NCBI GenBank assembly: GCA_965226495.1
Contig: OZ245365.1
Span: forward strand, 3,200,001-3,264,000
Direction of reading: 5' to 3'
Source: Candidatus Marinacidobacterales bacterium
Lineage (GTDB): Bacteria; Acidobacteriota; Vicinamibacteria; Marinacidobacterales; DATDRI01
Length of the DNA: 64,000 nt
Both the position numbers and the translations under genes were made by a program. The notes beneath the pieces were generated by a model. It was given only the letters and a program-made list of their open reading frames with translations, did not search any database and had not been told where the DNA came from. Below are positions 1 through 64,000 of the stretch, piece after piece; the first letter of the stretch is position 1, and each line of letters opens with the position of its first letter.

Positions 1-1
1 A

Positions 2-2125
2 CTAAGGGTCGAGCTGGATTGTGAGCCTAGCACCCGACTCGACTGAGAAGCCGTTTACTAGGATAACGGAATTTCGAGTGCGAAACGTGACATCGCCTCC
101 GGGTGCCGCGATTCGGAAGTTGGGACCGGCCGTGATGGAATTGCAGGCTTCGAAAACTTCCGTCGTATCGATTAGCCAATCTTCAAGGAACAGATCCGTG
201 TCAGGCAGGAGGCAAGGCGCAGTGAACACGTAGGCCGATCCGTCGTCGTCGTCCTGCCAGGCCCCCACCAGTATGGTGTCCCCGGTGGTCGCCACCGAGA
301 AGCCGAAGAGGTCACCCGCCGCAGCGTCGCTGGCGGTGAGCTTTTGGAACTCGCCCCAATTGTTCGGACCACCCTGGTTGCGCTCAAACACGTAGGCCGA
401 ACCGGACCCGCAGGAAGGGTCCGAAGGACATGCGTCGTCGTCCTGCCACGCCCCCACCACCGCCGTATCCCCGGAGATAGCTACCGATATGCCGAAGAAG
501 TCACCCGCCCCAGCGTCGCTGGCTGTGAGCTTCTTTACCTCGCCCCAATTGTTCGGACCGCCCTGGCTGCGCTGGTACACATAGGCTGATCCCGACTCGC
601 AGGCAACCGAAGGGCATGTGCCGTCGTTCTCATCTCCCAGCACCAGCGTGTCCCCGGAGATCGCTACCGAGAACCTGCCGAATTGGCGGAGGTTCTTTAG
701 CTCCCCCCAATTGTTCAAACCACCCAGGTGGCGCTCAAACACATAGGCCGCACGGCCTCCCACCACCGCTGTGTCCCCCGAGCCCGCCACCGAGAAGCCG
801 AAATTGCTATGAGACCCACCGTCGCTTGCGATAAGCTTCTTTACCTCGCCCCAATTGCTGGGACCGCCCTGGTTGCGCTGAAACACGTAGGCTGATCCCG
901 AGTTGGTGCAGAGAGGAAAAGGACACGGGGCATCGTCGTGCCAGGCCCCCACCAGTATGGTGTCCCCGGAGATCGCTACGGAGTGGCCGAACTGGTCACC
1001 CGCCGCAGCGTCGCTGGCTGTGAGCTTCTTTCGCTCGCCCCAATTGTTCAAACCACCCTGGTTGCGCTCAAATACATAGGCCGATCCGGACAAAGTGCCC
1101 GCGTCGTGGTTCCCACGCGCTCCCACCACCACCGTGTCCCCGGAGATCGCTACCGATCGGCCGAACGCGATATCCAACGGGTCACCAGCCACCGCGTCGC
1201 TCGCTGTGAGCTTCTTCACCTCCCCCCAGTTGTTCAAACCGCCCTGGTTGCGCTCAAATACATAGGCTGATCCGTTATCACCAAAATACGCCCCCACCAC
1301 CACCGTGTCCCCGGAGATCGCTACCGAGAAGCCGAATCGTAATTGGACTCCAGCGTCGCTGGCTGTGAGCTTCTTCACCTGGCTGACGGTTGGATCGATG
1401 GTCACCGGGTACACCGCTCCATCCTCCTGAACCCGAATCACAATGCTGTCGGCCGAGGCACTCATGTGTGCAGGAAGCACCTGCCCCGTCGCGTCCCAGG
1501 CAGCAAGCCCGCTATAGCGCAGCAACGCCTCCCCACCGACATCGGCCAAGACGATCGACAAGCCGGCAATCTCTTGCCTCGGGCTCAGTGAACCCGATGG
1601 GCGTAGCTCGAGCACCAAGGAGCCTCGTTGTCTTTCCCCCGGCGGCTCCTGCAGCGTGAACCCCTGCTCCAGACCGCCCTCGTCGTTCACATACCATTCA
1701 ATCAGGTTGCCCCGCCGGTACTCCACCCGGTTGCCTTGTACCGTCAGCTCCGCGGCAGGCACCGGCCGGATCGCATCCTCGTACCCGTAGCCCACCAGGC
1801 TCAGGCCCCACTCCCACGACGGTTCGGACCGGGTGAGCGGCCTTACCCGGATCCCGGACTCGGTGAAGTAGGTACGCAGGTTGTGGACCCGGTTCGGGGC
1901 CTGATAAGCGGCAGAAAGGTTGTCTGGGTACGCGCTCTCCTGCGACGTGACTCGATACTCAGCCTCTCGGACGGTGTTCGAGATCTTCGCCCAGGAAGCA
2001 GCATCCAGCCCTTCGGGGGGCAAACTCGGGCGACTCGCAGAATCCTGTGAGTCCCTGGCGCTCGACGCTACCATGCCCACCAGGAATACGACTGTGATCG
2101 ACGCGAGAATCCGTTTCTGGACCAT
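2..2125 (-). CDS. Secreted FG-GAP repeat (integrin-alpha-like beta-propeller) protein with a short C-terminal beta domain
   Basis: Signal peptide; about 7 repeats of 'KKLTASDAxxGDxFGxSVAISGDTxVVGA...GSAYVFERNQGGxNNWGE'; TAG stop at 2-4. Confidence 0.9.
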   Translation of the reverse strand: MVQKRILASITVVFLVGMVASSARDSQDSASRPSLPPEGLDAASWAKISNTVREAEYRVTSQESAYPDNLSAAYQAPNRVHNLRTYFTESGIRVRPLTRSEPSWEWGLSLVGYGYEDAIRPVPAAELTVQGNRVEYRRGNLIEWYVNDEGGLEQGFTLQEPPGERQRGSLVLELRPSGSLSPRQEIAGLSIVLADVGGEALLRYSGLAAWDATGQVLPAHMSASADSIVIRVQEDGAVYPVTIDPTVSQVKKLTASDAGVQLRFGFSVAISGDTVVVGAYFGDNGSAYVFERNQGGLNNWGEVKKLTASDAVAGDPLDIAFGRSVAISGDTVVVGARGNHDAGTLSGSAYVFERNQGGLNNWGERKKLTASDAAAGDQFGHSVAISGDTILVGAWHDDAPCPFPLCTNSGSAYVFQRNQGGPSNWGEVKKLIASDGGSHSNFGFSVAGSGDTAVVGGRAAYVFERHLGGLNNWGELKNLRQFGRFSVAISGDTLVLGDENDGTCPSVACESGSAYVYQRSQGGPNNWGEVKKLTASDAGAGDFFGISVAISGDTAVVGAWQDDDACPSDPSCGSGSAYVFERNQGGPNNWGEFQKLTASDAAAGDLFGFSVATTGDTILVGAWQDDDDGSAYVFTAPCLLPDTDLFLEDWLIDTTEVFEACNSITAGPNFRIAAPGGDVTFRTRNSVILVNGFSVESGARLTIQLDP
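230..1380 (-). repeat. Intragenic imperfect repeats encoding the FG-GAP blades
   Basis: Recurrent DNA blocks such as 'ccccaattgttc...ccctggttgcgct' and 'gtgtccccggagatcgctacc'. Confidence 0.85.
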
Positions 2126-2639
2126 CTCACCCCACTCGCGGGCTCTTCAATCACGCGTTAACAGCTAGCAAAATACTACCTTTGCGGGTCACCTTCAAAG
2201 AGGGTGCCAAATTTTAAAATAATAGGAAAATTCATACGTGCCCGACCCCGTCGGCGCGAATTTTCCCCACCAGAATGGAGCTGTGCAGTCCGAGTGAGTC
2301 CTGGTGAGGGTAGCAGAACTCGAGCAAGCGAGACAAGGCGGTGGAGGAGTGTCGGCCGCCGGGGGGCCTGGGGGTGTGAAGTGACACTCCGAGCGCCTCG
2401 TACCGACCGCCCCAATCGCACTTGAGAGGATCGGTCTGATGAACGCCGCTTGATGAGCTGGGAGCCATCTTTTTCTGAGCGCGGCACGCTTTTTGGAGGA
2501 CAGCTTCGGCTCAGAGTTGGCTTCAGGAAGGGAGAAACGCGATTTCTTGAAGGTTGCTGCTGGAGGCTGTTCGCTGGGGCTTCCTCGGTGCTCATCAGAG
2601 AGAATCGCGGCTTGCACCTACCGCGAAAAGTGACTTTTT

Positions 2640-2820
2640 GACTGTCCCCGTACTGACCCCGAACTGGTGACACTCAGGGACAAAAATGGCACTTTCCCCT
2701 TGGGGCCAACCGCCCTAAGTACCTGATTTTGTGACAAGTGTGATCGGCAGTGACATCCTTAATAAGGAGCGCCGAGGACTTAAAATCCCCTGCGTTTCTC
2801 GATGCCGGTGCGGATTCCCC
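2640..2820 (+). other. Possible att-site remnant with a tRNA-Leu(TAA)-like anticodon-arm fragment
   Basis: GAGGACTTAAAATCCCC at 2774-2790 resembles a tRNA-Leu(UAA) anticodon arm; no acceptor stem or D arm is recognisable; it lies in an ~800 bp non-coding gap. Confidence 0.3.
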
Positions 2821-2942
2821 GAGTCGTGCCCCGACGAACCGTGCCCGAGCATGGCGGGCAGCCGCCCAGAAAACACGCACGGACGGCTTGTCCTACGCCA
2901 AGAGTGCGCTTGGCCAATCAGCGCGAATCAAGTTGGAACGGG

Positions 2943-4088
2943 CTAGCGGTCTCGGTCCCAAATAGCGATGCCGCCGGCCTGTTTTCCGACATCGACCGAC
3001 GCGACCAGTCGGGGCGGCGCGATCTGGAAGACGTCGACGCTTCCCGGCTCACCACCGACGCCCTCCACGGTCACCATGGCGAATTTCCCATCCGGAGTCA
3101 CCACCACCCCGTGCGGCACGCTGCGAGAGGACGGAACGCTGGCGATCTCCTGTCCCGTCTCGAGATTCCAGAAGCCGACCGCTGCACCTTTCTTATAGGT
3201 GGCAACGAGAACTTTGCCGTCCGGGGTGACGTCAAGATTGTAGGGACCGGGACCGGTTTCGAACTTCCTCGTTACCTTCCAATCCTCGAGGTCCACTTCC
3301 AAGACGACGTCTTGGGCGTTCCCCGCAACGTAAACCTTCCCCTGCGGCGTTGGCGGAGTCACCCACGTCGGTTGGACCACCTTCGACATCGGATATCCGG
3401 TTTCGTGTCCTTCACCATGCTGATGCACGTCGCCACTCTGAGTATCTGGGTCGACGAGTGACAGCCTCCGGTTGACCTCGAACCGTAGCGCGTCGAACTC
3501 CATCAACTCGTCGCTCATCATGTTGACGGAATAGAGACGCATCCCTTTCGCGTCCAGCCGGGCGCCGTGCGGCATGATGCCGGTCGGGATCTGCGCCACC
3601 TCGATCATTGTCTCCGCCTCCACGACCGAGATGGTGCTGGGCTCCATATCCCCGTGGAGGTTGAAGTTGACGACGTAGAGAAGGCCGGTGCTCGGAGACA
3701 GGGCGAGCGTCGCCGGAAACATGCCGACGGTTACGTCGCCCACCCAGTCGTCCGTGCCGGTCTCGTACTTGTGAATAGAGCCGTAAGGCATTCCGTGAGC
3801 GATCGAGACGAACCAGTGCTTGCCGTCCGGAGAGACGTTGATACCGTGTGGGCCTTCGATGTCGGCGGGAAAACTCCCGACCTGAATGCTCTTGGCCACC
3901 TCGAGCCCACCGGGGCCGAAACGAATGAGCTCGACCCGGTCATCCGACTCGGCAGCAACGTAGGCATAGTAGTTATGCGTCGGTTTCGTTAAATCTTCCG
4001 CCGAAATCGTGGTCGGCTGGGCGAATACGAGGGCGAGCGCCGGCAAAAGCCAGCGCCCGCCAGCAAAGATAGCTGACGACTCCATCAT
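2943..4088 (-). CDS. YncE/YVTN-like exported beta-propeller, His/Met-rich (copy A)
   Basis: Signal peptide; blade motifs GPHGINVSPDGK, MPHGARLD, GPYNLDVTPDGK, VPHGVVVTPDGK. Confidence 0.85.
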   Translation of the reverse strand: MMESSAIFAGGRWLLPALALVFAQPTTISAEDLTKPTHNYYAYVAAESDDRVELIRFGPGGLEVAKSIQVGSFPADIEGPHGINVSPDGKHWFVSIAHGMPYGSIHKYETGTDDWVGDVTVGMFPATLALSPSTGLLYVVNFNLHGDMEPSTISVVEAETMIEVAQIPTGIMPHGARLDAKGMRLYSVNMMSDELMEFDALRFEVNRRLSLVDPDTQSGDVHQHGEGHETGYPMSKVVQPTWVTPPTPQGKVYVAGNAQDVVLEVDLEDWKVTRKFETGPGPYNLDVTPDGKVLVATYKKGAAVGFWNLETGQEIASVPSSRSVPHGVVVTPDGKFAMVTVEGVGGEPGSVDVFQIAPPRLVASVDVGKQAGGIAIWDRDR

Positions 4089-4103
4089 CTCTATCTACCT
4101 AAT

Positions 4104-6179
4104 CTACCGGGGCTCCCCGAAATCCCGGGGCTTGTCATCTTTGGTCTCTTCTTTCGGAACGAGTCTCACCGCCCAAAGCCCGGAATTGAAATCGGCGACG
4201 AAGATGTTTCCCTTGTAGGGCTGCGGTCCCCACACGAACGGAGCGTTCGGGACATAGCCTTCGGGATCGGCCGGGACCCAAAACGCGATCTCCCGCCCCT
4301 GCTTGTAGAGGTCACCGCGCAGCTCTCCAGAAACATCGACCACACGCAATCCCCCGTTGTAGTACCCGATGTACATAATGTCGTCTTCGATCCACAAATT
4401 GTGAGTGCCGGCCTCCGGAACCTGATAGCGCGCCACTTCACGTGGGTTTTCCCAGTCGTCCCACTCGATGACGTGAATCCAGCCGGCCGCCCGATCGGGG
4501 ACACTACCCGGCTCCGGGTTGAAACCGGCGTAGGGAAACGCTTCGTCGCCCATGAAGGCATAGAATGTTCCGGTCGACTTGCTGCGATAGGGATAGGCAG
4601 CGTGATTCCAACCGTTCGGATGCGCGTGACTGCCGAGCTTCACCGGGTTGTTCGGCGAGCCCCCTTTTCCACCCCCGCCGACGTCCACCGCTACCACACC
4701 GTCCGTCCAGTTGGAGGAATATGCGATGCCGTCCTCGACCCATACGTCGTGGATGCCGTGGCCGGGCGTGTCGAGCTCGAAGCGGCCCACGCGAGTGGGC
4801 TTAGTGGGGTCTTCTATATTGATGATGTCGTAGCGACGACCGTTGTTGATCGCGTAAATGTGGTTGTTGTGAATGAAGACGTTGTGTACGCCGCCGTTCA
4901 GCTGGTCGTCATAGCGAGCGATTACCTGAACACCGTCCCGGGGATTCGAAATGTCGAGGATGACGAGGCCGTTCTTGCGGTTCGAAGCCCCTTCCCTGCT
5001 GATCACGGCGACCTTCGCATCTTCCGATACCTTGACGTCGTTCACGGTACGGGCATCGACTCGAACGACGTCGATGAGCTGCATGTTCTTGGGATCGGTC
5101 ACGTCCCAGATGTAGGCGTGGCCGTCGGCGCCCCAGGTCCCGGTTAGGGCGTAGTCCCGCCCATCGACACCCTCCCAGATCCAGAGGTCCGATGTATGCC
5201 GGTCGCGGACCGCACCCTGTCCAATGACTTCGACTTCTTGACTGATGTCACGGGGCACGATCTTGATCGTCTGCCGCGCCGAGTGCGATCCTGCTACTGC
5301 GACAACGGTGTGCAGTCCGGAGCGTTCCGCCACGAAGGCACCATCTGGGTCGACGTGCGAGATCGCCCCGGGCGCGATGATGGTATCGAACGGTTTTCCG
5401 TAGCTGGCGAATTGGACCGGGAACTCGGGGACTTCCTTGCCCTTAGCATCGCGCGCCACTGCCTTGAAATGAACGACGTCGCCGGTCCTCGCCTGCTTGG
5501 TGCTTGCCTCGAGCTCGAACGAAACGACGGGGTTCTCGAGGACCTCGATGTTCACCGTCCCTTCGACATCCTCAGCCGTTGCGACGATCTTGGCCTTTCC
5601 CGGCTCGTGGAACACAAGGTTGCCCAGCTCGTCAATAGTCGCGACATCCTTGTTCCTACTCTCGAAACCCACTTGCATCTCGGTTCGCCAAGCTCCGGAG
5701 GTGTCCCGAACTTCCGTCTGAACCGGGACCACCGTGTCCGCATAAAAGCGGGAGGGGAGATTGGTGAACGACACCGATGCAATCGGTGGATTCGGTATCG
5801 TGACCGGTACTTCGACGCGGAGAAGCATCTCTGCCCTTCGACCCCTTTGCTCTGGGTCCTTGGGCACCACCGCAATGAGGGTGTGCTCACCGGGGCGATA
5901 GGCTTCCACATCGCCCTCCGGCGTCACGCCGACGCTCCGGCGCGAGCGCGAGAAAAACATAACGAGCATATCCACCGTCTCACCGGACGCGTCCTTGACG
6001 GTTGCGGTGAGCTTGGCCTTCTCGCCAACCTTCAAATGGAGCTCGGTGGGCTCGACAACAAGCTCCGCCGGTTCTGGCCCCGCCGACTCTTCGGTCCCAG
6101 CCGGCATTTCCTGGGCTGGGATCGGCACAGCCAAAAGAAGTGCCGCTATCGCAACGATGGCGATTTTTGTGAAATTCAC
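4104..6179 (-). CDS. Exported Ig-like + LVIVD-repeat beta-propeller protein (copy A)
   Basis: GTG start at 6179 after AAGAAAGGA, then a signal peptide; Ig-like N-terminal half; LVIVD blades (GLVILDISNP, GVVAVDV, GLRVVDVS). Confidence 0.85.
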   Translation of the reverse strand: MNFTKIAIVAIAALLLAVPIPAQEMPAGTEESAGPEPAELVVEPTELHLKVGEKAKLTATVKDASGETVDMLVMFFSRSRRSVGVTPEGDVEAYRPGEHTLIAVVPKDPEQRGRRAEMLLRVEVPVTIPNPPIASVSFTNLPSRFYADTVVPVQTEVRDTSGAWRTEMQVGFESRNKDVATIDELGNLVFHEPGKAKIVATAEDVEGTVNIEVLENPVVSFELEASTKQARTGDVVHFKAVARDAKGKEVPEFPVQFASYGKPFDTIIAPGAISHVDPDGAFVAERSGLHTVVAVAGSHSARQTIKIVPRDISQEVEVIGQGAVRDRHTSDLWIWEGVDGRDYALTGTWGADGHAYIWDVTDPKNMQLIDVVRVDARTVNDVKVSEDAKVAVISREGASNRKNGLVILDISNPRDGVQVIARYDDQLNGGVHNVFIHNNHIYAINNGRRYDIINIEDPTKPTRVGRFELDTPGHGIHDVWVEDGIAYSSNWTDGVVAVDVGGGGKGGSPNNPVKLGSHAHPNGWNHAAYPYRSKSTGTFYAFMGDEAFPYAGFNPEPGSVPDRAAGWIHVIEWDDWENPREVARYQVPEAGTHNLWIEDDIMYIGYYNGGLRVVDVSGELRGDLYKQGREIAFWVPADPEGYVPNAPFVWGPQPYKGNIFVADFNSGLWAVRLVPKEETKDDKPRDFGEPR

Positions 6180-6461
6180 GTTTCCACGTCCTTTCTTAAC
6201 CTCCCCGCGCACCACGCGAAGAGCCATAAGGAGCCTGCCGAGCGTAACGAGCCTACTTGAGCCTACTGAATTTGCCGCGCCGCGTCGGGCGCTAGAAATG
6301 CTAACCGGAGCGACTCGGGGCAGCCGCTCGACCGGCCAGCCTACCTTGTCGAAGCCTCCGCGGCAAGAGCCTGTCTCCACGTTCCCGGCCGTGCCCGGCC
6401 GTGCCCGCCCGGTGCCCCCCGTGCCCACCCATGTTAGAGTGGCGCCTGGAGCGAACACGGA

Positions 6462-8096
6462 ATGGACGAAGACCGCGACGTCATCGTCGAGACACTTCAG
6501 CGTGTCCGAAACCGCGTGCATTTCAATCGCGCACTGCGAGAGTTCGGGTTCGTGTGCTTCCTCTTCTTGGCTTCCGTGCTGGCCTTTCAGCTTATCCGGC
6601 TGTTCATTTCCATACCGGCAGGCGTCGACACGTATCTTCCAAAAATCTGGCTCGTGGCCTTCAGCGTTTTTTTCGTCTGGAGGGTGACTCGCAAGCGCAC
6701 CCTCGCGCAGGCAGCGGCCATCGCCGACGGCGAGGGAGATCTCAAAGACGAGCTCAAGACCGCCTACTGGTTCATCAAGAATGACACGGAGGACGGGGAG
6801 AAGGATGCCTCTCCTTGGATCGAGCTCCAGACGCGACGAGCCGCAACGACCGCCGCCGATCTCGACCTTGGCCAACTCGTACCGACTATCGTTCCAAAGG
6901 GGATGTTTCTTGCTGACGGTATCCTGTTCGCGATTGGGATCTTTCTTTGGACCCTTACCGGACAGCCATCCATGGTATCACCGTATGGTGCGCTCGAGCT
7001 GACTGGCGAGGAGGAGAACAAGGTTCAGGATATTCGGGAGTTGCTCGCGGATGCCGGACAAACCGAAACCGTTCAAGAGCTGGATGAAACGCTCGTTAGG
7101 CTCGAGCAAGGCGAGCTGTCCCTGGCCGACGGGCTTCAAGATCTAGCAATCGTCGAGAACCTCCTGTCCGAAGGCAACCTGGAACTAAGCACTATTAAGG
7201 AGGGCTTGGGCGAGCTCGCCCAAAACCTTCGGACGTCTTCCGAACTGACGCCAGTGGCCGATGCCATCCAATCCAGTGATTTGGACGATGCCTCTGACCT
7301 CCTGCGCGCGCTAGCCGAGAACCTGCCTGAAGCGCCCGCAGACATGGCGGCGTTGCGCGAGGCCCTGGAGAAAGCATCCCAGACTGAGGACGCATCGTTA
7401 GAGGAGCTCTTGGAGAATTTGCGGCAGGCCGCGGAAGCCTTGGCACGTCAGGATAGTGACGAGTTCCAACGATCCTTGGAAGAAGCGGCCAACGAGCTCG
7501 AATCGATGGGTCGCAAGATGGAAGCACAGAAGCAGATGAACGACGCTCGCCGCCAGCTTGGCGAGCTCCGGCAATCCCTTGGCCAGTCACCGTTCGGAGC
7601 GCCGGATGAGCAAGCCCCTCCACCGGCCGATACATCAGATGCAGGGGATGGCGAGGCCGCCCCTGCCGAGGCGGGTGGTATGGCAATGCCGGGAGGTGAT
7701 GTCCAGTTGCAATTGGGTGGGGGTGCCGCTCCCGATCCGACCGACGTGCTCGATGCCGGTCCGGGAGGTCATTCCACCGGCCCCTCTCAGGGAGAAGATA
7801 ATATTCCAGGAGAGCCCACTCGGCTCGAGGTACAACTGGAAATGGAAATGCTGGCCGCGGAAGAGGACCCGGAACGCACGCTGCCCGACGACATATTCGA
7901 TAAAGAGAGCAGACAAGAACATTCGTTAGTCGACTACCAACAAGCTAGCCCGCGGGCCGACTATTCCGACGAAGCCGTCATGAACGAGGAACGGATTCCG
8001 TGGCGTTATCGTAATCTGGTCAAGAGCTACTTCTTGGCGCTGAATTCTCAGCAGGCTCAGCAAGCCCAGCAGGCTCGGCCCGAAGACAACAATTGA
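6462..8096 (+). CDS. Membrane-anchored coiled-coil protein of the MoxR/VWA cluster
   Basis: N-terminal TM helices, long acidic coiled coil and C-terminal 'ERIPWRYRNLVKSYF'; 10 bp upstream of moxR. Confidence 0.75.
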   Translation: MDEDRDVIVETLQRVRNRVHFNRALREFGFVCFLFLASVLAFQLIRLFISIPAGVDTYLPKIWLVAFSVFFVWRVTRKRTLAQAAAIADGEGDLKDELKTAYWFIKNDTEDGEKDASPWIELQTRRAATTAADLDLGQLVPTIVPKGMFLADGILFAIGIFLWTLTGQPSMVSPYGALELTGEEENKVQDIRELLADAGQTETVQELDETLVRLEQGELSLADGLQDLAIVENLLSEGNLELSTIKEGLGELAQNLRTSSELTPVADAIQSSDLDDASDLLRALAENLPEAPADMAALREALEKASQTEDASLEELLENLRQAAEALARQDSDEFQRSLEEAANELESMGRKMEAQKQMNDARRQLGELRQSLGQSPFGAPDEQAPPPADTSDAGDGEAAPAEAGGMAMPGGDVQLQLGGGAAPDPTDVLDAGPGGHSTGPSQGEDNIPGEPTRLEVQLEMEMLAAEEDPERTLPDDIFDKESRQEHSLVDYQQASPRADYSDEAVMNEERIPWRYRNLVKSYFLALNSQQAQQAQQARPEDNN

Positions 8097-8106
8097 GAGC
8101 TTTCAT

Positions 8107-9102
8107 ATGGTCGCCGATCTAGACAGGCAAATAGAGTTATTTCGTGAGCAGTTTCGCACCGTCCGGGACGAGATCTCGCGAATCATCGTGGGACACCAGG
8201 AGATCGTCGAGGCCGTCATCATCAGCCTGCTCTCCAACGGACACGTTCTCTTGGAGGGCATTCCGGGGCTCGGGAAGACCAAGCTCGTTCAAACACTCGC
8301 CGACGTGCTCCACCTCGAGTTCTCGCGAATCCAGTTCACCCCAGACTTGATGCCCGGGGACATCATCGGTACCAATGTCGTTCACGAGAACGAAGAGGGA
8401 CAGAAGTTCTTGGATTTCCAGCCCGGCCCGGTATTCGCCAATATCATCCTCGCGGACGAGATCAACCGCGCCACCCCCAAAACACAATCGGCTCTGCTGG
8501 AAGCCATGCAGGAGAAGACCGTCACGGTTGGCAAGGTCACCCACCGCCTGGAGAAACCCTTCTTCGTCTTGGCTACGCAAAACCCGCTGGAGATGGAAGG
8601 CACATACCCGCTTCCCGAAGCACAACTCGATCGGTTCATCTTCAAGCTCAAGATCGGTTTTCCGAATCTCGAGAGCCTACACGAAATCCTCGACCGCACG
8701 ACTCAAGTCGACGAGCCGACCGTCGAGCGGGTCCTCGATCAGGGGCAGATCTTGGAGATGCGGAAGACGGCTCGCTCGGTTCCCATCGCCAGACCGGTTC
8801 AGGAGTACGCGATCAAGCTCACCCTGGCGACGCATCCTGAATCATCGGAAGCCCACGAGATGACCAAGCGATACGTTCGCTTTGGGGCCAGCCCTCGCGG
8901 AACACAAGCGTTGGTTATCGGGGGCAAGGTGCACGCACTCCTCAACGATCGGGTACATGTTTCCTGCGAGGACATTCGGGCAATCGCTCTACCCTCTTTG
9001 CGGCACAGAGTGCTCTTGAACTTCGAGGGAGAAGCGGAGCGGGTCGATCCCGATGCGATCCTGGAGGCGATCCTGGAAATGGTTCCGCAGCCCTCGGAAT
9101 AG
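8107..9102 (+). CDS. moxR: MoxR family AAA+ ATPase
   Basis: GHVLLEGIPGLGKT (Walker A), RIQFTPDLMPGD, ILADEINRA (Walker B), ATQNPLEMEGTYPLPEAQLDRF. Confidence 0.96.
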   Translation: MVADLDRQIELFREQFRTVRDEISRIIVGHQEIVEAVIISLLSNGHVLLEGIPGLGKTKLVQTLADVLHLEFSRIQFTPDLMPGDIIGTNVVHENEEGQKFLDFQPGPVFANIILADEINRATPKTQSALLEAMQEKTVTVGKVTHRLEKPFFVLATQNPLEMEGTYPLPEAQLDRFIFKLKIGFPNLESLHEILDRTTQVDEPTVERVLDQGQILEMRKTARSVPIARPVQEYAIKLTLATHPESSEAHEMTKRYVRFGASPRGTQALVIGGKVHALLNDRVHVSCEDIRAIALPSLRHRVLLNFEGEAERVDPDAILEAILEMVPQPSE

Positions 9103-9124
9103 GTTCAACGCACTTCCCCGTCTG

Positions 9125-10021
9125 ATGCCAGTAAGAGACAAACCGACCACTCTCTTCGACGAAGACTTCCTTCGCAAGCTCGAGTACCTGAACATCGTTT
9201 CGAACCGGCTCATTCCCGGTCACCTCAAGGGCCAGCATCGGGCTCGAAAAAAGGGCTCCGGCCTGGAGTTCGCCGACTATCGCCCGTACGTTCCGGGCGA
9301 TGACACTCGGAACGTCGACTGGAGAACCTACCTCCGTTTGGACAAGTTGTTGCTTCGAATGTTCGACGAGGAAGCGGACCTCCCCATCTACATTTTTTTC
9401 GACGCCAGTCGATCGATGAACTATGGAACGCCGTCGAAGTTCGACTACGCGCGCAAGGTTGCGGCAGCGCTCTGTTACATCGGTCTGCTGAACCTCGATC
9501 GAGTCAGCCTCATCGCCTTCGCCGACGGCAAAGCCGCAGAAATGTCTTCTCGGCGCGGGAAGAACCAGATCCACCACGCCTTGCGGTTCCTCGAAGGAGT
9601 GGACCTGGCGGGCACGACTCACATGCAGCCCGCCTTCAAGAGTTTCTTCAGCGCAAAGCGGCGCCGAGGTCTCGTCGCCGTCATTTCTGATTTCTTGGAT
9701 CCGGACGGCGTCGAGCAAGCGTTCAATTGGCTGCGATACCTGAGACAGGATGTGTTCACCTTGCACATTGTCAGCGCCGAGGAAACACGACCCGAGCTCC
9801 CGGCGGAGGTTCTCCTGGTCGATTCCGAAGACGGGACATCCCAGCGGATTCGAACGACGCCCGGCCTCATCGCGGCCTACGAAGAAAAGTTTCAGGAGCA
9901 CGCGCGGGAGATCGAATCCTATTGCTGGAAGTACGGCTGGGGATACGTCCGAACGACGACCGAAACTCCCTTCGAAGATCTCATCCTCCAGGTTTTCCGC
10001 CAGGACCGTTTCCTGAGATGA
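9125..10021 (+). CDS. DUF58 domain protein
   Basis: GSGLEFADYRPYVPGDDTRNVDW, DASRSM and VISDF motifs; follows moxR; start reassigned to ATG 9125. Confidence 0.92.
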   Translation: MPVRDKPTTLFDEDFLRKLEYLNIVSNRLIPGHLKGQHRARKKGSGLEFADYRPYVPGDDTRNVDWRTYLRLDKLLLRMFDEEADLPIYIFFDASRSMNYGTPSKFDYARKVAAALCYIGLLNLDRVSLIAFADGKAAEMSSRRGKNQIHHALRFLEGVDLAGTTHMQPAFKSFFSAKRRRGLVAVISDFLDPDGVEQAFNWLRYLRQDVFTLHIVSAEETRPELPAEVLLVDSEDGTSQRIRTTPGLIAAYEEKFQEHAREIESYCWKYGWGYVRTTTETPFEDLILQVFRQDRFLR

Positions 10022-11763
10022 GGTTCCTTGCTCTTCCCTACTGGCAGGCCCTCTTGCTGGTCGGGCTGACCGCCGCTGCCATCGCGGTTCTCTATTGGCT
10101 GAAGCCACCGCCGCGACGCCTGCTGGTGCCGTCCAACTTGTTGTGGCGGATGGTGCTCAAGGAACGAAAGTCGAGCTACGACCAGATGCGCTGGTTGATC
10201 TCGTTACTTCTCGCGCTTGCGATAGGCGCCGCTATGGCGCTAGCGGTTGGGCGTCCCGAGAACAATGATGCTCCGGTTCGAAACGTGAGGTTGATTCTAG
10301 ATAACAGTCCTACCATGGCGACCCGGTCTTCGGACGGGCGCACGCGTTGGAACCATGCCGTTGAGGCGGCGGAGGAGATTCTTTCCGGAGGAAGCGAGGG
10401 TAGCCGGTTCCTCCTCGTGGATACGATGGTGCAGGCCACGTCCGCAATCTGGGTCGACCGCCGGCAGGCCAGGGAAGTGTTGAGCGCGCTATCGGTGTCG
10501 CCGAGCGGAACGCCGTCCTTGCCCCGACTCGACGCGCCCGACGCAGAAACGGTCATCGTCTCCGACGGCGTGTCTCTCGAAGTGCCGGTCGGGGCGCGCA
10601 CGATATCGACGTTCGAACCAACCGACAACGTCGGCATCACCGCGTTCGAGATCCGCCCCGAACCCGCCGAGCCTTTCCGTTACCGGGCTTATCTCGAGGT
10701 CGAGAACTTCTCGCCGCAATCGAAGCAGATCGACGTCCAGATCGGCGGAGCCGGCCCACATCGACTCGATAGAAATCTGACGTTGCCGACCGGTGAAGTT
10801 TTCTCCGAAGCCTTCGACCTTGCCGAGTTCGAAGGCGGAGCCATCCGAGCCACGGTGACGACACCCGGTGACGGATTCGAGCCCGACAACTTCGCCTTTT
10901 CCTACTTGCCCCCACATCGAAGGATTCGTGTGCTTTTGGTGAGTCGCGGGAATCAGTACCTGGAGACGGCGCTCGGCGTGGATGTCGGAGTGGACCTTTC
11001 GATGTTGACGCCGGAGCGGTTTCAAGAACAGCGGGAGCATGTTCGTCCCGACGTCTTCATCTTCGATCGCTTTGAACCGGATCCTCTGCCTGATGGCCCC
11101 TCCATCCTTTTTGGACCGCCCGGGTCTGAGGTCATCGAAGGTCCGCACGTCGCGGGGCGCGGCACCGGCCATCCTCTCCTGCAATTCGTCTCCCTCGAGG
11201 ATCTGCTCGTCGATCGCGCGAGGCGCGTCAACCCGTCAGACGCTGAGATAGTTCTCGGAACCAAGGAGGCTCCGTTGATCTTGGCTGCCGAGGAGCCAAC
11301 TCGACGGCTCGCCGTGACATTCAACTTGGCTGACTCCAACTTCCCGCTTCAATCCGGCTTCCTCGTCTTCCTGTCGAACGCCCTGACGTGGGCGACCGGG
11401 GAGCCGTTGGCGCTCCGACGTTCACTCGGGATGGTCGATGTGCCATTGTCCGATCCGATCGTCACAGATCTCGAAGGCAAGGAGATCCCATGCCGCGCAT
11501 TGATGGGCAAAACCGTTTTCGAAGCGAGTGAGCCCGGCCTTTACACCGCGGTTCAGGGGAACCGGCGATTGCGCGTGGCCGTCAACGTCACCGACCGAAG
11601 GATTTCCGACGTGAATCGCTCGACGCTCCCTCGGCAGGACGCTCGCCCGAGGAGTGAATTGACGGCCGGGGGAACAGGAGAGCTTTGGGTGTTCCTACTC
11701 GGAGCGGCTATCTTTCTACTCGTCTTCGAATGGTGGACCTACCATCGCCGCATCACGATCTAA
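10018..11763 (+). CDS. BatA N-terminal / VWA domain membrane protein
   Basis: ATGA overlap with the DUF58 stop; BatA-like 'YWLKPPPRRLLVPSNLLW'; MIDAS-like DNSPTM; C-terminal TM ending 'FEWWTYHRR'. Confidence 0.88.
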   Translation: MRFLALPYWQALLLVGLTAAAIAVLYWLKPPPRRLLVPSNLLWRMVLKERKSSYDQMRWLISLLLALAIGAAMALAVGRPENNDAPVRNVRLILDNSPTMATRSSDGRTRWNHAVEAAEEILSGGSEGSRFLLVDTMVQATSAIWVDRRQAREVLSALSVSPSGTPSLPRLDAPDAETVIVSDGVSLEVPVGARTISTFEPTDNVGITAFEIRPEPAEPFRYRAYLEVENFSPQSKQIDVQIGGAGPHRLDRNLTLPTGEVFSEAFDLAEFEGGAIRATVTTPGDGFEPDNFAFSYLPPHRRIRVLLVSRGNQYLETALGVDVGVDLSMLTPERFQEQREHVRPDVFIFDRFEPDPLPDGPSILFGPPGSEVIEGPHVAGRGTGHPLLQFVSLEDLLVDRARRVNPSDAEIVLGTKEAPLILAAEEPTRRLAVTFNLADSNFPLQSGFLVFLSNALTWATGEPLALRRSLGMVDVPLSDPIVTDLEGKEIPCRALMGKTVFEASEPGLYTAVQGNRRLRVAVNVTDRRISDVNRSTLPRQDARPRSELTAGGTGELWVFLLGAAIFLLVFEWWTYHRRITI

Positions 11764-12035
11764 TTTGGGGATCGGTTATTTACTCCGTCCGGACGGAGTG
11801 CGCGGCTCTGCAAAAATAAAAGATCACTGAGAAAAATAATCTGTTTTTTGCTTGACAGCTCTGGCGAAGCGATACGAAAAACGTGGCAGGTATGATGTGG
11901 AGTGGGCCTGTACCTGCGATAAAGAAACGACGGTCACTCTCGTTGGCTTGGATAGACTTCGCAAGTGTCTCGATGTGTTCGCGTTCAACACACGCGAGCA
12001 CAGAGCGTCTAAAAAGTCCATGCTATAAATGGCGG

Positions 12036-13241
12036 ATGAACAAGAAAGATGAATTGAAATCGCTTTCCCGACTATCGGATGACGAGCTTCTTGTTCGACT
12101 GTGGAGCGTTTTGAAACAGTCCCGGCGTGTCGAGTCGGTTCTCGTTGCGCATATCGCCGAAGTCGACGCCCGCCGACTGTATGCCCGTGAAGCATCGTCA
12201 TCGATGTTTCAGTATTGCGTCGACGTGTTACGCCTGTCCGAGGCAGAAGCCTACCTACGGATAGCCGCCGCACGGGCGTCACGCCAACATCCGGCGCTGC
12301 TGACGATGCTCGACGATGGGCGTCTTCACTTGAGCGGCATCGCGGTGCTGGCGCCGCATCTTACCGAGACCAATTGCGAGGAGCTTCTGGCTCGAGCAAC
12401 CCACAAAACCAAGCGCGAGCTCCTGGTGCTGGTGGCGGAGATTGCGCCGAAGCCGGATGTCTCGCCCTCCATCCGGAAGCTTCCGAAGCGGCGACAGAAG
12501 CCGGTTAGCGAACAACGTACGTCCTGTGCCGAAACTACTCCGTCCGGCCCGTCTGGAAAAAGTCGTCCAGCCACTGAACCGGCCCCCGCTCCGACTCCCC
12601 AAGCGCCTGACAAGCCGCCGGTCGTCGAGCCGCTGGCGCCTGCGCGCTACAAAGTGCAGTTCACGGCGAGCGCCGAGCTTCACGACAAGCTCCAACGGCT
12701 CGCGGCGCTCATGCCGGGTGTCGACCTCACTTCCATGATCGAAGCCTCCGTGACGGAGAAACTCGAACGGCTCGAAGCCAAGCGCCTCGGCAAAGCCAAA
12801 AATCCGAGAAAGAGCCTCGAAGATGCCGACACGTCGCCGGGAGTGCGCGGAATTCCCGCTCCTGTGAGGCGCTTCGTGTGGGCGCGCGACCAAGGCCAAT
12901 GCACGTTTGAGAGCGGGGACGGTAGACGATGTCCCGAGCGCCTAGGACTGCAGTTCCACCACGACGATCCCCACGCGCTCGGCGGCGATCGAAGTGCCGA
13001 CAATGTCAGACTTCTATGTGGTCCGCACAATCTCTACATGGCGGAGATGGACTACGGCAAAGACAAGATGGAGGGGTACCGGGGTTCCGCCGACCGGGTC
13101 CGTGAACCGAAGCCGTCGTTTCAACTCTTTCCGGACCGAGTTGTGCACGGGAGCCAGCGCGTGTCTACTTCTCGAAGGCAATGGACTCGAGCACCTCGGT
13201 GTTTCGAGGTCTCAACTCTTGGTCCTTGTCCACAACTTTGA
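12036..13241 (+). CDS. Stand-alone HNH endonuclease-domain protein (copy 1)
   Basis: C-terminal 'VWARDQGQC...C...LQFHH...GG...NVRLLCGPHN'; helical N-terminal region homologous to 34655-35734. Confidence 0.85.
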   Translation: MNKKDELKSLSRLSDDELLVRLWSVLKQSRRVESVLVAHIAEVDARRLYAREASSSMFQYCVDVLRLSEAEAYLRIAAARASRQHPALLTMLDDGRLHLSGIAVLAPHLTETNCEELLARATHKTKRELLVLVAEIAPKPDVSPSIRKLPKRRQKPVSEQRTSCAETTPSGPSGKSRPATEPAPAPTPQAPDKPPVVEPLAPARYKVQFTASAELHDKLQRLAALMPGVDLTSMIEASVTEKLERLEAKRLGKAKNPRKSLEDADTSPGVRGIPAPVRRFVWARDQGQCTFESGDGRRCPERLGLQFHHDDPHALGGDRSADNVRLLCGPHNLYMAEMDYGKDKMEGYRGSADRVREPKPSFQLFPDRVVHGSQRVSTSRRQWTRAPRCFEVSTLGPCPQL

Positions 13242-13689
13242 GCTCAAGATCTGCATCCACGGTTTCGGGACGAAAACACCGTTTGTCATCACAGGCCTGA
13301 TATCTGAGTCTGCCGCCGATGGCATGCTTGCCTAGCGCCAGGCTCTCGCCTAGCTCCAACGAGACGCCGATGAAAAATGTCTCCTCGTAAACGGCCAAAG
13401 GTTTCTCGGACCACTCGAGCGTGAGGTTGATGGCCTCCGGGTAGACCGTCTCTCGAAGGGCGATGCCCTCCGGTAGTTCCAAGCTCAGCGAAGTCGCAAT
13501 GAGGTATTTGTCCAAAGGCTGGTTGGAATTCACGTGGAAGCCCTTCGGCAACTTCACTCCGATGGCAGCGTGGACGATCTTACCCGCGTGTACGACGTCT
13601 GACTCGAGCAACCCGCTCACTTGAACCTGGGGACGTCCTTGAGAGAGCGTCGAGATCGCTCCAACCAATACGAAGAAAGCCCATCTCAT
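13165..13689 (-). CDS. Stand-alone DsbD N-terminal-like (thiol:disulfide interchange) exported protein
   Basis: ATGA overlap with the upstream stop; signal peptide; GFHVNSNQP and LRYQACDDKRCFRP (Cx4C). Confidence 0.85.
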   Translation of the reverse strand: MRWAFFVLVGAISTLSQGRPQVQVSGLLESDVVHAGKIVHAAIGVKLPKGFHVNSNQPLDKYLIATSLSLELPEGIALRETVYPEAINLTLEWSEKPLAVYEETFFIGVSLELGESLALGKHAIGGRLRYQACDDKRCFRPETVDADLELKVVDKDQELRPRNTEVLESIAFEK

Positions 13690-16600
13690 TCGTTGGTCCC
13701 GTGCGCCTGGCCTTCGGCCCCAGACATCCAGAGTAATTTCCGCAGATCCGACACCGAGGGGACGCCCCATCGAGCGATGAGGACTTGTCCCGTTGCGTCG
13801 GTAACGAACGTCGCGGGAACGGCGTCCGCACGAAGCTCAGCGAGTATGGTTTCATTCACTTTGTCGATCTCGCTCTTCGCGATTCCCGTTAAGAGCTCGT
13901 AGGGTGGTGTGTACTCCGCGAGCCAACTCTGCAGCATGTCTCTAGAGTCTTCGCCATCGACCGGTACCGAGTACATAGCGAGCTCATCTTCTCCGAAGGC
14001 CTCCCGCAGCCTGTGGAACTCAGGTAGCTCGGTAACACACGCCGTGCACCAAGTCGCCATCGTTGTGACGAGCGTAAGGCCTCGCTTCGACTGTTGACTC
14101 TCGCCTTCGTGTAGCACAACGAGGTTACTCGCCCGTTCCTTCGTCGGAAGTAAGCGGGTCTTCCAGAAGTCTGGCGACGAGGCTCGAGTCATCAGAGCGC
14201 TTGGAGCCTTCGCGTACGGCTCTAGGGTAAAGGGCTTCCCTGTCGGCGAATCGGATGGATTCTCGTAAAGGGTGACCAGCATGCCGGCGGGGATCTCGTT
14301 CGACTTCTGCTTCTTTCCCGAGAGCCACCGAACCCAAAGCGACGCTAGGCTGTCGTGCTCTCCAATGCCAATAATCATCGTGGAGCTGTGCTGTGCAAGA
14401 TAGCCGCTTTCCGGTTGGAGCTCTCGGTAAATCAGCTCTCCTTCGCCGAGGTCCAGTTCCACCGCGGTCCCGAAAGCATCTCTGGCACTCCAATCTTTGG
14501 ACGGCTTCGGCGTCTTGTTACCTCCCACAAACCGCAAAGCGATGAAGCCGCCGCGAGTCTTGTCGCCAATGCCATTCCTGAGCAAGCGCAGGCGTGGCGC
14601 TCCGGGGCTACCGAGCGCCACGTCCAACCAGCCGTCCCGATCATAGTCGAGGAGCGCAAAGGACCGACCGTCCCCCGGATCATCGAGACCCGTAACGCCA
14701 GAGAGATCCTCGAATTGATGTCCCGGAAACCCGCCCAGGAACAGGTGGTTCCGCTCGGCTCCGCTCCAAGGAATTCCGGAAAAGATCGATGCGTTCGTAC
14801 TCTGGATCGTCTCCACCATCGTTGCCCACCGGCTTTTGCTGCCCTCCTGACCGGAACCATCGAGATCGCGTGCGACCGCACGCCAAAAGGTACTTCAACT
14901 ATCGCCTATCGTCGCGACTTCGGGTGGCATGCTCATCATGCTAGCGGGCACGTAGATGTCGAGGTAGCCGTCGTTGTTAAGATCCGCAAAACCTCCGCCC
15001 CATCCAAAATCCGCCGCCTCCACCTGCGGAGACGGTGGCTCCATCCCCGAGACCTTGTAGAATCCATCGGGCCCGTTGCGGATCAAAGAATTGCCTCTCG
15101 CCGACTGGGCCACCATTGCGCTCGACTGCATCTGCTCGGCGATACGCATACCCGCTTTGCTGAACATGTTCGTCGTGTACATGTCCGCACGGCCGTCGTT
15201 GTCGTAGTCGCCCCATGAACCACCCATACCGAATCCGATCTCGCCCGTATGTTCGTTCGAAATGTCTGTGAACACGCCATTCCCATCGTTTCTTCTGAGC
15301 TCGTTCGGCCCTAGCTCATTGACAACGTACAAATCCATATCCCCATCGCGGTCGATATCCGACCACGCAGTGGCTAGCGTATTGAAGCTAGACTTCGCAG
15401 CGTCGTTGGGATCGGTCCGTCGGAATCGTCCGTCGCCCAGGTTCTCGAGAAGCCAATTGGAGGGACCCGGGTTTCCGGAGATCGGGTGCGCTTCGTCGGA
15501 ACGCATTCGACGAAATATTGCCTTCGCCTCTTCGGGGTCTAGCCAGGGGATTTCATCGGCCCCCGTCTCGCCGCTTGCCTTCGCTCGCTCGTTCGCGGCC
15601 TGCATGTACTGGGTGTAGGGACCAGTGTAAGCTCCTAGGTAGACGTCGAGCAATCCGTCGTTGTTGTAATCCGTCACGCTGATCGGCAAGACCCAGCTCG
15701 GAAGCCCTTCTTCGACGAGATCGCTCGCATCGACGAAACGTCCGTGCTCGTTTCGCAAGTAGCGCGTTCCATTCTCACGATTGTAAAAGCTCAAGAACAC
15801 ATCGCTATCATCGTCGTTGTCGAAGTCAGCAAAAGTCGCCGAGTGAACGTTGGCCAGATCTAGGCCCAAGCTCTCTGAGATCTCCTCGAACGTTCCGTCC
15901 CCACGATTTCTGAAAAAGAGTGCGGGCGCATCGTAGCCTGCGAAGTAGAAGTCGTCGAAACCATCGCGGTCGATGTCTACGACGGACGCTTGGTTCGCGT
16001 GGCCCCATGGGGATGTCCCGTTCTCCAACTGATCTCGGACCATGTCGAGAACATCCTCCAACTCCATTTGGCCGGTTCGAATGCCCAGAACCACATTGAC
16101 GAGCATCTCGTCTCGGTTCGAATGAGCCAGACGTGCTCGGTCGTCGCCCGCAAACGCGAGGTCGCCCACATCGCTGAAGAGTGGAGCCTCTGCCTGAGTT
16201 ACGGTGAAGTCTTTCGTCGCAAGCTTCGTCACGCGCCAAGTACCCCTGTCGTCATCTGCCTTCCCTGGCTCGTGCCTCCATCGGATGCTCAGCTTCCCTT
16301 TCACCGAACCCACTTTTCCCGAGGGGAATTGGGCCAAGCCCTTGAACCCCGTCTCTGTCTCATACTGCGATTTGTCGGTGCCCACGAAGCGACCGCGAAC
16401 ATTGTAGAAGTTGAAGTGATGAAAGAAGTCGACCGTCTCGAGGAAGCTCGTCCAGAGCGTCAAGTCCGCCGCTTCGACACGCGTTCGTGGGGCCGAGAGC
16501 GGCCATCGCCATCGATCCAAGCCGAGGCCGAGAATGTCCCCTTCTTCTTTACTTGGGCTGGCTCCCAGATCCACCACATCTAGCCTTGGCTCCAGAGCGG

Positions 16601-16799
16601 CAAGGCTTTGGGCATCGGGAAAGCTCAGATTCATCACGCTTTTCGAGAGCTTCGCCAGATTCCCCCGCAGGCCCTCGATAACCGTCTCGCTTTCAAGGAC
16701 TTCATCCGCGGTCAGCGGGCGTGCCGGCGCTTCGGTGCAAGCTACGGAATAGGCTTCAAGTGCGAGTACCAGCGACAGCACCCATGCACGTTTCTGCAT
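13686..16799 (-). CDS. Probable selenoprotein (1037 aa, Sec635): FG-GAP/CRTAC1-like repeats + ASPIC/UnbV + TlpA-like thioredoxin
   Basis: The two track ORFs share a frame and are separated only by TGA 14895-14897 plus 25 sense codons (IGDS-U-STFWRAVARD...); SECIS-like hairpin follows; DxDxDG repeats on both sides of the UGA; C-terminal WCTAC; GGAGGGA RBS before ATG 16799. Confidence 0.8.
14868..14883 (-). promoter_or_regulatory. Candidate bacterial SECIS hairpin
   Basis: mRNA: UGA-AGUACCUUUUG (11 nt)-GCGUGC-GGUC-GCACGC; perfect 6-bp stem with a G-first apical loop containing GU. Confidence 0.75.
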
Positions 16800-16982
16800 G
16801 CTTCCCTCCGATCTGTCCTGCAAGACCGCCAGGCTCCTAAGGGTATTCGCGCGAAATCTCGCTCGATCGGCTCAACGGATCCGAAAAAACTTGCCCCCCG
16901 TTGCGGCACGTCCAGCACTGATGATACAAGAAAGAACCGTTTTCTTCGCAATGTGTAGTACAAAAACGGCCTAGTTACAAAA

Positions 16983-17552
16983 ATGAGCTCTCCGAGCCCC
17001 GGCGAGGTAACCCGGCTCCTCGAGAAGTGGAGCGGCGGCCAGCAATCTGCGCTCGACGAGCTCATGCCCATCGTCTACTCGGAGCTTCGCAAGTTGGCGC
17101 GGATCCATTTACGCCGCGAGAGAACCGGGCATACCCTAGAGGCCACGGCTCTTACGCACGAGGCTTACCTAAGGCTGGTTGGCCAGAGGAAGGTTCGTTG
17201 GCAGAGCCGCGCCCATTTCTTTTCTGTCGCCGCACAGATGATGCGCCGCATCCTGGTCGAGTACGCGAGGAAACGCCAGACCACGAAGCGGGGCTCGGGA
17301 GCCGCCCAGGTCTCATTGGTGGACGGCCATGGGGCTACGGCGCCCACCACTATCGAAGTCCTGTCGCTCCACGAGGCTTTGGGCCGCCTCGCGGAAATGG
17401 ATCCACGGCAGAGCCAGATCGTGGAGCTTCGCTTCTTTGGTGGTTTGACGATTGATGAAACCGCGGAAGTCGTGGGCGCGTCCCCGGCCACGGTGAAGCG
17501 CGAGTGGCAAGTCGCGAAGCTGTGGCTACAACGCGAGATGGAAGGAAACTGA
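16983..17552 (+). CDS. ECF sigma factor of the kinase-associated (TIGR02999-like) type
   Basis: 'EVTRLL...ELMPIVYSELRKLA...HTLEATALTHEAYLRL' and 'ELRFFGGLTIDETAE...TVKREW'; 10 bp upstream of a kinase gene. Confidence 0.93.
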   Translation: MSSPSPGEVTRLLEKWSGGQQSALDELMPIVYSELRKLARIHLRRERTGHTLEATALTHEAYLRLVGQRKVRWQSRAHFFSVAAQMMRRILVEYARKRQTTKRGSGAAQVSLVDGHGATAPTTIEVLSLHEALGRLAEMDPRQSQIVELRFFGGLTIDETAEVVGASPATVKREWQVAKLWLQREMEGN

Positions 17553-17562
17553 GAGCGTCGGC

Positions 17563-20346
17563 ATGAGTCCGGAACAGTGGAAGAAAGTAAAGGCCATCGT
17601 TCAGGAAGCACTCGACCGTTCACCTTCCGAAAGAACCAGCTACCTGGACGCCGCGTGTGGGAGCGACGCTTCCTTACGCCAGGAAGTGGAGTCTCTCCTC
17701 GACTTCGATAAGAGCGGTCTTCTGGACAAGCCAGCGGCCGACGCCCTCGGTGAATTGCAGCCGACTGTGGACCGGACCCCAGCCGGGAACGCTTCCGACT
17801 TGCAGCTCGCAGCGGGCGATGTTCTCGCCGGCCGCTACCGGATCATCGACGCACTCGGTAAAGGAGGAATGGGAGAAGTCTATCGCGCACACGATCTGAC
17901 TTTGGAACAGGATGTCGCACTCAAGTTCCTTCCCCAAGACTTCCAACAAGATCCGTCGCGCCTCGCGCGTTTCCGTAATGAGGTACGCACCGCCCGGGAA
18001 ATCTCTCATCGCAATGTGTGTCGCGTCTACGACATCGGCGAGATACAGGGCCAGACGTTTCTCAGCATGGAGTACATCGACGGTGAGGACCTCGGTTCGC
18101 TCCTTCACCGCATTGGACGACTCCCCTCGGATAAGGCCGTCGAGGTCGCACACCAACTTTGCATGGGCCTAGCGGCCGCACACGAAAAGGCAGTCCTGCA
18201 CCGCGATCTCAAGCCGGCGAACGTGATGATCGACGGCCAAGGCGCGGCGCGTATCACGGACTTCGGCTTGGCGGCGGCGATCGACGAAGTGGAAGGATCA
18301 GAGATTCGTGTGGGCACACCGGCCTACATGTCTCCCGAGCAATCCTCAGGTAAAGAGGTGACCGTCCAAAGCGACCTCTACAGTCTCGGCCTCGTGCTCT
18401 ACCAGCTCTTCACCGGGAAACGCGCGTTTTCGGCCTCCACGCCGGAAGAGCTCGTACGATTGCAAAGAGATTCGACGCCGACCAGCCCATCGAGCCTGGT
18501 GGAGGGGATCGATCCGACGGTGGAACGCGCGATTCTTCGATGTCTGGATCCCGATCCGAGCCGAAGGCCCCCTTCGGCGATCGCCGTCGCGGCCGCTCTG
18601 CCCGGAGGGGATCCGTTGGCGGCGGCGCTTGCCGCCGGCGAGACGCCGTCCCCGGAGCTCGTCGCCGATGCCGGCGCGGTGGGTGGTCTCACGCCGGCGG
18701 TTGCTTGGGCTTGCCTGGCCGGCGTTATCACTATGGTTTTACTCTCGATCCCCGCGCACCAGATGGGAATGCAGAGTATGAACCGGCTCGTCCCGCTCTC
18801 CAAATCTCCCGAAGTCCTGCGCGAGCGAGCGAGCGAAATAGCCAATCGAATGGGTCCGAATCCGCCAGTCGACAGCACTTACGGTTTTTCATACAACGAG
18901 GACTATCTCGATTACCTCGAAGCGCAAGAACCCTCTCCCAAGAAATATGCTTCGCTCAGGACTGCGGAGCAGGGCGCGGTACGTTTCTGGTATCGGCAGA
19001 GCCCTTCTTACCTGGTGCCCCATCGGGTCACGCCTCCACAGTTCTTTCCCAAGGAATTCGATCCTCCGAACTCCGCTCCCGGAATGGTCTTGATCGAGCT
19101 GGATCTCGAAGGACGTCTGCGCAGATTCGACGCCGTGCCTCTGCGGACGAGAGAAGATGCGGCGCCCGAAAACATCGATTGGAGGCCTTTGTTCCTGGAA
19201 GCAGGCCTCGAGCTCAACGAGTTCTCGCCAACACCACCCGACCGCATTCCTGCCGTATTCGCCGACGAATTGGCGGCGTGGGATGGAACCTACTCCGGTA
19301 TGAACACCCCGATTCGCATCGAGGCCGCCGGATGCCGGGGCCGCCCGGTCGCATTCGAAGTGATCGAGCCATGGAGCGAGCCCGAGGCCAAGTCGTGGGT
19401 GAGGCCTTCCGACATGTTGGGATCGTCATGGGGCAGCCTCATTCACATGTCAGTCTATGTTTTCGCTCTCGTTGCGGGGGCTCTCCTTGCACGCCGCAAC
19501 CTGGGGGTCGGGAGCGGAGACCGGAGAGCCGCCATTCGACTGGCCCTGTTCACGTTCTTTCTCACGATGCTTCAGTGGCTATTCGCCGCACACCATGTGC
19601 CCACTCGAGAAGAAGTCGACCTCTTCCTAGGTGCTCTGTACGTCGCGTGTTTTACGTTCGCACTGGTGTGGGTGCTGTACATGGCCTTGGAGCCTTACGT
19701 GAGGCGAGTCTGGCCGCAGATGATGATCTCCTGGGTCCGACTCATGGCGGGGCGGTTCCGGGATCCTCTCGTGGGTAGGGACGTCCTGATTGGCTGCCTC
19801 GTGGGAGGCGCTACCGCCGTCCTCTGGCAAGCCGATGTCTTCGTTTCTGAGTGGCTGGCGTGGGGCGTACCTCGCAAATCCTATTCGGTGCCCGCGTTTC
19901 AGCTCGACATGCTCAGCGGTCTGAGGGAGTCTTTGGCGACCCTATTCTTGATCCCAGTCAATTCGCTGAAATCGACTCTTTTCTTCGTCGTGGTGCTTTT
20001 CTTACTCCGCCTACTGCTTCGAAGAACGTGGCTCGCTATCGCTGCCTACATGGCGCTCATGGTGACCGTTTACAACCTGGGAAGCTCGCCCATCGTACTT
20101 GTGTCGCACGCGTTCTACTTGGGGCTTTGGGTTTTCGTGTTGTTCCGTTTCGGCTGGATCAGTGCGATGGTCTCCATGCTGGTCGCCGATTTGTTGTTGC
20201 ACTTCCCGTTGACGTTCGACTTCGCGGCATGGACCTCGAGTTCAGCATTTCCCGCGATCCTCGTGATCGCCGCGCTGACGATTTACGGCTTCAAGGTCTC
20301 CCTGGCGGGACGGCCGGCTTTCAAGGATTTGTTAGCGGATGCATGA
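17563..20346 (+). CDS. Ser/Thr protein kinase with multi-pass membrane C-terminal region
   Basis: [35 protein letters not shown]; many C-terminal TM helices. Confidence 0.93.
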   Translation: MSPEQWKKVKAIVQEALDRSPSERTSYLDAACGSDASLRQEVESLLDFDKSGLLDKPAADALGELQPTVDRTPAGNASDLQLAAGDVLAGRYRIIDALGKGGMGEVYRAHDLTLEQDVALKFLPQDFQQDPSRLARFRNEVRTAREISHRNVCRVYDIGEIQGQTFLSMEYIDGEDLGSLLHRIGRLPSDKAVEVAHQLCMGLAAAHEKAVLHRDLKPANVMIDGQGAARITDFGLAAAIDEVEGSEIRVGTPAYMSPEQSSGKEVTVQSDLYSLGLVLYQLFTGKRAFSASTPEELVRLQRDSTPTSPSSLVEGIDPTVERAILRCLDPDPSRRPPSAIAVAAALPGGDPLAAALAAGETPSPELVADAGAVGGLTPAVAWACLAGVITMVLLSIPAHQMGMQSMNRLVPLSKSPEVLRERASEIANRMGPNPPVDSTYGFSYNEDYLDYLEAQEPSPKKYASLRTAEQGAVRFWYRQSPSYLVPHRVTPPQFFPKEFDPPNSAPGMVLIELDLEGRLRRFDAVPLRTREDAAPENIDWRPLFLEAGLELNEFSPTPPDRIPAVFADELAAWDGTYSGMNTPIRIEAAGCRGRPVAFEVIEPWSEPEAKSWVRPSDMLGSSWGSLIHMSVYVFALVAGALLARRNLGVGSGDRRAAIRLALFTFFLTMLQWLFAAHHVPTREEVDLFLGALYVACFTFALVWVLYMALEPYVRRVWPQMMISWVRLMAGRFRDPLVGRDVLIGCLVGGATAVLWQADVFVSEWLAWGVPRKSYSVPAFQLDMLSGLRESLATLFLIPVNSLKSTLFFVVVLFLLRLLLRRTWLAIAAYMALMVTVYNLGSSPIVLVSHAFYLGLWVFVLFRFGWISAMVSMLVADLLLHFPLTFDFAAWTSSSAFPAILVIAALTIYGFKVSLAGRPAFKDLLADA

Positions 20347-20472
20347 GAAGTTTCGGGCTACTCCATCTTCCAGAAATGTTCGACACCAGCCCGTTCACTA
20401 CGAAAGTTCATGGTTCCTCAGCTTCGAATAGGGACCGATTTTCGGCGGAGCCTGGGCACTCTATAATGGGGC

Positions 20473-20946
20473 ATGGCAACGTTGCTTCTCCTGTTCATCG
20501 TGGTGCCGGTGGTCGAGCTGGCGCTCCTCCTCGAGATCGGGTCGCGCATCGGAACTCTCGATACCATCGCCCTCATCGTAGTGACGGGTTTCGTGGGTGC
20601 GGGGCTCGCGCGGTGGCAGGGGTTTCTCGTCTTGCGACGGATGCAAGAGCAAGTGGGGCGCGGCGAGCTTCCCGCCTCTTCGCTGATCGACGGCGTTCTC
20701 ATTCTGATTGCCGCCGCATTCCTCGTGACTCCCGGGATTCTGACCGACGCCGTCGGGTTCGCTCTTCTGGTGCCGACGGTCCGCCTTCTGTTGAGACGGG
20801 CGGTACGCCGGCGCATCGAACAGAACATCGGGCGAGGCCAGCTTCGAGTCTTCGTGTCGGGAGAGCCTCCTCCGAGCGGAAGAGTTGCCAAGGGCGGGCC
20901 GGCGATCGACATTCGGCCCGAGCCGGACGACGACGCCCGGGACTAA
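20473..20946 (+). CDS. fxsA: FxsA family membrane protein
   Basis: 'LFIVVPVVELALL', 'ARWQG', 'LVTPGILTDAVG'. Confidence 0.9.
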   Translation: MATLLLLFIVVPVVELALLLEIGSRIGTLDTIALIVVTGFVGAGLARWQGFLVLRRMQEQVGRGELPASSLIDGVLILIAAAFLVTPGILTDAVGFALLVPTVRLLLRRAVRRRIEQNIGRGQLRVFVSGEPPPSGRVAKGGPAIDIRPEPDDDARD

Positions 20947-21003
20947 AGAGCGCGACCCGGGTAACTAGAAGAATAGGTACCGTGACGAACTAGCCCTCGC
21001 CTT

Positions 21004-22944
21004 CTACGGCGTGTACCAGATCGGCGAAGTGTAGGCGCGCTCTTGCGTCGAAACCGGAGCACCCTCGGGGATCGGAACACCGAACCGGAACGCGTCGTAG
21101 GTCGACCAGCGTGGAGTTGGGATCTCGATGACGCGGGTGTAGTAGACCGCCTTTTGAGACGCATCGAAGTCGGGATCGGTCCAGACAGCGGCGAGGTCCG
21201 ACGCCCCGATCGTATTGGTGAAATTTGCCGTGGCGACGTCGACGGTGTTCCCGACCGCTGGTAGCTTCCCGTTCTTGCCCGGCTTGCGATCGCCAGACCA
21301 TGCGACGTCGTAGACCTTCTCGTGCGTGTTTCCACCGGCGTCCATCCAGCCCTTCACGATCTGGATGCGGTCCAGGTTGCCTCCGATCGGGTCCTTGATG
21401 GCGTAAACCATGAAGCTCGGCGCTCCGCTACCGGCACGCGCCGGCAGATCGCCGCCCATGGGGACACCCTTCGAATAACCGGCGAAAGCTGGCGTGCGGC
21501 TATTGAGGTCCGTCGCCGTGAAGTCCCAGCCGCCGAAGAAGCGCACACCCATGCGGCTACCGGTGGTGGCGTAGGTTTCCTTGCGCTCCATCGCGTCGAA
21601 GATCGCTTCGCGCGTGTTCTCGGTCGCCCACACCGCGGCCAAGCCGGAGGCGGCCAACTGCCAACCGTCGATCCCGCGTTTGCCGTCCGGGGACTTCATC
21701 ATCGGGTGCGTCATACGGTGCGGGCTCGGCTCGTAGCCGGTGTGCTTGCCAAAGAAGTTGTCTTCCTGGGCGGTGGCGAGAGCAGTGTGGCTATCGGTCG
21801 AGCCGATCTGGCCGAACTTGTACGGGTTCGTGCCGAGGCGCGATTCAATGACGAGGCCACGCTTCAATGCCTCGCGGGCATACTCCCCGGCGAGCATGGC
21901 GTCGGTCTTGATCTCGGAGAGGTCGAGATTACCGACATCCCAGGTCTCGTAATCCGCGAACTCGTCGTCCGGCGATAAGAACGAGTGTGTCTCGCCGTCA
22001 CCCTTGATCTGGGTCGTCTCGTAGAGCGGCTCCCAACGGCGACGCTCGGTGACGTAATCCTCGTCGAGCGCCCTGCCGTTCCACTGAGCGTCCATCGGGA
22101 ACATGATGCCGTTCGAGAGATTGCCGTTGTGAGCAATGGCAAGGACGTCGCCACCGGTCTTCTCTTCGAAGTTCGCCAACCACTTCCAGAGGTCGCGTGG
22201 ATCGGGACTGCCTAACGGCGGCATGGTCGTGTAGGCAACCATCTGCGAAGCCTTCGCGGCATCATCACGATAGATGACGACCCGGTGCATGTTGCCACCT
22301 TTGATCAGCGAGGTCCATTCGAAACCGATGAAGGCGGTGAATTTTCCGGGATCGTTGAACTCCTCAGCCGCTGCGATGGTGTCGTCCCACACGAACTTGT
22401 ATATCTTGGTATCGGGCGCATACACCAGCCCTTCCGGGAACTTGCCTTGTGAGAACAAACCGATAAGCTCGAGCGCGACGCTGACGCCGTCGCCCGCTTG
22501 AATCCGTTCGTACCAGTCCCGACCGGTGGGATCGGCCAGGATGTGCGGCTTGCCCGCGTACAGATCCGGAAAGAGGCCCATGTTGTCGGAATGATCGGCG
22601 ATGACCAGCCAGTCTAATGGGCGGGACAGCCTCACCGGCAGGCCGGCTGAAGCGATCACTTCTTCGCCGCGTGCGAATCGATAAGCATCGCGAAGGCCGA
22701 GCCGGTTCCCGAACGCGCCTGCGTCCATCGAGAGAGAAGTGTGAAGATGCGAGTCGCCCCAATACGGACGGCTCGCGAACCCGCGCTTGGCGTAGGGAGA
22801 ATAGGTCTTACCCGGATAGGCGTTCGACAGTACCTTCTCTGCGTCGGGCGGCGCGGGCAATTGAGCCGACGTCGGGGTCGCGACCGCGGTAAGAGCAACT
22901 ACGGTAAGAGCAACTACAACTATGAGCCTGCTTAGCTTCTTCAC
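21004..22944 (-). CDS. DUF3604 domain exported protein (PHP-like metallo fold)
   Basis: [42 protein letters not shown] and [11 protein letters not shown]; likely GTG start at 22944 after GGAGG. Confidence 0.9.
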
Positions 22945-23025
22945 TACGTCAACCTCCACCTGCGGAATAACTGCTTAGAATGAACTTGCTTGCCAATCTC
23001 GTCCGGGCGAAATTCAGGGGAGACC

Positions 23026-24138
23026 TTACTCCATCTTCCAAAAGTCGATCCCCGAAGCCTGCTTGCCGACATCGATAGACGCTCGCGTCTCGAAAGTCTG
23101 GAGATCGATGACGTCCACCGTCCCCGGATCGTCACTGACTCCTTCGATGGAGACGAAAGCGAAGCGGTTGTCGGGACTCACCGTCACACCGTGCGTGATC
23201 CGGCGGCTCGCGGGAACGCTGGCTAGCTCCTTCCCGGTCTCGAGATCCCAGATCGCGGTGGAGTTGTTCGGCTTGCAGGTCGCGAGGACCATCTTGCCGT
23301 TCGGCGTGACCGCCAGGTTGTAAGGCCCTTTCTGGGTGTGAAACCGCCGCGTAATCTTCCAATCGTTCAGACTGACTTCGGCGATCTGGTTGGCCCCTTG
23401 AAGCGCGACGTAGATGTAGGGTTTTGTCGGATGAGGCTGCACCCACGTGGGTTTCACGACCGCCATCTGGTGATCCTCGCCATGGTGAACGGGAGCCGCC
23501 GTATCGTCCTTGGTGAGATGGAGCTTCCGGCCCACCTTCAGCTGCATCACATCGATCTCGTAAAGCGTATCGTCCATCATGCCCACCGAGTAGTGAAACT
23601 TCCCGTCCGGGCTGGCTCGGGAGCCATGGGGCATCATGCCTTGTTCGATCTGCGCGATCTCGGTCATGGAGGCGGTGTCGATGACTGAGACGGTGCTGGG
23701 CTCCATGTCTCCGTGGAGATTGAAATTGACGACGAACATCAAGCCTGTGGTTCGGCTGATGTCCATGGTGGCGGGAAACAATCCCGCCTGGACGTCACTG
23801 ACGGAAACGTCGTCCCCCGTCTCGTACTTGAAGACCGATCCGTATGGTAGTCCATGCGCGATGGATACGTACCAATACCGACCGCTGGGTGATACGCGAA
23901 TCCCGTGTGGCCCTTCGGTCTCGGTGGGAAAGACACCGACCTCGATGGTCTTGACGACTTCTCCACCTTCGGGACCGAACTTCACCAAGTGGACAGTGTC
24001 TTCGGACTCCGCTGCGACATAGACGTAGTAATTCTTGTCCACGGGATCGCCCGCACCGTGTATCGAGGTCTCGTCGAGCCACGCCGCCGCCGCCACCACG
24101 ATCGCCCCGAAAAGGGCGAGCAGCCTTCGGTATCTCAT
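23026..24138 (-). CDS. YncE/YVTN-like exported beta-propeller, His/Met-rich (copy B)
   Basis: Paralog of 2943-4088 (NYYxYVAAESxD, VVNFNLHGDMEPST shared); ATGA overlap with the upstream gene. Confidence 0.85.
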   Translation of the reverse strand: MRYRRLLALFGAIVVAAAAWLDETSIHGAGDPVDKNYYVYVAAESEDTVHLVKFGPEGGEVVKTIEVGVFPTETEGPHGIRVSPSGRYWYVSIAHGLPYGSVFKYETGDDVSVSDVQAGLFPATMDISRTTGLMFVVNFNLHGDMEPSTVSVIDTASMTEIAQIEQGMMPHGSRASPDGKFHYSVGMMDDTLYEIDVMQLKVGRKLHLTKDDTAAPVHHGEDHQMAVVKPTWVQPHPTKPYIYVALQGANQIAEVSLNDWKITRRFHTQKGPYNLAVTPNGKMVLATCKPNNSTAIWDLETGKELASVPASRRITHGVTVSPDNRFAFVSIEGVSDDPGTVDVIDLQTFETRASIDVGKQASGIDFWKME

Positions 24139-26204
24139 GGGCTCGCGGGGTCCTTTTCATCATCGGGGGATACCAAGCGAACCGCCCAAAGCCCGCTGTG
24201 GAAGTCGGAGAAGAAGATGGTGCCCTTGTGGGGTTGCGGTCCCCAGGCCATGGGTGAATTCGGTACATAAGCTTCGGGATCGTCGGAATAAAAACGCCCC
24301 ATCTCCCGACCCTGGGCGTATAGATCGCCCAGCAGCTCACCCGAGACATCGAGCACGCGCAAGCCTCCCTGGTAGTAAGCCGCGTACAGAATCTCCTGGT
24401 CCCAATCGATCCAGTAGTTGTGTACGCCGTAATCCCCTACTTTGTAGCGAGCAACTTCCTTGGGATCCTCGAAATCGTCGAACTCGACAACGTGGATCCA
24501 ACCACCCATCCGAGTGGGTAGTTTCAACCCCGAGTTGAATGGCTCATCCTCCGGAATTCGAGGATTTGGAAACGAGGTCTCGTCGCCTCCGAAGACGTAA
24601 AACTTTCCGGCCGACTTGCTCTTGAGCGGCCACACTGCGTGGTTCCAGCGGGTGATCTGATCGGCGCGGCCCATCTCGACGGGGCGAGCCGGGGAGCCAC
24701 CCTTCCCTCCCCCGCCGACATCGACCAGGATCAATCCATCCGTCCTTCCGGCTTGATAAGCGATGCCGTCGTGTACCCAAACGTCGTGCACCGAGCGGCC
24801 AGGACTGCTGGTCTCGAAGCGGCCAACGCGCGTGGGCTTGGTCGGATCTTCAATGTTGATCACGTCCCAGCGCCGGCCGTTGTTCACCGCATAGACGTGG
24901 TTGTCGTAGACGAAGACGTTGTGGACACCGCCGGTGAGTTGATCGTCGAAGGTGGAAAGGATCTGGACGTCCCGCGGATTGCTCACATCGAGGATGACGA
25001 TCCCGTTCCGGCGGTTCGACGCACCTTCTCGACTAATGACACAGATACGCCCGTCCTCGGAAACCTTGACGTCATTCACCGTGCGCGCGTCTACTTGCAC
25101 CGTGTCGATGAGCTCCATGTTGGCGGGATCGGTGACGTCATAGAAGTACGCATTGCCGGGCCCGTTCCAACTTCCAATCACCGCGTAGTCGCGACCGTCC
25201 GCGCCTTCCCAAATCCACAGGTCCGATGTCCGGTGATCTGGAACTCGTGCCTCACCGACGAACTCGAATTTCCGTGCGACGTCTCGCTGCGTGATCCGAA
25301 CGCTTTCCCGGGCCACCGCCTCGCCCGACATCGCGACAACGGTATAAATGCCTTGCTGCTCCGCCACGAAGCGACCATCGTCGAGTATCATCGCCGCGGC
25401 TCCGGCGCCCAAAGACTCCGGGTGTGCCGGGTCGGGGCGATTTCGAAGAGAGAACGCAACCGGCACACTGGTTACGACCTTGCCCTGCGCGTCCTTGGCC
25501 ACCGCCTGGAAACGGATCACGTCCCCGGTGCGGGCCTCCCGTTGAGAAGCGGTGAGCTCGATCGAGTGAACTGGGTTTGGTTCCACCTCGAACGTCAACG
25601 TCGCGCTGACGTTGTCCGCGGTGGCGGTCACGGTCGCCGTCCCAGGCACGAGCCCGGTCAGGTTTCCGAAGCCATCGGTTTCGGCAATCGCGGTGTCGCT
25701 GACTCCAAGCGTCGGAGCGATGTCGTGCCGTTCCCCCCCGCTCTCATCGACCCCGCTGACGCGAACCGGTATCGTTGTGCCCGCATACACCGTGGACGGG
25801 ACGTCTACGATCTCGAGGCTGATAAGCGGAGGCACCGGCACGGTGACCTCGAGCTTTCCCCGAATACCCGCATCGAGAAACCCGGTGTAGCTGTCGGGCT
25901 CACCCTCTATGCGTTCCTCAGGCGACAGCGCGGTCACTCCGTGCTCCCCCGGTCGAACAGCCTTGACCAGGCCCCCAGGGGTCACCTCGAGATAGATTCG
26001 GCTCCCAAAAAAAAGAACCTGAGCGTCGGGTAGGACGTTACCTTCCGCGTCCTTGACCACCGCCTTGAGCTGCGCCGTTTCGCCCACCTTGAGCGTCAAG
26101 GTCGAGGGCTCGATCTCTACCGTCGCGGGTGCCTGCGCCAAGAGAGCAGTCGGAGTTAAGGCAGCCAAAGCGACCATCAAAAGAGCTGTGGCGAATCCCT
26201 TCAT
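24135..26204 (-). CDS. Exported Ig-like + LVIVD-repeat beta-propeller protein (copy B)
   Basis: ATG 26204 after GGAGGAAG; signal peptide; paralog of 4104-6179 (TSDLWIWEG, VDARTVNDVKVSED, GGVHNVF shared). Confidence 0.87.
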   Translation of the reverse strand: MKGFATALLMVALAALTPTALLAQAPATVEIEPSTLTLKVGETAQLKAVVKDAEGNVLPDAQVLFFGSRIYLEVTPGGLVKAVRPGEHGVTALSPEERIEGEPDSYTGFLDAGIRGKLEVTVPVPPLISLEIVDVPSTVYAGTTIPVRVSGVDESGGERHDIAPTLGVSDTAIAETDGFGNLTGLVPGTATVTATADNVSATLTFEVEPNPVHSIELTASQREARTGDVIRFQAVAKDAQGKVVTSVPVAFSLRNRPDPAHPESLGAGAAAMILDDGRFVAEQQGIYTVVAMSGEAVARESVRITQRDVARKFEFVGEARVPDHRTSDLWIWEGADGRDYAVIGSWNGPGNAYFYDVTDPANMELIDTVQVDARTVNDVKVSEDGRICVISREGASNRRNGIVILDVSNPRDVQILSTFDDQLTGGVHNVFVYDNHVYAVNNGRRWDVINIEDPTKPTRVGRFETSSPGRSVHDVWVHDGIAYQAGRTDGLILVDVGGGGKGGSPARPVEMGRADQITRWNHAVWPLKSKSAGKFYVFGGDETSFPNPRIPEDEPFNSGLKLPTRMGGWIHVVEFDDFEDPKEVARYKVGDYGVHNYWIDWDQEILYAAYYQGGLRVLDVSGELLGDLYAQGREMGRFYSDDPEAYVPNSPMAWGPQPHKGTIFFSDFHSGLWAVRLVSPDDEKDPASP

Positions 26205-26351
26205 ATTCTTCCTCCAATTTTTGGGGTCGTCCGGGCCGTACCTTACACCCTTAGGCGGGCCCTGAAAAGCCTGAAAAAAACCGCAGCGAGGCGGCGGCGC
26301 GACCTGCAAGACCTGCAAGATAAGATAGGATGACAGACGACGACGACCAAC

Positions 26352-28934
26352 ATGAGCCTCAGCTTCACCCAGTATTGGCCCCTCCTCTTCATGTTGGTGG
26401 TCCCCTTCGTGTGGTGGATCCGGGTCCGCACCGCAACCGGGCTTACCCCTAGGCATCTGAGGCTTTCCGCTTTCGCGCGCTCCGCCGTCATCGTGCTTCT
26501 CGCTCTCGCGATCATGCGCCCGGTTTGGAATCGCACCGGGGTGTGGACATCGGTGGTCTACGTGCTCGACGTCTCCCGTAGCGTGTCCCCGGCCTTCGTT
26601 GACTCCGCGATACGGTGGATGGCTCAGGCGACCGAAGAAGGCGGGCCGCAGCATGCGCGCTACGTGGCCTTTGCGGCGGAGCCGGTTGTCGTGGAAGTCC
26701 CGGAGGAAATCCGAACGCTATCCGTGTCCACCGGCGAGCCCAACACAAGTTCGGCTGGACTTGCCCAAATCGTCCAAAGCTCCACCAACATCGAGAAAGC
26801 GCTCGGACGGGCGCTGCAACACTTCGCGCCGCATACCCTCAAACGCTTAGTACTGCTCACCGATGGTAACGAGACCGCGGGGGATCTAACCAAGGCCCTG
26901 GGGCTTGCCAAAGGAGGGGGGGTACGCGTGTTTGCCCTGCCCGCCACCGTGCGAGCCGAAACGGACTCCTGGATCGAGGCGATCGCCGTACCGGAGGAAG
27001 TGAGAGCCGACGAGCCGGTGGAAGTCGAAGTACAAGTATTCAGCCGAGTGGTCAATGAGAGGCCGATCGTGCTGCGACGCTCCGGCGAGGTCATCGCGCA
27101 AAGGGGTCTGGAATTGAAGCCCGGGTCAAACCGTAGCACGTTCGAGGTCCGCTTCCCGGATCAAGGCCTGGTCACACTGCAAGCGCGCCTCGGAGTGGAT
27201 GGAATCACCTTCCCCAAGAACGAGCATTATTCGAGATCGGTTTGGGTGAGCGGCCCGGCGCGGGTTCTCTATGTCGAGGGCCATGCCGCAAGCGCGCACT
27301 ACCTCGAAAGAGCTCTTGTGGCTTCGGGGATCGAAGTGGACACAGTTCCCCCAAGCGCCCTCTCCGCAAAGTCGAGCGACCTAACGGACTACGACGCGGT
27401 CATCCTTAGCGACCTACCTCCTCAAAACCTCAACGACGACCTGATGCGCGCTATCGAGAGTTACGTCCGCGATGAGGGTGGCGGACTCGTTTTCGCTGGG
27501 GGCGAGTCCAGCTACGGCAAGGAGGGCTATTCCGGATCGCCGGTCGAGAAGGTCTTGCCAATTTGGTTTCGCGTCGAAGAAGAACGAAAGGATCTCGCAC
27601 TTGTCATCACGCTCGACAAGTCCTACAGCATGAGCGGCGACAAGATGGAGCTGGCCAAGGAGGCGACCTTGGCGGCCCTCAGTCTTCTTCAAGACACGCA
27701 CCGTTTCGGTTTGGTGACTTTCAACTGGGATCCCTATGTGACGGTGCCACTGCAACTCGCGGAGAATCGCTCCGAGATTCAAGATGAAATCCGTCGCGTG
27801 CAAGCGAGCGCCCAAACGAACATCTTCCCTGCGTTGAGAAGCTCCTTTCGCCAACTGACAGGCTCCGATGCCAAGATCAAGCACATCATTCTGTTATCCG
27901 ACGGCAAGACTTACCCCGACGACTACCAAGGCCTCGTCGCTCGCATGGTGGAAGCCGACATCACGATCTCGACGGTGGCTGTCGGTGAAGAAGCGGATCG
28001 CGATCTCCTGGCGGAAATAGCCGAATGGGGAAAAGGTCGAACCTATTACATCGAGGACGCGGCGCGCGTTCCACAAATATTCATCGAAGAGACCCAGATC
28101 GCGGTCCAGGCGACGCTCGTCGAGGAGCCATTTCAACCGGTCTTGAGTCGACCCATCGAGGCGTTGATGGGAATCGATTTCTCGACCGCTCCCCGGCTAC
28201 GGGGCTACGTCAGTACACAACCGAAAGACACCGCCGAAGTCATACTCGAATCCGATTCCGGAGCGCCGATCTTGGCGCGGTGGCAATACGGGCTCGGCAA
28301 AACCGTGGCCTTCACGTCCGACGTCAAGAACCGCTGGGGAGTCGAGTGGCTAAGCTGGCCGGGCTACGGAAAATTCTGGTCTCAGCTCGTTCGCGAAACG
28401 TTGAGAGCTCCTCCCCGGCCTGAGTTGGAATTCCGCGTCCGCCGCGAGGGCGAAGAGGCGTTGATCAGCCTGACCGCCGTCAACGACGAGGGGCGCCACA
28501 TCGATGAGCTCAAGCCGGAGGTCGAGATCATCGACCCGAAGGGCAAGCAGAAACGCATGCCGTTACCCCAGGTGGGACCCGGCGCTTATCAAACCCGCGT
28601 GCCCCTTGCCGCTTGGTCTGACTCGGCCTACATCTTTAATATAAAGGAGCCCGCAACCGAGGCGAGCCGGGCGCTCTACTACGAATACCCCGACGAATAT
28701 CGATTCTACCCGCCTCGCATCGAGCTGCTGCGCACCGTCAGCGAGGAGACCGGAGGAAAGCTCAATCCTGATATCGAGGAAATTTTCGCAGACTACGGCG
28801 AGACAGTTTCCAGACCGGTCGAATTATGGCCGCTTCTTGCCATGCTCGCCCTCGTCGGCTACCTACTCGACATCGCGATCCGCCGGGCGCCGTGGGTTTG
28901 GGAGAGGCTGGAGTCTAGCAGTAAGGCTGGTTAG
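26352..28934 (+). CDS. Double-VWA + glutamine-amidotransferase-like domain membrane protein
   Basis: MIDAS motifs DVSRS...LTDG and DKSYSM...LSDG; GATase-like 'YDAVILSD...GGGLVFAGG' and 'WQYGLGKTVAFTSD'; N- and C-terminal TMs. Confidence 0.87.
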   Translation: MSLSFTQYWPLLFMLVVPFVWWIRVRTATGLTPRHLRLSAFARSAVIVLLALAIMRPVWNRTGVWTSVVYVLDVSRSVSPAFVDSAIRWMAQATEEGGPQHARYVAFAAEPVVVEVPEEIRTLSVSTGEPNTSSAGLAQIVQSSTNIEKALGRALQHFAPHTLKRLVLLTDGNETAGDLTKALGLAKGGGVRVFALPATVRAETDSWIEAIAVPEEVRADEPVEVEVQVFSRVVNERPIVLRRSGEVIAQRGLELKPGSNRSTFEVRFPDQGLVTLQARLGVDGITFPKNEHYSRSVWVSGPARVLYVEGHAASAHYLERALVASGIEVDTVPPSALSAKSSDLTDYDAVILSDLPPQNLNDDLMRAIESYVRDEGGGLVFAGGESSYGKEGYSGSPVEKVLPIWFRVEEERKDLALVITLDKSYSMSGDKMELAKEATLAALSLLQDTHRFGLVTFNWDPYVTVPLQLAENRSEIQDEIRRVQASAQTNIFPALRSSFRQLTGSDAKIKHIILLSDGKTYPDDYQGLVARMVEADITISTVAVGEEADRDLLAEIAEWGKGRTYYIEDAARVPQIFIEETQIAVQATLVEEPFQPVLSRPIEALMGIDFSTAPRLRGYVSTQPKDTAEVILESDSGAPILARWQYGLGKTVAFTSDVKNRWGVEWLSWPGYGKFWSQLVRETLRAPPRPELEFRVRREGEEALISLTAVNDEGRHIDELKPEVEIIDPKGKQKRMPLPQVGPGAYQTRVPLAAWSDSAYIFNIKEPATEASRALYYEYPDEYRFYPPRIELLRTVSEETGGKLNPDIEEIFADYGETVSRPVELWPLLAMLALVGYLLDIAIRRAPWVWERLESSSKAG

Positions 28935-29044
28935 TGCCCGATGAATGGGCGCGACCATTGCCGTAACCACATGACACGACCGCCGTTGCAAGATCGGCCC
29001 CCCCGATGGTAGCCTTGACGCTCGGTTAGGTTGGAAACTATTTG

Positions 29045-31711
29045 ATGGCCATCCCGGCCCACACGCGTATCGGTTCCTACGAAGTCGTCTCCCCACTTGG
29101 TTCTGGCGGCATGGGTGACGTGTATCGAGCGAGGGATACAAACCTTCGCCGCGACGTTGCCATCAAAGTGCTGCCAGATGAATTCGCCAAAGATCCTGAG
29201 CGCCTCGCTCGGTTCGAGCGTGAGGCACGTATCCTCGCCTCGCTAAACCATCCGAACCTCGCGGCGGTATACGGTCTAGAGAAATCCGCGGACCTCGTCT
29301 ACCTCGTGATGGAGCTGGTACCCGGCGAGACTCTCGGTCAAAAACTGAACCACGGTCCGCTCGACCCTCGGCTCTCGCTCAACCTGTTTCATCAGATCGC
29401 TCAGGGTTTGGAAGCGGCCCACGATAAGGGCATCATCCATCGAGACCTCAAACCGGAAAATATCAGGATAACCCCGGAGAAACGCGTCAAGGTCCTGGAC
29501 TTCGGTCTCGCGAAGGCGTTCGCGCCACAATCTGAGGAGAAGAACGCAAAGTCCGCCACCGCGACATTCCAAGGAAACAGTCACGGCCTGATCATGGGAA
29601 CCCCCGCCTACATGAGCCCCGAGCAGGCCCGAGGACAGTCGCTCGACAAGCGAACCGATATCTGGTCGTTCGGGGTGTGCTTGTACGAAACGCTCGCTGG
29701 TCGTCACCCATTCCAGAGAGAGACCGTTTCCGATGTCATCGCAGCGATCCTCGGGAGCGAGCCGGACTGGAACCTACTACCGAAATCGACTCCTCGTGGC
29801 GTGCGGAGGCTCATCAAAACGTGCCTTCAAAAAGACACCGATCAGCGCCTTCATGATATTGCCGATGCGCGGATCGACATCGGCGACGTCGTCTCGGTAG
29901 CCTCCGGCGCCACCCCCATCGACATCGAGCCGTCTCCGAACTGGCTGAAGAAAGTGCTTTGGCCGGTAGGGATCATCGCAGCAACGCTCCTCGTCGGCCT
30001 CGCGATCCGCGGTCTGGTCCCGAGCAGCGAATCAAACGTCCGGCCCATGCGACGGTTCACCATGGGCCTTCCACCGACGATCCCGTTGGCTGTTGGCTCT
30101 GGGCCGGCGCTAGCTCTTTCACCGGACGGAACTCGCTTTGTTTATGCCACGCGGCGAGGCGGCAAATCGCAACTGTACCTACGCAACATGGACGATCTCG
30201 AGCCGACTCCGATCCCGGGTACCGAAGAAGGGCTCGGTCCTTTCTTTTCTCCCGACGGAAATTGGTTGGGCTTCTTCGCCGCGGGGAAGTTAAAGACGGT
30301 GCCACTTGCCGGCGGGAGGGCAATTACTCTTGCCGACAGTCCGAGTCCGCGAGGCGCAAGTTGGGGCCCGGACGGCACGATCGTGTTCGCCCCGCTTACG
30401 GTGAGCGGGCTATCGACGGTTTCCACGACCGGTTCTGGTCTTAGCGTTCTGACATCACTGGGCTCGGTAGAAGGCGAGAAGAGTCACCGCTGGCCCAGTT
30501 TCCTTCCCGGCGGAGAGACTGTCCTCTACACCAGTTGGACAAACGGACGTTACGACATCGAAGCGGTTTCGATGAAAACCCGTGAACACAAGACGCTCAT
30601 CGAAGACGGTGCGTACGGCCGTTACTCACCGACCGGGCACCTGGTGTTCGCCCGCGCCGGATCGCTCTTCGCCACCCATTTCGATCCGTCGAGGCTCGAG
30701 ATCGGAGAACCCGTCGAGGTCGTCGAAGGCGTCATGATGGATTCGCAAACGGGCGCCGCATTTTTCAGCTTCGCCGACGACGGGCTGATGGTGTATGCGC
30801 CCGGCGGTGCCCACCCACCTCATTCCGGTGGGACCGGAGTCTTGCTGTCGGTGGATCGCCAGGGCGTAGCGCGCCCGCTCGCTCCGATCCAGAGAGCCTT
30901 TCAGCTTCCGCGCATGTCACCGATCGATCCAGGACGCTTGATCGCCACCATCACCGAAGGAGGTAAGACAGACGTTTGGGCGTACGAGATCGGGCGCGGG
31001 GCGACGACGCGACTCACGTTCGAGGCAAGCAACGGGGCCGCAGTGTGGACACCCGATGGGAAGCAGATCACCTTCGCCTCCGATCGGGTCGGCTCTTTCA
31101 GCCTTTTTGCCAAGCCCGCCGACGGAAGCGGTAAGGCAGAGCAGCTCCTCGAAAGCGCCTACCCACAGTTCCCTAGTTCCTGGTCACCGGATGGGCAATA
31201 CCTTGCGCTGACTGAAATCCACCCTTCTTCCGGTTTGGATATCCTCCTCTTGAAGAAGGGCACCGCGCAACCCGAGCCCGTCATGGCGAGTACGTACAAC
31301 GAAAGCGGCGCGATGTTCTCGCCAGATGGTAAATGGATTGCGTACGTCTCCGATGAATCGGGCCAAGACGAGGTCTACGTACGGGCTCATCCGAGCGGTG
31401 GAAAATTTCAAATTTCCGGCGATGGCGGGACCGAACCGGTCTGGGCCCGCAACGGGCGAGCGCTCTTCTATCGACGCGGAGATTGGGTAATGGCGGTCGG
31501 CGTAGAAGCGCAGTCAGAGTTCAAGGCAGGCAGACCGCAGGCACTCTTCGAGGCTCCTTACGACGAGGCCGGGGCCGCCAATTCCAACTACGACACGACC
31601 GCGGACGGTGGCTTTGTGATGGTTCGGAGTGAGCAAGAGTCGGAGGCGGCGCGACTGCTCGTCGTGACCAACTGGTTCGAAGAGTTGAAACGCCGCGCAC
31701 CGAGAGACTAG
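29045..31711 (+). CDS. Ser/Thr kinase with TolB-like (PD40) beta-propeller
   Basis: [21 protein letters not shown]; one TM; repeated FSPDG/WSPDG; ends NWFEELKR. Confidence 0.93.
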
Positions 31712-31846
31712 GGGCTTTGATGATCGCTGGCCTTCCCTGGACCGCCTGGCTGCTTTGGATCGCCGCCATCGGCTTGGGCTTGGCGATCGAGCTCGTGTTC
31801 TACTTACGCCACCAACGCGGCGCCGAGGACGAATCGAACTAGGCTT

Positions 31847-33331
31847 ATGGCGTCCGCCACTATCATCGCCGTTCTCGTCGTCTACCTCGTCGTCCTCCTT
31901 GTCATCGGTGCTTGGGCGAGCCGCGACTCGACGACCGTAGCCGGCTACTACCTTGCCGAGAAGCAACTCCCCTCTTGGGTGATCGCCTTCAGTTCAAATT
32001 CCACCGGCGAAAGCGCTTGGCTGCTCCTTGGGCTCACCGGCATGGGCTACATGATCGGAATCCATGCCGTTTGGATTGTGCTCGGTGAAGTCTTGGGTGT
32101 CGCTCTCGGCTGGGCGTACGTCGCGCTCCCCTTCAAGGAGTACACCGACCGTTACGATTCCATCACCGTCCCCGACTATCTGGAGAGCCGCTTCCGCGAC
32201 CGGCACCACGTCATCCGACTGGTGAGCTTCGTCATCATCTTTACCATGGTTACCGCCTATACGGCCGCACAACTCACTGCATCGGGAAAAGCCTTCAGTT
32301 CCTTTCTCGGAACGAGCTACACCGGGGGCGTGCTCATAGGTGCCGCCGTCATTCTTTATTACACTTCGGTGGGCGGCTTCAAAGCGGTCGCGTACAGCGA
32401 TTTGCTGCAGGGCATCCTGATGTTCGGCGGCCTTCTAGTGCTCCCCATCGTTGGCATCGCGGCTGCCGGCGGATGGGGCGAGACGATGTCGCAGCTGCAC
32501 TCGCAAGATCCCAACCTGCTCTTACCGATGGGAGAGCTCGGATTTTCCACCGCCGGCGTAATAAGCGCCTTGAGCTTCGTCGGGATCGGCTTCGCGTTTC
32601 TCGGCGCCCCGCAGCTCCTCACACGCTTCATGGCCGCCAAGAACCGAGGCGAGATCGTGCGGGGAAGTCTCCTCGCCATCATTTGTATCATCGTGTTCGA
32701 CACCGGTGCGGTTCTCGCCGGCATGGCCGGTCGCGTCTTGTTCCCGAGCCTTTCTGATCCGGAGACCATCCTGCCCACCATGAGCACCGAGCTCTTCCCC
32801 GCTATCTTCACTGGCGTGTTCCTGGTTATCGTTCTCGCGGCGATTATGTCGACGGTGGATTCGCTGCTGATACTGGCTTCGTCCGCGGTGGTGAGAGACG
32901 TGGTGCAGAAGATCTTCCATCCCGATCTTTCCGAGGCTCGACTGTCGCTTTACGGGAAGCTCACCACGGTCGTGATCGGCGCCGGGGCGTTGGTATTCGC
33001 TCTCAGTGAGGTCCGCATGATCTTCTGGTTCATTCTTTTCGCGTGGTCGGGCTTGGCGTCGGCGTTTACCCCGGTCGTTCTCTGCTCACTCTTCTGGAAG
33101 AGAACCACTAGGGCGGGCGCCATCGTCGGGATGGTGGCCGGGTTTCTCACCGCGGTGGTCTGGGTGATCGCTTTGAAGCAGCACTTCTACGACCTTTATG
33201 AGATGATCCCGGGGTTTGCGGCGGGATTCCTAGCAACGATTGTCGTCAGTCTCCTCACCGAACCACCGGAGGGAGCGGACGAAGAATTCGAAGAAGTTTG
33301 GCGGACCATAGGTCAAGACCCAGGGGGTTAG
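31847..33331 (+). CDS. putP: Sodium:solute symporter, PutP-like
   Basis: About 13 TMs; 'SAWLLLGLTG', 'YTSVGGFKAVAYSD', 'GAPQLLTRFM', 'LAAIMSTVDS'. Confidence 0.85.
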   Translation: MASATIIAVLVVYLVVLLVIGAWASRDSTTVAGYYLAEKQLPSWVIAFSSNSTGESAWLLLGLTGMGYMIGIHAVWIVLGEVLGVALGWAYVALPFKEYTDRYDSITVPDYLESRFRDRHHVIRLVSFVIIFTMVTAYTAAQLTASGKAFSSFLGTSYTGGVLIGAAVILYYTSVGGFKAVAYSDLLQGILMFGGLLVLPIVGIAAAGGWGETMSQLHSQDPNLLLPMGELGFSTAGVISALSFVGIGFAFLGAPQLLTRFMAAKNRGEIVRGSLLAIICIIVFDTGAVLAGMAGRVLFPSLSDPETILPTMSTELFPAIFTGVFLVIVLAAIMSTVDSLLILASSAVVRDVVQKIFHPDLSEARLSLYGKLTTVVIGAGALVFALSEVRMIFWFILFAWSGLASAFTPVVLCSLFWKRTTRAGAIVGMVAGFLTAVVWVIALKQHFYDLYEMIPGFAAGFLATIVVSLLTEPPEGADEEFEEVWRTIGQDPGG

Positions 33332-33336
33332 CATCA

Positions 33337-34671
33337 ATGGGAAGAGTTGCTGTAGTTATCGTATTTCTCTCTACTATTTCTTTCGTTTCTTGGGCGGTCG
33401 AGCCTCCAGCCGACGCCGAAAAAAACTGGGGGCAGTGGCGAGGCCCCTCGGCCACGGGCGTCTCACCAGATGGCAATCCGCCGATCGAGTGGAGCGAAAC
33501 CAAGAATGTGCGCTGGAAGATCGAGATCCCCGGCAAGGGATACGGAACACCGGTCATTTGGGGAGATCAACTCTTCGTTCTAACCGCCGTCTCCGTCGGG
33601 GAGCAGGCGGCGCCGGAACCTGAACCCGAAGAGGGTGGCGAGCGCAGGAGAAGACCGAATATCACACCCTCGATGCAGAAGTTCGTCGTCATGGCGATCG
33701 ATCGCCGAGACGGATCCATCCTTTGGGAGAAAACGGCCCGCGAAGAGACTCCTCACGAAGGCACTCACCCTGACGGAAGCTGGGCCTCCGCCTCTGCGAT
33801 CACCGACGGCCAACACGTTTACGCCTACTTCGGCTCGCACGGACTGTACTGCTTCGACATGAACGGCAATCTTGTTTGGGAAGTCGACCTCGGCGAAATG
33901 AAGACCCGGCGAGGCTTCGGCGAAGGCAGTTCGCCGGCGCTTCACGGCGACAAGCTGGTGGTGAACTGGGACCACGAAGAACAATCCTTCATCGTGGCGC
34001 TCGACAAGACCACCGGAAAAGAGCTTTGGAGAACGAACCGCGACGAAATCACATCCTGGTCTTCGCCCCTGATCGTCGAGCACGGTGGCAAGGCGCAGGT
34101 GATCACCAGCGCGACCAACCGCATCCGAAGCTATGACCTCGAGACCGGAAAACAGATTTGGGAAGCGGGTGGGATGACCGTCAACACGATCCCGACCCCG
34201 GTCGCCGCCGACGGCATGGTCTACGCAACGAGCGGATTTCGTGGCAGTGCGCTGCTTGCCATTAACCTAGCGGACGCCAAGGGAAACATCGACGGGTCGG
34301 GAGCCATCGCGTGGAAGTACGACCGAGACACGCCCTACGTGCCGTCACCTCTCCTCTACAAAGACGCGATCTATTTCTTCAAGGTGAACTCGGGGATTCT
34401 TTCCTGCTTCAACGCAAAAACAGGAGAGCCCTACTACGGCCCACAACGTCTTGGAGACGTGATGAACGTCTACGCCTCGCCGGTCGCAGCCCAGGACCGT
34501 GTCTACATCACCGGACGCGGGGGCACGACGTTGGTGATCCGGCATGGACCCAAGTTCGAGGTGCTAGCCACCAACGATCTGGACGACCACATTGACGCGT
34601 CACCGGCGGTCGTGGGCGACACGATTTATCTACGGGGACACAGGAATCTCTACGCTATCGCGGAGGAATAG
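33337..34671 (+). CDS. PQQ-like (BamB-type) beta-propeller exported protein
   Basis: NWGQWRGP, WKIEIPGKG, repeated SSP/TGKELW motifs; start reassigned to ATG 33337. Confidence 0.9.
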   Translation: MGRVAVVIVFLSTISFVSWAVEPPADAEKNWGQWRGPSATGVSPDGNPPIEWSETKNVRWKIEIPGKGYGTPVIWGDQLFVLTAVSVGEQAAPEPEPEEGGERRRRPNITPSMQKFVVMAIDRRDGSILWEKTAREETPHEGTHPDGSWASASAITDGQHVYAYFGSHGLYCFDMNGNLVWEVDLGEMKTRRGFGEGSSPALHGDKLVVNWDHEEQSFIVALDKTTGKELWRTNRDEITSWSSPLIVEHGGKAQVITSATNRIRSYDLETGKQIWEAGGMTVNTIPTPVAADGMVYATSGFRGSALLAINLADAKGNIDGSGAIAWKYDRDTPYVPSPLLYKDAIYFFKVNSGILSCFNAKTGEPYYGPQRLGDVMNVYASPVAAQDRVYITGRGGTTLVIRHGPKFEVLATNDLDDHIDASPAVVGDTIYLRGHRNLYAIAEE

Positions 34672-35734
34672 GGGCGGCGCGGAGGGTCGCCGCTAGGGCT
34701 CGGCCGCGAGAGGCACCAATCTTCCGCTGGATGAACGCCGCACCAAACGTTCGCTCCGCGGTCAGACGATTGTGCGGCCCGCAGTGAAGCCGCAGATTCC
34801 TCTCGTCGTGGCTGCCACCTAACGCAAAGGCCCGCAGGTGCTCAATCTGGAGCCCAGTCCGCGCCCGGCATCGAGTCCCGTCCCGCCCCCGGAACTCACA
34901 TCGGTGACCCGCCCTCTCGTGGACCAATTCGCGGACGTGCGGAGGAATGTAACGAGATCGGGCAGGAACCTTGCCCGGGCAAGGTTTGTCGCCGTCTCTC
35001 GATTTCCGCAGTAGACGCCGTGCACGCTGTCGCTTCAGGTCCTTCTTGTCGAGCGCGATGTCCATCGCCCGCTCCATGATCTCGGCCATGTGTTGGAGGG
35101 GGTTCTCGACGCCGAGAACCTCCGCCAGACGCTCGAACTTGTCTCTGAAATTTCGGTCCGCGGCGAATCGGAAATTGAACACCTCCGGCCGCGCCGGCTC
35201 GAGGATAGTCGGTGACACCCGGGGAGTCGGTCGGACTATCGGTGTTGGGGCCGGTTCCCTCAGAGGCCTGGCGACAGATGGCGCCTTCCGAATCGACGCA
35301 GCAAAGACCGCCTTCGGCCGAAGCGCGACGAGGTATTCGTCGACCTCACGTTTCGTCATCCCGGCGCAGTCGCGTAGAAACCTCTCCACGTTGTCCTCCC
35401 GAAGATGCGGTGCGAGCAATCCAGCGAGCGTAAGGCTTACCCGGTTCTCCGCCAATGCAACGAGTATCTGAGGAAAACGCAATGCAACATTCGCCACCTG
35501 AATCCGCCGGGCGACCGAACCCTCGCTAAGGTTCAAGCGCTTGGTGCAGTACGCAAAGAGATTCCCGTACCCACATTCCAGATGGCCCTTCCTTCTCGAC
35601 ATCTCACTAATGTGAGCGATGACGAGCGCAATGTTTCGCTTCTCGGCACGGACCAATTTTTCGGTGGAGTGATCAAGCTCCTCCGTCGAGAGACTCTCGA
35701 GTTTCTCAAAGTACGTCTTCACTTTTTCGATCAT
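34655..35734 (-). CDS. Stand-alone HNH endonuclease-domain protein (copy 2)
   Basis: 'VHERAGHRC...C...LQIEH...GG...NLRLHCGPHN'; homologous to 12036-13241; GAGGGGG RBS. Confidence 0.85.
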   Translation of the reverse strand: MIEKVKTYFEKLESLSTEELDHSTEKLVRAEKRNIALVIAHISEMSRRKGHLECGYGNLFAYCTKRLNLSEGSVARRIQVANVALRFPQILVALAENRVSLTLAGLLAPHLREDNVERFLRDCAGMTKREVDEYLVALRPKAVFAASIRKAPSVARPLREPAPTPIVRPTPRVSPTILEPARPEVFNFRFAADRNFRDKFERLAEVLGVENPLQHMAEIMERAMDIALDKKDLKRQRARRLLRKSRDGDKPCPGKVPARSRYIPPHVRELVHERAGHRCEFRGRDGTRCRARTGLQIEHLRAFALGGSHDERNLRLHCGPHNRLTAERTFGAAFIQRKIGASRGRALAATLRAAPIPPR

Positions 35735-35961
35735 GAGTATCGCCCCCTCTTTCTAATATACGAGTGGCTTTTGAGTGTGTCTGAACGACGGTTAGACGGA
35801 AGCCAAAGCACCAAAGTGAAAAAGATGCTGAAAGTTTGCGGGGAGGATGCGAGAGGAAACCGGAGCGTGCTAGGAAAGTATTTTCGTTAGCGTTCTATTG
35901 CTTAACGAAATTGTTGAGCGAAACCTGTCAAGTCCTTTTTTGACTTTTTCGGCTGTAACTC

Positions 35962-38850
35962 TTACCTCACCGGGCCCAAGTAGCGGTCCAGCCAGTTGAG
36001 GGTTTCTTTGATGAGCTCCGTCCGCGGTACAGAGTGTCCTTTTTCATACACGAACATCTTCTTGTGCTCTGGCGGTGTTCCAAGAAGTTCGAAGAACGGC
36101 TTTTGGGAAGTCTCGAGAGGGAAGAAAAAGTCGTAACGACCATTGAGCATCAGGACCGGGACCGTTGCGCGCGGGAGGAAGTTGAAAGGATCTACTTCCG
36201 GCTGCGCCCTCTGGAGCATTAGCCCCGCCACATACAGGACTCCGACTTTGAACCTCTCCTCGACCGCCAACATGATGGGTCCCATCGCGCCTCCCCAGCT
36301 AACGCCAAAGTACGCAAGGTTGTCGGCGTCAATATCTTCACGGGTTTCAAGGTAGTCGATCGAACGCTCTAGATCTTTCCCCCACTGGATAACGTGTTCC
36401 TTGTAGAAGTTCGTCTCGTTCTGGTAGTCCGACTTCAGGCCATCCCCGCGTTCGTAGGTGCCTTTGTAGATGGGCCATATGAACGCCCGGCCGCTCTTGA
36501 GGATGAAGTCGGCCCGTCGCGGCCTCAGAGACTCACTCGACCTGGTGTGAATGGCGCCAGAGCCGGGAAAAAAAACAACCGCTTGATACGGTGGGCTTCC
36601 TGACTTCGGCAAAAAAAGATAGGCGAACATTCGCTCGTTTCCGTACCCGGCGTCGAAGGACACCTTTTGTCTCACCCAGTCTTCAGCACTTTGATCCTCG
36701 TACTCGATCTCGGCCTTCAGGTCTGTCTTGTCGTACGCATAAAGCCGTTTATAGACGTCGAAGATCTCGTCAGAAACTGGTTTTTCCTGGCGGTAGTCAC
36801 GATAGGGAACTTCTACACGTGCTGCGAAAGTCGTCAGATCTTCAGATGTGCCAATGGACTTCATGCACCGAAATCCATTAATGGGAGAACGATCAAACGG
36901 ATCCTGGGCATTGGCGTCGTTGAACATGTATACGGCATCACTCCACCCGCCGCCCAAAACGAAGCGTCGGCCTCGCGTGTCCTCGTTCTGACACCACTCC
37001 CGCACATTCCCGGCCATGTCGTAGCTACCCAAGCCACTCATGCCGCGATGACTTCCCACCGGAGCCGGCCCGTCGCCGAAATTGCTGAGGGGAACTAGCT
37101 CACCACTCAACCACGCAGTCGAAGCTTTGTTCCAATGAAAAATTGTCGGAAGGGCCTTGCCAGCATACTCGGCGTAAGCCGCGGCCTCGTACCAACTAAC
37201 ACCCGTCACGGGATAATCATCTTCACTTTCCGAGTGGTCGCCAGCCTCCCAAGTGGCTGGCCCCGGCCTTCCGGTTGCGTCCACGAATTCGGCCATGGCC
37301 TCTTCGAACGAGAGAATGGATCCCTCTTTGGTGAAGTCGTGCTTCCAATATTCGCGCTTCTCGTATCCCCCAGCATCGACAAATTTCTTGAAATCCGCGT
37401 TTGTGACCTCGTATTTGTCGATGAAATAGTCCTCTAGTGGGCCGGGATCGAGATGCTCTAGACCGACGATGAAAAGCTCACCGTCACCCACAGCTCGAAC
37501 CATTCCAGCAGGAACCGTCGATTCCTCGTCCAGAGAAATGTTCACGTCGCGGCGAGCAGCACCCTCTACGGTGGCAAAGCCTTCCTTCGCTATCTTGAAC
37601 TCAAACACACTTCTAGGAACCCTGTGTCCAGCGAGCGGAGTCTCACCCACGTAGCGCCAGTCGCTCTCCCCCGCTTTATACGCTCTGACGTGAACGGCGG
37701 CACCAGCTGGGGCGGTCTCGAAGGATACTTCTCGCGTGAAATCCCGAAAAAATCCTGCGAGGGTTGGATCTTCGGGTAGGTGTTCTTCCGCCTGCACCGC
37801 GAGTTCGAAAGCAGGGAACAACTCGTCTTGCTCCGCCAACTCCATGATCCGTGGTAGTTGCACTCTCGCCCAACGCAACTCGCTCGTCGCTTGAAGAAAC
37901 CAAATCGCTCCCACCGCCGGGGCGAAGATGAGCAAGAACGCCAACAAGAACTTCCACCGGCTTCTCTTTTTTGGAGGCTCCTCGTCAACGACCGCCTGCA
38001 GCTCCGTCGTCGTCTCCTCCGAAAGCGCGTCGATCGCGTTACCGACATCGAGCGCCGTCTGGAAACGTTCGTCGGGATTCTTCTTCAAGCACCAATCAAC
38101 GATTTGCTCGAGGCTCGAGGGAAGGTTGGTTTTTTTCTTAGAGAGCGGCGGCGGTTCCTCCTTGAGGATTGCAGACATGACGACGCCGGCGGACTCTCCA
38201 TGGAAGGCCCTTTCGCCGGTCAGCATTTCATAGAGGATGGCACCGAAGGAGAACACATCCGATCGTTGGTCGGCGGATTGGCCGCGTACTTGCTCGGGAG
38301 ACATGTACCCGACGGTTCCCATGATGGTTCCGGGTTCGGTAGCGCGCGTCTTGGTGGCCGCTGCTTCCCCACCTCCCTCTTCGGCTTGTTTGGCGAGACC
38401 GAAGTCGAGAACCTTGAGCTTCCCGTCCTTAGTTATAAATAGGTTCTCGGGTTTCAGGTCGCGATGCACGATGCCACGCTCATGGGCGGCCGCGAGCCCG
38501 TCGACAGCTTGACGCGCATAGCCGATCGCTTCGACCGGTGACATCGTGCCCTCTTCGAGTCGGTCTCGAAGGGTCTTGCCTTCCAAGAGCTCCGTAACCG
38601 CGAAGGTGACGCCTTGATCCTCACCAAAGTCATGAATGGCAAGTACATTGGGATGGGAGAGAGCCGCTACGGCTCTTGCTTCACGCTCGAAACGCTCGCG
38701 CCGCTCGGGAGAGTCGGCAACGTCCGGGGGAAGTATCTTGAGGGCTACTTTGCGAGCGAGCTTGGTGTCTTGGGCAAGGAAGACTTCTCCCATTCCTCCG
38801 CTGCCGAGCTTTTCCAGGACCTTGTAGCGGCCAAGCGTTTTGCCAACCAC
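35962..38850 (-). CDS. Ser/Thr kinase fused to FGE/SUMF1-like and alpha/beta-hydrolase domains
   Basis: Kinase motifs; TM; FIDKYEVTN, PVTGVSWYEA and DMAGNVREW (FGE-like); GVSWG and C-terminal GH (hydrolase); likely GTG start at 38850 after GGAGGAA. Confidence 0.9.
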   Translation of the reverse strand: MVGKTLGRYKVLEKLGSGGMGEVFLAQDTKLARKVALKILPPDVADSPERRERFEREARAVAALSHPNVLAIHDFGEDQGVTFAVTELLEGKTLRDRLEEGTMSPVEAIGYARQAVDGLAAAHERGIVHRDLKPENLFITKDGKLKVLDFGLAKQAEEGGGEAAATKTRATEPGTIMGTVGYMSPEQVRGQSADQRSDVFSFGAILYEMLTGERAFHGESAGVVMSAILKEEPPPLSKKKTNLPSSLEQIVDWCLKKNPDERFQTALDVGNAIDALSEETTTELQAVVDEEPPKKRSRWKFLLAFLLIFAPAVGAIWFLQATSELRWARVQLPRIMELAEQDELFPAFELAVQAEEHLPEDPTLAGFFRDFTREVSFETAPAGAAVHVRAYKAGESDWRYVGETPLAGHRVPRSVFEFKIAKEGFATVEGAARRDVNISLDEESTVPAGMVRAVGDGELFIVGLEHLDPGPLEDYFIDKYEVTNADFKKFVDAGGYEKREYWKHDFTKEGSILSFEEAMAEFVDATGRPGPATWEAGDHSESEDDYPVTGVSWYEAAAYAEYAGKALPTIFHWNKASTAWLSGELVPLSNFGDGPAPVGSHRGMSGLGSYDMAGNVREWCQNEDTRGRRFVLGGGWSDAVYMFNDANAQDPFDRSPINGFRCMKSIGTSEDLTTFAARVEVPYRDYRQEKPVSDEIFDVYKRLYAYDKTDLKAEIEYEDQSAEDWVRQKVSFDAGYGNERMFAYLFLPKSGSPPYQAVVFFPGSGAIHTRSSESLRPRRADFILKSGRAFIWPIYKGTYERGDGLKSDYQNETNFYKEHVIQWGKDLERSIDYLETREDIDADNLAYFGVSWGGAMGPIMLAVEERFKVGVLYVAGLMLQRAQPEVDPFNFLPRATVPVLMLNGRYDFFFPLETSQKPFFELLGTPPEHKKMFVYEKGHSVPRTELIKETLNWLDRYLGPVR

Positions 38851-38981
38851 GAGTTCCTCCCGAGCGGATGTCGGCGACCCGAAGACTGTCGGAGTGCGAC
38901 GGCGCCGATTATACCCCCGGGCGGCATGCAAAACACAGCGCTTGACAAAATTGGACCAAATCGCTTCTTTGTACCCGCGAG

Positions 38982-39326
38982 ATGCCGCGAGCCGCACGCA
39001 AGCAAAGCGCCTGGAACGAAGTGTATCGAATCGTTCGACGTATCCCCCACGGAAGAGTGATGAACTACGGTCAGATCGCGCAACTTCTCAAGCGGCCGCT
39101 CTCCGCACGGGCGGTCGGCTGGGCGATGCGGCAATGTCCCGAAGGCCTCCCCTGGCACCGTGTGGTGAACGCTTCCGGAGGCTGCTCGACCGATCACCTG
39201 CCAGACCACCCGCCGGGCCTTCAACGTGCCCTATTGGAAGCAGAAGGCGTGCGCTTCCGCCAAGACAATACCCTCGAGCTCTCCCGATACCGCTGGTCAC
39301 CTAGAAAACGTCGCGCCACTAGCTAG
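38982..39326 (+). CDS. atl: Alkyltransferase-like (ATL/YbaZ-type MGMT family) protein
   Basis: IPHGRVMNYGQIA, ARAVG and PWHRVV (Trp in place of the catalytic Cys of PCHR). Confidence 0.9.
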   Translation: MPRAARKQSAWNEVYRIVRRIPHGRVMNYGQIAQLLKRPLSARAVGWAMRQCPEGLPWHRVVNASGGCSTDHLPDHPPGLQRALLEAEGVRFRQDNTLELSRYRWSPRKRRATS

Positions 39327-39383
39327 ACGGGTCCGGCGGCGGCATGGTATAAGCCAGCCAGCCAGTAACGAGGGAGGGACCCA

Positions 39384-41852
39384 ATGACAAAGCGGCTTTT
39401 TCTCTTCGTGATTGTCTACATTCCACTTTTCGCACTGACGACGTTTGCGCAGGAAACCGGTCGCCTCTCAGGCCGCGTCGCGCGTGAAGACGGAACGGGC
39501 GTCGGAGGCGTCACCGTCGTCATCAACGAAATCTCGATGGCTGACATCACGGACCAGGGAGGGACCTTCGCCTTCGACGACGTGCCGGTAGGAACGTACT
39601 CGATCACGTTCATCTTGGGCGAAAGCTCCGACTCGGAGTCCGGCATCGAGGTAACGGCTGGCATGACGGCAACCGTCGAAAAAGCGGTCGACTGGGAGAT
39701 CGGTTTCGTCGAAACGATGACCGTGACTTCGGCTTCCATGCAAAGGGAGCGGATCGTAGAGGCGCCAGCCGCCATAAGTGTCGTCACCGAAGAACAGATC
39801 GCCAGTAAAGCCGCCTTCGGTCAGGTTCCAAAACTGGTGGAGTTCACGCCGGGCGCCAATGTGACGCAGAGCGGACTCTACGATTTCAACGTCAACACGC
39901 GCGGTTTCAATACCTCGTTGAACCGCCGCGTGGCCACCCTCATCGACGGTCGAAATCCCGCCGTGCCGTTTCTGGGCGCGCAAGAATGGGCCGCCATTTC
40001 GTTCCCCGTTGATGATTTGGCAAGCGTCGAGTTCTTGCGGGGCCCTAGCGCTGCGCTCTATGGCGCGAATGCTTCCAGTGGCGTCCTGAACCTGACCTCG
40101 AAAGCCCCCCGGGAATCCCAGGGCGGCCAGGTTCGCTTCACCGTCGGAGAGATCGATACCGTGAACCTCGACTTCCGCTGGGCGGGAGGGCTAGGCAACG
40201 ATTGGTACATGAAGGCCGTGGCCGGGATGCGGAGAACGGGAGACTTCACGGTGTCGCGCACGTTCAACCCGACCGATCCGCTCGGCTCTGTCGAGTACGC
40301 CGTACCCTGCCTTGCACCGGGCCAAATCGATTGCCTACCTTTGGAGCGCGCACCACTAAACCCACTGGATGACGACGAGGTCTATTTCGGTGGCCTCCGC
40401 CTCGACAAGTACCTCCAGAACGGCAGTTTCTTCACCGTCGAAGGAGGCATGGCCACCGTCAAGGGTCCTGTCTTCCAAACTGGACTGGGGCGGGTTCAAT
40501 TGGGGGGGTCGGTGGACGGAAACGGTTCAGCGGTCAAACGCCCATGGGCGCGATTCAATTTCACGGCGCCGCGGTGGAACTTCCTCGCCTACTACACCGG
40601 TCGTAATGCTCCGAACCAATTGAACCTCCGACCCGGCAACAATTTCGCCTTGGACACGTTCAATCTGCAGTTCGAAGGCCAGTACAACTGGACCTTTGCC
40701 CAAGACAAAGTCAGAGTGGTTTTGGGGGGCGCCTATGGGCATGAAGACATCAACAGTGCCGATCCAGACACCGGAAGACAGACCCTCATGTTCGAGCCGG
40801 TCGCTTCAGACCGCGGAGCTGTTTTCGGCCAGGCGGATTGGAACATCACCGATCGGGTCAAGATCATCTTCGCGGGCCGATTCGACGACAGCACCCTGTA
40901 CAATGCCCAGTTCTCACCCAAGGCGGCCATCGTTTACAACTTCGACCCCAATCACACGATTCGCTTTACATACAACCGCGCCTTCCAAGTAGCCAATTAC
41001 TCTGAGTTCTTCCTGCAGGGGGACGTAGCAGCACCGGCCGACCTGAGCGGCCTCGAGGCCTTCTGCACGCCATTTGGTGTGAACTGCGGCTTCACCAATC
41101 CGACTCGCGTCCTTGCCCTTGGCAACGAAAGCCTCGCGGTCGAGGAGATCCAGACATTCGAGGTCGGCTATGCCGGGATCATCCAGCAGAAAGCCTTCTT
41201 CACCGTCGACTACTACAACAGCCGAGCCAACGATTTCATCACCGACCTATTGCCGCAGCTCGGAAGTTTCCCGGGCCGGCGAACCAACCCCAACTTCGGT
41301 CCGTGGGAGGGCCCCGATGGACTGCCTCCGCCTGTCGTGACCGCCATACGCGGCCTGGCTCCGCCGATACTCTCGAACAACCTCGACGGCTCCAACATCC
41401 TGGCGGCGGTGTCATACACGAACTTCGGTGAAGTGGACACGCAGGGCATCGAGATCGGCCTGAACTACTACTTCTTGGATCCGTGGAGGTTTACGTTGGC
41501 CTACTCGTGGTTCGATTTCGAGTCCAAGGAGAATCCGGCATTCGATCGTCTGCTCGCGCCCAATTCACCGGAGCACACGTTTAGGACCGGGCTCGGATAC
41601 AGGACCGACCGCTGGGATGCCGACTTCGGCGTCCGCTGGGTGGACGATTTCTTCTGGGCGGTGGGAGTCTTCCAAGGACCGGTGGAGTCTTACACGACGG
41701 TCGACTTGAGTGCTAACTTCCGCATCGTTGATCACTGGAAGGTCGGCACCAACATCTCGAACTTGTTCGACAGCGTGCACTATGAGGCATTCGGGGGAGA
41801 CCTCCTGGCGCGGAGGGCATTGGTTTACGTGGCTTTCGATTGGCAGAACTAG
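39384..41852 (+). CDS. TonB-dependent receptor with N-terminal carboxypeptidase-regulatory-like domain
   Basis: Signal peptide; ETMTVTS; plug 'VEFLRGPSAALYGANASSGVLN'; C-terminal NISNLFD. Confidence 0.93.
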   Translation: MTKRLFLFVIVYIPLFALTTFAQETGRLSGRVAREDGTGVGGVTVVINEISMADITDQGGTFAFDDVPVGTYSITFILGESSDSESGIEVTAGMTATVEKAVDWEIGFVETMTVTSASMQRERIVEAPAAISVVTEEQIASKAAFGQVPKLVEFTPGANVTQSGLYDFNVNTRGFNTSLNRRVATLIDGRNPAVPFLGAQEWAAISFPVDDLASVEFLRGPSAALYGANASSGVLNLTSKAPRESQGGQVRFTVGEIDTVNLDFRWAGGLGNDWYMKAVAGMRRTGDFTVSRTFNPTDPLGSVEYAVPCLAPGQIDCLPLERAPLNPLDDDEVYFGGLRLDKYLQNGSFFTVEGGMATVKGPVFQTGLGRVQLGGSVDGNGSAVKRPWARFNFTAPRWNFLAYYTGRNAPNQLNLRPGNNFALDTFNLQFEGQYNWTFAQDKVRVVLGGAYGHEDINSADPDTGRQTLMFEPVASDRGAVFGQADWNITDRVKIIFAGRFDDSTLYNAQFSPKAAIVYNFDPNHTIRFTYNRAFQVANYSEFFLQGDVAAPADLSGLEAFCTPFGVNCGFTNPTRVLALGNESLAVEEIQTFEVGYAGIIQQKAFFTVDYYNSRANDFITDLLPQLGSFPGRRTNPNFGPWEGPDGLPPPVVTAIRGLAPPILSNNLDGSNILAAVSYTNFGEVDTQGIEIGLNYYFLDPWRFTLAYSWFDFESKENPAFDRLLAPNSPEHTFRTGLGYRTDRWDADFGVRWVDDFFWAVGVFQGPVESYTTVDLSANFRIVDHWKVGTNISNLFDSVHYEAFGGDLLARRALVYVAFDWQN

Positions 41853-41896
41853 GAGGCGACTGGCAGAACCAAAGGCAGTCGAAACTCGCCGGCGGC

Positions 41897-42274
41897 TTAG
41901 AGGCAGTCTGACGTCGGCTTCGGCTTCTTGACGACCAAAACCTTCATCGAGTCGCACGGCTCGGTGTGGTGGGACCAGCTGACGCCGATCGCGTTATGGG
42001 GCCCGTCGGGCAAGTTGAGCTCGACCGGCGGCTTCGCAGCCAACGTGGTCTGGGTACCCAACGGCAGTCCAAAAGACTTGCGGAAGGACTCGACCGCTTT
42101 ATCAAGCTGACCATCCTCGGCCAAGCTGAGCCCTCGATAGAAGTTCACCGTCGAGGAGAAGGCCGCAAGACCTGGGACCTTCCAACCGGATGAATGGGCA
42201 GGAACCAGGAGTATCCCGATCAAAACGACGACGAAGGTTGTCGCCTTGACGTCGGTAGGAACTCGAGCCCACAT
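41897..42274 (-). CDS. Hypothetical small exported protein
   Basis: Hydrophobic N-terminus; fills the gap; sigma-54-like site upstream; start uncertain. Confidence 0.45.
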   Translation of the reverse strand: MWARVPTDVKATTFVVVLIGILLVPAHSSGWKVPGLAAFSSTVNFYRGLSLAEDGQLDKAVESFRKSFGLPLGTQTTLAAKPPVELNLPDGPHNAIGVSWSHHTEPCDSMKVLVVKKPKPTSDCL

Positions 42275-42288
42275 CTTGGGGTTCCATG

Positions 42289-42304
42289 TGCAAGGCGGAT
42301 GCCA
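42289..42304 (-). promoter_or_regulatory. Sigma-54 (-24/-12) promoter candidate
   Basis: TGGCATCCGCCTTGCA on the minus strand matches TGGCAC-N5-TTGC. Confidence 0.5.
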
Positions 42305-42454
42305 GCTCTGCGCGATCGAATGAAGGACCGACCCATTCCATAAGCATTTTGATTTGAAACACTTACCGGCGGACCCCAGCTCGCGGCCTAGACGCTGGTT
42401 TGGGAACGTGCAAAGAAATTAGACAAGCCGCTGGCGATCCGTTACAACTTCGTA

Positions 42455-43735
42455 ATGATTAGGAAACTCGCGTTGCTCTTGGCGGTCATGGTAACCGTAG
42501 CTTCCGGGCTCGTGCTAGGTGCGGGCGCACCCGCCGACGACGTCGAAATCGTCCCCGCCGACGGAAGCGGCAAGAACTTCTGGCCACGGTGGCGGGGCCC
42601 TTCCGGCCAAGGAGTCGTCGAAGGCACCGGATATCCGGAAACGTGGTCCGCCACCGAAAACGTCCAGTGGAAGGTGCGTGTCCCTGGGCGAGGAAACTCT
42701 TCTCCTATCATCTGGGACGACAAGATCTTCTTGACCGCCGCTTACGATGGCGGAAAAAGAGTCTCGTTGCTCTGTTTCCGACGATCCGACGGCGAGCTGC
42801 TGTGGGAAGTCTTTGCACCCAAAGCGACGCCAGAGAGTCCGCACCCAAAAAATGGACACGCCTCGGGAACACCGACAACCGATGGTGTTCGCGTCTATGC
42901 CTATCTAGGAAATCATGGCCTCTTGGCGGTGGACTTCAGCGGCAAGATGGCGTGGCATCAACCCTTCGCCGAGATACCGGCCTTCCACGGCACCGCGGGC
43001 TCTCCCCTGCTCTACAAGGACAGCGTCATTCTTTACCAAGACCACGAGGGTGGAACCTCGTTCGTGGCCGCGTTCAACAAGAGCTCGGGCAAGGTGAAGT
43101 GGTCGACCCATCGTGACGAGACCGTGGGCTGGGGAACGCCGATCGTGATCCGCGTCGGGGACCGTGACGAGCTCATCGTGAGCAGTCAGAAGCGTGTTTA
43201 TGCGTACGATCCCGATACCGGCAAAGAGCTTTGGACTTGTGGCGGAAACCTGTATGAAGTCATCCCCACCCCGGTCGTCGGCCACGGCCTCGTGTATTGT
43301 TCTTCAGGACGTGCCGGTCCGACTCTGGCGATCCGACCCGGCGGCAGCGGCGATGTGACCGACACTCACGTGGTCTGGAAGAGCCCCAAGGGCTCTCCGT
43401 TCGTCCCCTCACCACTCTTGTACGGCGACTACCTCTACATGGTGAATGACATGCTGAGCGTCGCGACGTGCTATGACGCGAAGAGCGGCGGGGTCATGTG
43501 GCAAGGACGCCTCGGCGAGGCGCAGAAGGAGGGGTTCTCGGCCTCCCCGATCGGAGTGCAAGGCAAGGTCTTCCTGACCAACGACCTGGGTGATACTTTT
43601 GTTTTGAAAGCTGGACCGGAGTTCGAATTGCTACACGTCAACCGGCTGAACCAGCGAATGCTGGCTTCGCCCGCGTTGATGGACGGTCACTGGTACTTCC
43701 GAACGGAGAGCCATCTCCTCAGCATTGGCAGCTGA
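42455..43735 (+). CDS. PQQ-like (BamB-type) beta-propeller exported protein
   Basis: WPRWRGP, VPGRGNSSPI, TGKELW; paralog of 33337-34671. Confidence 0.9.
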   Translation: MIRKLALLLAVMVTVASGLVLGAGAPADDVEIVPADGSGKNFWPRWRGPSGQGVVEGTGYPETWSATENVQWKVRVPGRGNSSPIIWDDKIFLTAAYDGGKRVSLLCFRRSDGELLWEVFAPKATPESPHPKNGHASGTPTTDGVRVYAYLGNHGLLAVDFSGKMAWHQPFAEIPAFHGTAGSPLLYKDSVILYQDHEGGTSFVAAFNKSSGKVKWSTHRDETVGWGTPIVIRVGDRDELIVSSQKRVYAYDPDTGKELWTCGGNLYEVIPTPVVGHGLVYCSSGRAGPTLAIRPGGSGDVTDTHVVWKSPKGSPFVPSPLLYGDYLYMVNDMLSVATCYDAKSGGVMWQGRLGEAQKEGFSASPIGVQGKVFLTNDLGDTFVLKAGPEFELLHVNRLNQRMLASPALMDGHWYFRTESHLLSIGS

Positions 43736-43945
43736 TTCGTACCGCCCAAGCGAAACCGACACCTAATCGGTCTCGGACTTCTTTTTGGTGTAGACGATCT
43801 CCATGCTCTTCTGTTCGTTTCCGTCGACGTCTATCATGAACATCTCGAAGACGTGCTTTTACCCCCGTGCCACTACCGTGTCAACCGGAGGAAGGCGCTT
43901 TCTTGTCGTCGTTTTTATGGTCTAACATGGATCTCATGGATCGCC

Positions 43946-44662
43946 GTGAGTGACGACAACCTATACTTTCGCCAGCTCCTAGCCGGGCGGGACTTCGCCC
44001 GCGAGAATCCGATTGCCGGGCAGATGGTCAACTTCTGCTACCTCGTCGGGGACCGCTCGACCCGGAAAGCCGTCGTCGTGGATCCGGCCTGGAATGTCAA
44101 AGATCTGATCGACGCTGCTGAAAAGGACGACATGGAGTTGGTCGGCGCCCTCGCCACCCACTACCATCCCGATCACATTGGCGGTGACCTCTTCGGCCAC
44201 GATATCGAGGGACTCGCTCGACTCCTCGAACTGAAGGGAATGAAGGTCCACGTTCAGAAACCGGAGGCCGACGGCGTCCGCTTCGTGACCGGGCTATCCG
44301 ATACCGACCTCACGCTCCACGACGGCGGCGATCGGCTGAGCCTCGGCGAAGTCGAAATCGAGTTCGTTCACACTCCGGGGCATACGCCAGGAAGCCAATG
44401 CTTCCTGGTGCGTGGCCGCTTGGTCTCCGGCGATACGCTTTTCGTTCAGGGATGCGGTCGAGTCGACCTTCCAGGAGGCGACCCCGCGGAGATGTACCGA
44501 ACCCTTACCGAGCGCCTGGCAAAGCTTCCAGATGACGTGGTGCTCTACCCCGGACACGACTACGCGGAGCGGCCAACCTCGACGCTCGGCGAGCAGCGCC
44601 AGACAAACTATGCACTTCGCGTGTCCAATGTGGATGATTGGCTCCGGATGATGGGACGCTGA
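43946..44662 (+). CDS. MBL-fold metallohydrolase (glyoxalase II-like)
   Basis: THYHPDH, HTPGHTPG, SGDTLF, GCGR, YPGHDY; probable GTG start at 43946. Confidence 0.9.
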   Translation: MSDDNLYFRQLLAGRDFARENPIAGQMVNFCYLVGDRSTRKAVVVDPAWNVKDLIDAAEKDDMELVGALATHYHPDHIGGDLFGHDIEGLARLLELKGMKVHVQKPEADGVRFVTGLSDTDLTLHDGGDRLSLGEVEIEFVHTPGHTPGSQCFLVRGRLVSGDTLFVQGCGRVDLPGGDPAEMYRTLTERLAKLPDDVVLYPGHDYAERPTSTLGEQRQTNYALRVSNVDDWLRMMGR

Positions 44663-44685
44663 TGTTGGTCTCTTCGTCCTTTACT

Positions 44686-44706
44686 CCCTCTCCCTCAGGG
44701 AGAGGG
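44686..44706. repeat. Palindromic CCCTCTCCC-N3-GGGAGAGGG element (REP/terminator-like)
   Basis: Perfect 9-bp inverted repeat just downstream of the MBL gene. Confidence 0.55.
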
Positions 44707-44906
44707 GGCCTTAGTTTTGTTCGGCGGAACTGTCTGGCTGACTCAGAAATCATCCCTCAAGGATTCCGGCGAACAACATTCCGCTGCTCAGAACTTGTGC
44801 AAAGTGGAGGAGCGCTTGCGGCGGCGCGGGTCCCCGGGCCGCCTTCGACAAGTTCTCAACACCCATTTGCACAGATAGTGTTAGTCGAACCGAACGCCTT
44901 ATCTGA

Positions 44907-46061
44907 ATGACCTACCTAACTCTCGCCCTCTTCGCCTTTTGGGGGCTTCTCACCGTCCAGACGATAGTGAACTTGCTCGCCTTTCGCCGACTGAAACCCG
45001 CCGACCCGTCCGGCCCACAAGAGGACTGGCCGATGGTCTCTATCGTCATACCCGCCCGCAACGAAGCAAGAGACATCGGCCCGACGCTGGATGCGGCTTT
45101 GGCGCAAGACTATCCCAGCTTCGAAGTGGTCGTCGTCGATGACAGCTCGACAGACGGGACAGCGGGAGAGATCGAACGCCGAGCGAGCGACCCGCGGCTC
45201 GTGCCAGTGTCCTGCCCTCCCCTTCCCGAAGGCTGGTTGGGCAAGCCACACGCCCTTTCCAACGGGACCGCGATCGCCCGCGGAGAGTGGCTTCTTCTCA
45301 TGGACGCCGACGTTCGTTTGGCCCCCGCCGCGCTTCGCCAAACGGTCGGTCGCGCTACGTCGGAACGCTGGGATCAACTAGCACTCCTACCTCACTTCGA
45401 ACGGAAGGGCTTTTGGGAGGAGGTCGCGATGCCTTCCCTGCCAGTCTTCTTTTTCGTTTTCTCTCCCTCGTTTATCGCCCTCTCCCGGCGTCGAAAGTTG
45501 GCCTTTGGTGGTGGCGCCTTCAACCTCGTCCGGCGGGAAGCCTACGACGCGATCGGAGGTCATCGCCGGCTTGCCGCCTCGGTAGTCGACGACGTCCGAC
45601 TGGCGATGGAGCTGAAAGCGGCGGGATTCAAGACTCGCACTCAGCTTGGACCTTCCCTACTTCGACTGCGCATGTATCGAGGGCTAGGCGAGATCGTCGA
45701 GGGATTCACCAAAAACGCTCACGCCGTCTGGAGAGGCCGCGAGCCCCTGCTCGTCGTCGCGTCCTCGGCGCTCCTTGCTCTGAACATCCTTCCTTTCTTT
45801 TGGCTACCTTGGGCGATGGGCGTTCCATCGCAAGCCTTGTCCCCACCTTTGCTGTGGCTCGGAGCGAGCCTCGCGCTGCTTGTCGCATGCCGGTCGGCGA
45901 TCCAATGGCGGTTGGGTTTTCCTTGGTGGCCGGTGCTGTTTCACCCGTTGTCGGTCCTGGTGAGCTATGTGATCCTGGCACGCTCGCTACGTATGGTTTA
46001 CGTAGAGGGGATCGTCCGGTGGCGGGGTCGCGAGTACCGGAGCGATACGACCAGTTTCTGA
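44907..46061 (+). CDS. Family 2 glycosyltransferase, membrane-bound (carotenoid/hopanoid-type)
   Basis: VSIVIPARNE, DDSSTDGT, GWLGKPHA, MDAD, VVDD, RMY, WRGR. Confidence 0.88.
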   Translation: MTYLTLALFAFWGLLTVQTIVNLLAFRRLKPADPSGPQEDWPMVSIVIPARNEARDIGPTLDAALAQDYPSFEVVVVDDSSTDGTAGEIERRASDPRLVPVSCPPLPEGWLGKPHALSNGTAIARGEWLLLMDADVRLAPAALRQTVGRATSERWDQLALLPHFERKGFWEEVAMPSLPVFFFVFSPSFIALSRRRKLAFGGGAFNLVRREAYDAIGGHRRLAASVVDDVRLAMELKAAGFKTRTQLGPSLLRLRMYRGLGEIVEGFTKNAHAVWRGREPLLVVASSALLALNILPFFWLPWAMGVPSQALSPPLLWLGASLALLVACRSAIQWRLGFPWWPVLFHPLSVLVSYVILARSLRMVYVEGIVRWRGREYRSDTTSF

Positions 46062-46168
46062 CCTTAACGGCCCGTTCTCGGCGTCCGCTTACGTCACACT
46101 GATTTCCCGAAAACGAACGCCTCGAAATAGTTCGATCTGCCAAGTACCCTTTCCTACCGGGTTACGAA

Positions 46169-46184
46169 TGGCATACATGTTGCA
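46169..46184 (+). promoter_or_regulatory. Sigma-54 (-24/-12) promoter candidate
   Basis: TGGCATACATGTTGCA about 35 bp upstream of ATG 46219. Confidence 0.6.
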
Positions 46185-46218
46185 AATCCACCTCTAGGGA
46201 AACTCACGGAGGTTCAAG

Positions 46219-48681
46219 ATGGGCACACTGTTTCAACAGTTCCGATTGGCTTTCCGAGGGCTGCGAGCGGCACCCGGCTACGCGGTTACCTTCGTGCTGA
46301 CGCTTGGACTGGGTATCGGGGCCAACGCCGCTATCTTCAGTGTCGTGAACGGAGTCTTATTGAGACCCCTCCCCTACCGCGACGGTGAGCAACTGGTCTA
46401 CCTGCGCCACTCTGCGCCGCTCGCCGGAATCGACAACGCCCTCTTCTCGGTCCCGGAGATCGACGATTACCGACAGCAGGTCGAAGGATTCGACCGCGTC
46501 GCCGAGTTCTCCGCCTTGACGTTCACGATGCTGGGACTCGACGAACCGCGCCGGGTTCGCGCCGGCATCGTCACCGGCAACTATTTCGAAGTCATGGGAC
46601 TCGGGGCCGTCGTCGGCAGGGTGATCTCGGGAGAGGATGGCGGCGAGTCTGCCGCTCCGGTCGCGGTGCTGACGCACGATTACTGGCAGCGAACTTTCGG
46701 AGGAGATCCTGCGGCGGTGGGTCGCATCGTTACGATGAACGGGCGGAGTGTCGAGATCATCGGCGTAGCCAATTCGGCTCCTCCGTATCCCGAGCGCACC
46801 GATCTCTACACCAACATGGTCACGAGCCCGCACCACCTGAGCGCAGCCATGACGCATGACCGACTGCACCGTATGACCGAGGTCTTCGCTCGCCTGACGC
46901 CGGAAGCCGATGTTGTATCCGCGACGCGTCAAGTCGAAGCGGTCACCGCCCGGCTCCATGCCGAGTACCCCGAAGCCTACAACGCCACGGAAGGATACGA
47001 CGTCACGGTCAGTGCTCTCCGCGACCAGCTGTCTGGCCGCGCCCAGCCGACGCTACTCATGCTTTTGGGCGTAGCCGCATTCGTTCTCGTCATCGCTTGC
47101 GCAAACGTCGCAAATCTAACGCTGGCCCGCGTCATGAAACGGCAAGAGGAGCTGGGACTTCGCGTGTCGCTTGGAGCGAGCCGTGGCGCGCTGCGACGAC
47201 AACTCCTCATCGAGAACCTCGTGCCCTCGCTCTTGGGCGCGGGACTCGGGTGGTTGATCGCACTGAACGGCGTCGACCTCCTCGCGTCGTACGTGTCGCG
47301 GTATACGGCGCGCGCTTCCGAGATCACCGTAGATACGACCGTCTTCTTCGTGGCGCTCGGAGTCGGAGTGGCGGCGGCTTGCGTCTTCGCCTTGCTGCCG
47401 CGGCTGCCGGACGCCGTCGGCGCCAGCGGCGGTGCCCGGTTCGGGCAGCGTGCTACCGCCGGAGTCGCCGGTCGGCGCTTGCAACGGCTGCTCGTCGTCT
47501 CTCAGATGGCCGTTTGCTTCGTGCTGCTGATCGGCGCCGCCTTACTCCTTCGAACACTCTTCAACCTGCAGCAAGCCGAGGCGGGTGTGGATGCGGAGGA
47601 AGTGCTTGCGATGGAGGTTCCCATCCTTTCCGGCAAACGGAGTGTCGATGAACGGCGCACTTACTATCGGACCATCCGCGATCGTGCCGCCGCCATTCCC
47701 GGTGTCCGCAGCGCAGCCTTGGGTAACTTCGTCCCGTTGCGCGGGGCCCCGGCCGGATTGTCGGCATTCTTGGCCGCGATGGAGTTTCGTGTCGAAGGGC
47801 AGGTAGTCGATCCGGGAGCGGCACAACCACGCGCCGACTTCCGCGCCGTCAGCGTCGACTACTTCAGCACCTTGGGTATCAGCTTGAGCCAAGGACGATG
47901 GCTGCAAGCGACGGACCGGCCCGACGCAGCGAAAGTGGTCCTCATCAACGAGTCGATGGCGAAGCACTACTTCCCCGATCAAGAGCCCGTGGGAAGACGC
48001 ATCGCCTGGTCCGGTGACATTCTTCGATTCATCGGCGTCAGTGACGAGTGGCGCACGGTCGTAGGCGTGGTGTCGGACTCCAAGGACTACGGCGTCGATC
48101 AGCGGGTGCCACACATCGTCTTTCACCCAGTTGCTCAAGAGCCTGTCGCGAACATTCTCTTCCTTCGCACCTCACAACCGGAGAGCGTCGTTCGCTCCGC
48201 CATCGGGGTCATTCGCCGCTTGGATCCCGATCAACCAGTGGTGAACGTAGCCACGCTCGCGAACGTGCGATCCGAAGCGATCGCACCGCAACGCCTCACC
48301 GCGACTCTGGTCGGTGTTTTTGCACTTCTCGCCTTGGCCATTGCCGCGGTGGGCGTTGCCGGCGTCCTCGCTTTCCACGTGAGCCAGCGAACGCGTGAGC
48401 TCGGGATCCGAGCGGCACTCGGCGCCGATCGCTTGCGTCTCATGCTAACCATCGTCACCGAGGGCGCCAGCCTGACGGTTGCTGGCCTCGTTATCGGAAG
48501 CGTCGCTGCTGCCTGGATGTCGAACCTGATCTCGGGACTGCTTTTCGAAGTCGCCCCCACCGATCTCACAACTTTTGTCGGGGTGGCGCTAGTCCTAACC
48601 GCAGTGTCCCTGACCGCCTCCTCGGTTCCCGGCTGGATGGCCTCGAAGGTCGACCCCGCGGTGGCGCTAAGAACCGAGTGA
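46219..48681 (+). CDS. ADOP-type duplicated MacB/FtsX-like ABC permease
   Basis: TLGLGIGANAAIFSVVNGVLLRPLPY, LVIACANVANL, SQRTRELGIRAALGA, VDPAVALRTE; no adjacent ATPase. Confidence 0.93.
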   Translation: MGTLFQQFRLAFRGLRAAPGYAVTFVLTLGLGIGANAAIFSVVNGVLLRPLPYRDGEQLVYLRHSAPLAGIDNALFSVPEIDDYRQQVEGFDRVAEFSALTFTMLGLDEPRRVRAGIVTGNYFEVMGLGAVVGRVISGEDGGESAAPVAVLTHDYWQRTFGGDPAAVGRIVTMNGRSVEIIGVANSAPPYPERTDLYTNMVTSPHHLSAAMTHDRLHRMTEVFARLTPEADVVSATRQVEAVTARLHAEYPEAYNATEGYDVTVSALRDQLSGRAQPTLLMLLGVAAFVLVIACANVANLTLARVMKRQEELGLRVSLGASRGALRRQLLIENLVPSLLGAGLGWLIALNGVDLLASYVSRYTARASEITVDTTVFFVALGVGVAAACVFALLPRLPDAVGASGGARFGQRATAGVAGRRLQRLLVVSQMAVCFVLLIGAALLLRTLFNLQQAEAGVDAEEVLAMEVPILSGKRSVDERRTYYRTIRDRAAAIPGVRSAALGNFVPLRGAPAGLSAFLAAMEFRVEGQVVDPGAAQPRADFRAVSVDYFSTLGISLSQGRWLQATDRPDAAKVVLINESMAKHYFPDQEPVGRRIAWSGDILRFIGVSDEWRTVVGVVSDSKDYGVDQRVPHIVFHPVAQEPVANILFLRTSQPESVVRSAIGVIRRLDPDQPVVNVATLANVRSEAIAPQRLTATLVGVFALLALAIAAVGVAGVLAFHVSQRTRELGIRAALGADRLRLMLTIVTEGASLTVAGLVIGSVAAAWMSNLISGLLFEVAPTDLTTFVGVALVLTAVSLTASSVPGWMASKVDPAVALRTE

Positions 48682-48733
48682 TCTAAAGCCGTCTCCAACT
48701 CGCCCGTGTTAATAATGGGCGGGGAGACGTGTC

Positions 48734-50219
48734 ATGTGGATACTCTTGTTTGCGATGGCGATGCTCGCCCTCTTTACGCCGCCAACCGACGCACAGACAG
48801 ACCAGTCCCACCTTTGGGGTGAGCTCGAGCCCGGTCCTCAGGGCGTCGGCTTTCGCGTCGCGAACTTGGAAGACGCCGCGCGACGTAGCCGAGTGAGTCT
48901 CCCGTTCGACGATTCCGAAACCTCTGGTCGTCCGATTCAAGTCTGCCTCTGGTATCCGGCCGACACCGATGGCAAACGGCCGATCCAGTTTCGAGACTAT
49001 GTCGATACCTTGCCCCAGGCGAAGAAACTGGATGAGCAAGCACGAACCTGGGCGATGGGCTCGCTTCGCACGAACATCAATTCAGCGGATCCCCTATCAC
49101 TCGATGAAGAGACGCTCGAGGCGCTAGTCGAAACTCCAACCATGGCGGTCCGGGAGGCGCCTCCCGTACCTCAGAAGTTTCCGCTCCTTATATGGGGTGC
49201 TCGGCATTCCACCTGCGCCGCCCAATCCGTTTTGAGCGAGTTCTTGTCCAGCCACGGTTATGTCGTTGCCGCGGTCGAGTATCGCGGACTGCGACCCCGC
49301 AATCCCTGGGAGGACCAGAAACCCGCCGAGCTTCTGCGGACCTTTGAGACATGGACACGCGATCTGGAATTCGGGCTCTCTCATCTGCGAACGCTCGATT
49401 TCGTCGACGCCGAGACGACCGGCGTCTTATCCTGGAGCTACGGCGGATTGTCGGCGGTGGAGCTCGTTCTAAGAAATCCCGACATCGGTGCGCTCGTGAG
49501 TCTAGACGCCACGAGTTGGTGGACGGTGGAGCAGCTCGCGCAGTCGTCGTACAAGGAATGGTTCTACAATCGCGGCACCATCCCTGATCATGACGATCGA
49601 GGGTCGCCATAATCCGGCAACACTTTTCGATTCGCTCGAAAGCGCAGAGGCTTATCTCCTCACCTTCTCACGCATCAACCACGGAAACTTCAATGCGCTC
49701 GAAGGATTCATTCCGGAGCTCCTGGGAATCTCACCGGTCGCGCCTTGGTCCGTTTCGGGACCCGACGCGCGCTTAGGCTACCAGGCCGTTGCGGAGTACA
49801 CGCGTCACTTCTTGGACGGTTACCTGAAACAGAGTGCCGCTGGACTCGATTTCTTGAACGCCGACCGGAACGATTTTCTTACGCTCCAGAAAAAATCGGC
49901 GAGTCCCTTGCCTCCAACCGATGAAGAGATCTTGCACGGCTTGAATCGGAACCGCGTGCCGGAGCTCACCGAAGAAAGGTCGCTCGATGTCGCCGCCCGG
50001 CTGATCGAAGAAGCCCGTTTTGGGGAAGCGCTCGAACTGCTCGCGCTGACGACGGAGCGATATCCCGAATCGGCCGAAGCGCATTACCGGCGAGGCCAAG
50101 CCTATCTGTTGATGGGAGAGCACGAGCTCGCGCTGCCCCTCCTGCAAAAAACCTTGGAGCTCGCCCCCGACCACGAGATGGCGAAGCGAGCTCTGTCTCC
50201 GCTTGTTGAAGAGAGGTAG
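48734..50219 (+). pseudogene. Exported alpha/beta hydrolase + TPR, split by a frameshift near 49582 (real or assembly error)
   Basis: First part has SHGYVV and SWSYGG; second part has HGNF and TPRs; removing one C from CCC 49582-49584 fuses the frames. Confidence 0.75.
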
Positions 50220-50220
50220 G

Positions 50221-50253
50221 GACGCCCTCCCCGATTCAAACGGGGAGGACGTC
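50221..50253. terminator. Hairpin between convergent genes
   Basis: GACG-C-CCTCCCCG-attcaaa-CGGGGAGG-A-CGTC. Confidence 0.6.
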
Positions 50254-50264
50254 CGCTCAGGCGG

Positions 50265-50765
50265 CTACTTCTTTTTCTTACGGGTGGCTAGGTCATAGAC
50301 GGTGCCTGCAACGGCCCCGGCAGCCGCGCCAACCGCTGCTCCCTTCTTACCCTTCGCGATGGCACCGATGCCGGCGCCCGCGCCCGCAGCGCCGCCGATG
50401 ATGAGCGCGCTGTCTTTCAAGGAGCGGGAGCCCTCGTCTTCATTAGCTTCGGGCTTCGCGACCGGCGCATCGGAGCTAGCCTCGGGCACGCGCTCGTCTG
50501 TCACAACCGGAGCAGGCGTCGCTCTCACGATGGGCGCCGGCTGGGTCGGAACACACTTGACCCTGGCGACGGCCTCGCCGTTTGCCATTACCTGCTCCAC
50601 GAGAGCCTCCCTTCCAGCGCCGCAATCGACGAGAGGAGCCACCGAGAGAGCGCCTTCCACGCCCAACGGGTCCGTAGCCTCGCCCGCGGTCGTGGCGGCA
50701 ACGAAGCTACCGACCGCTAGGCCCAGACCGAAGATTCCTACGATCCAAAGAGCTAGAGTTCTCAT
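50265..50765 (-). CDS. Exported protein with C-terminal glycine zipper
   Basis: Signal peptide; 'IIGGAAGAGAGIGAIAKGKKGAAVGAAAG'; AAAGGAGG RBS. Confidence 0.8.
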   Translation of the reverse strand: MRTLALWIVGIFGLGLAVGSFVAATTAGEATDPLGVEGALSVAPLVDCGAGREALVEQVMANGEAVARVKCVPTQPAPIVRATPAPVVTDERVPEASSDAPVAKPEANEDEGSRSLKDSALIIGGAAGAGAGIGAIAKGKKGAAVGAAAGAVAGTVYDLATRKKKK

Positions 50766-50811
50766 GACCTGCCTCCTTTCGAGTCCCTAACGGGAAACAC
50801 TCACGATAAAG

Positions 50812-50826
50812 GCAAGTTGGATGCCA
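50812..50826 (-). promoter_or_regulatory. Sigma-54 (-24/-12) promoter candidate
   Basis: TGGCATCCAACTTGC on the minus strand, about 47 bp upstream of ATG 50765. Confidence 0.6.
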
Positions 50827-50978
50827 GAACGGTAAGTCGTTGCGTTAGCGGAGAGTTGGGGCCGCGACGTGATACAGGTCACGACGCAAAGACGTCCGGT
50901 TTCCCGGACGAACGGCGCCGGAAGTGGACAATCGTTCTGTTATAAGATGCTCCCCGGCAATTGATTTCTAGGCACGCC

Positions 50979-53636
50979 ATGCAATTGAAGCACGGTCACA
51001 AGCTCGGAAGCTTCGAGATCATCCGGCTCTTAGGTAAGGGCGGGATGGGAGAGGTCTACGAGGCAAGGGACGTACGCCTTGATCGAGCTGTGGCGATCAA
51101 GGTCTTGCCTGCGGAGCTCTCCGGCGACGCGGAGCGACGCGATCGCTTCAAGCGCGAAGCCAAAGCCGTCGCCAGCTTGAACCATTCTCATATCTGCACG
51201 CTTCACGACGTCGGCGACCATGACGGTATCCACTTCCTGGTCATGGAGCTCATCGAAGGCGAGACGCTCGCCGAGCGGCTCGAAAGAGGCGCTCTTCCGC
51301 TCGACCAGGCGCTTCGCTCCGCGACGGAGATGGCCGACGCCCTCGACAAGGCCCACCGCAAGGGGATCGTTCATCGAGACCTGAAACCGGGAAACGTCAT
51401 GCTCACCAAGGCGGGCGTGAAGTTACTCGACTTCGGCTTGGCCAAGCTGACGCAGTCGGGGGCCGAGGGTCACTCGCCTCTTTCCGAGCTCCCAACGCAG
51501 CAGAAGGCGCTGACTGCCGACGGTGCCATCATAGGCACCTTCCAGTACATGGCACCGGAGCAACTAGAGGGAAAGGAAGTCGACACACGGACTGATGTGT
51601 TCGCGTTCGGTGTCACCCTTTACGAGATGCTGGCCGGTAAGCGTCCGTTCGAGGGAAAGAGTGCTGCGAGTCTCATCGCCGCCATCATCGAGCGGGAGCC
51701 GCGCCCTCTAAAAGAGATTGACGACGCGACACCGGCAGCACTGTCGCAATTGATCGAAGGATGTTTGGCAAAAGACCCCGAGGATCGCTGGCAAAGCATG
51801 GCGGATGTGACACGCCAGCTTCGATGGATCGAAACCGGGCCCGACATCGACGCCACCTCGAAGCAGACCCAGAAAATGAGCGTCCTGCCATACGCCCTGC
51901 TCACGGGGGCAGCGGTCATCGTGGCGGCTCTCGCCGGGCTTTGGATCGGCCGGTCCGACGAGGTACCCAGATCGCCGAGTCGGTTCGTCATCCCCTTTCC
52001 CGCTGGGGACGAACCTTCGACTGCAGAGCGGTCGATCGCACTTTCCCCCGACGGCACACTCCTCGTCTACGCGGCTATCCGGGACGGAATGTCCCGCCTC
52101 TTCGTGCGCCCCCTGGATCGCCTCGACGCCACACCGATTCCCGGCACCGAGGGCGCTCGGGGTCCTTTCTTTTCTCCCGACGGGAAGTGGGTGGCTTTCT
52201 TTACTGGCAATCAGCTCAAGAAGGTCAATCTCGAGGGCGGGCCACCCATCGCCATCGCTGACGCGATCCTCTCCCAAGGGGGCGGCGGCATTTGGAGTCC
52301 TCTCGGAGAGATTCTGTTCTCTACTGGGATAGGCTCGGGTTTGCTTCGGGTCTCCGAGACTGGCGGAGTCGCCGAAGTCCTGACGACTCCGGAAAAGGAT
52401 GAAGGGAAGCACGACAATCCTCACATTCTCCCTGACAATCAACACGTTCTCTTCACGGTCGGGGTTGGCGGTGAATCCATGCGCGTCGCGCTTCTGTCAT
52501 TAGAGACCCAAGAATGGAAGGCTCTCGATCTCGGTAATGTTCCTCATGCCACCTTTGCACCTTCCGGACACCTCGTCTTTGCCCGTCCGGGTGGCCTGTA
52601 CGCGGCACCCTTCGATGTGGAGAAGCGCGCGCTAACTGGGCCTCCGGTCCCGGTCCTCCAAAACGTTGCAATAGATTTCGGTTCAGGAAGCGCCCACTAT
52701 TCGATTTCGAAGAACGGGACGCTGGCCTTCGTACCCTCGCGCGCTGAGAATCGTTTGGTGTGGGTCAATCGTCGGGGAGACTCAAGACCGCTCCTCGAAG
52801 AACCGCGCATGTATCTTACACCCCGTCTTTCCCCTGATGGACGCCGTCTGGCGGTGGTCGTGCGTGACGTCAGCAGCGGCCGCCGCGACATCTGGGTGAA
52901 GGATTTGACCCGAGACACGTTCACACGGTTGACCCAGCCCAACCTGGAGTTTGCTCATGAGCCAGCCTGGTCGCCCGACGGTACGCAGATCGCGTTTGCG
53001 GGTCGTAAGCTAGGCTCAGACCTCAACCGGAACGTCTTCGTTGCCTTTGTAGACGGTACGGGAGAACCTCGGCGACTCACGGCAAACGCCGTGACAACGG
53101 TTCCGACATCCTGGTCGCGCGATGGCAATCTGATTTTTTTCCAGCAACAGTCCGACGTTGGAGTTCTTCGAGTCGACGAGCCGGAGTCAGAAAAGATGTT
53201 GCTCGACAGCCCTCCCAACGAAATAGAAGCGACCCTTTCTCCAAACGGCCGGTGGCTCGCGTACACGTCGAACGAAAGTGGAAGATATGAAGTCTACGTA
53301 ACGGACTTCCCTGCGCTCGACCAGCGCTGGCAGATATCGGTGAACGGAGGCAAAGAAGCTCTGTGGGCGGCCAACGGTCGCGAGCTCTTCTACCGCAGTG
53401 GGGACCGGATGATGGTTGTCCAGATCACCTCCGGCAGTGGCTTCACCCCCTCGAAGCCAGCGATTCTCTTCGAGGGCCCCTACGCGGTCGATCCCGTAGG
53501 CCAGGACGCAGTCAACTACGATGTCACCGCGGATGGCCAGGAGTTTGTTATGGTCGAAGAGGACCGCCTCGCGCCCGGCGTGGTTGTCGTACTGAACTGG
53601 ACCGAAGAGCTCAAGCGCCTCGTCCCTATTGAGTGA
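50979..53636 (+). CDS. Ser/Thr kinase with TolB-like (PD40) beta-propeller
   Basis: LGKGGMGEVY, HRDLKPGN, DFG, GTFQYMAPEQ; SPDG repeats; paralog of 29045-31711. Confidence 0.93.
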   Translation: MQLKHGHKLGSFEIIRLLGKGGMGEVYEARDVRLDRAVAIKVLPAELSGDAERRDRFKREAKAVASLNHSHICTLHDVGDHDGIHFLVMELIEGETLAERLERGALPLDQALRSATEMADALDKAHRKGIVHRDLKPGNVMLTKAGVKLLDFGLAKLTQSGAEGHSPLSELPTQQKALTADGAIIGTFQYMAPEQLEGKEVDTRTDVFAFGVTLYEMLAGKRPFEGKSAASLIAAIIEREPRPLKEIDDATPAALSQLIEGCLAKDPEDRWQSMADVTRQLRWIETGPDIDATSKQTQKMSVLPYALLTGAAVIVAALAGLWIGRSDEVPRSPSRFVIPFPAGDEPSTAERSIALSPDGTLLVYAAIRDGMSRLFVRPLDRLDATPIPGTEGARGPFFSPDGKWVAFFTGNQLKKVNLEGGPPIAIADAILSQGGGGIWSPLGEILFSTGIGSGLLRVSETGGVAEVLTTPEKDEGKHDNPHILPDNQHVLFTVGVGGESMRVALLSLETQEWKALDLGNVPHATFAPSGHLVFARPGGLYAAPFDVEKRALTGPPVPVLQNVAIDFGSGSAHYSISKNGTLAFVPSRAENRLVWVNRRGDSRPLLEEPRMYLTPRLSPDGRRLAVVVRDVSSGRRDIWVKDLTRDTFTRLTQPNLEFAHEPAWSPDGTQIAFAGRKLGSDLNRNVFVAFVDGTGEPRRLTANAVTTVPTSWSRDGNLIFFQQQSDVGVLRVDEPESEKMLLDSPPNEIEATLSPNGRWLAYTSNESGRYEVYVTDFPALDQRWQISVNGGKEALWAANGRELFYRSGDRMMVVQITSGSGFTPSKPAILFEGPYAVDPVGQDAVNYDVTADGQEFVMVEEDRLAPGVVVVLNWTEELKRLVPIE

Positions 53637-53808
53637 TCCGGATCACACTTCCTGAAAATTCGATTTTCTTCCATAATAGATTATGTTAGGTTCACTGTAC
53701 GCTGTGACGGGAGTCGAAGACTCCGAGTGCGCCGTTCGCAGCTCCTACGAAGAACTGGTCTACCCCAGACGCGCCGCACTCGTGGTCGGACCGAAGCCCT
53801 TTTAAGTC

Positions 53809-54408
53809 ATGAGAACTCTTCTCGACGTAATCCAGGAGTGGGCCGCACTCAACGACGCCAAGACGATCGCAGGCGGCACGTTGCCCCCGCCGGGTGAGAA
53901 ACGCTGGGAAGAGCTGAGGTCGTTTTATGAATTTGTCATGGCGCAAGAAGGGCTTTGCGAAAAGCCAGCGAGTCGTTTCTCTGCCGACGACATCCGCAGC
54001 ACTGTGACGACGCGGGATCGCCTTCGTGTGAACACCGACATGGAAATCGTGGTCATCGAGAACGGGACCGTCGAGCGCGCCCAAGTAGGCAACCTGAGCT
54101 GCGGAGGTGTGCTTCTTCTATGCGACACACCCTTCGATAAAGGTAAGGGAGTGACCGTCCAACTCGCCAGCGTCACGCGGGGCGCGGGAGTTCTGCCCGC
54201 CGAGAGTGAGATTGTGTGGCTCGTCGATCAAGGGGGTTCCGAACTGACCTTCCGCTACAAGATGGGGGCCCGTTTCCTCGATCTGGGACACACCGAGCGC
54301 AACAGCCTGGACTACTTCGTGGTGGACAGCCTCGAGAACAAGCTGCTCTCGCTACGCCGTGACGCCTTGGACCCGGAGTTCCTTCTCCGAGAACAAATCG
54401 TACTGTAG
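53809..54408 (+). CDS. PilZ-domain protein
   Basis: RxxxR-like 'TRDRLRV' followed by NLSCGG; 'MGARF'. Confidence 0.7.
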   Translation: MRTLLDVIQEWAALNDAKTIAGGTLPPPGEKRWEELRSFYEFVMAQEGLCEKPASRFSADDIRSTVTTRDRLRVNTDMEIVVIENGTVERAQVGNLSCGGVLLLCDTPFDKGKGVTVQLASVTRGAGVLPAESEIVWLVDQGGSELTFRYKMGARFLDLGHTERNSLDYFVVDSLENKLLSLRRDALDPEFLLREQIVL

Positions 54409-54453
54409 AACTTCCCGCTGGACGTCGAGTCCTTACCTGCTACACTCCTCGCG

Positions 54454-54921
54454 ATGTCGCCTTTCTTGGGAGGAAAAGGGCTCGCCTGGGCAAAACAGAA
54501 CCTGCCACGGATACCGCTTCTGGTAAACCTCGCTTGGGGTCTCTTCCGGGATCCGAGGGTCCCGGTTTCCCTCAAGGCAGTCTTATTGGGCGTGCTCGCC
54601 TATGTGGCAAGCCCTCTGGACCTCATCCCGGACTTCATCCCAGTCCTCGGGCGGGTCGACGATCTCCTGGTCCTGCTCGCGGCCATGGAAATGTTCACCC
54701 GATTGGCTCCACCCGAAGTCGTGGCGGAGATCGAAGAGAAGTACCGGGAAGGTCATGGCCCCCTCCGCACGGACCTGGAAGCTGCCGAAAAACACCTGGG
54801 GCGGCTATGGACATGGGCGGTCCCGAAGGTCGAGCACCTAGCCCAGAAATACAAGAAGCGCGTGGACAACGAGGCATTCGTCCAAGACATCAAGGAAAAG
54901 ACCCCTCCCACACCCGCCTAA
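54454..54921 (+). CDS. DUF1232 (YkvA) family protein
   Basis: DPRVP...AYVASPLDLIPDFIPVLGRVDD. Confidence 0.92.
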   Translation: MSPFLGGKGLAWAKQNLPRIPLLVNLAWGLFRDPRVPVSLKAVLLGVLAYVASPLDLIPDFIPVLGRVDDLLVLLAAMEMFTRLAPPEVVAEIEEKYREGHGPLRTDLEAAEKHLGRLWTWAVPKVEHLAQKYKKRVDNEAFVQDIKEKTPPTPA

Positions 54922-54988
54922 TCCCTTGCCTCGCCTCCGGGGCCGCGTTACAATCCTCGCCGATTTGTCCCCTTCGAGAATGTTCAGA

Positions 54989-56353
54989 ATGGCTAGCAAA
55001 GAGCCGGGAAGCGCGAGCCTTCGCTTCTGTTACGCGTCCATCTTTTGGCTGATTGTGCCCGGCGTTTTCGGCTTGATCCTAGCCACTTTCTTGTATGCCC
55101 CGGCACTGGCCGATCACCTCCCGCTTTCCATCAAACCGTATTTGAGCTTCGGTCGCCTGAGACCGGCTCACGTGAACCTCGCGATCTTCGGTTGGCTCTC
55201 GCAGGCCTATTACGCCGGCATTCTCTTCATTCTCCCTCGCCTCCTTCGCACCGAGCTTTACAGCGAGCGCCTCGCCCACGTGAACTGGTGGCTTTGGAAT
55301 CTCATGGTCGTCGCCACCCTCATCACTCTTCCTATGGGACACACGCAAGGCCGCGAGTACGCGGAGATGATATGGCCGCTCGATCTGCTGTTCATTCTCA
55401 ACATCGTGCTGTTGGCGATCAACATCTGGGGAACCGTTGCACGTCGTCGCGAGCCCAAGATCTACGTGAGCGTCTGGAACTTCATGGCGGCAACGATGGT
55501 AATGGTCCCAATCTACGCGGTCGGCAACAAGATTTGGGATCCCTCCGGTGCGTACTACGGCATGAACGACAACATCGTGAACTACTTCTATGTTCACAAT
55601 CTCTTCAACGCCTGGTTCACGACCGCCGGTATCGGGCTGGCCTTGTACCTTCTACCGAAGCTCACGGGCAAGCCGCTCTACAGCCACCGGCTCGGCCTCT
55701 GGGGACTCTGGAGCGTCTGGACCGGACAACATCACCAACTCTACAGCCCGGCACCGGATTGGCTGGAGTACCTCACGATCGTCTTCAGCATCCTGGCAGC
55801 CGTGCCGACGACGGCGTTCATGGTCAACTTCTTCATGACCATGCGCACCCGCTGGCACGTCGCCGCTCAAGACGTCGCGCTCCGTTTCTTTGCAACCGGA
55901 GCGATCTTCTGGGGACTCACCTGCGTGCAAGGCATCTCCCACTCGTTCCGAACCTTTTCGATGGTCGTGCATTTTACAAACTGGGTCGTGGGACACTCGC
56001 ACCTCGCCTTTGTGGCGTCCTACAGTTTTTGGGCCTTCGCACTCATCTACCTGATCGTGCCAACGCTCACCGGCCGCAACATCTATAGCAAGAAACTGAT
56101 GGAGTGGCACTATTGGCTGACCACGCTAGGCATGTTGATCTTCATGATCTCGATGTGGGTGGCGGGGCTCATCCAAGGACAAAACTGGTCGTCCTATATG
56201 ATCCCGTTTCTGCAAACCGTGATATCGATGAAGCCTTATTTCGGGGCCCGCCTGATTGGGGGCGCGATCGCCGGCATCGGGATCGCTTGCTTCGCATGGA
56301 ATATCTGGCGAACGGCGCACAGCGACACCGCCGTCACAGAGGGTAGACAATGA
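54989..56353 (+). CDS. ccoN: Divergent cbb3-type (C-family-like) heme-copper oxidoreductase subunit I
   Basis: FGRLRPAH, REYAE, YVHN, WTGQHH and NWVVGHSH; about 12 TMs; active-site substitutions noted in findings. Confidence 0.85.
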   Translation: MASKEPGSASLRFCYASIFWLIVPGVFGLILATFLYAPALADHLPLSIKPYLSFGRLRPAHVNLAIFGWLSQAYYAGILFILPRLLRTELYSERLAHVNWWLWNLMVVATLITLPMGHTQGREYAEMIWPLDLLFILNIVLLAINIWGTVARRREPKIYVSVWNFMAATMVMVPIYAVGNKIWDPSGAYYGMNDNIVNYFYVHNLFNAWFTTAGIGLALYLLPKLTGKPLYSHRLGLWGLWSVWTGQHHQLYSPAPDWLEYLTIVFSILAAVPTTAFMVNFFMTMRTRWHVAAQDVALRFFATGAIFWGLTCVQGISHSFRTFSMVVHFTNWVVGHSHLAFVASYSFWAFALIYLIVPTLTGRNIYSKKLMEWHYWLTTLGMLIFMISMWVAGLIQGQNWSSYMIPFLQTVISMKPYFGARLIGGAIAGIGIACFAWNIWRTAHSDTAVTEGRQ

Positions 56354-56835
56354 GACCTAACCTGGTCTACCTTGTCGGCGGCTCCCTGGTCAGCTTGTTG
56401 CTCGGGATTATCGTCACCATTATTATCCCTGCGCAGGAACCGATCGGGCCTTCGCAGCTGGCCAAGTCCTATTCCGAAAAGGAATTGAGGGGGCGTGATA
56501 TCTATTTACGTGAGGGGTGCCACTACTGCCATACCCAGCAGGTGCGCGAGCCCGAGTCGGATCGCGGGATGGTGCGCCAGCGCGGCGACATCGGGCCCGA
56601 ATCGGTGCCGGGAGACTTCTATTATCAGTCTCCGGTTTTCTGGGGCACTCTCCGCCAGGGCATGGACCTGGCCCATGTCGCCTCGCGGAAAGGGATCGGA
56701 GATAACGTGGGCTGGCACGAGCTTCACTTTAGAAACCCTCGAGCGGTGTCGCCGGGAACGGTCATGCCGTCCTACGACTATCTGTCCGCGGAAGAGATTC
56801 AGGCGCTCACCGCATATATGTTGACGCTGAGATAA
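56350..56835 (+). CDS. ccoO: cbb3 subunit II-like monoheme cytochrome c
   Basis: GRDIYLREGCHYCHTQQVR, WGTLRQGMDL, PGTVMPSY; ATGA overlap with subunit I. Confidence 0.9.
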   Translation: MRPNLVYLVGGSLVSLLLGIIVTIIIPAQEPIGPSQLAKSYSEKELRGRDIYLREGCHYCHTQQVREPESDRGMVRQRGDIGPESVPGDFYYQSPVFWGTLRQGMDLAHVASRKGIGDNVGWHELHFRNPRAVSPGTVMPSYDYLSAEEIQALTAYMLTLR

Positions 56836-56839
56836 GTCT

Positions 56840-56992
56840 ATGGTCTTCCCCGCAACCTGGCTGGTGCTAGCGACAGTGGCTATCATCTTGGTGCTCTTCG
56901 GCCTCGGCTACTACTGGGCGCGCAGTAACGGGCAGTTGGACGACATCGAGGCGGCGAAGTACACCATGCTCGAAGACGACGAGTCTGAATGA
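56840..56992 (+). CDS. ccoS: CcoS-like maturation protein (50 aa, absent from the ORF track)
   Basis: My translation: MVFPATWLVLATVAIILVLFGLGYYWARSNGQLDDIEAAKYTMLEDDESE, with the CcoS signature WAxxxGQxDD. Confidence 0.85.
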   Translation: MVFPATWLVLATVAIILVLFGLGYYWARSNGQLDDIEAAKYTMLEDDESE

Positions 56993-57243
56993 TGAGCTCT
57001 GAAGGAGCACGGGAAGTGCCGCCGGGTCACGACGATTTCGGGGGTGAGATCCTGGTGGCCAACGGCAAACCGCCCCGCTGGGTCACGAAACTACCTTATG
57101 TCGCGATGGTCTGCGCACTCGGGTATTACGCGATGGTCGGGGCCGCCGACCCGGTCAACCTAGCGTTCGCGTCACTGTTCGTAATTTGGTTTATCTACAC
57201 TCCGATCGCCCAGAAGAAGGGCTGGTTCTTTATTCCGATGTGA
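56989..57243 (+). CDS. Small membrane protein of the oxidase operon
   Basis: ATGA overlap with ccoS; two hydrophobic segments; 'HDDFGGEILVANGKPPRW' resembles the N-terminal motif of CcoP, without a heme domain. Confidence 0.65.
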   Translation: MMSSEGAREVPPGHDDFGGEILVANGKPPRWVTKLPYVAMVCALGYYAMVGAADPVNLAFASLFVIWFIYTPIAQKKGWFFIPM

Positions 57244-57348
57244 CATGCCGAGGGGAGGTGTCATCGATCGACTAAGTTGAGCGACGTTCCTTAGTTTGAC
57301 CCATCACTTTTCACTTTCACATACCTATTGAAACTGGAGGGCAACAAA

Positions 57349-57783
57349 ATGGCGGACAGAGCCGAACAAGCAAACAAGTACATGGAAGATAAGATGTTTT
57401 TCACCCCCCGCATGTTCAAAGTAACCAACACGCTGGCGCCGGAAGTCGGGGAGCGTTTCGCCGATTTCTACGAGTCGGTGTGGGCCGACGGCAACCTGTC
57501 CCGCAAGATCAAAGAGCTGATGTTCGTCTCCATTGGCGTGGCCTATATGTCGCCGCGGTGCATCATCCACGTTCAGCCCGCCATCAAGGCCGGTGCGACG
57601 GACGGCGAGATCTTCGAGGCGGTGTCAGTCGGTATGCTGGCAGCCGGGTTCGTGCCTGGTGGACCAGGCATTCCCTACGCCTTCGAGTATGCCGCCAAGA
57701 CGTTGGACATTGCAGCCAAGATCCGCAAGGGCGAAGACTTCGAGTATCTCCCTGGCCCCAAGTTCGACAAGGGCGTCTACTAA
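57349..57783 (+). CDS. Carboxymuconolactone decarboxylase/AhpD-like protein (single Cys)
   Basis: DGNLSRKIKELM...SPRCIIH...AIKAGATDGEIFEA; GGAGG RBS before ATG 57349. Confidence 0.88.
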   Translation: MADRAEQANKYMEDKMFFTPRMFKVTNTLAPEVGERFADFYESVWADGNLSRKIKELMFVSIGVAYMSPRCIIHVQPAIKAGATDGEIFEAVSVGMLAAGFVPGGPGIPYAFEYAAKTLDIAAKIRKGEDFEYLPGPKFDKGVY

Positions 57784-57799
57784 GAACAACCGTCTCTGC

Positions 57800-57845
57800 G
57801 CAGACGGGGGTCGACAAACCTAGGGCTCCCGTCTGCCTTCTCTTC
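57800..57845 (+). terminator. Stem-loop with pyrimidine tail after the CMD gene
   Basis: GCAGACGGG...CCCGTCTGC followed by cttctcttct. Confidence 0.45.
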
Positions 57846-57861
57846 TAGGACAGAACAACAC

Positions 57862-58680
57862 ATGAGTGTGCAGGGGTTCCCGAATGACCGTCTGCTAGTG
57901 GGCACGGCATGGCTGGCCGACCAATTGAACGATGCCGATTTGCGCTTGGTGGAAGTGACTGCGCCCGGCGCCGGATACAAGTTCGGGCATGTCGCAGGCG
58001 CCGTCTATCTGAATGTCGACGATCTGTTGACGGGAAAAGCCACCGGAGTCGAGCGAACGGTGGGCCCCATCGAAGAAGTGGCCGTCGTCCTCGGCGGACT
58101 GGGCCTTTCCCGAGACAAGAAAATCGTCGTTTACGACGAGTGCGACGAACGCATCGGGGGAACCCGAGCCTCACAACTTTTTTGGCTCTTGGAGTACTTG
58201 GGCTGTGAGCAGGTGCACTTGCTGGAAGGCGGCATCGAACGTTGGCTCGCCGAAAACCGCCCCACGACGGGCGAGACGCCCGACGTTCAAAAGGCCACGT
58301 TTACTCCCGCGATTCGTGAAGAGCGTCTCGCGACCGCGGATTGGATCGTGGAGCACCTGGAGAATTCAGATGTATCGGTCATAGACGCGCGAGCACCCGA
58401 GGAATACGAGGACGGCCATATCCCAGGGGCCGCGAATCGGTCCTGGGACAAGACCTTAACGCGAAAAGCCTACCAAGCGTTTCGATCCGCCGAAGAGCTT
58501 AGAGGCGAGTTCGCCGAGTTGGGTGCAACCGAAGACAAAGAGGTTGTCGCCTACTGCATGACGGGCGCGCGCTCCTCTCACATCTACCTGACGCTACGTC
58601 TATTGGGTTACACTCGGGTCCGGAACTATGACGCGTCTTGGACGGAATGGGGGTCCAGACGGGACTTGCCCAAGGCCTGA
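57862..58680 (+). CDS. Tandem-domain rhodanese / sulfurtransferase
   Basis: GHVAGA, LEGGIERW, IDAR, GHIPGA, active site YCMTGARS, YDASWTEW. Confidence 0.93.
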   Translation: MSVQGFPNDRLLVGTAWLADQLNDADLRLVEVTAPGAGYKFGHVAGAVYLNVDDLLTGKATGVERTVGPIEEVAVVLGGLGLSRDKKIVVYDECDERIGGTRASQLFWLLEYLGCEQVHLLEGGIERWLAENRPTTGETPDVQKATFTPAIREERLATADWIVEHLENSDVSVIDARAPEEYEDGHIPGAANRSWDKTLTRKAYQAFRSAEELRGEFAELGATEDKEVVAYCMTGARSSHIYLTLRLLGYTRVRNYDASWTEWGSRRDLPKA

Positions 58681-58686
58681 AACAGC

Positions 58687-58713
58687 CCTGACAGGCCTGA
58701 CAGGCCTGACAGG
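58687..58713. repeat. 3 x 9-bp tandem repeat CCTGACAGG
   Basis: cctgacagg-cctgacagg-cctgacagg; each unit is a near-palindrome. Confidence 0.8.
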
Positions 58714-58769
58714 GTGGACGCGTAACCGCGTTCCGAGGCCGGTAATTTCATTTTAGGAGGATTAGGAAA

Positions 58770-59942
58770 ATGGCAACCAGTCAACTACCGCTGTTCCCAG
58801 TTACCGTCGTGGGCAGCTGGCCAAGACCTCAGTATCTCTTGGACGCGCTCAGGAAGCGCCAAAAGGGGCAGTTGAGCTTCGAAGAGTTTCAGAAAGTCGC
58901 CGACAAAGCGGTGTTGGAGCAGCTACGCTACCAAGACGAGGCGGGTGTCGACATCGTGAGCGATGGCGAGCAACGCCGAGACAATTTCTACTCGTTCGTC
59001 GTGGAGAAGTTGGATGGCGTAGAGTTGATGACCTTGGCGGATCTCATGGATCACGTCGAGGACAAGGCGGGATTCGACTCCATCCTCCGCAGCATGGACG
59101 CTCCGGCCTTCGGTATCAAGAATCCCACTGTGACCGGAAAGATAAAACCCAAGATGTCGCTGGCGGTCGACGAGTACGAGTTCTTGAAGCAGCACACCGA
59201 CAAGCCCATCAAGATCCCTCTACCCGGCCCTTACATTCTAATCCGATCCATGTGGGTCAAGGGCGTCTCTGACAAGTTCTATCCCACTCAGGAAGATCTG
59301 GCCGTGGATATCGTCAAGATTCTGCGCGACGAGCTCATCGCCCTTCGTGATGCGGGCGTCGACTTCGTGCAATTCGACGAGCCGGTCCTTACCGACGTCG
59401 CTTTCAACCCAGCGGTGAAGGAACGTACTTTCATGTGCGCCTCGATGGCGGCGTCCTCAGGCGATCCGACTAAAGAGCTCCTGCTTGCAACGCGCATGAT
59501 GAACAGTATCGTCGACGGCGTCGATGGAATCCGCACCGGTGTTCACGTGTGCCGTGGCAACTGGAGCCGCAAGGACGAGGTGTTGCTCAAGGGAAGCTAT
59601 GAGCCGCTCGTCCCGACCATGATGGGAATGCATCTCGATCAGCTCGTCCTCGAGTACGCGACACCGCGCGCCGGCGAGCTGGCGGCCTTCTCACATCATC
59701 CCAAGGAAAAAGAGATCGGTTTGGGCGTCGTAAATCCTCGGACTGATGAGATGGAATCGCCGGACTCGGTAGTCGAACGGGTGAACGAAGCGCTGCAGTA
59801 CTTCAAACCCGAACAAATCTACCTCAACCCCGATTGCGGTTTTGGAACTTTCGCCGAGCGGCCCATGAATCCTGCCGACATCGCGGGCAAGAAACTCGCC
59901 ATTATCGGTGAGGCCGCCAAGAAGCTTCGCGCGAATCATTAA
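58770..59942 (+). CDS. Cobalamin-independent methionine synthase II-like (single-barrel core) Zn enzyme
   Basis: VVGSWPRP, SDGEQRR, VQFDEP; Zn ligands HVC(RGN), LEY and PDCGF; lacks the N-terminal barrel of full MetE. Confidence 0.9.
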   Translation: MATSQLPLFPVTVVGSWPRPQYLLDALRKRQKGQLSFEEFQKVADKAVLEQLRYQDEAGVDIVSDGEQRRDNFYSFVVEKLDGVELMTLADLMDHVEDKAGFDSILRSMDAPAFGIKNPTVTGKIKPKMSLAVDEYEFLKQHTDKPIKIPLPGPYILIRSMWVKGVSDKFYPTQEDLAVDIVKILRDELIALRDAGVDFVQFDEPVLTDVAFNPAVKERTFMCASMAASSGDPTKELLLATRMMNSIVDGVDGIRTGVHVCRGNWSRKDEVLLKGSYEPLVPTMMGMHLDQLVLEYATPRAGELAAFSHHPKEKEIGLGVVNPRTDEMESPDSVVERVNEALQYFKPEQIYLNPDCGFGTFAERPMNPADIAGKKLAIIGEAAKKLRANH

Positions 59943-59960
59943 ACTCTTTCGAGAATAGTC

Positions 59961-60488
59961 ATGTCTGAATCGAGCAAGATCAACGGACTGGATATAGAGG
60001 AGACGCGGGAGGCCATCAAGACCGTAAGCGCCGCGCCGGGGGCGTCGAATGCCCCCAAGAAATCACGGTGCAAATGGCTCACCGGTCTCAAATTCAAGAC
60101 CTACGTGCGGAACCACGTCTTTCTCGTGGACGAGCCGGCGCACCTCGCGGGCGAGGATGAAAGCCCTAACTCCATGGAGTACGTTCTGGGCGCCTATGCC
60201 GCTTGCCTCGCCACGGGGTTTGTTCTCAATGCCAGCCAAAAAGCGATCGAGATCCACAACCTCGAAGTGGTCGTAGACTCGACCCAAAACAACGTGTTCA
60301 CGTTTTTGGGTTTGGGCGGGGAAGGGCACGCCGGGTTCGACACCATTAATGCCAAGCTCTTCGTTCAGGCCGACGCGGACGAGGCCACGCTCAAGGACGT
60401 TTGGACCCAGACGGTCGACACCTCCCCGGTGCACAACTCTCTGGCTAGGCCCGTGACCATCAAACCCGACATTGAGATCGTCCCGTAA
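59961..60488 (+). CDS. OsmC-like protein (single conserved Cys)
   Basis: DEPAHLAGEDESPNSMEYVLGAYAACL; second Cys position is Ser (TSPVHNSL). Confidence 0.88.
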   Translation: MSESSKINGLDIEETREAIKTVSAAPGASNAPKKSRCKWLTGLKFKTYVRNHVFLVDEPAHLAGEDESPNSMEYVLGAYAACLATGFVLNASQKAIEIHNLEVVVDSTQNNVFTFLGLGGEGHAGFDTINAKLFVQADADEATLKDVWTQTVDTSPVHNSLARPVTIKPDIEIVP

Positions 60489-60599
60489 GACCCAAGAAGA
60501 GCTAGGCGTCTTCTTCCTTCTTCGCGCTGGCCCGGAGCACTTTTGGCACCAAGTTGCCACCAGAGCAGAGCGGACGCTGTCCCTCTCGAGATCGCCGAT

Positions 60600-60629
60600 T
60601 TGAAAAGTCGAACGGCAGACTCCTATAAT
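60600..60629 (+). promoter_or_regulatory. Sigma-70-like promoter (candidate cassette promoter Pc)
   Basis: TTGAAA-N18-TATAAT pointing into the cassette array. Confidence 0.5.
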
Positions 60630-60759
60630 CCGCCGAACGGCCACGCGGGTATATTTGTATATCCAGACCCACCAGACGCGGCATATCCCGGGGCAGGAAA
60701 CAACGGATCATGCCCAACACGAATAGTCTGAGTTACATGAACGAAGACACCCACGCTGC

Positions 60760-60828
60760 GATATCCAATACCTGGACCGGCTTGGATGTGCTATCGAATT
60801 ATCCAGATCTAGATACTTACTGTTCGGC
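60760..60828 (+). mobile_element. Candidate attI-like site / start of the first gene cassette
   Basis: GTTCGGCGG (60822-60830) is the exact reverse complement of CCGCCGAAC opening attC1; TATCCA direct repeats at 60660, 60762 and 60800. Confidence 0.5.
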
Positions 60829-60840
60829 GGGCATTGCTTG

Positions 60841-61230
60841 ATGTACAAGACACTCAGCTTTCAGTATGCCGGGGCGCTAGATTGGGAGTATGACGAGACT
60901 GGGGAGCCGGTAACTCCGGGCGGCAGGGCGCTCACGGAGAGGATTGCTGCCTCTTTGACGTGCGAGACGGTACGGTCCGCGGCGGTCGAACAACACGAGT
61001 ACTACGGATGGGGTTTTACCAGCGAACTCGGACGAGATTCCTTCTACAACGTGCTTAATGCGGTGGACCCAGACGTCTTCTTCACGGTCAAAATGGAATG
61101 GTATCTAGCGAAGAAAACACTGTTTCGCTCCCCAGAGATAGCTTTGAAGCGATATTGCCAGATTCTGCGCGATGCTGTTTCCTCTCTCGACGGAGTCAGC
61201 GAGGTGAAGTGGGAGGAACAACGCCGTTGA
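60841..61230 (+). CDS. Hypothetical protein, gene cassette 1
   Basis: ORF starts 19 bp after the core GTT and ends 12 bp before attC1. Confidence 0.75.
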   Translation: MYKTLSFQYAGALDWEYDETGEPVTPGGRALTERIAASLTCETVRSAAVEQHEYYGWGFTSELGRDSFYNVLNAVDPDVFFTVKMEWYLAKKTLFRSPEIALKRYCQILRDAVSSLDGVSEVKWEEQRR

Positions 61231-61242
61231 TTTGCGGGAGCC

Positions 61243-61360
61243 GCCGAACAATGCGTTGGAGTCGGACGGCGCCGAGGCTTCTTGGGCGCGTGAGATACTG
61301 CCGCAGGGGGGCGGTGTCGGCGGCGCTCCAGCCGCGCCGCCACTCAACGCACTGTTATAC
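61243..61360 (+). mobile_element. Integron attC site 1
   Basis: R'' GCCGAAC; L'' GTTGGAGT pairs with L' ACTCAAC with one extrahelical G; inner GGCGC/GCGCC stem; R' GTTATAC; 118 bp. Confidence 0.85.
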
Positions 61361-61594
61361 AGGCGATTTCAACGGAACCATCAAAGCTTTGCTGAGAATC
61401 CCGCCGGGGCCCAGATAAGTGGCCGTCGAGCGAAAGGACGCTCGAGGTATTTCCTAGTGCACAATGGGCACCGATCGTGCCATCAGCGCGTTAACTCCAT
61501 GTCTCACGACGTGATACGACAGCCCGACTGATACACAATCAGTAGGTGTGCAGCGTCGAGCTCCCGTGAATGTCGCTTACCGAATCGGGCGGCC

Positions 61595-63120
61595 TTAATC
61601 CTGGCCTGTCGAGAACGACAGCAACTCCTCCGGTTTTCTGGGAACGCCTCCCTTGATCACCCACTCGATGGCTCGAGCGTTCCGGACGTCCTCTAGCGGA
61701 TTGGCGCTCAAGACGACTAGATCTGCTAGCTTACCCGGCTCGATGCTGCCAATTTCATTGTCCACTCCCAAGGCGATAGCTCCCCCGTAGGTTGCCGCCA
61801 CCAGGACCTCGGCCGGGCTCAGACCCGCCTCCTGGAGGAACTGCATTTCGAGATGCGAGCCGATGCCGACCGGACCTGCGTCGGATCCGAGAGCAACGGT
61901 GACACCTCGGGCCTGAGCCTCGCGCGTGTTCTCTTGCAGGTGCTCCCACAACGTGGCTAGGGCCGGAGGCAGTCCGGGGAATCGAGAGGTCGCGCCGGAC
62001 GCAGCGTTCGCTCTTTGCTCGTACCGCGCCAGCTCACTGTCGGAGAGTCTCCTTTTGAAGTTCTCATCCGATAGGATGCGTTTCGCGTAGGCTTGCTGGT
62101 CTCCATTAGCAAGAATCACCAGGTGCGTCGGTGTCCAGACGATGTTTCGCACGCGCATCTCTTCCCACGTCGGAGGAATCAGCAGCTTAACCGAGCGCGG
62201 GGAACCGTACGGAGATTTGACAGGAAAATTAAGACTTGACCGTCCGGGGAATCGAGTCGCGCCGGACCAGCGTTCGCTCTTTTCGTACCGCGCCAGCTCC
62301 ATGTTCTCATCAGGAGTTTCGCGCTTGCTGGCTCCGGAATCACCAAGAACACGCGCATCTCTTCCCAGAGTTTCTCGTCCACCTCCGAGTCCATTGTTCC
62401 ATGCATCAAGGCGTTGGCTCCGGCAAGAACGGCCTCTCGAGTGTCGGCGAGCTGCGTGACATGAACATAGACCCTCATGTCCAATGTTCTAGCTTCATCG
62501 ACCAGGGCGGAAAAGACCTCTGCTCGAAGCCGCGGCACCTTCTTCGAACCCATCCAGAGGACACCGTCGTCCTGAATGATCTTGATCTGCCGGAATCCCT
62601 GGTCCTTGCATTTCCTAACCATCCGTCGGGCAGCGTCGGCCGTGTGCGGTTTGAAGAGCTCCAGTCCCGGCATGACATTCTGCGGAAACCCGCCGCTGAA
62701 AAACGGGCTCATGTGAAGGCGGGGAGAGAGAGTCTTGGGCGATTGCGATCGCGCTTCCAGCTGGCGGGGATCGTCCGGGAGAGACCCGGGCATCAAGTGG
62801 ATGGTGGTGAATCCCATGGCCAAATACGTTTGAAGCGCCTCCTCGGAGCTGGAGTGCGTGTGGACATCCACAAATCCCGGGACGACCCACTTTTGCTTCC
62901 CATCGATGACCCGCGCGCCCTCCGGTATCGTAATGCTCCCCTCACTGCCGACGGCGAGCACGCGGTCGCCTTCGAGGACGATGACCGCATCAGCCTGCAG
63001 CACCCCCGTCTTCCCATCGATCAAGTTCGTGGGCGAGATGACCACTCTTCGCGCCTGGCCGATCGCCAGGATAGCGGAAGCATGCGCGAGGAATAACACA
63101 AGAGCAAGGACCCTTTTCAT
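61595..63120 (-). pseudogene. Exported amidohydrolase family protein in cassette 2, interrupted by a 200-bp degenerate duplication
   Basis: VPGFVDVHTH, IKI, VYVH, MHG, GSDAG and GSIEPGKLADLVVL; WEEMRV occurs in both ORF halves; 18-bp direct repeat at 62150 and 62350. Confidence 0.8.
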
Positions 63121-63290
63121 GCAGCACCTTCCTAGTTTCATGCGGTGGCGCCGACCGCCCGGCCGACTCCGACCACCGCTCGTTCTAGCCTGGAATCTAG
63201 TCGTTCGACAGGTGGGATTCAAACGGCTTGGGTGTGCGGGATTGCGCCACCTCAGGGGAAGGCAAAGCTGGCAATGGTGAAGCCAGAGCT

Positions 63291-63396
63291 GTATAACAGC
63301 CGCTGGAGGCGACGGCCGACTTTTCCTGATTCAACGACCGAATCAGCTTTACGCTATCTTCAACGAAGTCGGCCGCAGCTCAGCTTTTCGTTAGGC
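63291..63396 (+). mobile_element. Integron attC site 2
   Basis: R'' GTATAAC; GCTGGAG pairs with CTCAGC with an extra G; GGCCGACTT/AAGTCGGCC stem; R' GTTAGGC; 106 bp. CTGTATAAC complements GTTATACAG at 61354. Confidence 0.85.
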
Positions 63397-63405
63397 AGTC
63401 GAAGA

Positions 63406-63816
63406 ATGAATGAGGGTCGCACGGTAGCTTGGGTTGGAACCGCGATCGTCGTCGTGCACGGGCTAGTCAACGCAGCACACGCGACGGCTCATTCGGAACT
63501 AGGCGTCGAAATGTCGAAGTGGCAGGAAACCTTTATTCTGGTCGTCATTGGTCTGAGTCCCCTTGCAGCCGCGGTGCTTCTTTGGACGGCCCACGCACGG
63601 TTAGGCGCGGTCATCCTTGCCGGCGCGATGGCGGCGGCATTCGTGTTCGGAGTCTACTATCACTACGTGGCTGTTTCGCCGGACCATGTGGGGCATTTGC
63701 CGCCGGGGGATGCACGTGGCTTGTTTCGAGCAAGTGCTTTGTTTGTTGCTGTTACTCAAGCTCTGGGCACTGTTGTGGGCCTATGGGGTATCCGAACGCT
63801 TCGAGGTGCATCATAG
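63406..63816 (+). CDS. Four-TM His-containing membrane protein, gene cassette 3
   Basis: ATG 16 bp after the G of GTTAGGC; 136 aa; 'HGLVNAAHATAH' and 'YYHYVAVSPDHV'. Confidence 0.75.
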   Translation: MNEGRTVAWVGTAIVVVHGLVNAAHATAHSELGVEMSKWQETFILVVIGLSPLAAAVLLWTAHARLGAVILAGAMAAAFVFGVYYHYVAVSPDHVGHLPPGDARGLFRASALFVAVTQALGTVVGLWGIRTLRGAS

Positions 63817-63840
63817 ATGCTTGTCGTGGCCGAGGAGGTC

Positions 63841-64000
63841 TGTAGTGTCCTGAGTCTTTGGTTACACACTGAGTCCTGTTTTCTGTCTAAGGCGTTCATA
63901 CGGGGTCTGGCCGTCTAAGCCTCCATGAGGTCGATGGTAGTTATAGTACTTCTCCCACTCGCTCAGTTTTGCATTGAATAGGTGAATGTCGTCGCTGACC
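63841..64000 (-). mobile_element. Right end of an IS481-like insertion sequence (transposase C-terminus, truncated by the window)
   Basis: Minus strand reads ...DDIHLFNAKLSEWEKYYNYHRPHGGLDGQTPYERLRQKTGLSV* (stop 63862-63864), then a terminus ending ...CACTACA (TGT end at 63841). Confidence 0.8.

Follow-up and report, generated by a model that had tools for sequence, protein, structure and literature searches.

What do the four co-directional genes that lie directly behind the genes of an atypical haem-copper enzyme in Candidatus Marinacidobacterales have in common, and do they belong functionally to that enzyme? The window analysed here is a stretch of 64,000 nucleotides (contig OZ245365.1, positions 3,200,001 to 3,264,000), in which a block on the + strand behind the ccoN- and ccoO-like genes encodes a CMD-like protein, a rhodanese, a MetE-like protein and an OsmC-fold protein (Table 1). 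The intergenic gaps measure 105 nt (84-aa ORF to CMD), 78 nt (CMD to rhodanese), 89 nt (rhodanese to MetE-like) and 18 nt (MetE-like to OsmC). The ORF map bears out what an earlier note had described, namely four genes of one direction with gaps of about 105 bp or less, and the motifs listed there (SxxC in CMD, the lost second Cys of OsmC, CMTGAR in the rhodanese and HxC...E...C in the MetE-like protein) are all present in the translations and lie far beyond chance. Upstream, the ccoN- and ccoO-like genes overlap by 4 nt and the start of the 84-aa membrane ORF overlaps the CcoS-like stop (ATGA); both small ORFs are conserved in relatives. An alternative ccoN-like start (ATG at 54989) would yield a 454-aa form, as in the public collection, and a GGAGG lies 8-9 nt 5' of the CMD start codon.

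Table 1. Features of the oxidase-associated locus (positions in the window).
Feature	Position	Strand	Evidence
CcoN-like haem-copper subunit I, Tyr-less clade	54926..56353	+	COX1 PF00115, E 1.5e-82
CcoO-like monohaem cytochrome c subunit	56350..56835	+	FixO PF02433, E 5.2e-29
FixS/CcoS-like ORF, 50 aa	56840..56992	+	PF03597, E 6.2e-7, 29.5 bits vs cut-off 23.1
Membrane protein, 84 aa	56989..57243	+	faint FixP N-terminal likeness, PF14715, E 0.078, below cut-off
1-Cys AhpD/CMD-like protein	57349..57783 (ORF from 57328)	+	PF02627, E 3.8e-9
Two-domain rhodanese	57862..58680	+	PF00581, E 3.3e-35, two stretches
Single-barrel MetE-like Zn enzyme, 390 aa	58770..59942	+	Meth_synt_2 PF01717, E 1.4e-32
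OsmC-fold protein	59961..60488	+	PF02566, E 7.5e-16
First part of the ~7.4-kb interruption between OsmC and xcbA-E	60489..64000	.	xcbA start position

Our best reading is that the block forms the thiol- and sulfur-handling section of an oxidase/coenzyme M system. In its full form, the four genes would be the central part of a conserved string of some 14 genes that joins a Tyr-less, cbb3-derived enzyme to the coenzyme M pathway, an explanation to which, with the mechanism developed below, we give not quite an even chance. In the nearest relatives, this cluster reads Tyr-less ccoN, ccoO, ccoS-like, small TM gene, CMD, rhodanese, MetE-like and OsmC, followed by xcbA, xcbB (comA), xcbC, xcbD, a cytochrome c gene and xcbE.

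The membrane enzyme shares with cbb3 oxidases the C-family subunits CcoN and CcoO plus the CcoS-like ORF, but the cluster lacks the dihaem CcoP. Compared with 30 canonical acidobacterial CcoN, all 16 clade members carry a 5-residue deletion that takes out the cross-link Tyr of helix VII; the three His ligands are retained. This deletion, together with a TIGR00780 (CcoN) score of 297.8 bits (cut-off 583), led us to reject a cbb3-type cytochrome c oxidase, and Tyr-less C-family enzymes, as predicted from the missing residue, cannot be ordinary oxygen reductases. The cross-link Tyr is likewise absent from NO-reductase-type families, but cNOR has a Glu four residues past the first CuB His where the CcoN-like protein has Asn. 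In the tables of PMC11214002, a Vicinamibacteria genome is assigned to the putative 'N2Ored' haem-copper family, and a SAR202 genome, apparently (by its name) the one behind locus L016, to the C-family, a comparison drawn from leaf names and count tables without sequences. By the canonical mechanism the enzyme could not reduce O2; its probable substrate is NO or a related small oxidant. In this view the whole cluster would be active under nitrosative or oxidative conditions.

Whether the block is linked to the oxidase in other genomes had been set beforehand as a check, and the link was found across genomes and phyla, in rearranged orders. Nine of the ten loci whose MetE-like protein is at least 68% identical to that of the window carry CcoN, CcoO and CMD, the tenth being a 5.9-kb contig. 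Among 401 Dehalococcoidia genomes, 8 encode a Tyr-less CcoN; CMD adjoins it in 6/6 fetched loci and the MetE-like/OsmC pair in 3/6. The MetE-like subclade (at least 66% identity, or a partial copy) is present in 7 of these 8 genomes vs 3 of the 393 oxidase-negative ones, and XcbA in 3/8 vs 1/393. In metagenomes, the oxidase anchored 66 loci: CMD lies behind the oxidase genes in 25 of the 31 with at least 2.5 kb downstream (missing in six), and, in the 17 well-flanked loci, MetE-like adjoins in six (the MetE-like/OsmC pair is missing in 11) and xcb genes in seven (missing in ten). The CMD protein is thus, judging by gene neighbourhood, a regular putative cytoplasmic partner of the Tyr-less enzyme. 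MetE-like and OsmC form a two-gene module of their own, which adjoins the oxidase in about one-third to one-half of the oxidase-anchored loci, and this pair and the rhodanese are optional parts of the cluster. The comparisons show a modular make-up, with a core of oxidase and CMD, a sulfur carrier that is either the rhodanese or a TusA-DsrE fusion, and two optional modules: the MetE-like/OsmC pair, and a further one that differs between lineages, being xcb in some and a DinB/mycothiol-transferase-like gene in others.

Such adjacency could also be produced by modules that were put together on a transferable island and have since been inherited jointly, without any shared function. Among 400 other sampled Acidobacteriota, no CcoN was more than 41% identical to the CcoN-like protein, yet copies 50-59% identical are present in Dehalococcoidia; because of this absence the Tyr-less clade may have spread by transfer, in which case inheritance rather than selection may account for part of the synteny. 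Several loci carry inserted IS elements and restriction-modification genes. However, the modules stay adjacent in at least five different gene orders, they have stayed together in L015 and L022 despite a restriction-modification insertion between them, and genome-level co-occurrence is strong, making mere co-travel very unlikely in our estimation.

The continuation of the cluster into coenzyme M biosynthesis was detected in the nearest relatives, in which xcbA starts 6-78 nt after OsmC (L007, L008, L097, L098 and L144). In the window genome, the same xcb set is found 7.4 kb downstream of OsmC, just outside the window (xcbA start at G000:C1:3267883, equivalent to L179:7883; XcbA-E genes L179:7883-14083), behind two transposase genes. 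IS elements have cut these genes off from the four-gene block; the interruption contains orf130, a split amidohydrolase gene (- strand) and a membrane ORF within the window, and the two transposase genes and an HNH gene beyond it. XcbA (NF052538, 443 bits vs 150), ComA (TIGR03849, 297 vs 280) and XcbD (NF052536, 650 vs 600) exceed their cut-offs, with XcbC (565 vs 575) and XcbE (400 vs 450) just under. Together with 45-51% identity to the characterised XcbB-E of Xanthobacter, these scores indicate that the predicted xcb genes are orthologous to the characterised enzymes. The cluster would make and use a low-molecular-weight thiol.

To our knowledge, the only bacteria known to use coenzyme M are degraders of alkenes and epoxides. 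The bacterial pathway to coenzyme M (2-mercaptoethanesulfonate), XcbA-E, is that outlined for Xanthobacter autotrophicus Py2 in PMC9457059, and coenzyme M use in bacteria is described as poorly understood in the preprint 10.1101/2021.03.22.436540. Our literature search found no paper joining coenzyme M biosynthesis with SAR202, cbb3 or other cluster elements. Here, a putatively complete bacterial coenzyme M pathway is tied to an orphan haem-copper family in at least three lineages (marine Acidobacteriota, SAR202-type Dehalococcoidia and a third metagenomic group), and also to a branch of the methionine-synthase superfamily with an extra cysteine. That oxidase, CMD, sulfur carrier, MetE-like/OsmC and coenzyme M genes make up one undescribed system is a bolder proposal, which we regard as possible but doubtful. 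If true, aerobic bacteria of marine and subsurface habitats would use coenzyme M in one of two ways: as a thiol reserved for a respiratory branch that serves NO/oxidant defence or sulfur oxidation, or to carry methyl/alkyl groups in a new Zn-transferase reaction; this would be a third biological role for coenzyme M, beyond methanogenesis and epoxide metabolism, and the orphan haem-copper family would gain a function. The association offers testable handles on the roles of Tyr-less C-family enzymes and of the extra-cysteine core-MetE family, and on the reason why non-methanogenic, non-alkene-degrading bacteria make coenzyme M.

The catalytic core of the MetE superfamily is present in the MetE-like protein: the Zn ligands H259-x-C261, E295 and C356 are invariant in 44 aligned sequences, as are the homocysteine-binding residues of MetE/MesD, S16, E67 and D203 (mapped via the 3RPD alignment and PMC7857596, with an inferred index offset of 3). 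The earlier note had recognised the HxC...E...C ligands, which hold, but its list did not include a third invariant Cys, C223 (R-T-F-M-C), present in the same 44 sequences. It had named an ordinary methionine synthase as an outcome that would refute its proposal; all ten NCBIfam methionine-synthase models score below cut-off, and conventional synthases coexist with the protein. Full-length cobalamin-independent MetE was rejected on the length of 390 aa and on sub-cut-off scores of PF08267 (24.5 vs 27) and of the equivalog models (TIGR01371, 98 vs 930; NF003556, 101 vs 541). The protein is, judging from these profiles, a member of a core-MetE family with a third invariant Cys rather than an ordinary methionine synthase. 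Its Zn site may activate a homocysteine-type amino-acid thiol for the transfer of an alkyl or methyl group, possibly aided by Cys223 and the OsmC partner. The family also occurs without the oxidase, in Bacillales, Verrucomicrobiota and Rubrobacter, and a paralogue in the window genome likewise lies without oxidase beside Rv1679-like and Rv1680-like genes; given this distribution, neither the oxidase nor coenzyme M can be required for its chemistry.

An organosulfur or S-nitrosothiol conversion pathway had been suggested for this block, with epoxyalkane:CoM transferase (EaCoMT) cited as an example of the enzymes in the single-barrel MetE family. The xcb genes do extend the cluster into an organosulfur pathway; the MetE-like protein did not prove to be an EaCoMT orthologue. 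An epoxyalkane:CoM or methyl:CoM transferase would join the coenzyme M made by the neighbouring genes to an electrophile, much as in the Py2 epoxide pathway (CP000782.1), where a MetE-family Zn enzyme (XecA) is encoded with xcbB-C-D-E and travels with them on pXAUT01; moreover, no other protein of the window genome matches EaCoMT as well as the MetE-like protein. However, it is only 24% identical to XecA (89 bits), which has Asn and Arg in place of the homocysteine-binding Ser and Glu and no R-T-F-M-C insertion, so that an EaCoMT orthologue was rejected; the homocysteine-type residues of the MetE-like protein make coenzyme M a less likely ligand of its Zn site. Unlike in Py2, the partners in the window cluster are a haem-copper enzyme, CMD, OsmC and a sulfur carrier. 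By tblastn, the window genome has no match to the alkene monooxygenase hydroxylase and no close copy of 2-KPCC (best match 26% identical), and two genomes with oxidase and MetE-like protein (G001 and G564) have neither ComA nor XcbA anywhere. A coenzyme M transferase thus appears quite improbable.

The best solved relative is instead MesD (3RPD, E 9.2e-28, about 28% identity), with which the MetE-like protein shares the single-barrel fold, the Zn ligands and the homocysteine-binding Ser/Glu/Asp, as well as a Cys opposite C223 in the HMMER alignment. Both systems would also share a dependence on a second, adjacent protein and the involvement of an oxidant, but the partner is MesX in one (PMC7857596) and an OsmC-fold protein in the other, and conventional methionine synthases coexist with the MetE-like family. 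MesD/MesX was rejected on the identity, since the core families share <30% identity with one another; PF08908 (MesX, DUF1852) had no match in the genome, in a search whose control also matched nowhere.

This kinship raises the possibility of a stand-by methionine synthase: MetE-like and OsmC would methylate homocysteine without cobalamin or folate, as a fifth 'core' family analogous to MesD/MesX, and would be retained next to an enzyme handling NO/N2O because MetH and MetE are put out of action by those gases and by oxidants, with CMD, OsmC and rhodanese only protecting or repairing its thiols. Paracoccus switches from MetH to MetE, and E. coli MetE is sensitive to oxidation. The conserved Zn ligands and homocysteine-binding residues fit such an enzyme; the window genome relies on MetH (1713 bits), full-length MetE not being found there, and N2O inactivation of MetH is on record (PMC13059711). 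Yet, of the 26 Dehalococcoidia genomes that encode the family, 25 already possess MetE, split MetE or MetH, and because 22 have a cobalamin-independent form a back-up is not obviously needed. Neither a SAM nor any other riboswitch was detected in eight Bacillales loci or the window, NirK scored above cut-off in none of five genomes and NosZ in one, and the TusA/DsrE, Rv1679/Rv1680 and xcb neighbours are left unexplained. We consider a stand-by synthase unlikely, though worth keeping in sight.

The two remaining proteins of the block are 1-Cys relatives of thiol peroxidases. AhpD and OsmC/Ohr share with them the fold and one of two catalytic Cys, but each window protein is one Cys short of the pair. 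In CMD, the motif is S-P-R-C-I-I-H (S-P-x-C-x-x-H invariant in 12/12 homologues), the Ser aligning with the first Cys of 3bey and 5dik, and AhpD, with its C-x-x-C pair, was rejected. OsmC keeps the first Cys and carries T-S-P-V where typical OsmC has C-P. Ser-Pro is found in all 18 aligned cluster-type rows, and C-P is kept in two downstream Bacillales OsmC copies; with the second catalytic Cys replaced by Ser in all cluster-type members (and NF041052 at 57.9 vs 95), an OsmC/Ohr peroxiredoxin was rejected. Because each protein lost one Cys of the pair, the usual intramolecular disulfide cycle should be impossible in both. They may instead pass reducing equivalents or mixed disulfides with the cluster thiol, and may also be the thiol reductant needed by XcbA. 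An OsmC-like gene is present in 30 of 36 loci holding a member of the MetE-like family, which makes OsmC, by this count, a constant neighbour. A complex prediction for MetE-like and OsmC gave an ipSAE of 0.53 (best of three controls, 0.00), with runs agreeing in at least 92% of contacts and a partner pLDDT of at least 89. The ipSAE mark is reached by 58/80 solved complexes and 2/110 mismatched pairs, passing values of at most 0.60 being those of 7/80 solved complexes and of both passing mismatches; the model lends weak support to a physical partnership.

In the pathway proposed by the earlier note, persulfide or S-nitrosothiol sulfur would pass by way of single-Cys carriers and the rhodanese to the Zn enzyme, with the haem-copper enzyme taking up the electrons. 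The 1-Cys state of both CMD and OsmC and the recurrence of sulfur carriers beside the oxidase are compatible with such a relay. However, haem-copper enzymes draw electrons from periplasmic cytochrome c via CcoO, we know of no cluster protein that moves electrons from cytoplasmic thiols to cytochrome c, and the first OsmC Cys is Asp in three aligned relatives (L014, L023 and L041). We assign this relay little probability.

In the oxidase/coenzyme M system favoured here, the rhodanese would rather supply sulfur, e.g., by converting thiosulfate to sulfite for XcbB plus persulfide. It has two domains with the catalytic Cys in the C-terminal one (loop Y-C-M-T-G-A-R-S; Y-C-[MVA]-T-G-A-R-S-S-H kept in 4/4 acidobacterial copies), as in tandem-domain rhodanese sulfurtransferases. 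The loop of the 3-mercaptopyruvate sulfurtransferase SseA is C-G-[ST]-G-V-T; this difference and NF008557 (3-MST) at 124.6 vs 250 led us to reject SseA. The rhodanese is restricted to loci of the order CMD-Rhd-MetE-OsmC. In a sister lineage its place is taken by a TusA-DsrE fusion directly upstream of ccoN, present in 24 of the 66 metagenome loci (Pfam-confirmed in L114 and L129, otherwise assigned by 46-90% tblastn identity). In Bacillales, the same MetE-like family (52-55% identity) lies in TusA - DsrE - TusA::OsmC - short MetE operons, with DsrE and TusA::OsmC in 4/4 loci scanned. These operons have the Ser-Pro OsmC partner and the invariant extra Cys in common with the window cluster but, unlike it, show no haem-copper enzyme, CMD, rhodanese or xcb genes. 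A sulfur-carrier theme, rhodanese or TusA/DsrE, thus recurs beside the oxidase or the MetE-like family, and one TusA-like::MetE-like fusion protein (P0138) was also found.

The genes behind the ccoN- and ccoO-like genes form a real block, as the earlier note had it: four ORFs, all on the plus strand, with gaps of 105, 78, 89 and 18 nt. Upstream of it, ATGA overlaps link ccoN to ccoO and the ccoS-like gene to small84. The motifs described for the four proteins stand as well. The single-cysteine motif of the CMD protein (S-P-x-C-x-x-H) is kept in 12 of 12 homologues, the site of the second Cys said to be lost from OsmC is Ser-Pro in all 18 aligned cluster-type OsmC rows, the CMTGAR loop of the rhodanese is kept in the four acidobacterial copies, and the H-x-C, E and C motif of the MetE-like protein is present and conserved. 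In AhpD, one particular Cys of the pair is the nucleophile. The MetE-like family has an additional invariant Cys, C223, within a family-specific R-T-F-M-C insertion. Promoter and terminator sites predicted between 53500 and 61500 are no more numerous than in shuffled sequences and none divides the genes; the folding of the sequence 3' of OsmC is no stronger than that of shuffled versions (z -0.13); and Rfam searches of the window and of eight Bacillales loci at gathering thresholds gave no riboswitch, whether for SAM, cobalamin or anything else, the sole matches being two distant T-boxes. Nothing related occurs in the remainder of the window, which contains kinases, a TonB receptor and other genes.

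Features of the block, its surroundings and related loci (positions without prefix are those of the window; G000, the window's own genome; L, fetched genomic or metagenomic loci)
Feature	Position	Remarks
CcoN-like	54926-56353, +	Pfam COX1
CcoO-like	56350-56835, +	Pfam FixO
FixS/CcoS-like ORF	56840-56992, +	between ccoO and CMD; 50 aa; PF03597, E 6.2e-7
small84	56989-57243, +	between ccoO and CMD; 84-aa membrane protein, faint likeness to FixP N-terminus
CMD	57349-57783, +	Pfam CMD
Rhodanese	57862-58680, +	Pfam Rhodanese, two stretches
CCTGACAGG, 9-bp unit	58687-58713	three head-to-tail copies, rhodanese-to-MetE-like intergenic region
MetE-like	58770-59942, +	390 aa; Pfam Meth_synt_2
OsmC	59961-60488, +	Pfam OsmC
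Amidohydrolase	61595-63222, -	split in two overlapping ORFs, 62179-63222 and 61595-62302
IS481-like integrase, IS256 transposase, HNH (IscB-like, weak)	L179:3862-7485 = G000:C1:3263862-3267485	no such gap in relatives
xcb, full set	L179:7883-14083 = G000:C1:3267883-3274083	7.4 kb past OsmC, 3.9 kb past window end
Monohaem cytochrome c		137 aa; between xcbD and xcbE, window's genome
In-frame TGA of MetE-like paralogue (L003)	G000:C1:1240222-1240224, -	at Cys of H-x-C zinc motif (G-F-H-L-*-R-G-N)
tRNA-Sec genes (ARAGORN)	G000:C1:173953-174050 and 176351-176447	2.3 kb apart
SfiI-like restriction enzyme, N4/N6 methyltransferase	L015:9721-11467, L022:9758-11459	SAR202-type; inserted between OsmC and ccoN
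228-247-aa protein	e.g. L010:12808-14120	after CMD; conserved, no Pfam/NCBIfam match; DinB/mycothiol-transferase-like protein next
Pyridine-nucleotide disulfide oxidoreductase, rubrerythrin	L119:11700-13695	behind Tyr-less oxidase genes, at place of missing CMD
Aminotransferase, luciferase-like monooxygenase, PLP decarboxylase, OsmC fusion protein, Cys/Met-metabolism PLP enzyme	L148:11811-18204	in this order after oxidase-CMD

Across genomes, gene neighbourhoods show a conserved modular cluster composed of a Tyr-less haem-copper enzyme, a 1-Cys AhpD-like protein, a sulfur carrier and OsmC-fold proteins, to which a MetE-like enzyme, putative bacterial coenzyme M biosynthesis genes, or both are frequently added. 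The proposed linkage of the block to the oxidase beyond the window is thus borne out in modular form, by synteny anchored on the MetE-like protein and on the oxidase. The first anchor gave 36 genome loci with a family member of at least 50% identity; among the 10 with at least 68% identity, nine have CcoN, CcoO and CMD, the tenth being a short contig. The gene order is oxidase-CMD-Rhd-MetE-OsmC in Acidobacteria and MetE-OsmC-oxidase-CMD in SAR202-type Dehalococcoidia; in one locus (L009), two CMD genes plus an ABC transporter stand in between. With the oxidase as anchor, the Tyr-less clade was found in 8 of 401 Dehalococcoidia genomes. CMD adjoins it in all six newly fetched loci and MetE-like plus OsmC in three; in two of the other three genomes the MetE-like subclade lies on another contig, and none was found in the third (G545). 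This subclade (at least 66% identity) is present in nine Dehalococcoidia genomes, six of them oxidase-positive (apparently the same sample), with an incomplete copy at the end of a contig in G420, and all 17 genomes with 55-61% relatives are devoid of the oxidase.

Metagenomes provided 66 oxidase loci with CcoN at least 46% identical. Where at least 2.5 kb of downstream sequence was available, CMD follows in 25 of 31 (missing from L099, L100, L119, L123, L126 and L157); MetE-like adjoins the oxidase in 6 of 17 well-flanked loci, and rhodanese appears in six, each time in the order CMD-Rhd-MetE-OsmC. A search of the ESM Atlas with CMD returned generic AhpD-like clusters only. Since no CcoN more than 41% identical was found in 400 other Acidobacteriota sampled, the cluster was probably acquired by transfer, and the apparent independence of the loci is inflated because of horizontal transfer.

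Pfam analysis of oxidase loci without MetE-like (L114, L128, L129) detected a recurrent set behind CMD, consisting of DUF7714, ComA and two Lyase_1 proteins, which NCBIfam names XcbA, phosphosulfolactate synthase, XcbC and XcbD, followed by XcbE (coenzyme M pathway: PMC9457059). The window's genome carries the full set: XcbA, ComA and XcbD score above the NCBIfam cut-offs and XcbC and XcbE slightly below, and identities to the Xanthobacter counterparts, which have been characterised biochemically, are 45-51%. In five relatives (L007, L008, L097, L098, L144) the string is unbroken, with 6-78 nt from OsmC to the xcbA start; in the window's genome this gap is occupied by orf130, the split amidohydrolase, two transposases (IS481-like and IS256) and an HNH gene. 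We read the gap as a probable interruption of an ancestral string, and the split amidohydrolase is likely a frameshift or pseudogene within the interrupting stretch. Genes xcbA-D also stand behind CMD in four SAR202-type loci (L082, L083, L135, L136), and xcb genes occur in 7 of the 17 well-flanked metagenome loci. Seven other SAR202 loci (L010, L015, L016, L022, L024, L133, L134) have the 228-247-aa protein and the DinB/mycothiol-transferase-like protein instead of xcb, and the string in L148 is a further sulfur amino-acid context. XcbA was detected in 4 of the 401 Dehalococcoidia genomes, three of which are oxidase-positive; genomes G001 and G564 have neither ComA nor XcbA. Searches of the window's genome gave no match to an alkene monooxygenase hydroxylase and no close 2-ketopropyl-CoM carboxylase.

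Only two haem-copper enzymes are encoded in the window's acidobacterial genome (6.3 Mb), one A-family oxidase and the CcoN-like one. An alignment of the latter and 15 close relatives with 30 canonical acidobacterial CcoN proteins showed that a 5-residue deletion takes out exactly the segment with the cbb3 cross-link tyrosine; the clade retains the three His ligands, with Asn four residues past the first. According to Murali et al. 2024 (PMC11214002), haem-copper families without this tyrosine do not reduce O2, and a putative 'N2Ored' family is placed in the C branch. A cluster look-up found SAR202 homologues annotated as cbb3 subunit I, nothing further. As for denitrification, NirK did not score above cut-off in any of five genomes, and only one of them, G564, gave a match to the NosZ propeller.

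The earlier suspicion that the MetE-like protein is not an ordinary methionine synthase is upheld, as it falls below the cut-off of all 10 NCBIfam methionine-synthase models. A housekeeping role of this kind is ruled out, since MetH is present in the window's genome and 25 of the 26 Dehalococcoidia genomes with the family have a MetE N-domain (22) or MetH (three of the remaining four), neither being found only in G558. The closest solved relative is the core methionine synthase MesD (3RPD, E 9.2e-28), and comparison with it indicates that the MetE-like protein retains the Ser, Glu and Asp for the amino-acid end of homocysteine. In contrast, the counterparts of the Ser and Glu in epoxyalkane:CoM transferase (Xanthobacter Xaut_4865, 24% identity) are Asn and Arg, and the C223 insertion is missing from it. 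A homocysteine-type amino acid is therefore more likely than coenzyme M to be the Zn-bound thiol. A search for MesX, the partner of MesD, gave no match, but neither did its control, and is therefore uninformative.

In a distant paralogue (L003, about 29% identity), the zinc motif contains an in-frame TGA. Since two tRNA-Sec genes are present in the genome, together with a SelB scoring over cut-off, this codon may specify a selenocysteine zinc ligand; folding of the 70 nt past it gave no clear structure either way.

TusA and DsrE are donors to sulfur-oxidising systems. In a third lineage, with CcoN 66-81% identical to that of the window, 24 of the 66 metagenome loci have a TusA-DsrE fusion immediately in front of ccoN (domains confirmed by Pfam in L114 and L129, the rest identified by tblastn), and we read the rhodanese of the window's lineage as standing in the place of this sulfur carrier. 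In Bacillales, a MetE-like family member belongs to TusA-DsrE-TusA::OsmC-MetE-like operons; DsrE and the TusA::OsmC fusion were present in all four loci scanned, and a separate TusA besides in two. A search for longer, fused MetE-like forms yielded three proteins, two of them uninformative. The third, a metagenome protein of 702 aa (P0138), is a natural fusion of the same TusA-like domain (G-D-L-D-C-G-G-G) with the MetE-like enzyme; its C-terminal 190 residues look like an out-of-frame read-through. Another context, which includes the window genome's own 58% paralogue, combines a Rv1679-like acyl-CoA dehydrogenase, a Rv1680-like SBP-like protein, MetE-like and OsmC; titles and abstract openings in the literature gave no function for Rv1679/Rv1680.

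An OsmC-like gene is present in 30 of the 36 loci with a MetE-like family member. The predicted MetE-like/OsmC complex reached an ipSAE of 0.53 (best of three controls, 0.00), with at least 92% of contacts shared between runs and partner pLDDT of at least 89. Of 80 solved complexes, 58 pass the ipSAE mark, as do two of 110 mismatches; among those that pass, only seven solved complexes and both mismatches lie at or below 0.60. The prediction thus lends weak support to a physical pairing.

The four genes would handle sulfur and thiols on behalf of the haem-copper/coenzyme M system: sulfite and sulfane sulfur would come from the rhodanese, thiol/disulfide shuttling would fall to CMD and OsmC, the MetE-like protein would serve as a Zn thiol alkyltransferase, and the oxidant involved may be of the NO type or another that is not O2. 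Several observations count against this reading. Each module but the oxidase is missing from some loci, elsewhere the MetE-like family functions without the oxidase and without xcb, and IS elements part the xcb genes of the window's genome from the block. For expression there are only low-depth contigs of a single RNA library, in which near-identical pieces are confined to 57043-57196, 57219-57375 and 57496-57778; these span the small84-to-CMD intergenic region, and DNA carry-over is possible. Peroxide-defence neighbours, namely the rubrerythrin and disulfide reductase of L119 and extra OsmC copies (L104, L106, L128, L129, L148, L149), fit a role in stress defence without proving it. E. coli MetE is known for its oxidative sensitivity.

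Two small features lie within or beside the rhodanese gene. A strong AGGAGG ribosome-binding site is found directly downstream of the CCTGACAGG repeats. At 58142, 12 nt are missing from a DNA contig of run X2; they correspond to four residues (C-D-E-R) inserted in the N-domain of the window's rhodanese and absent from the relatives L006-L008 as well, so that this is a strain-variable indel.
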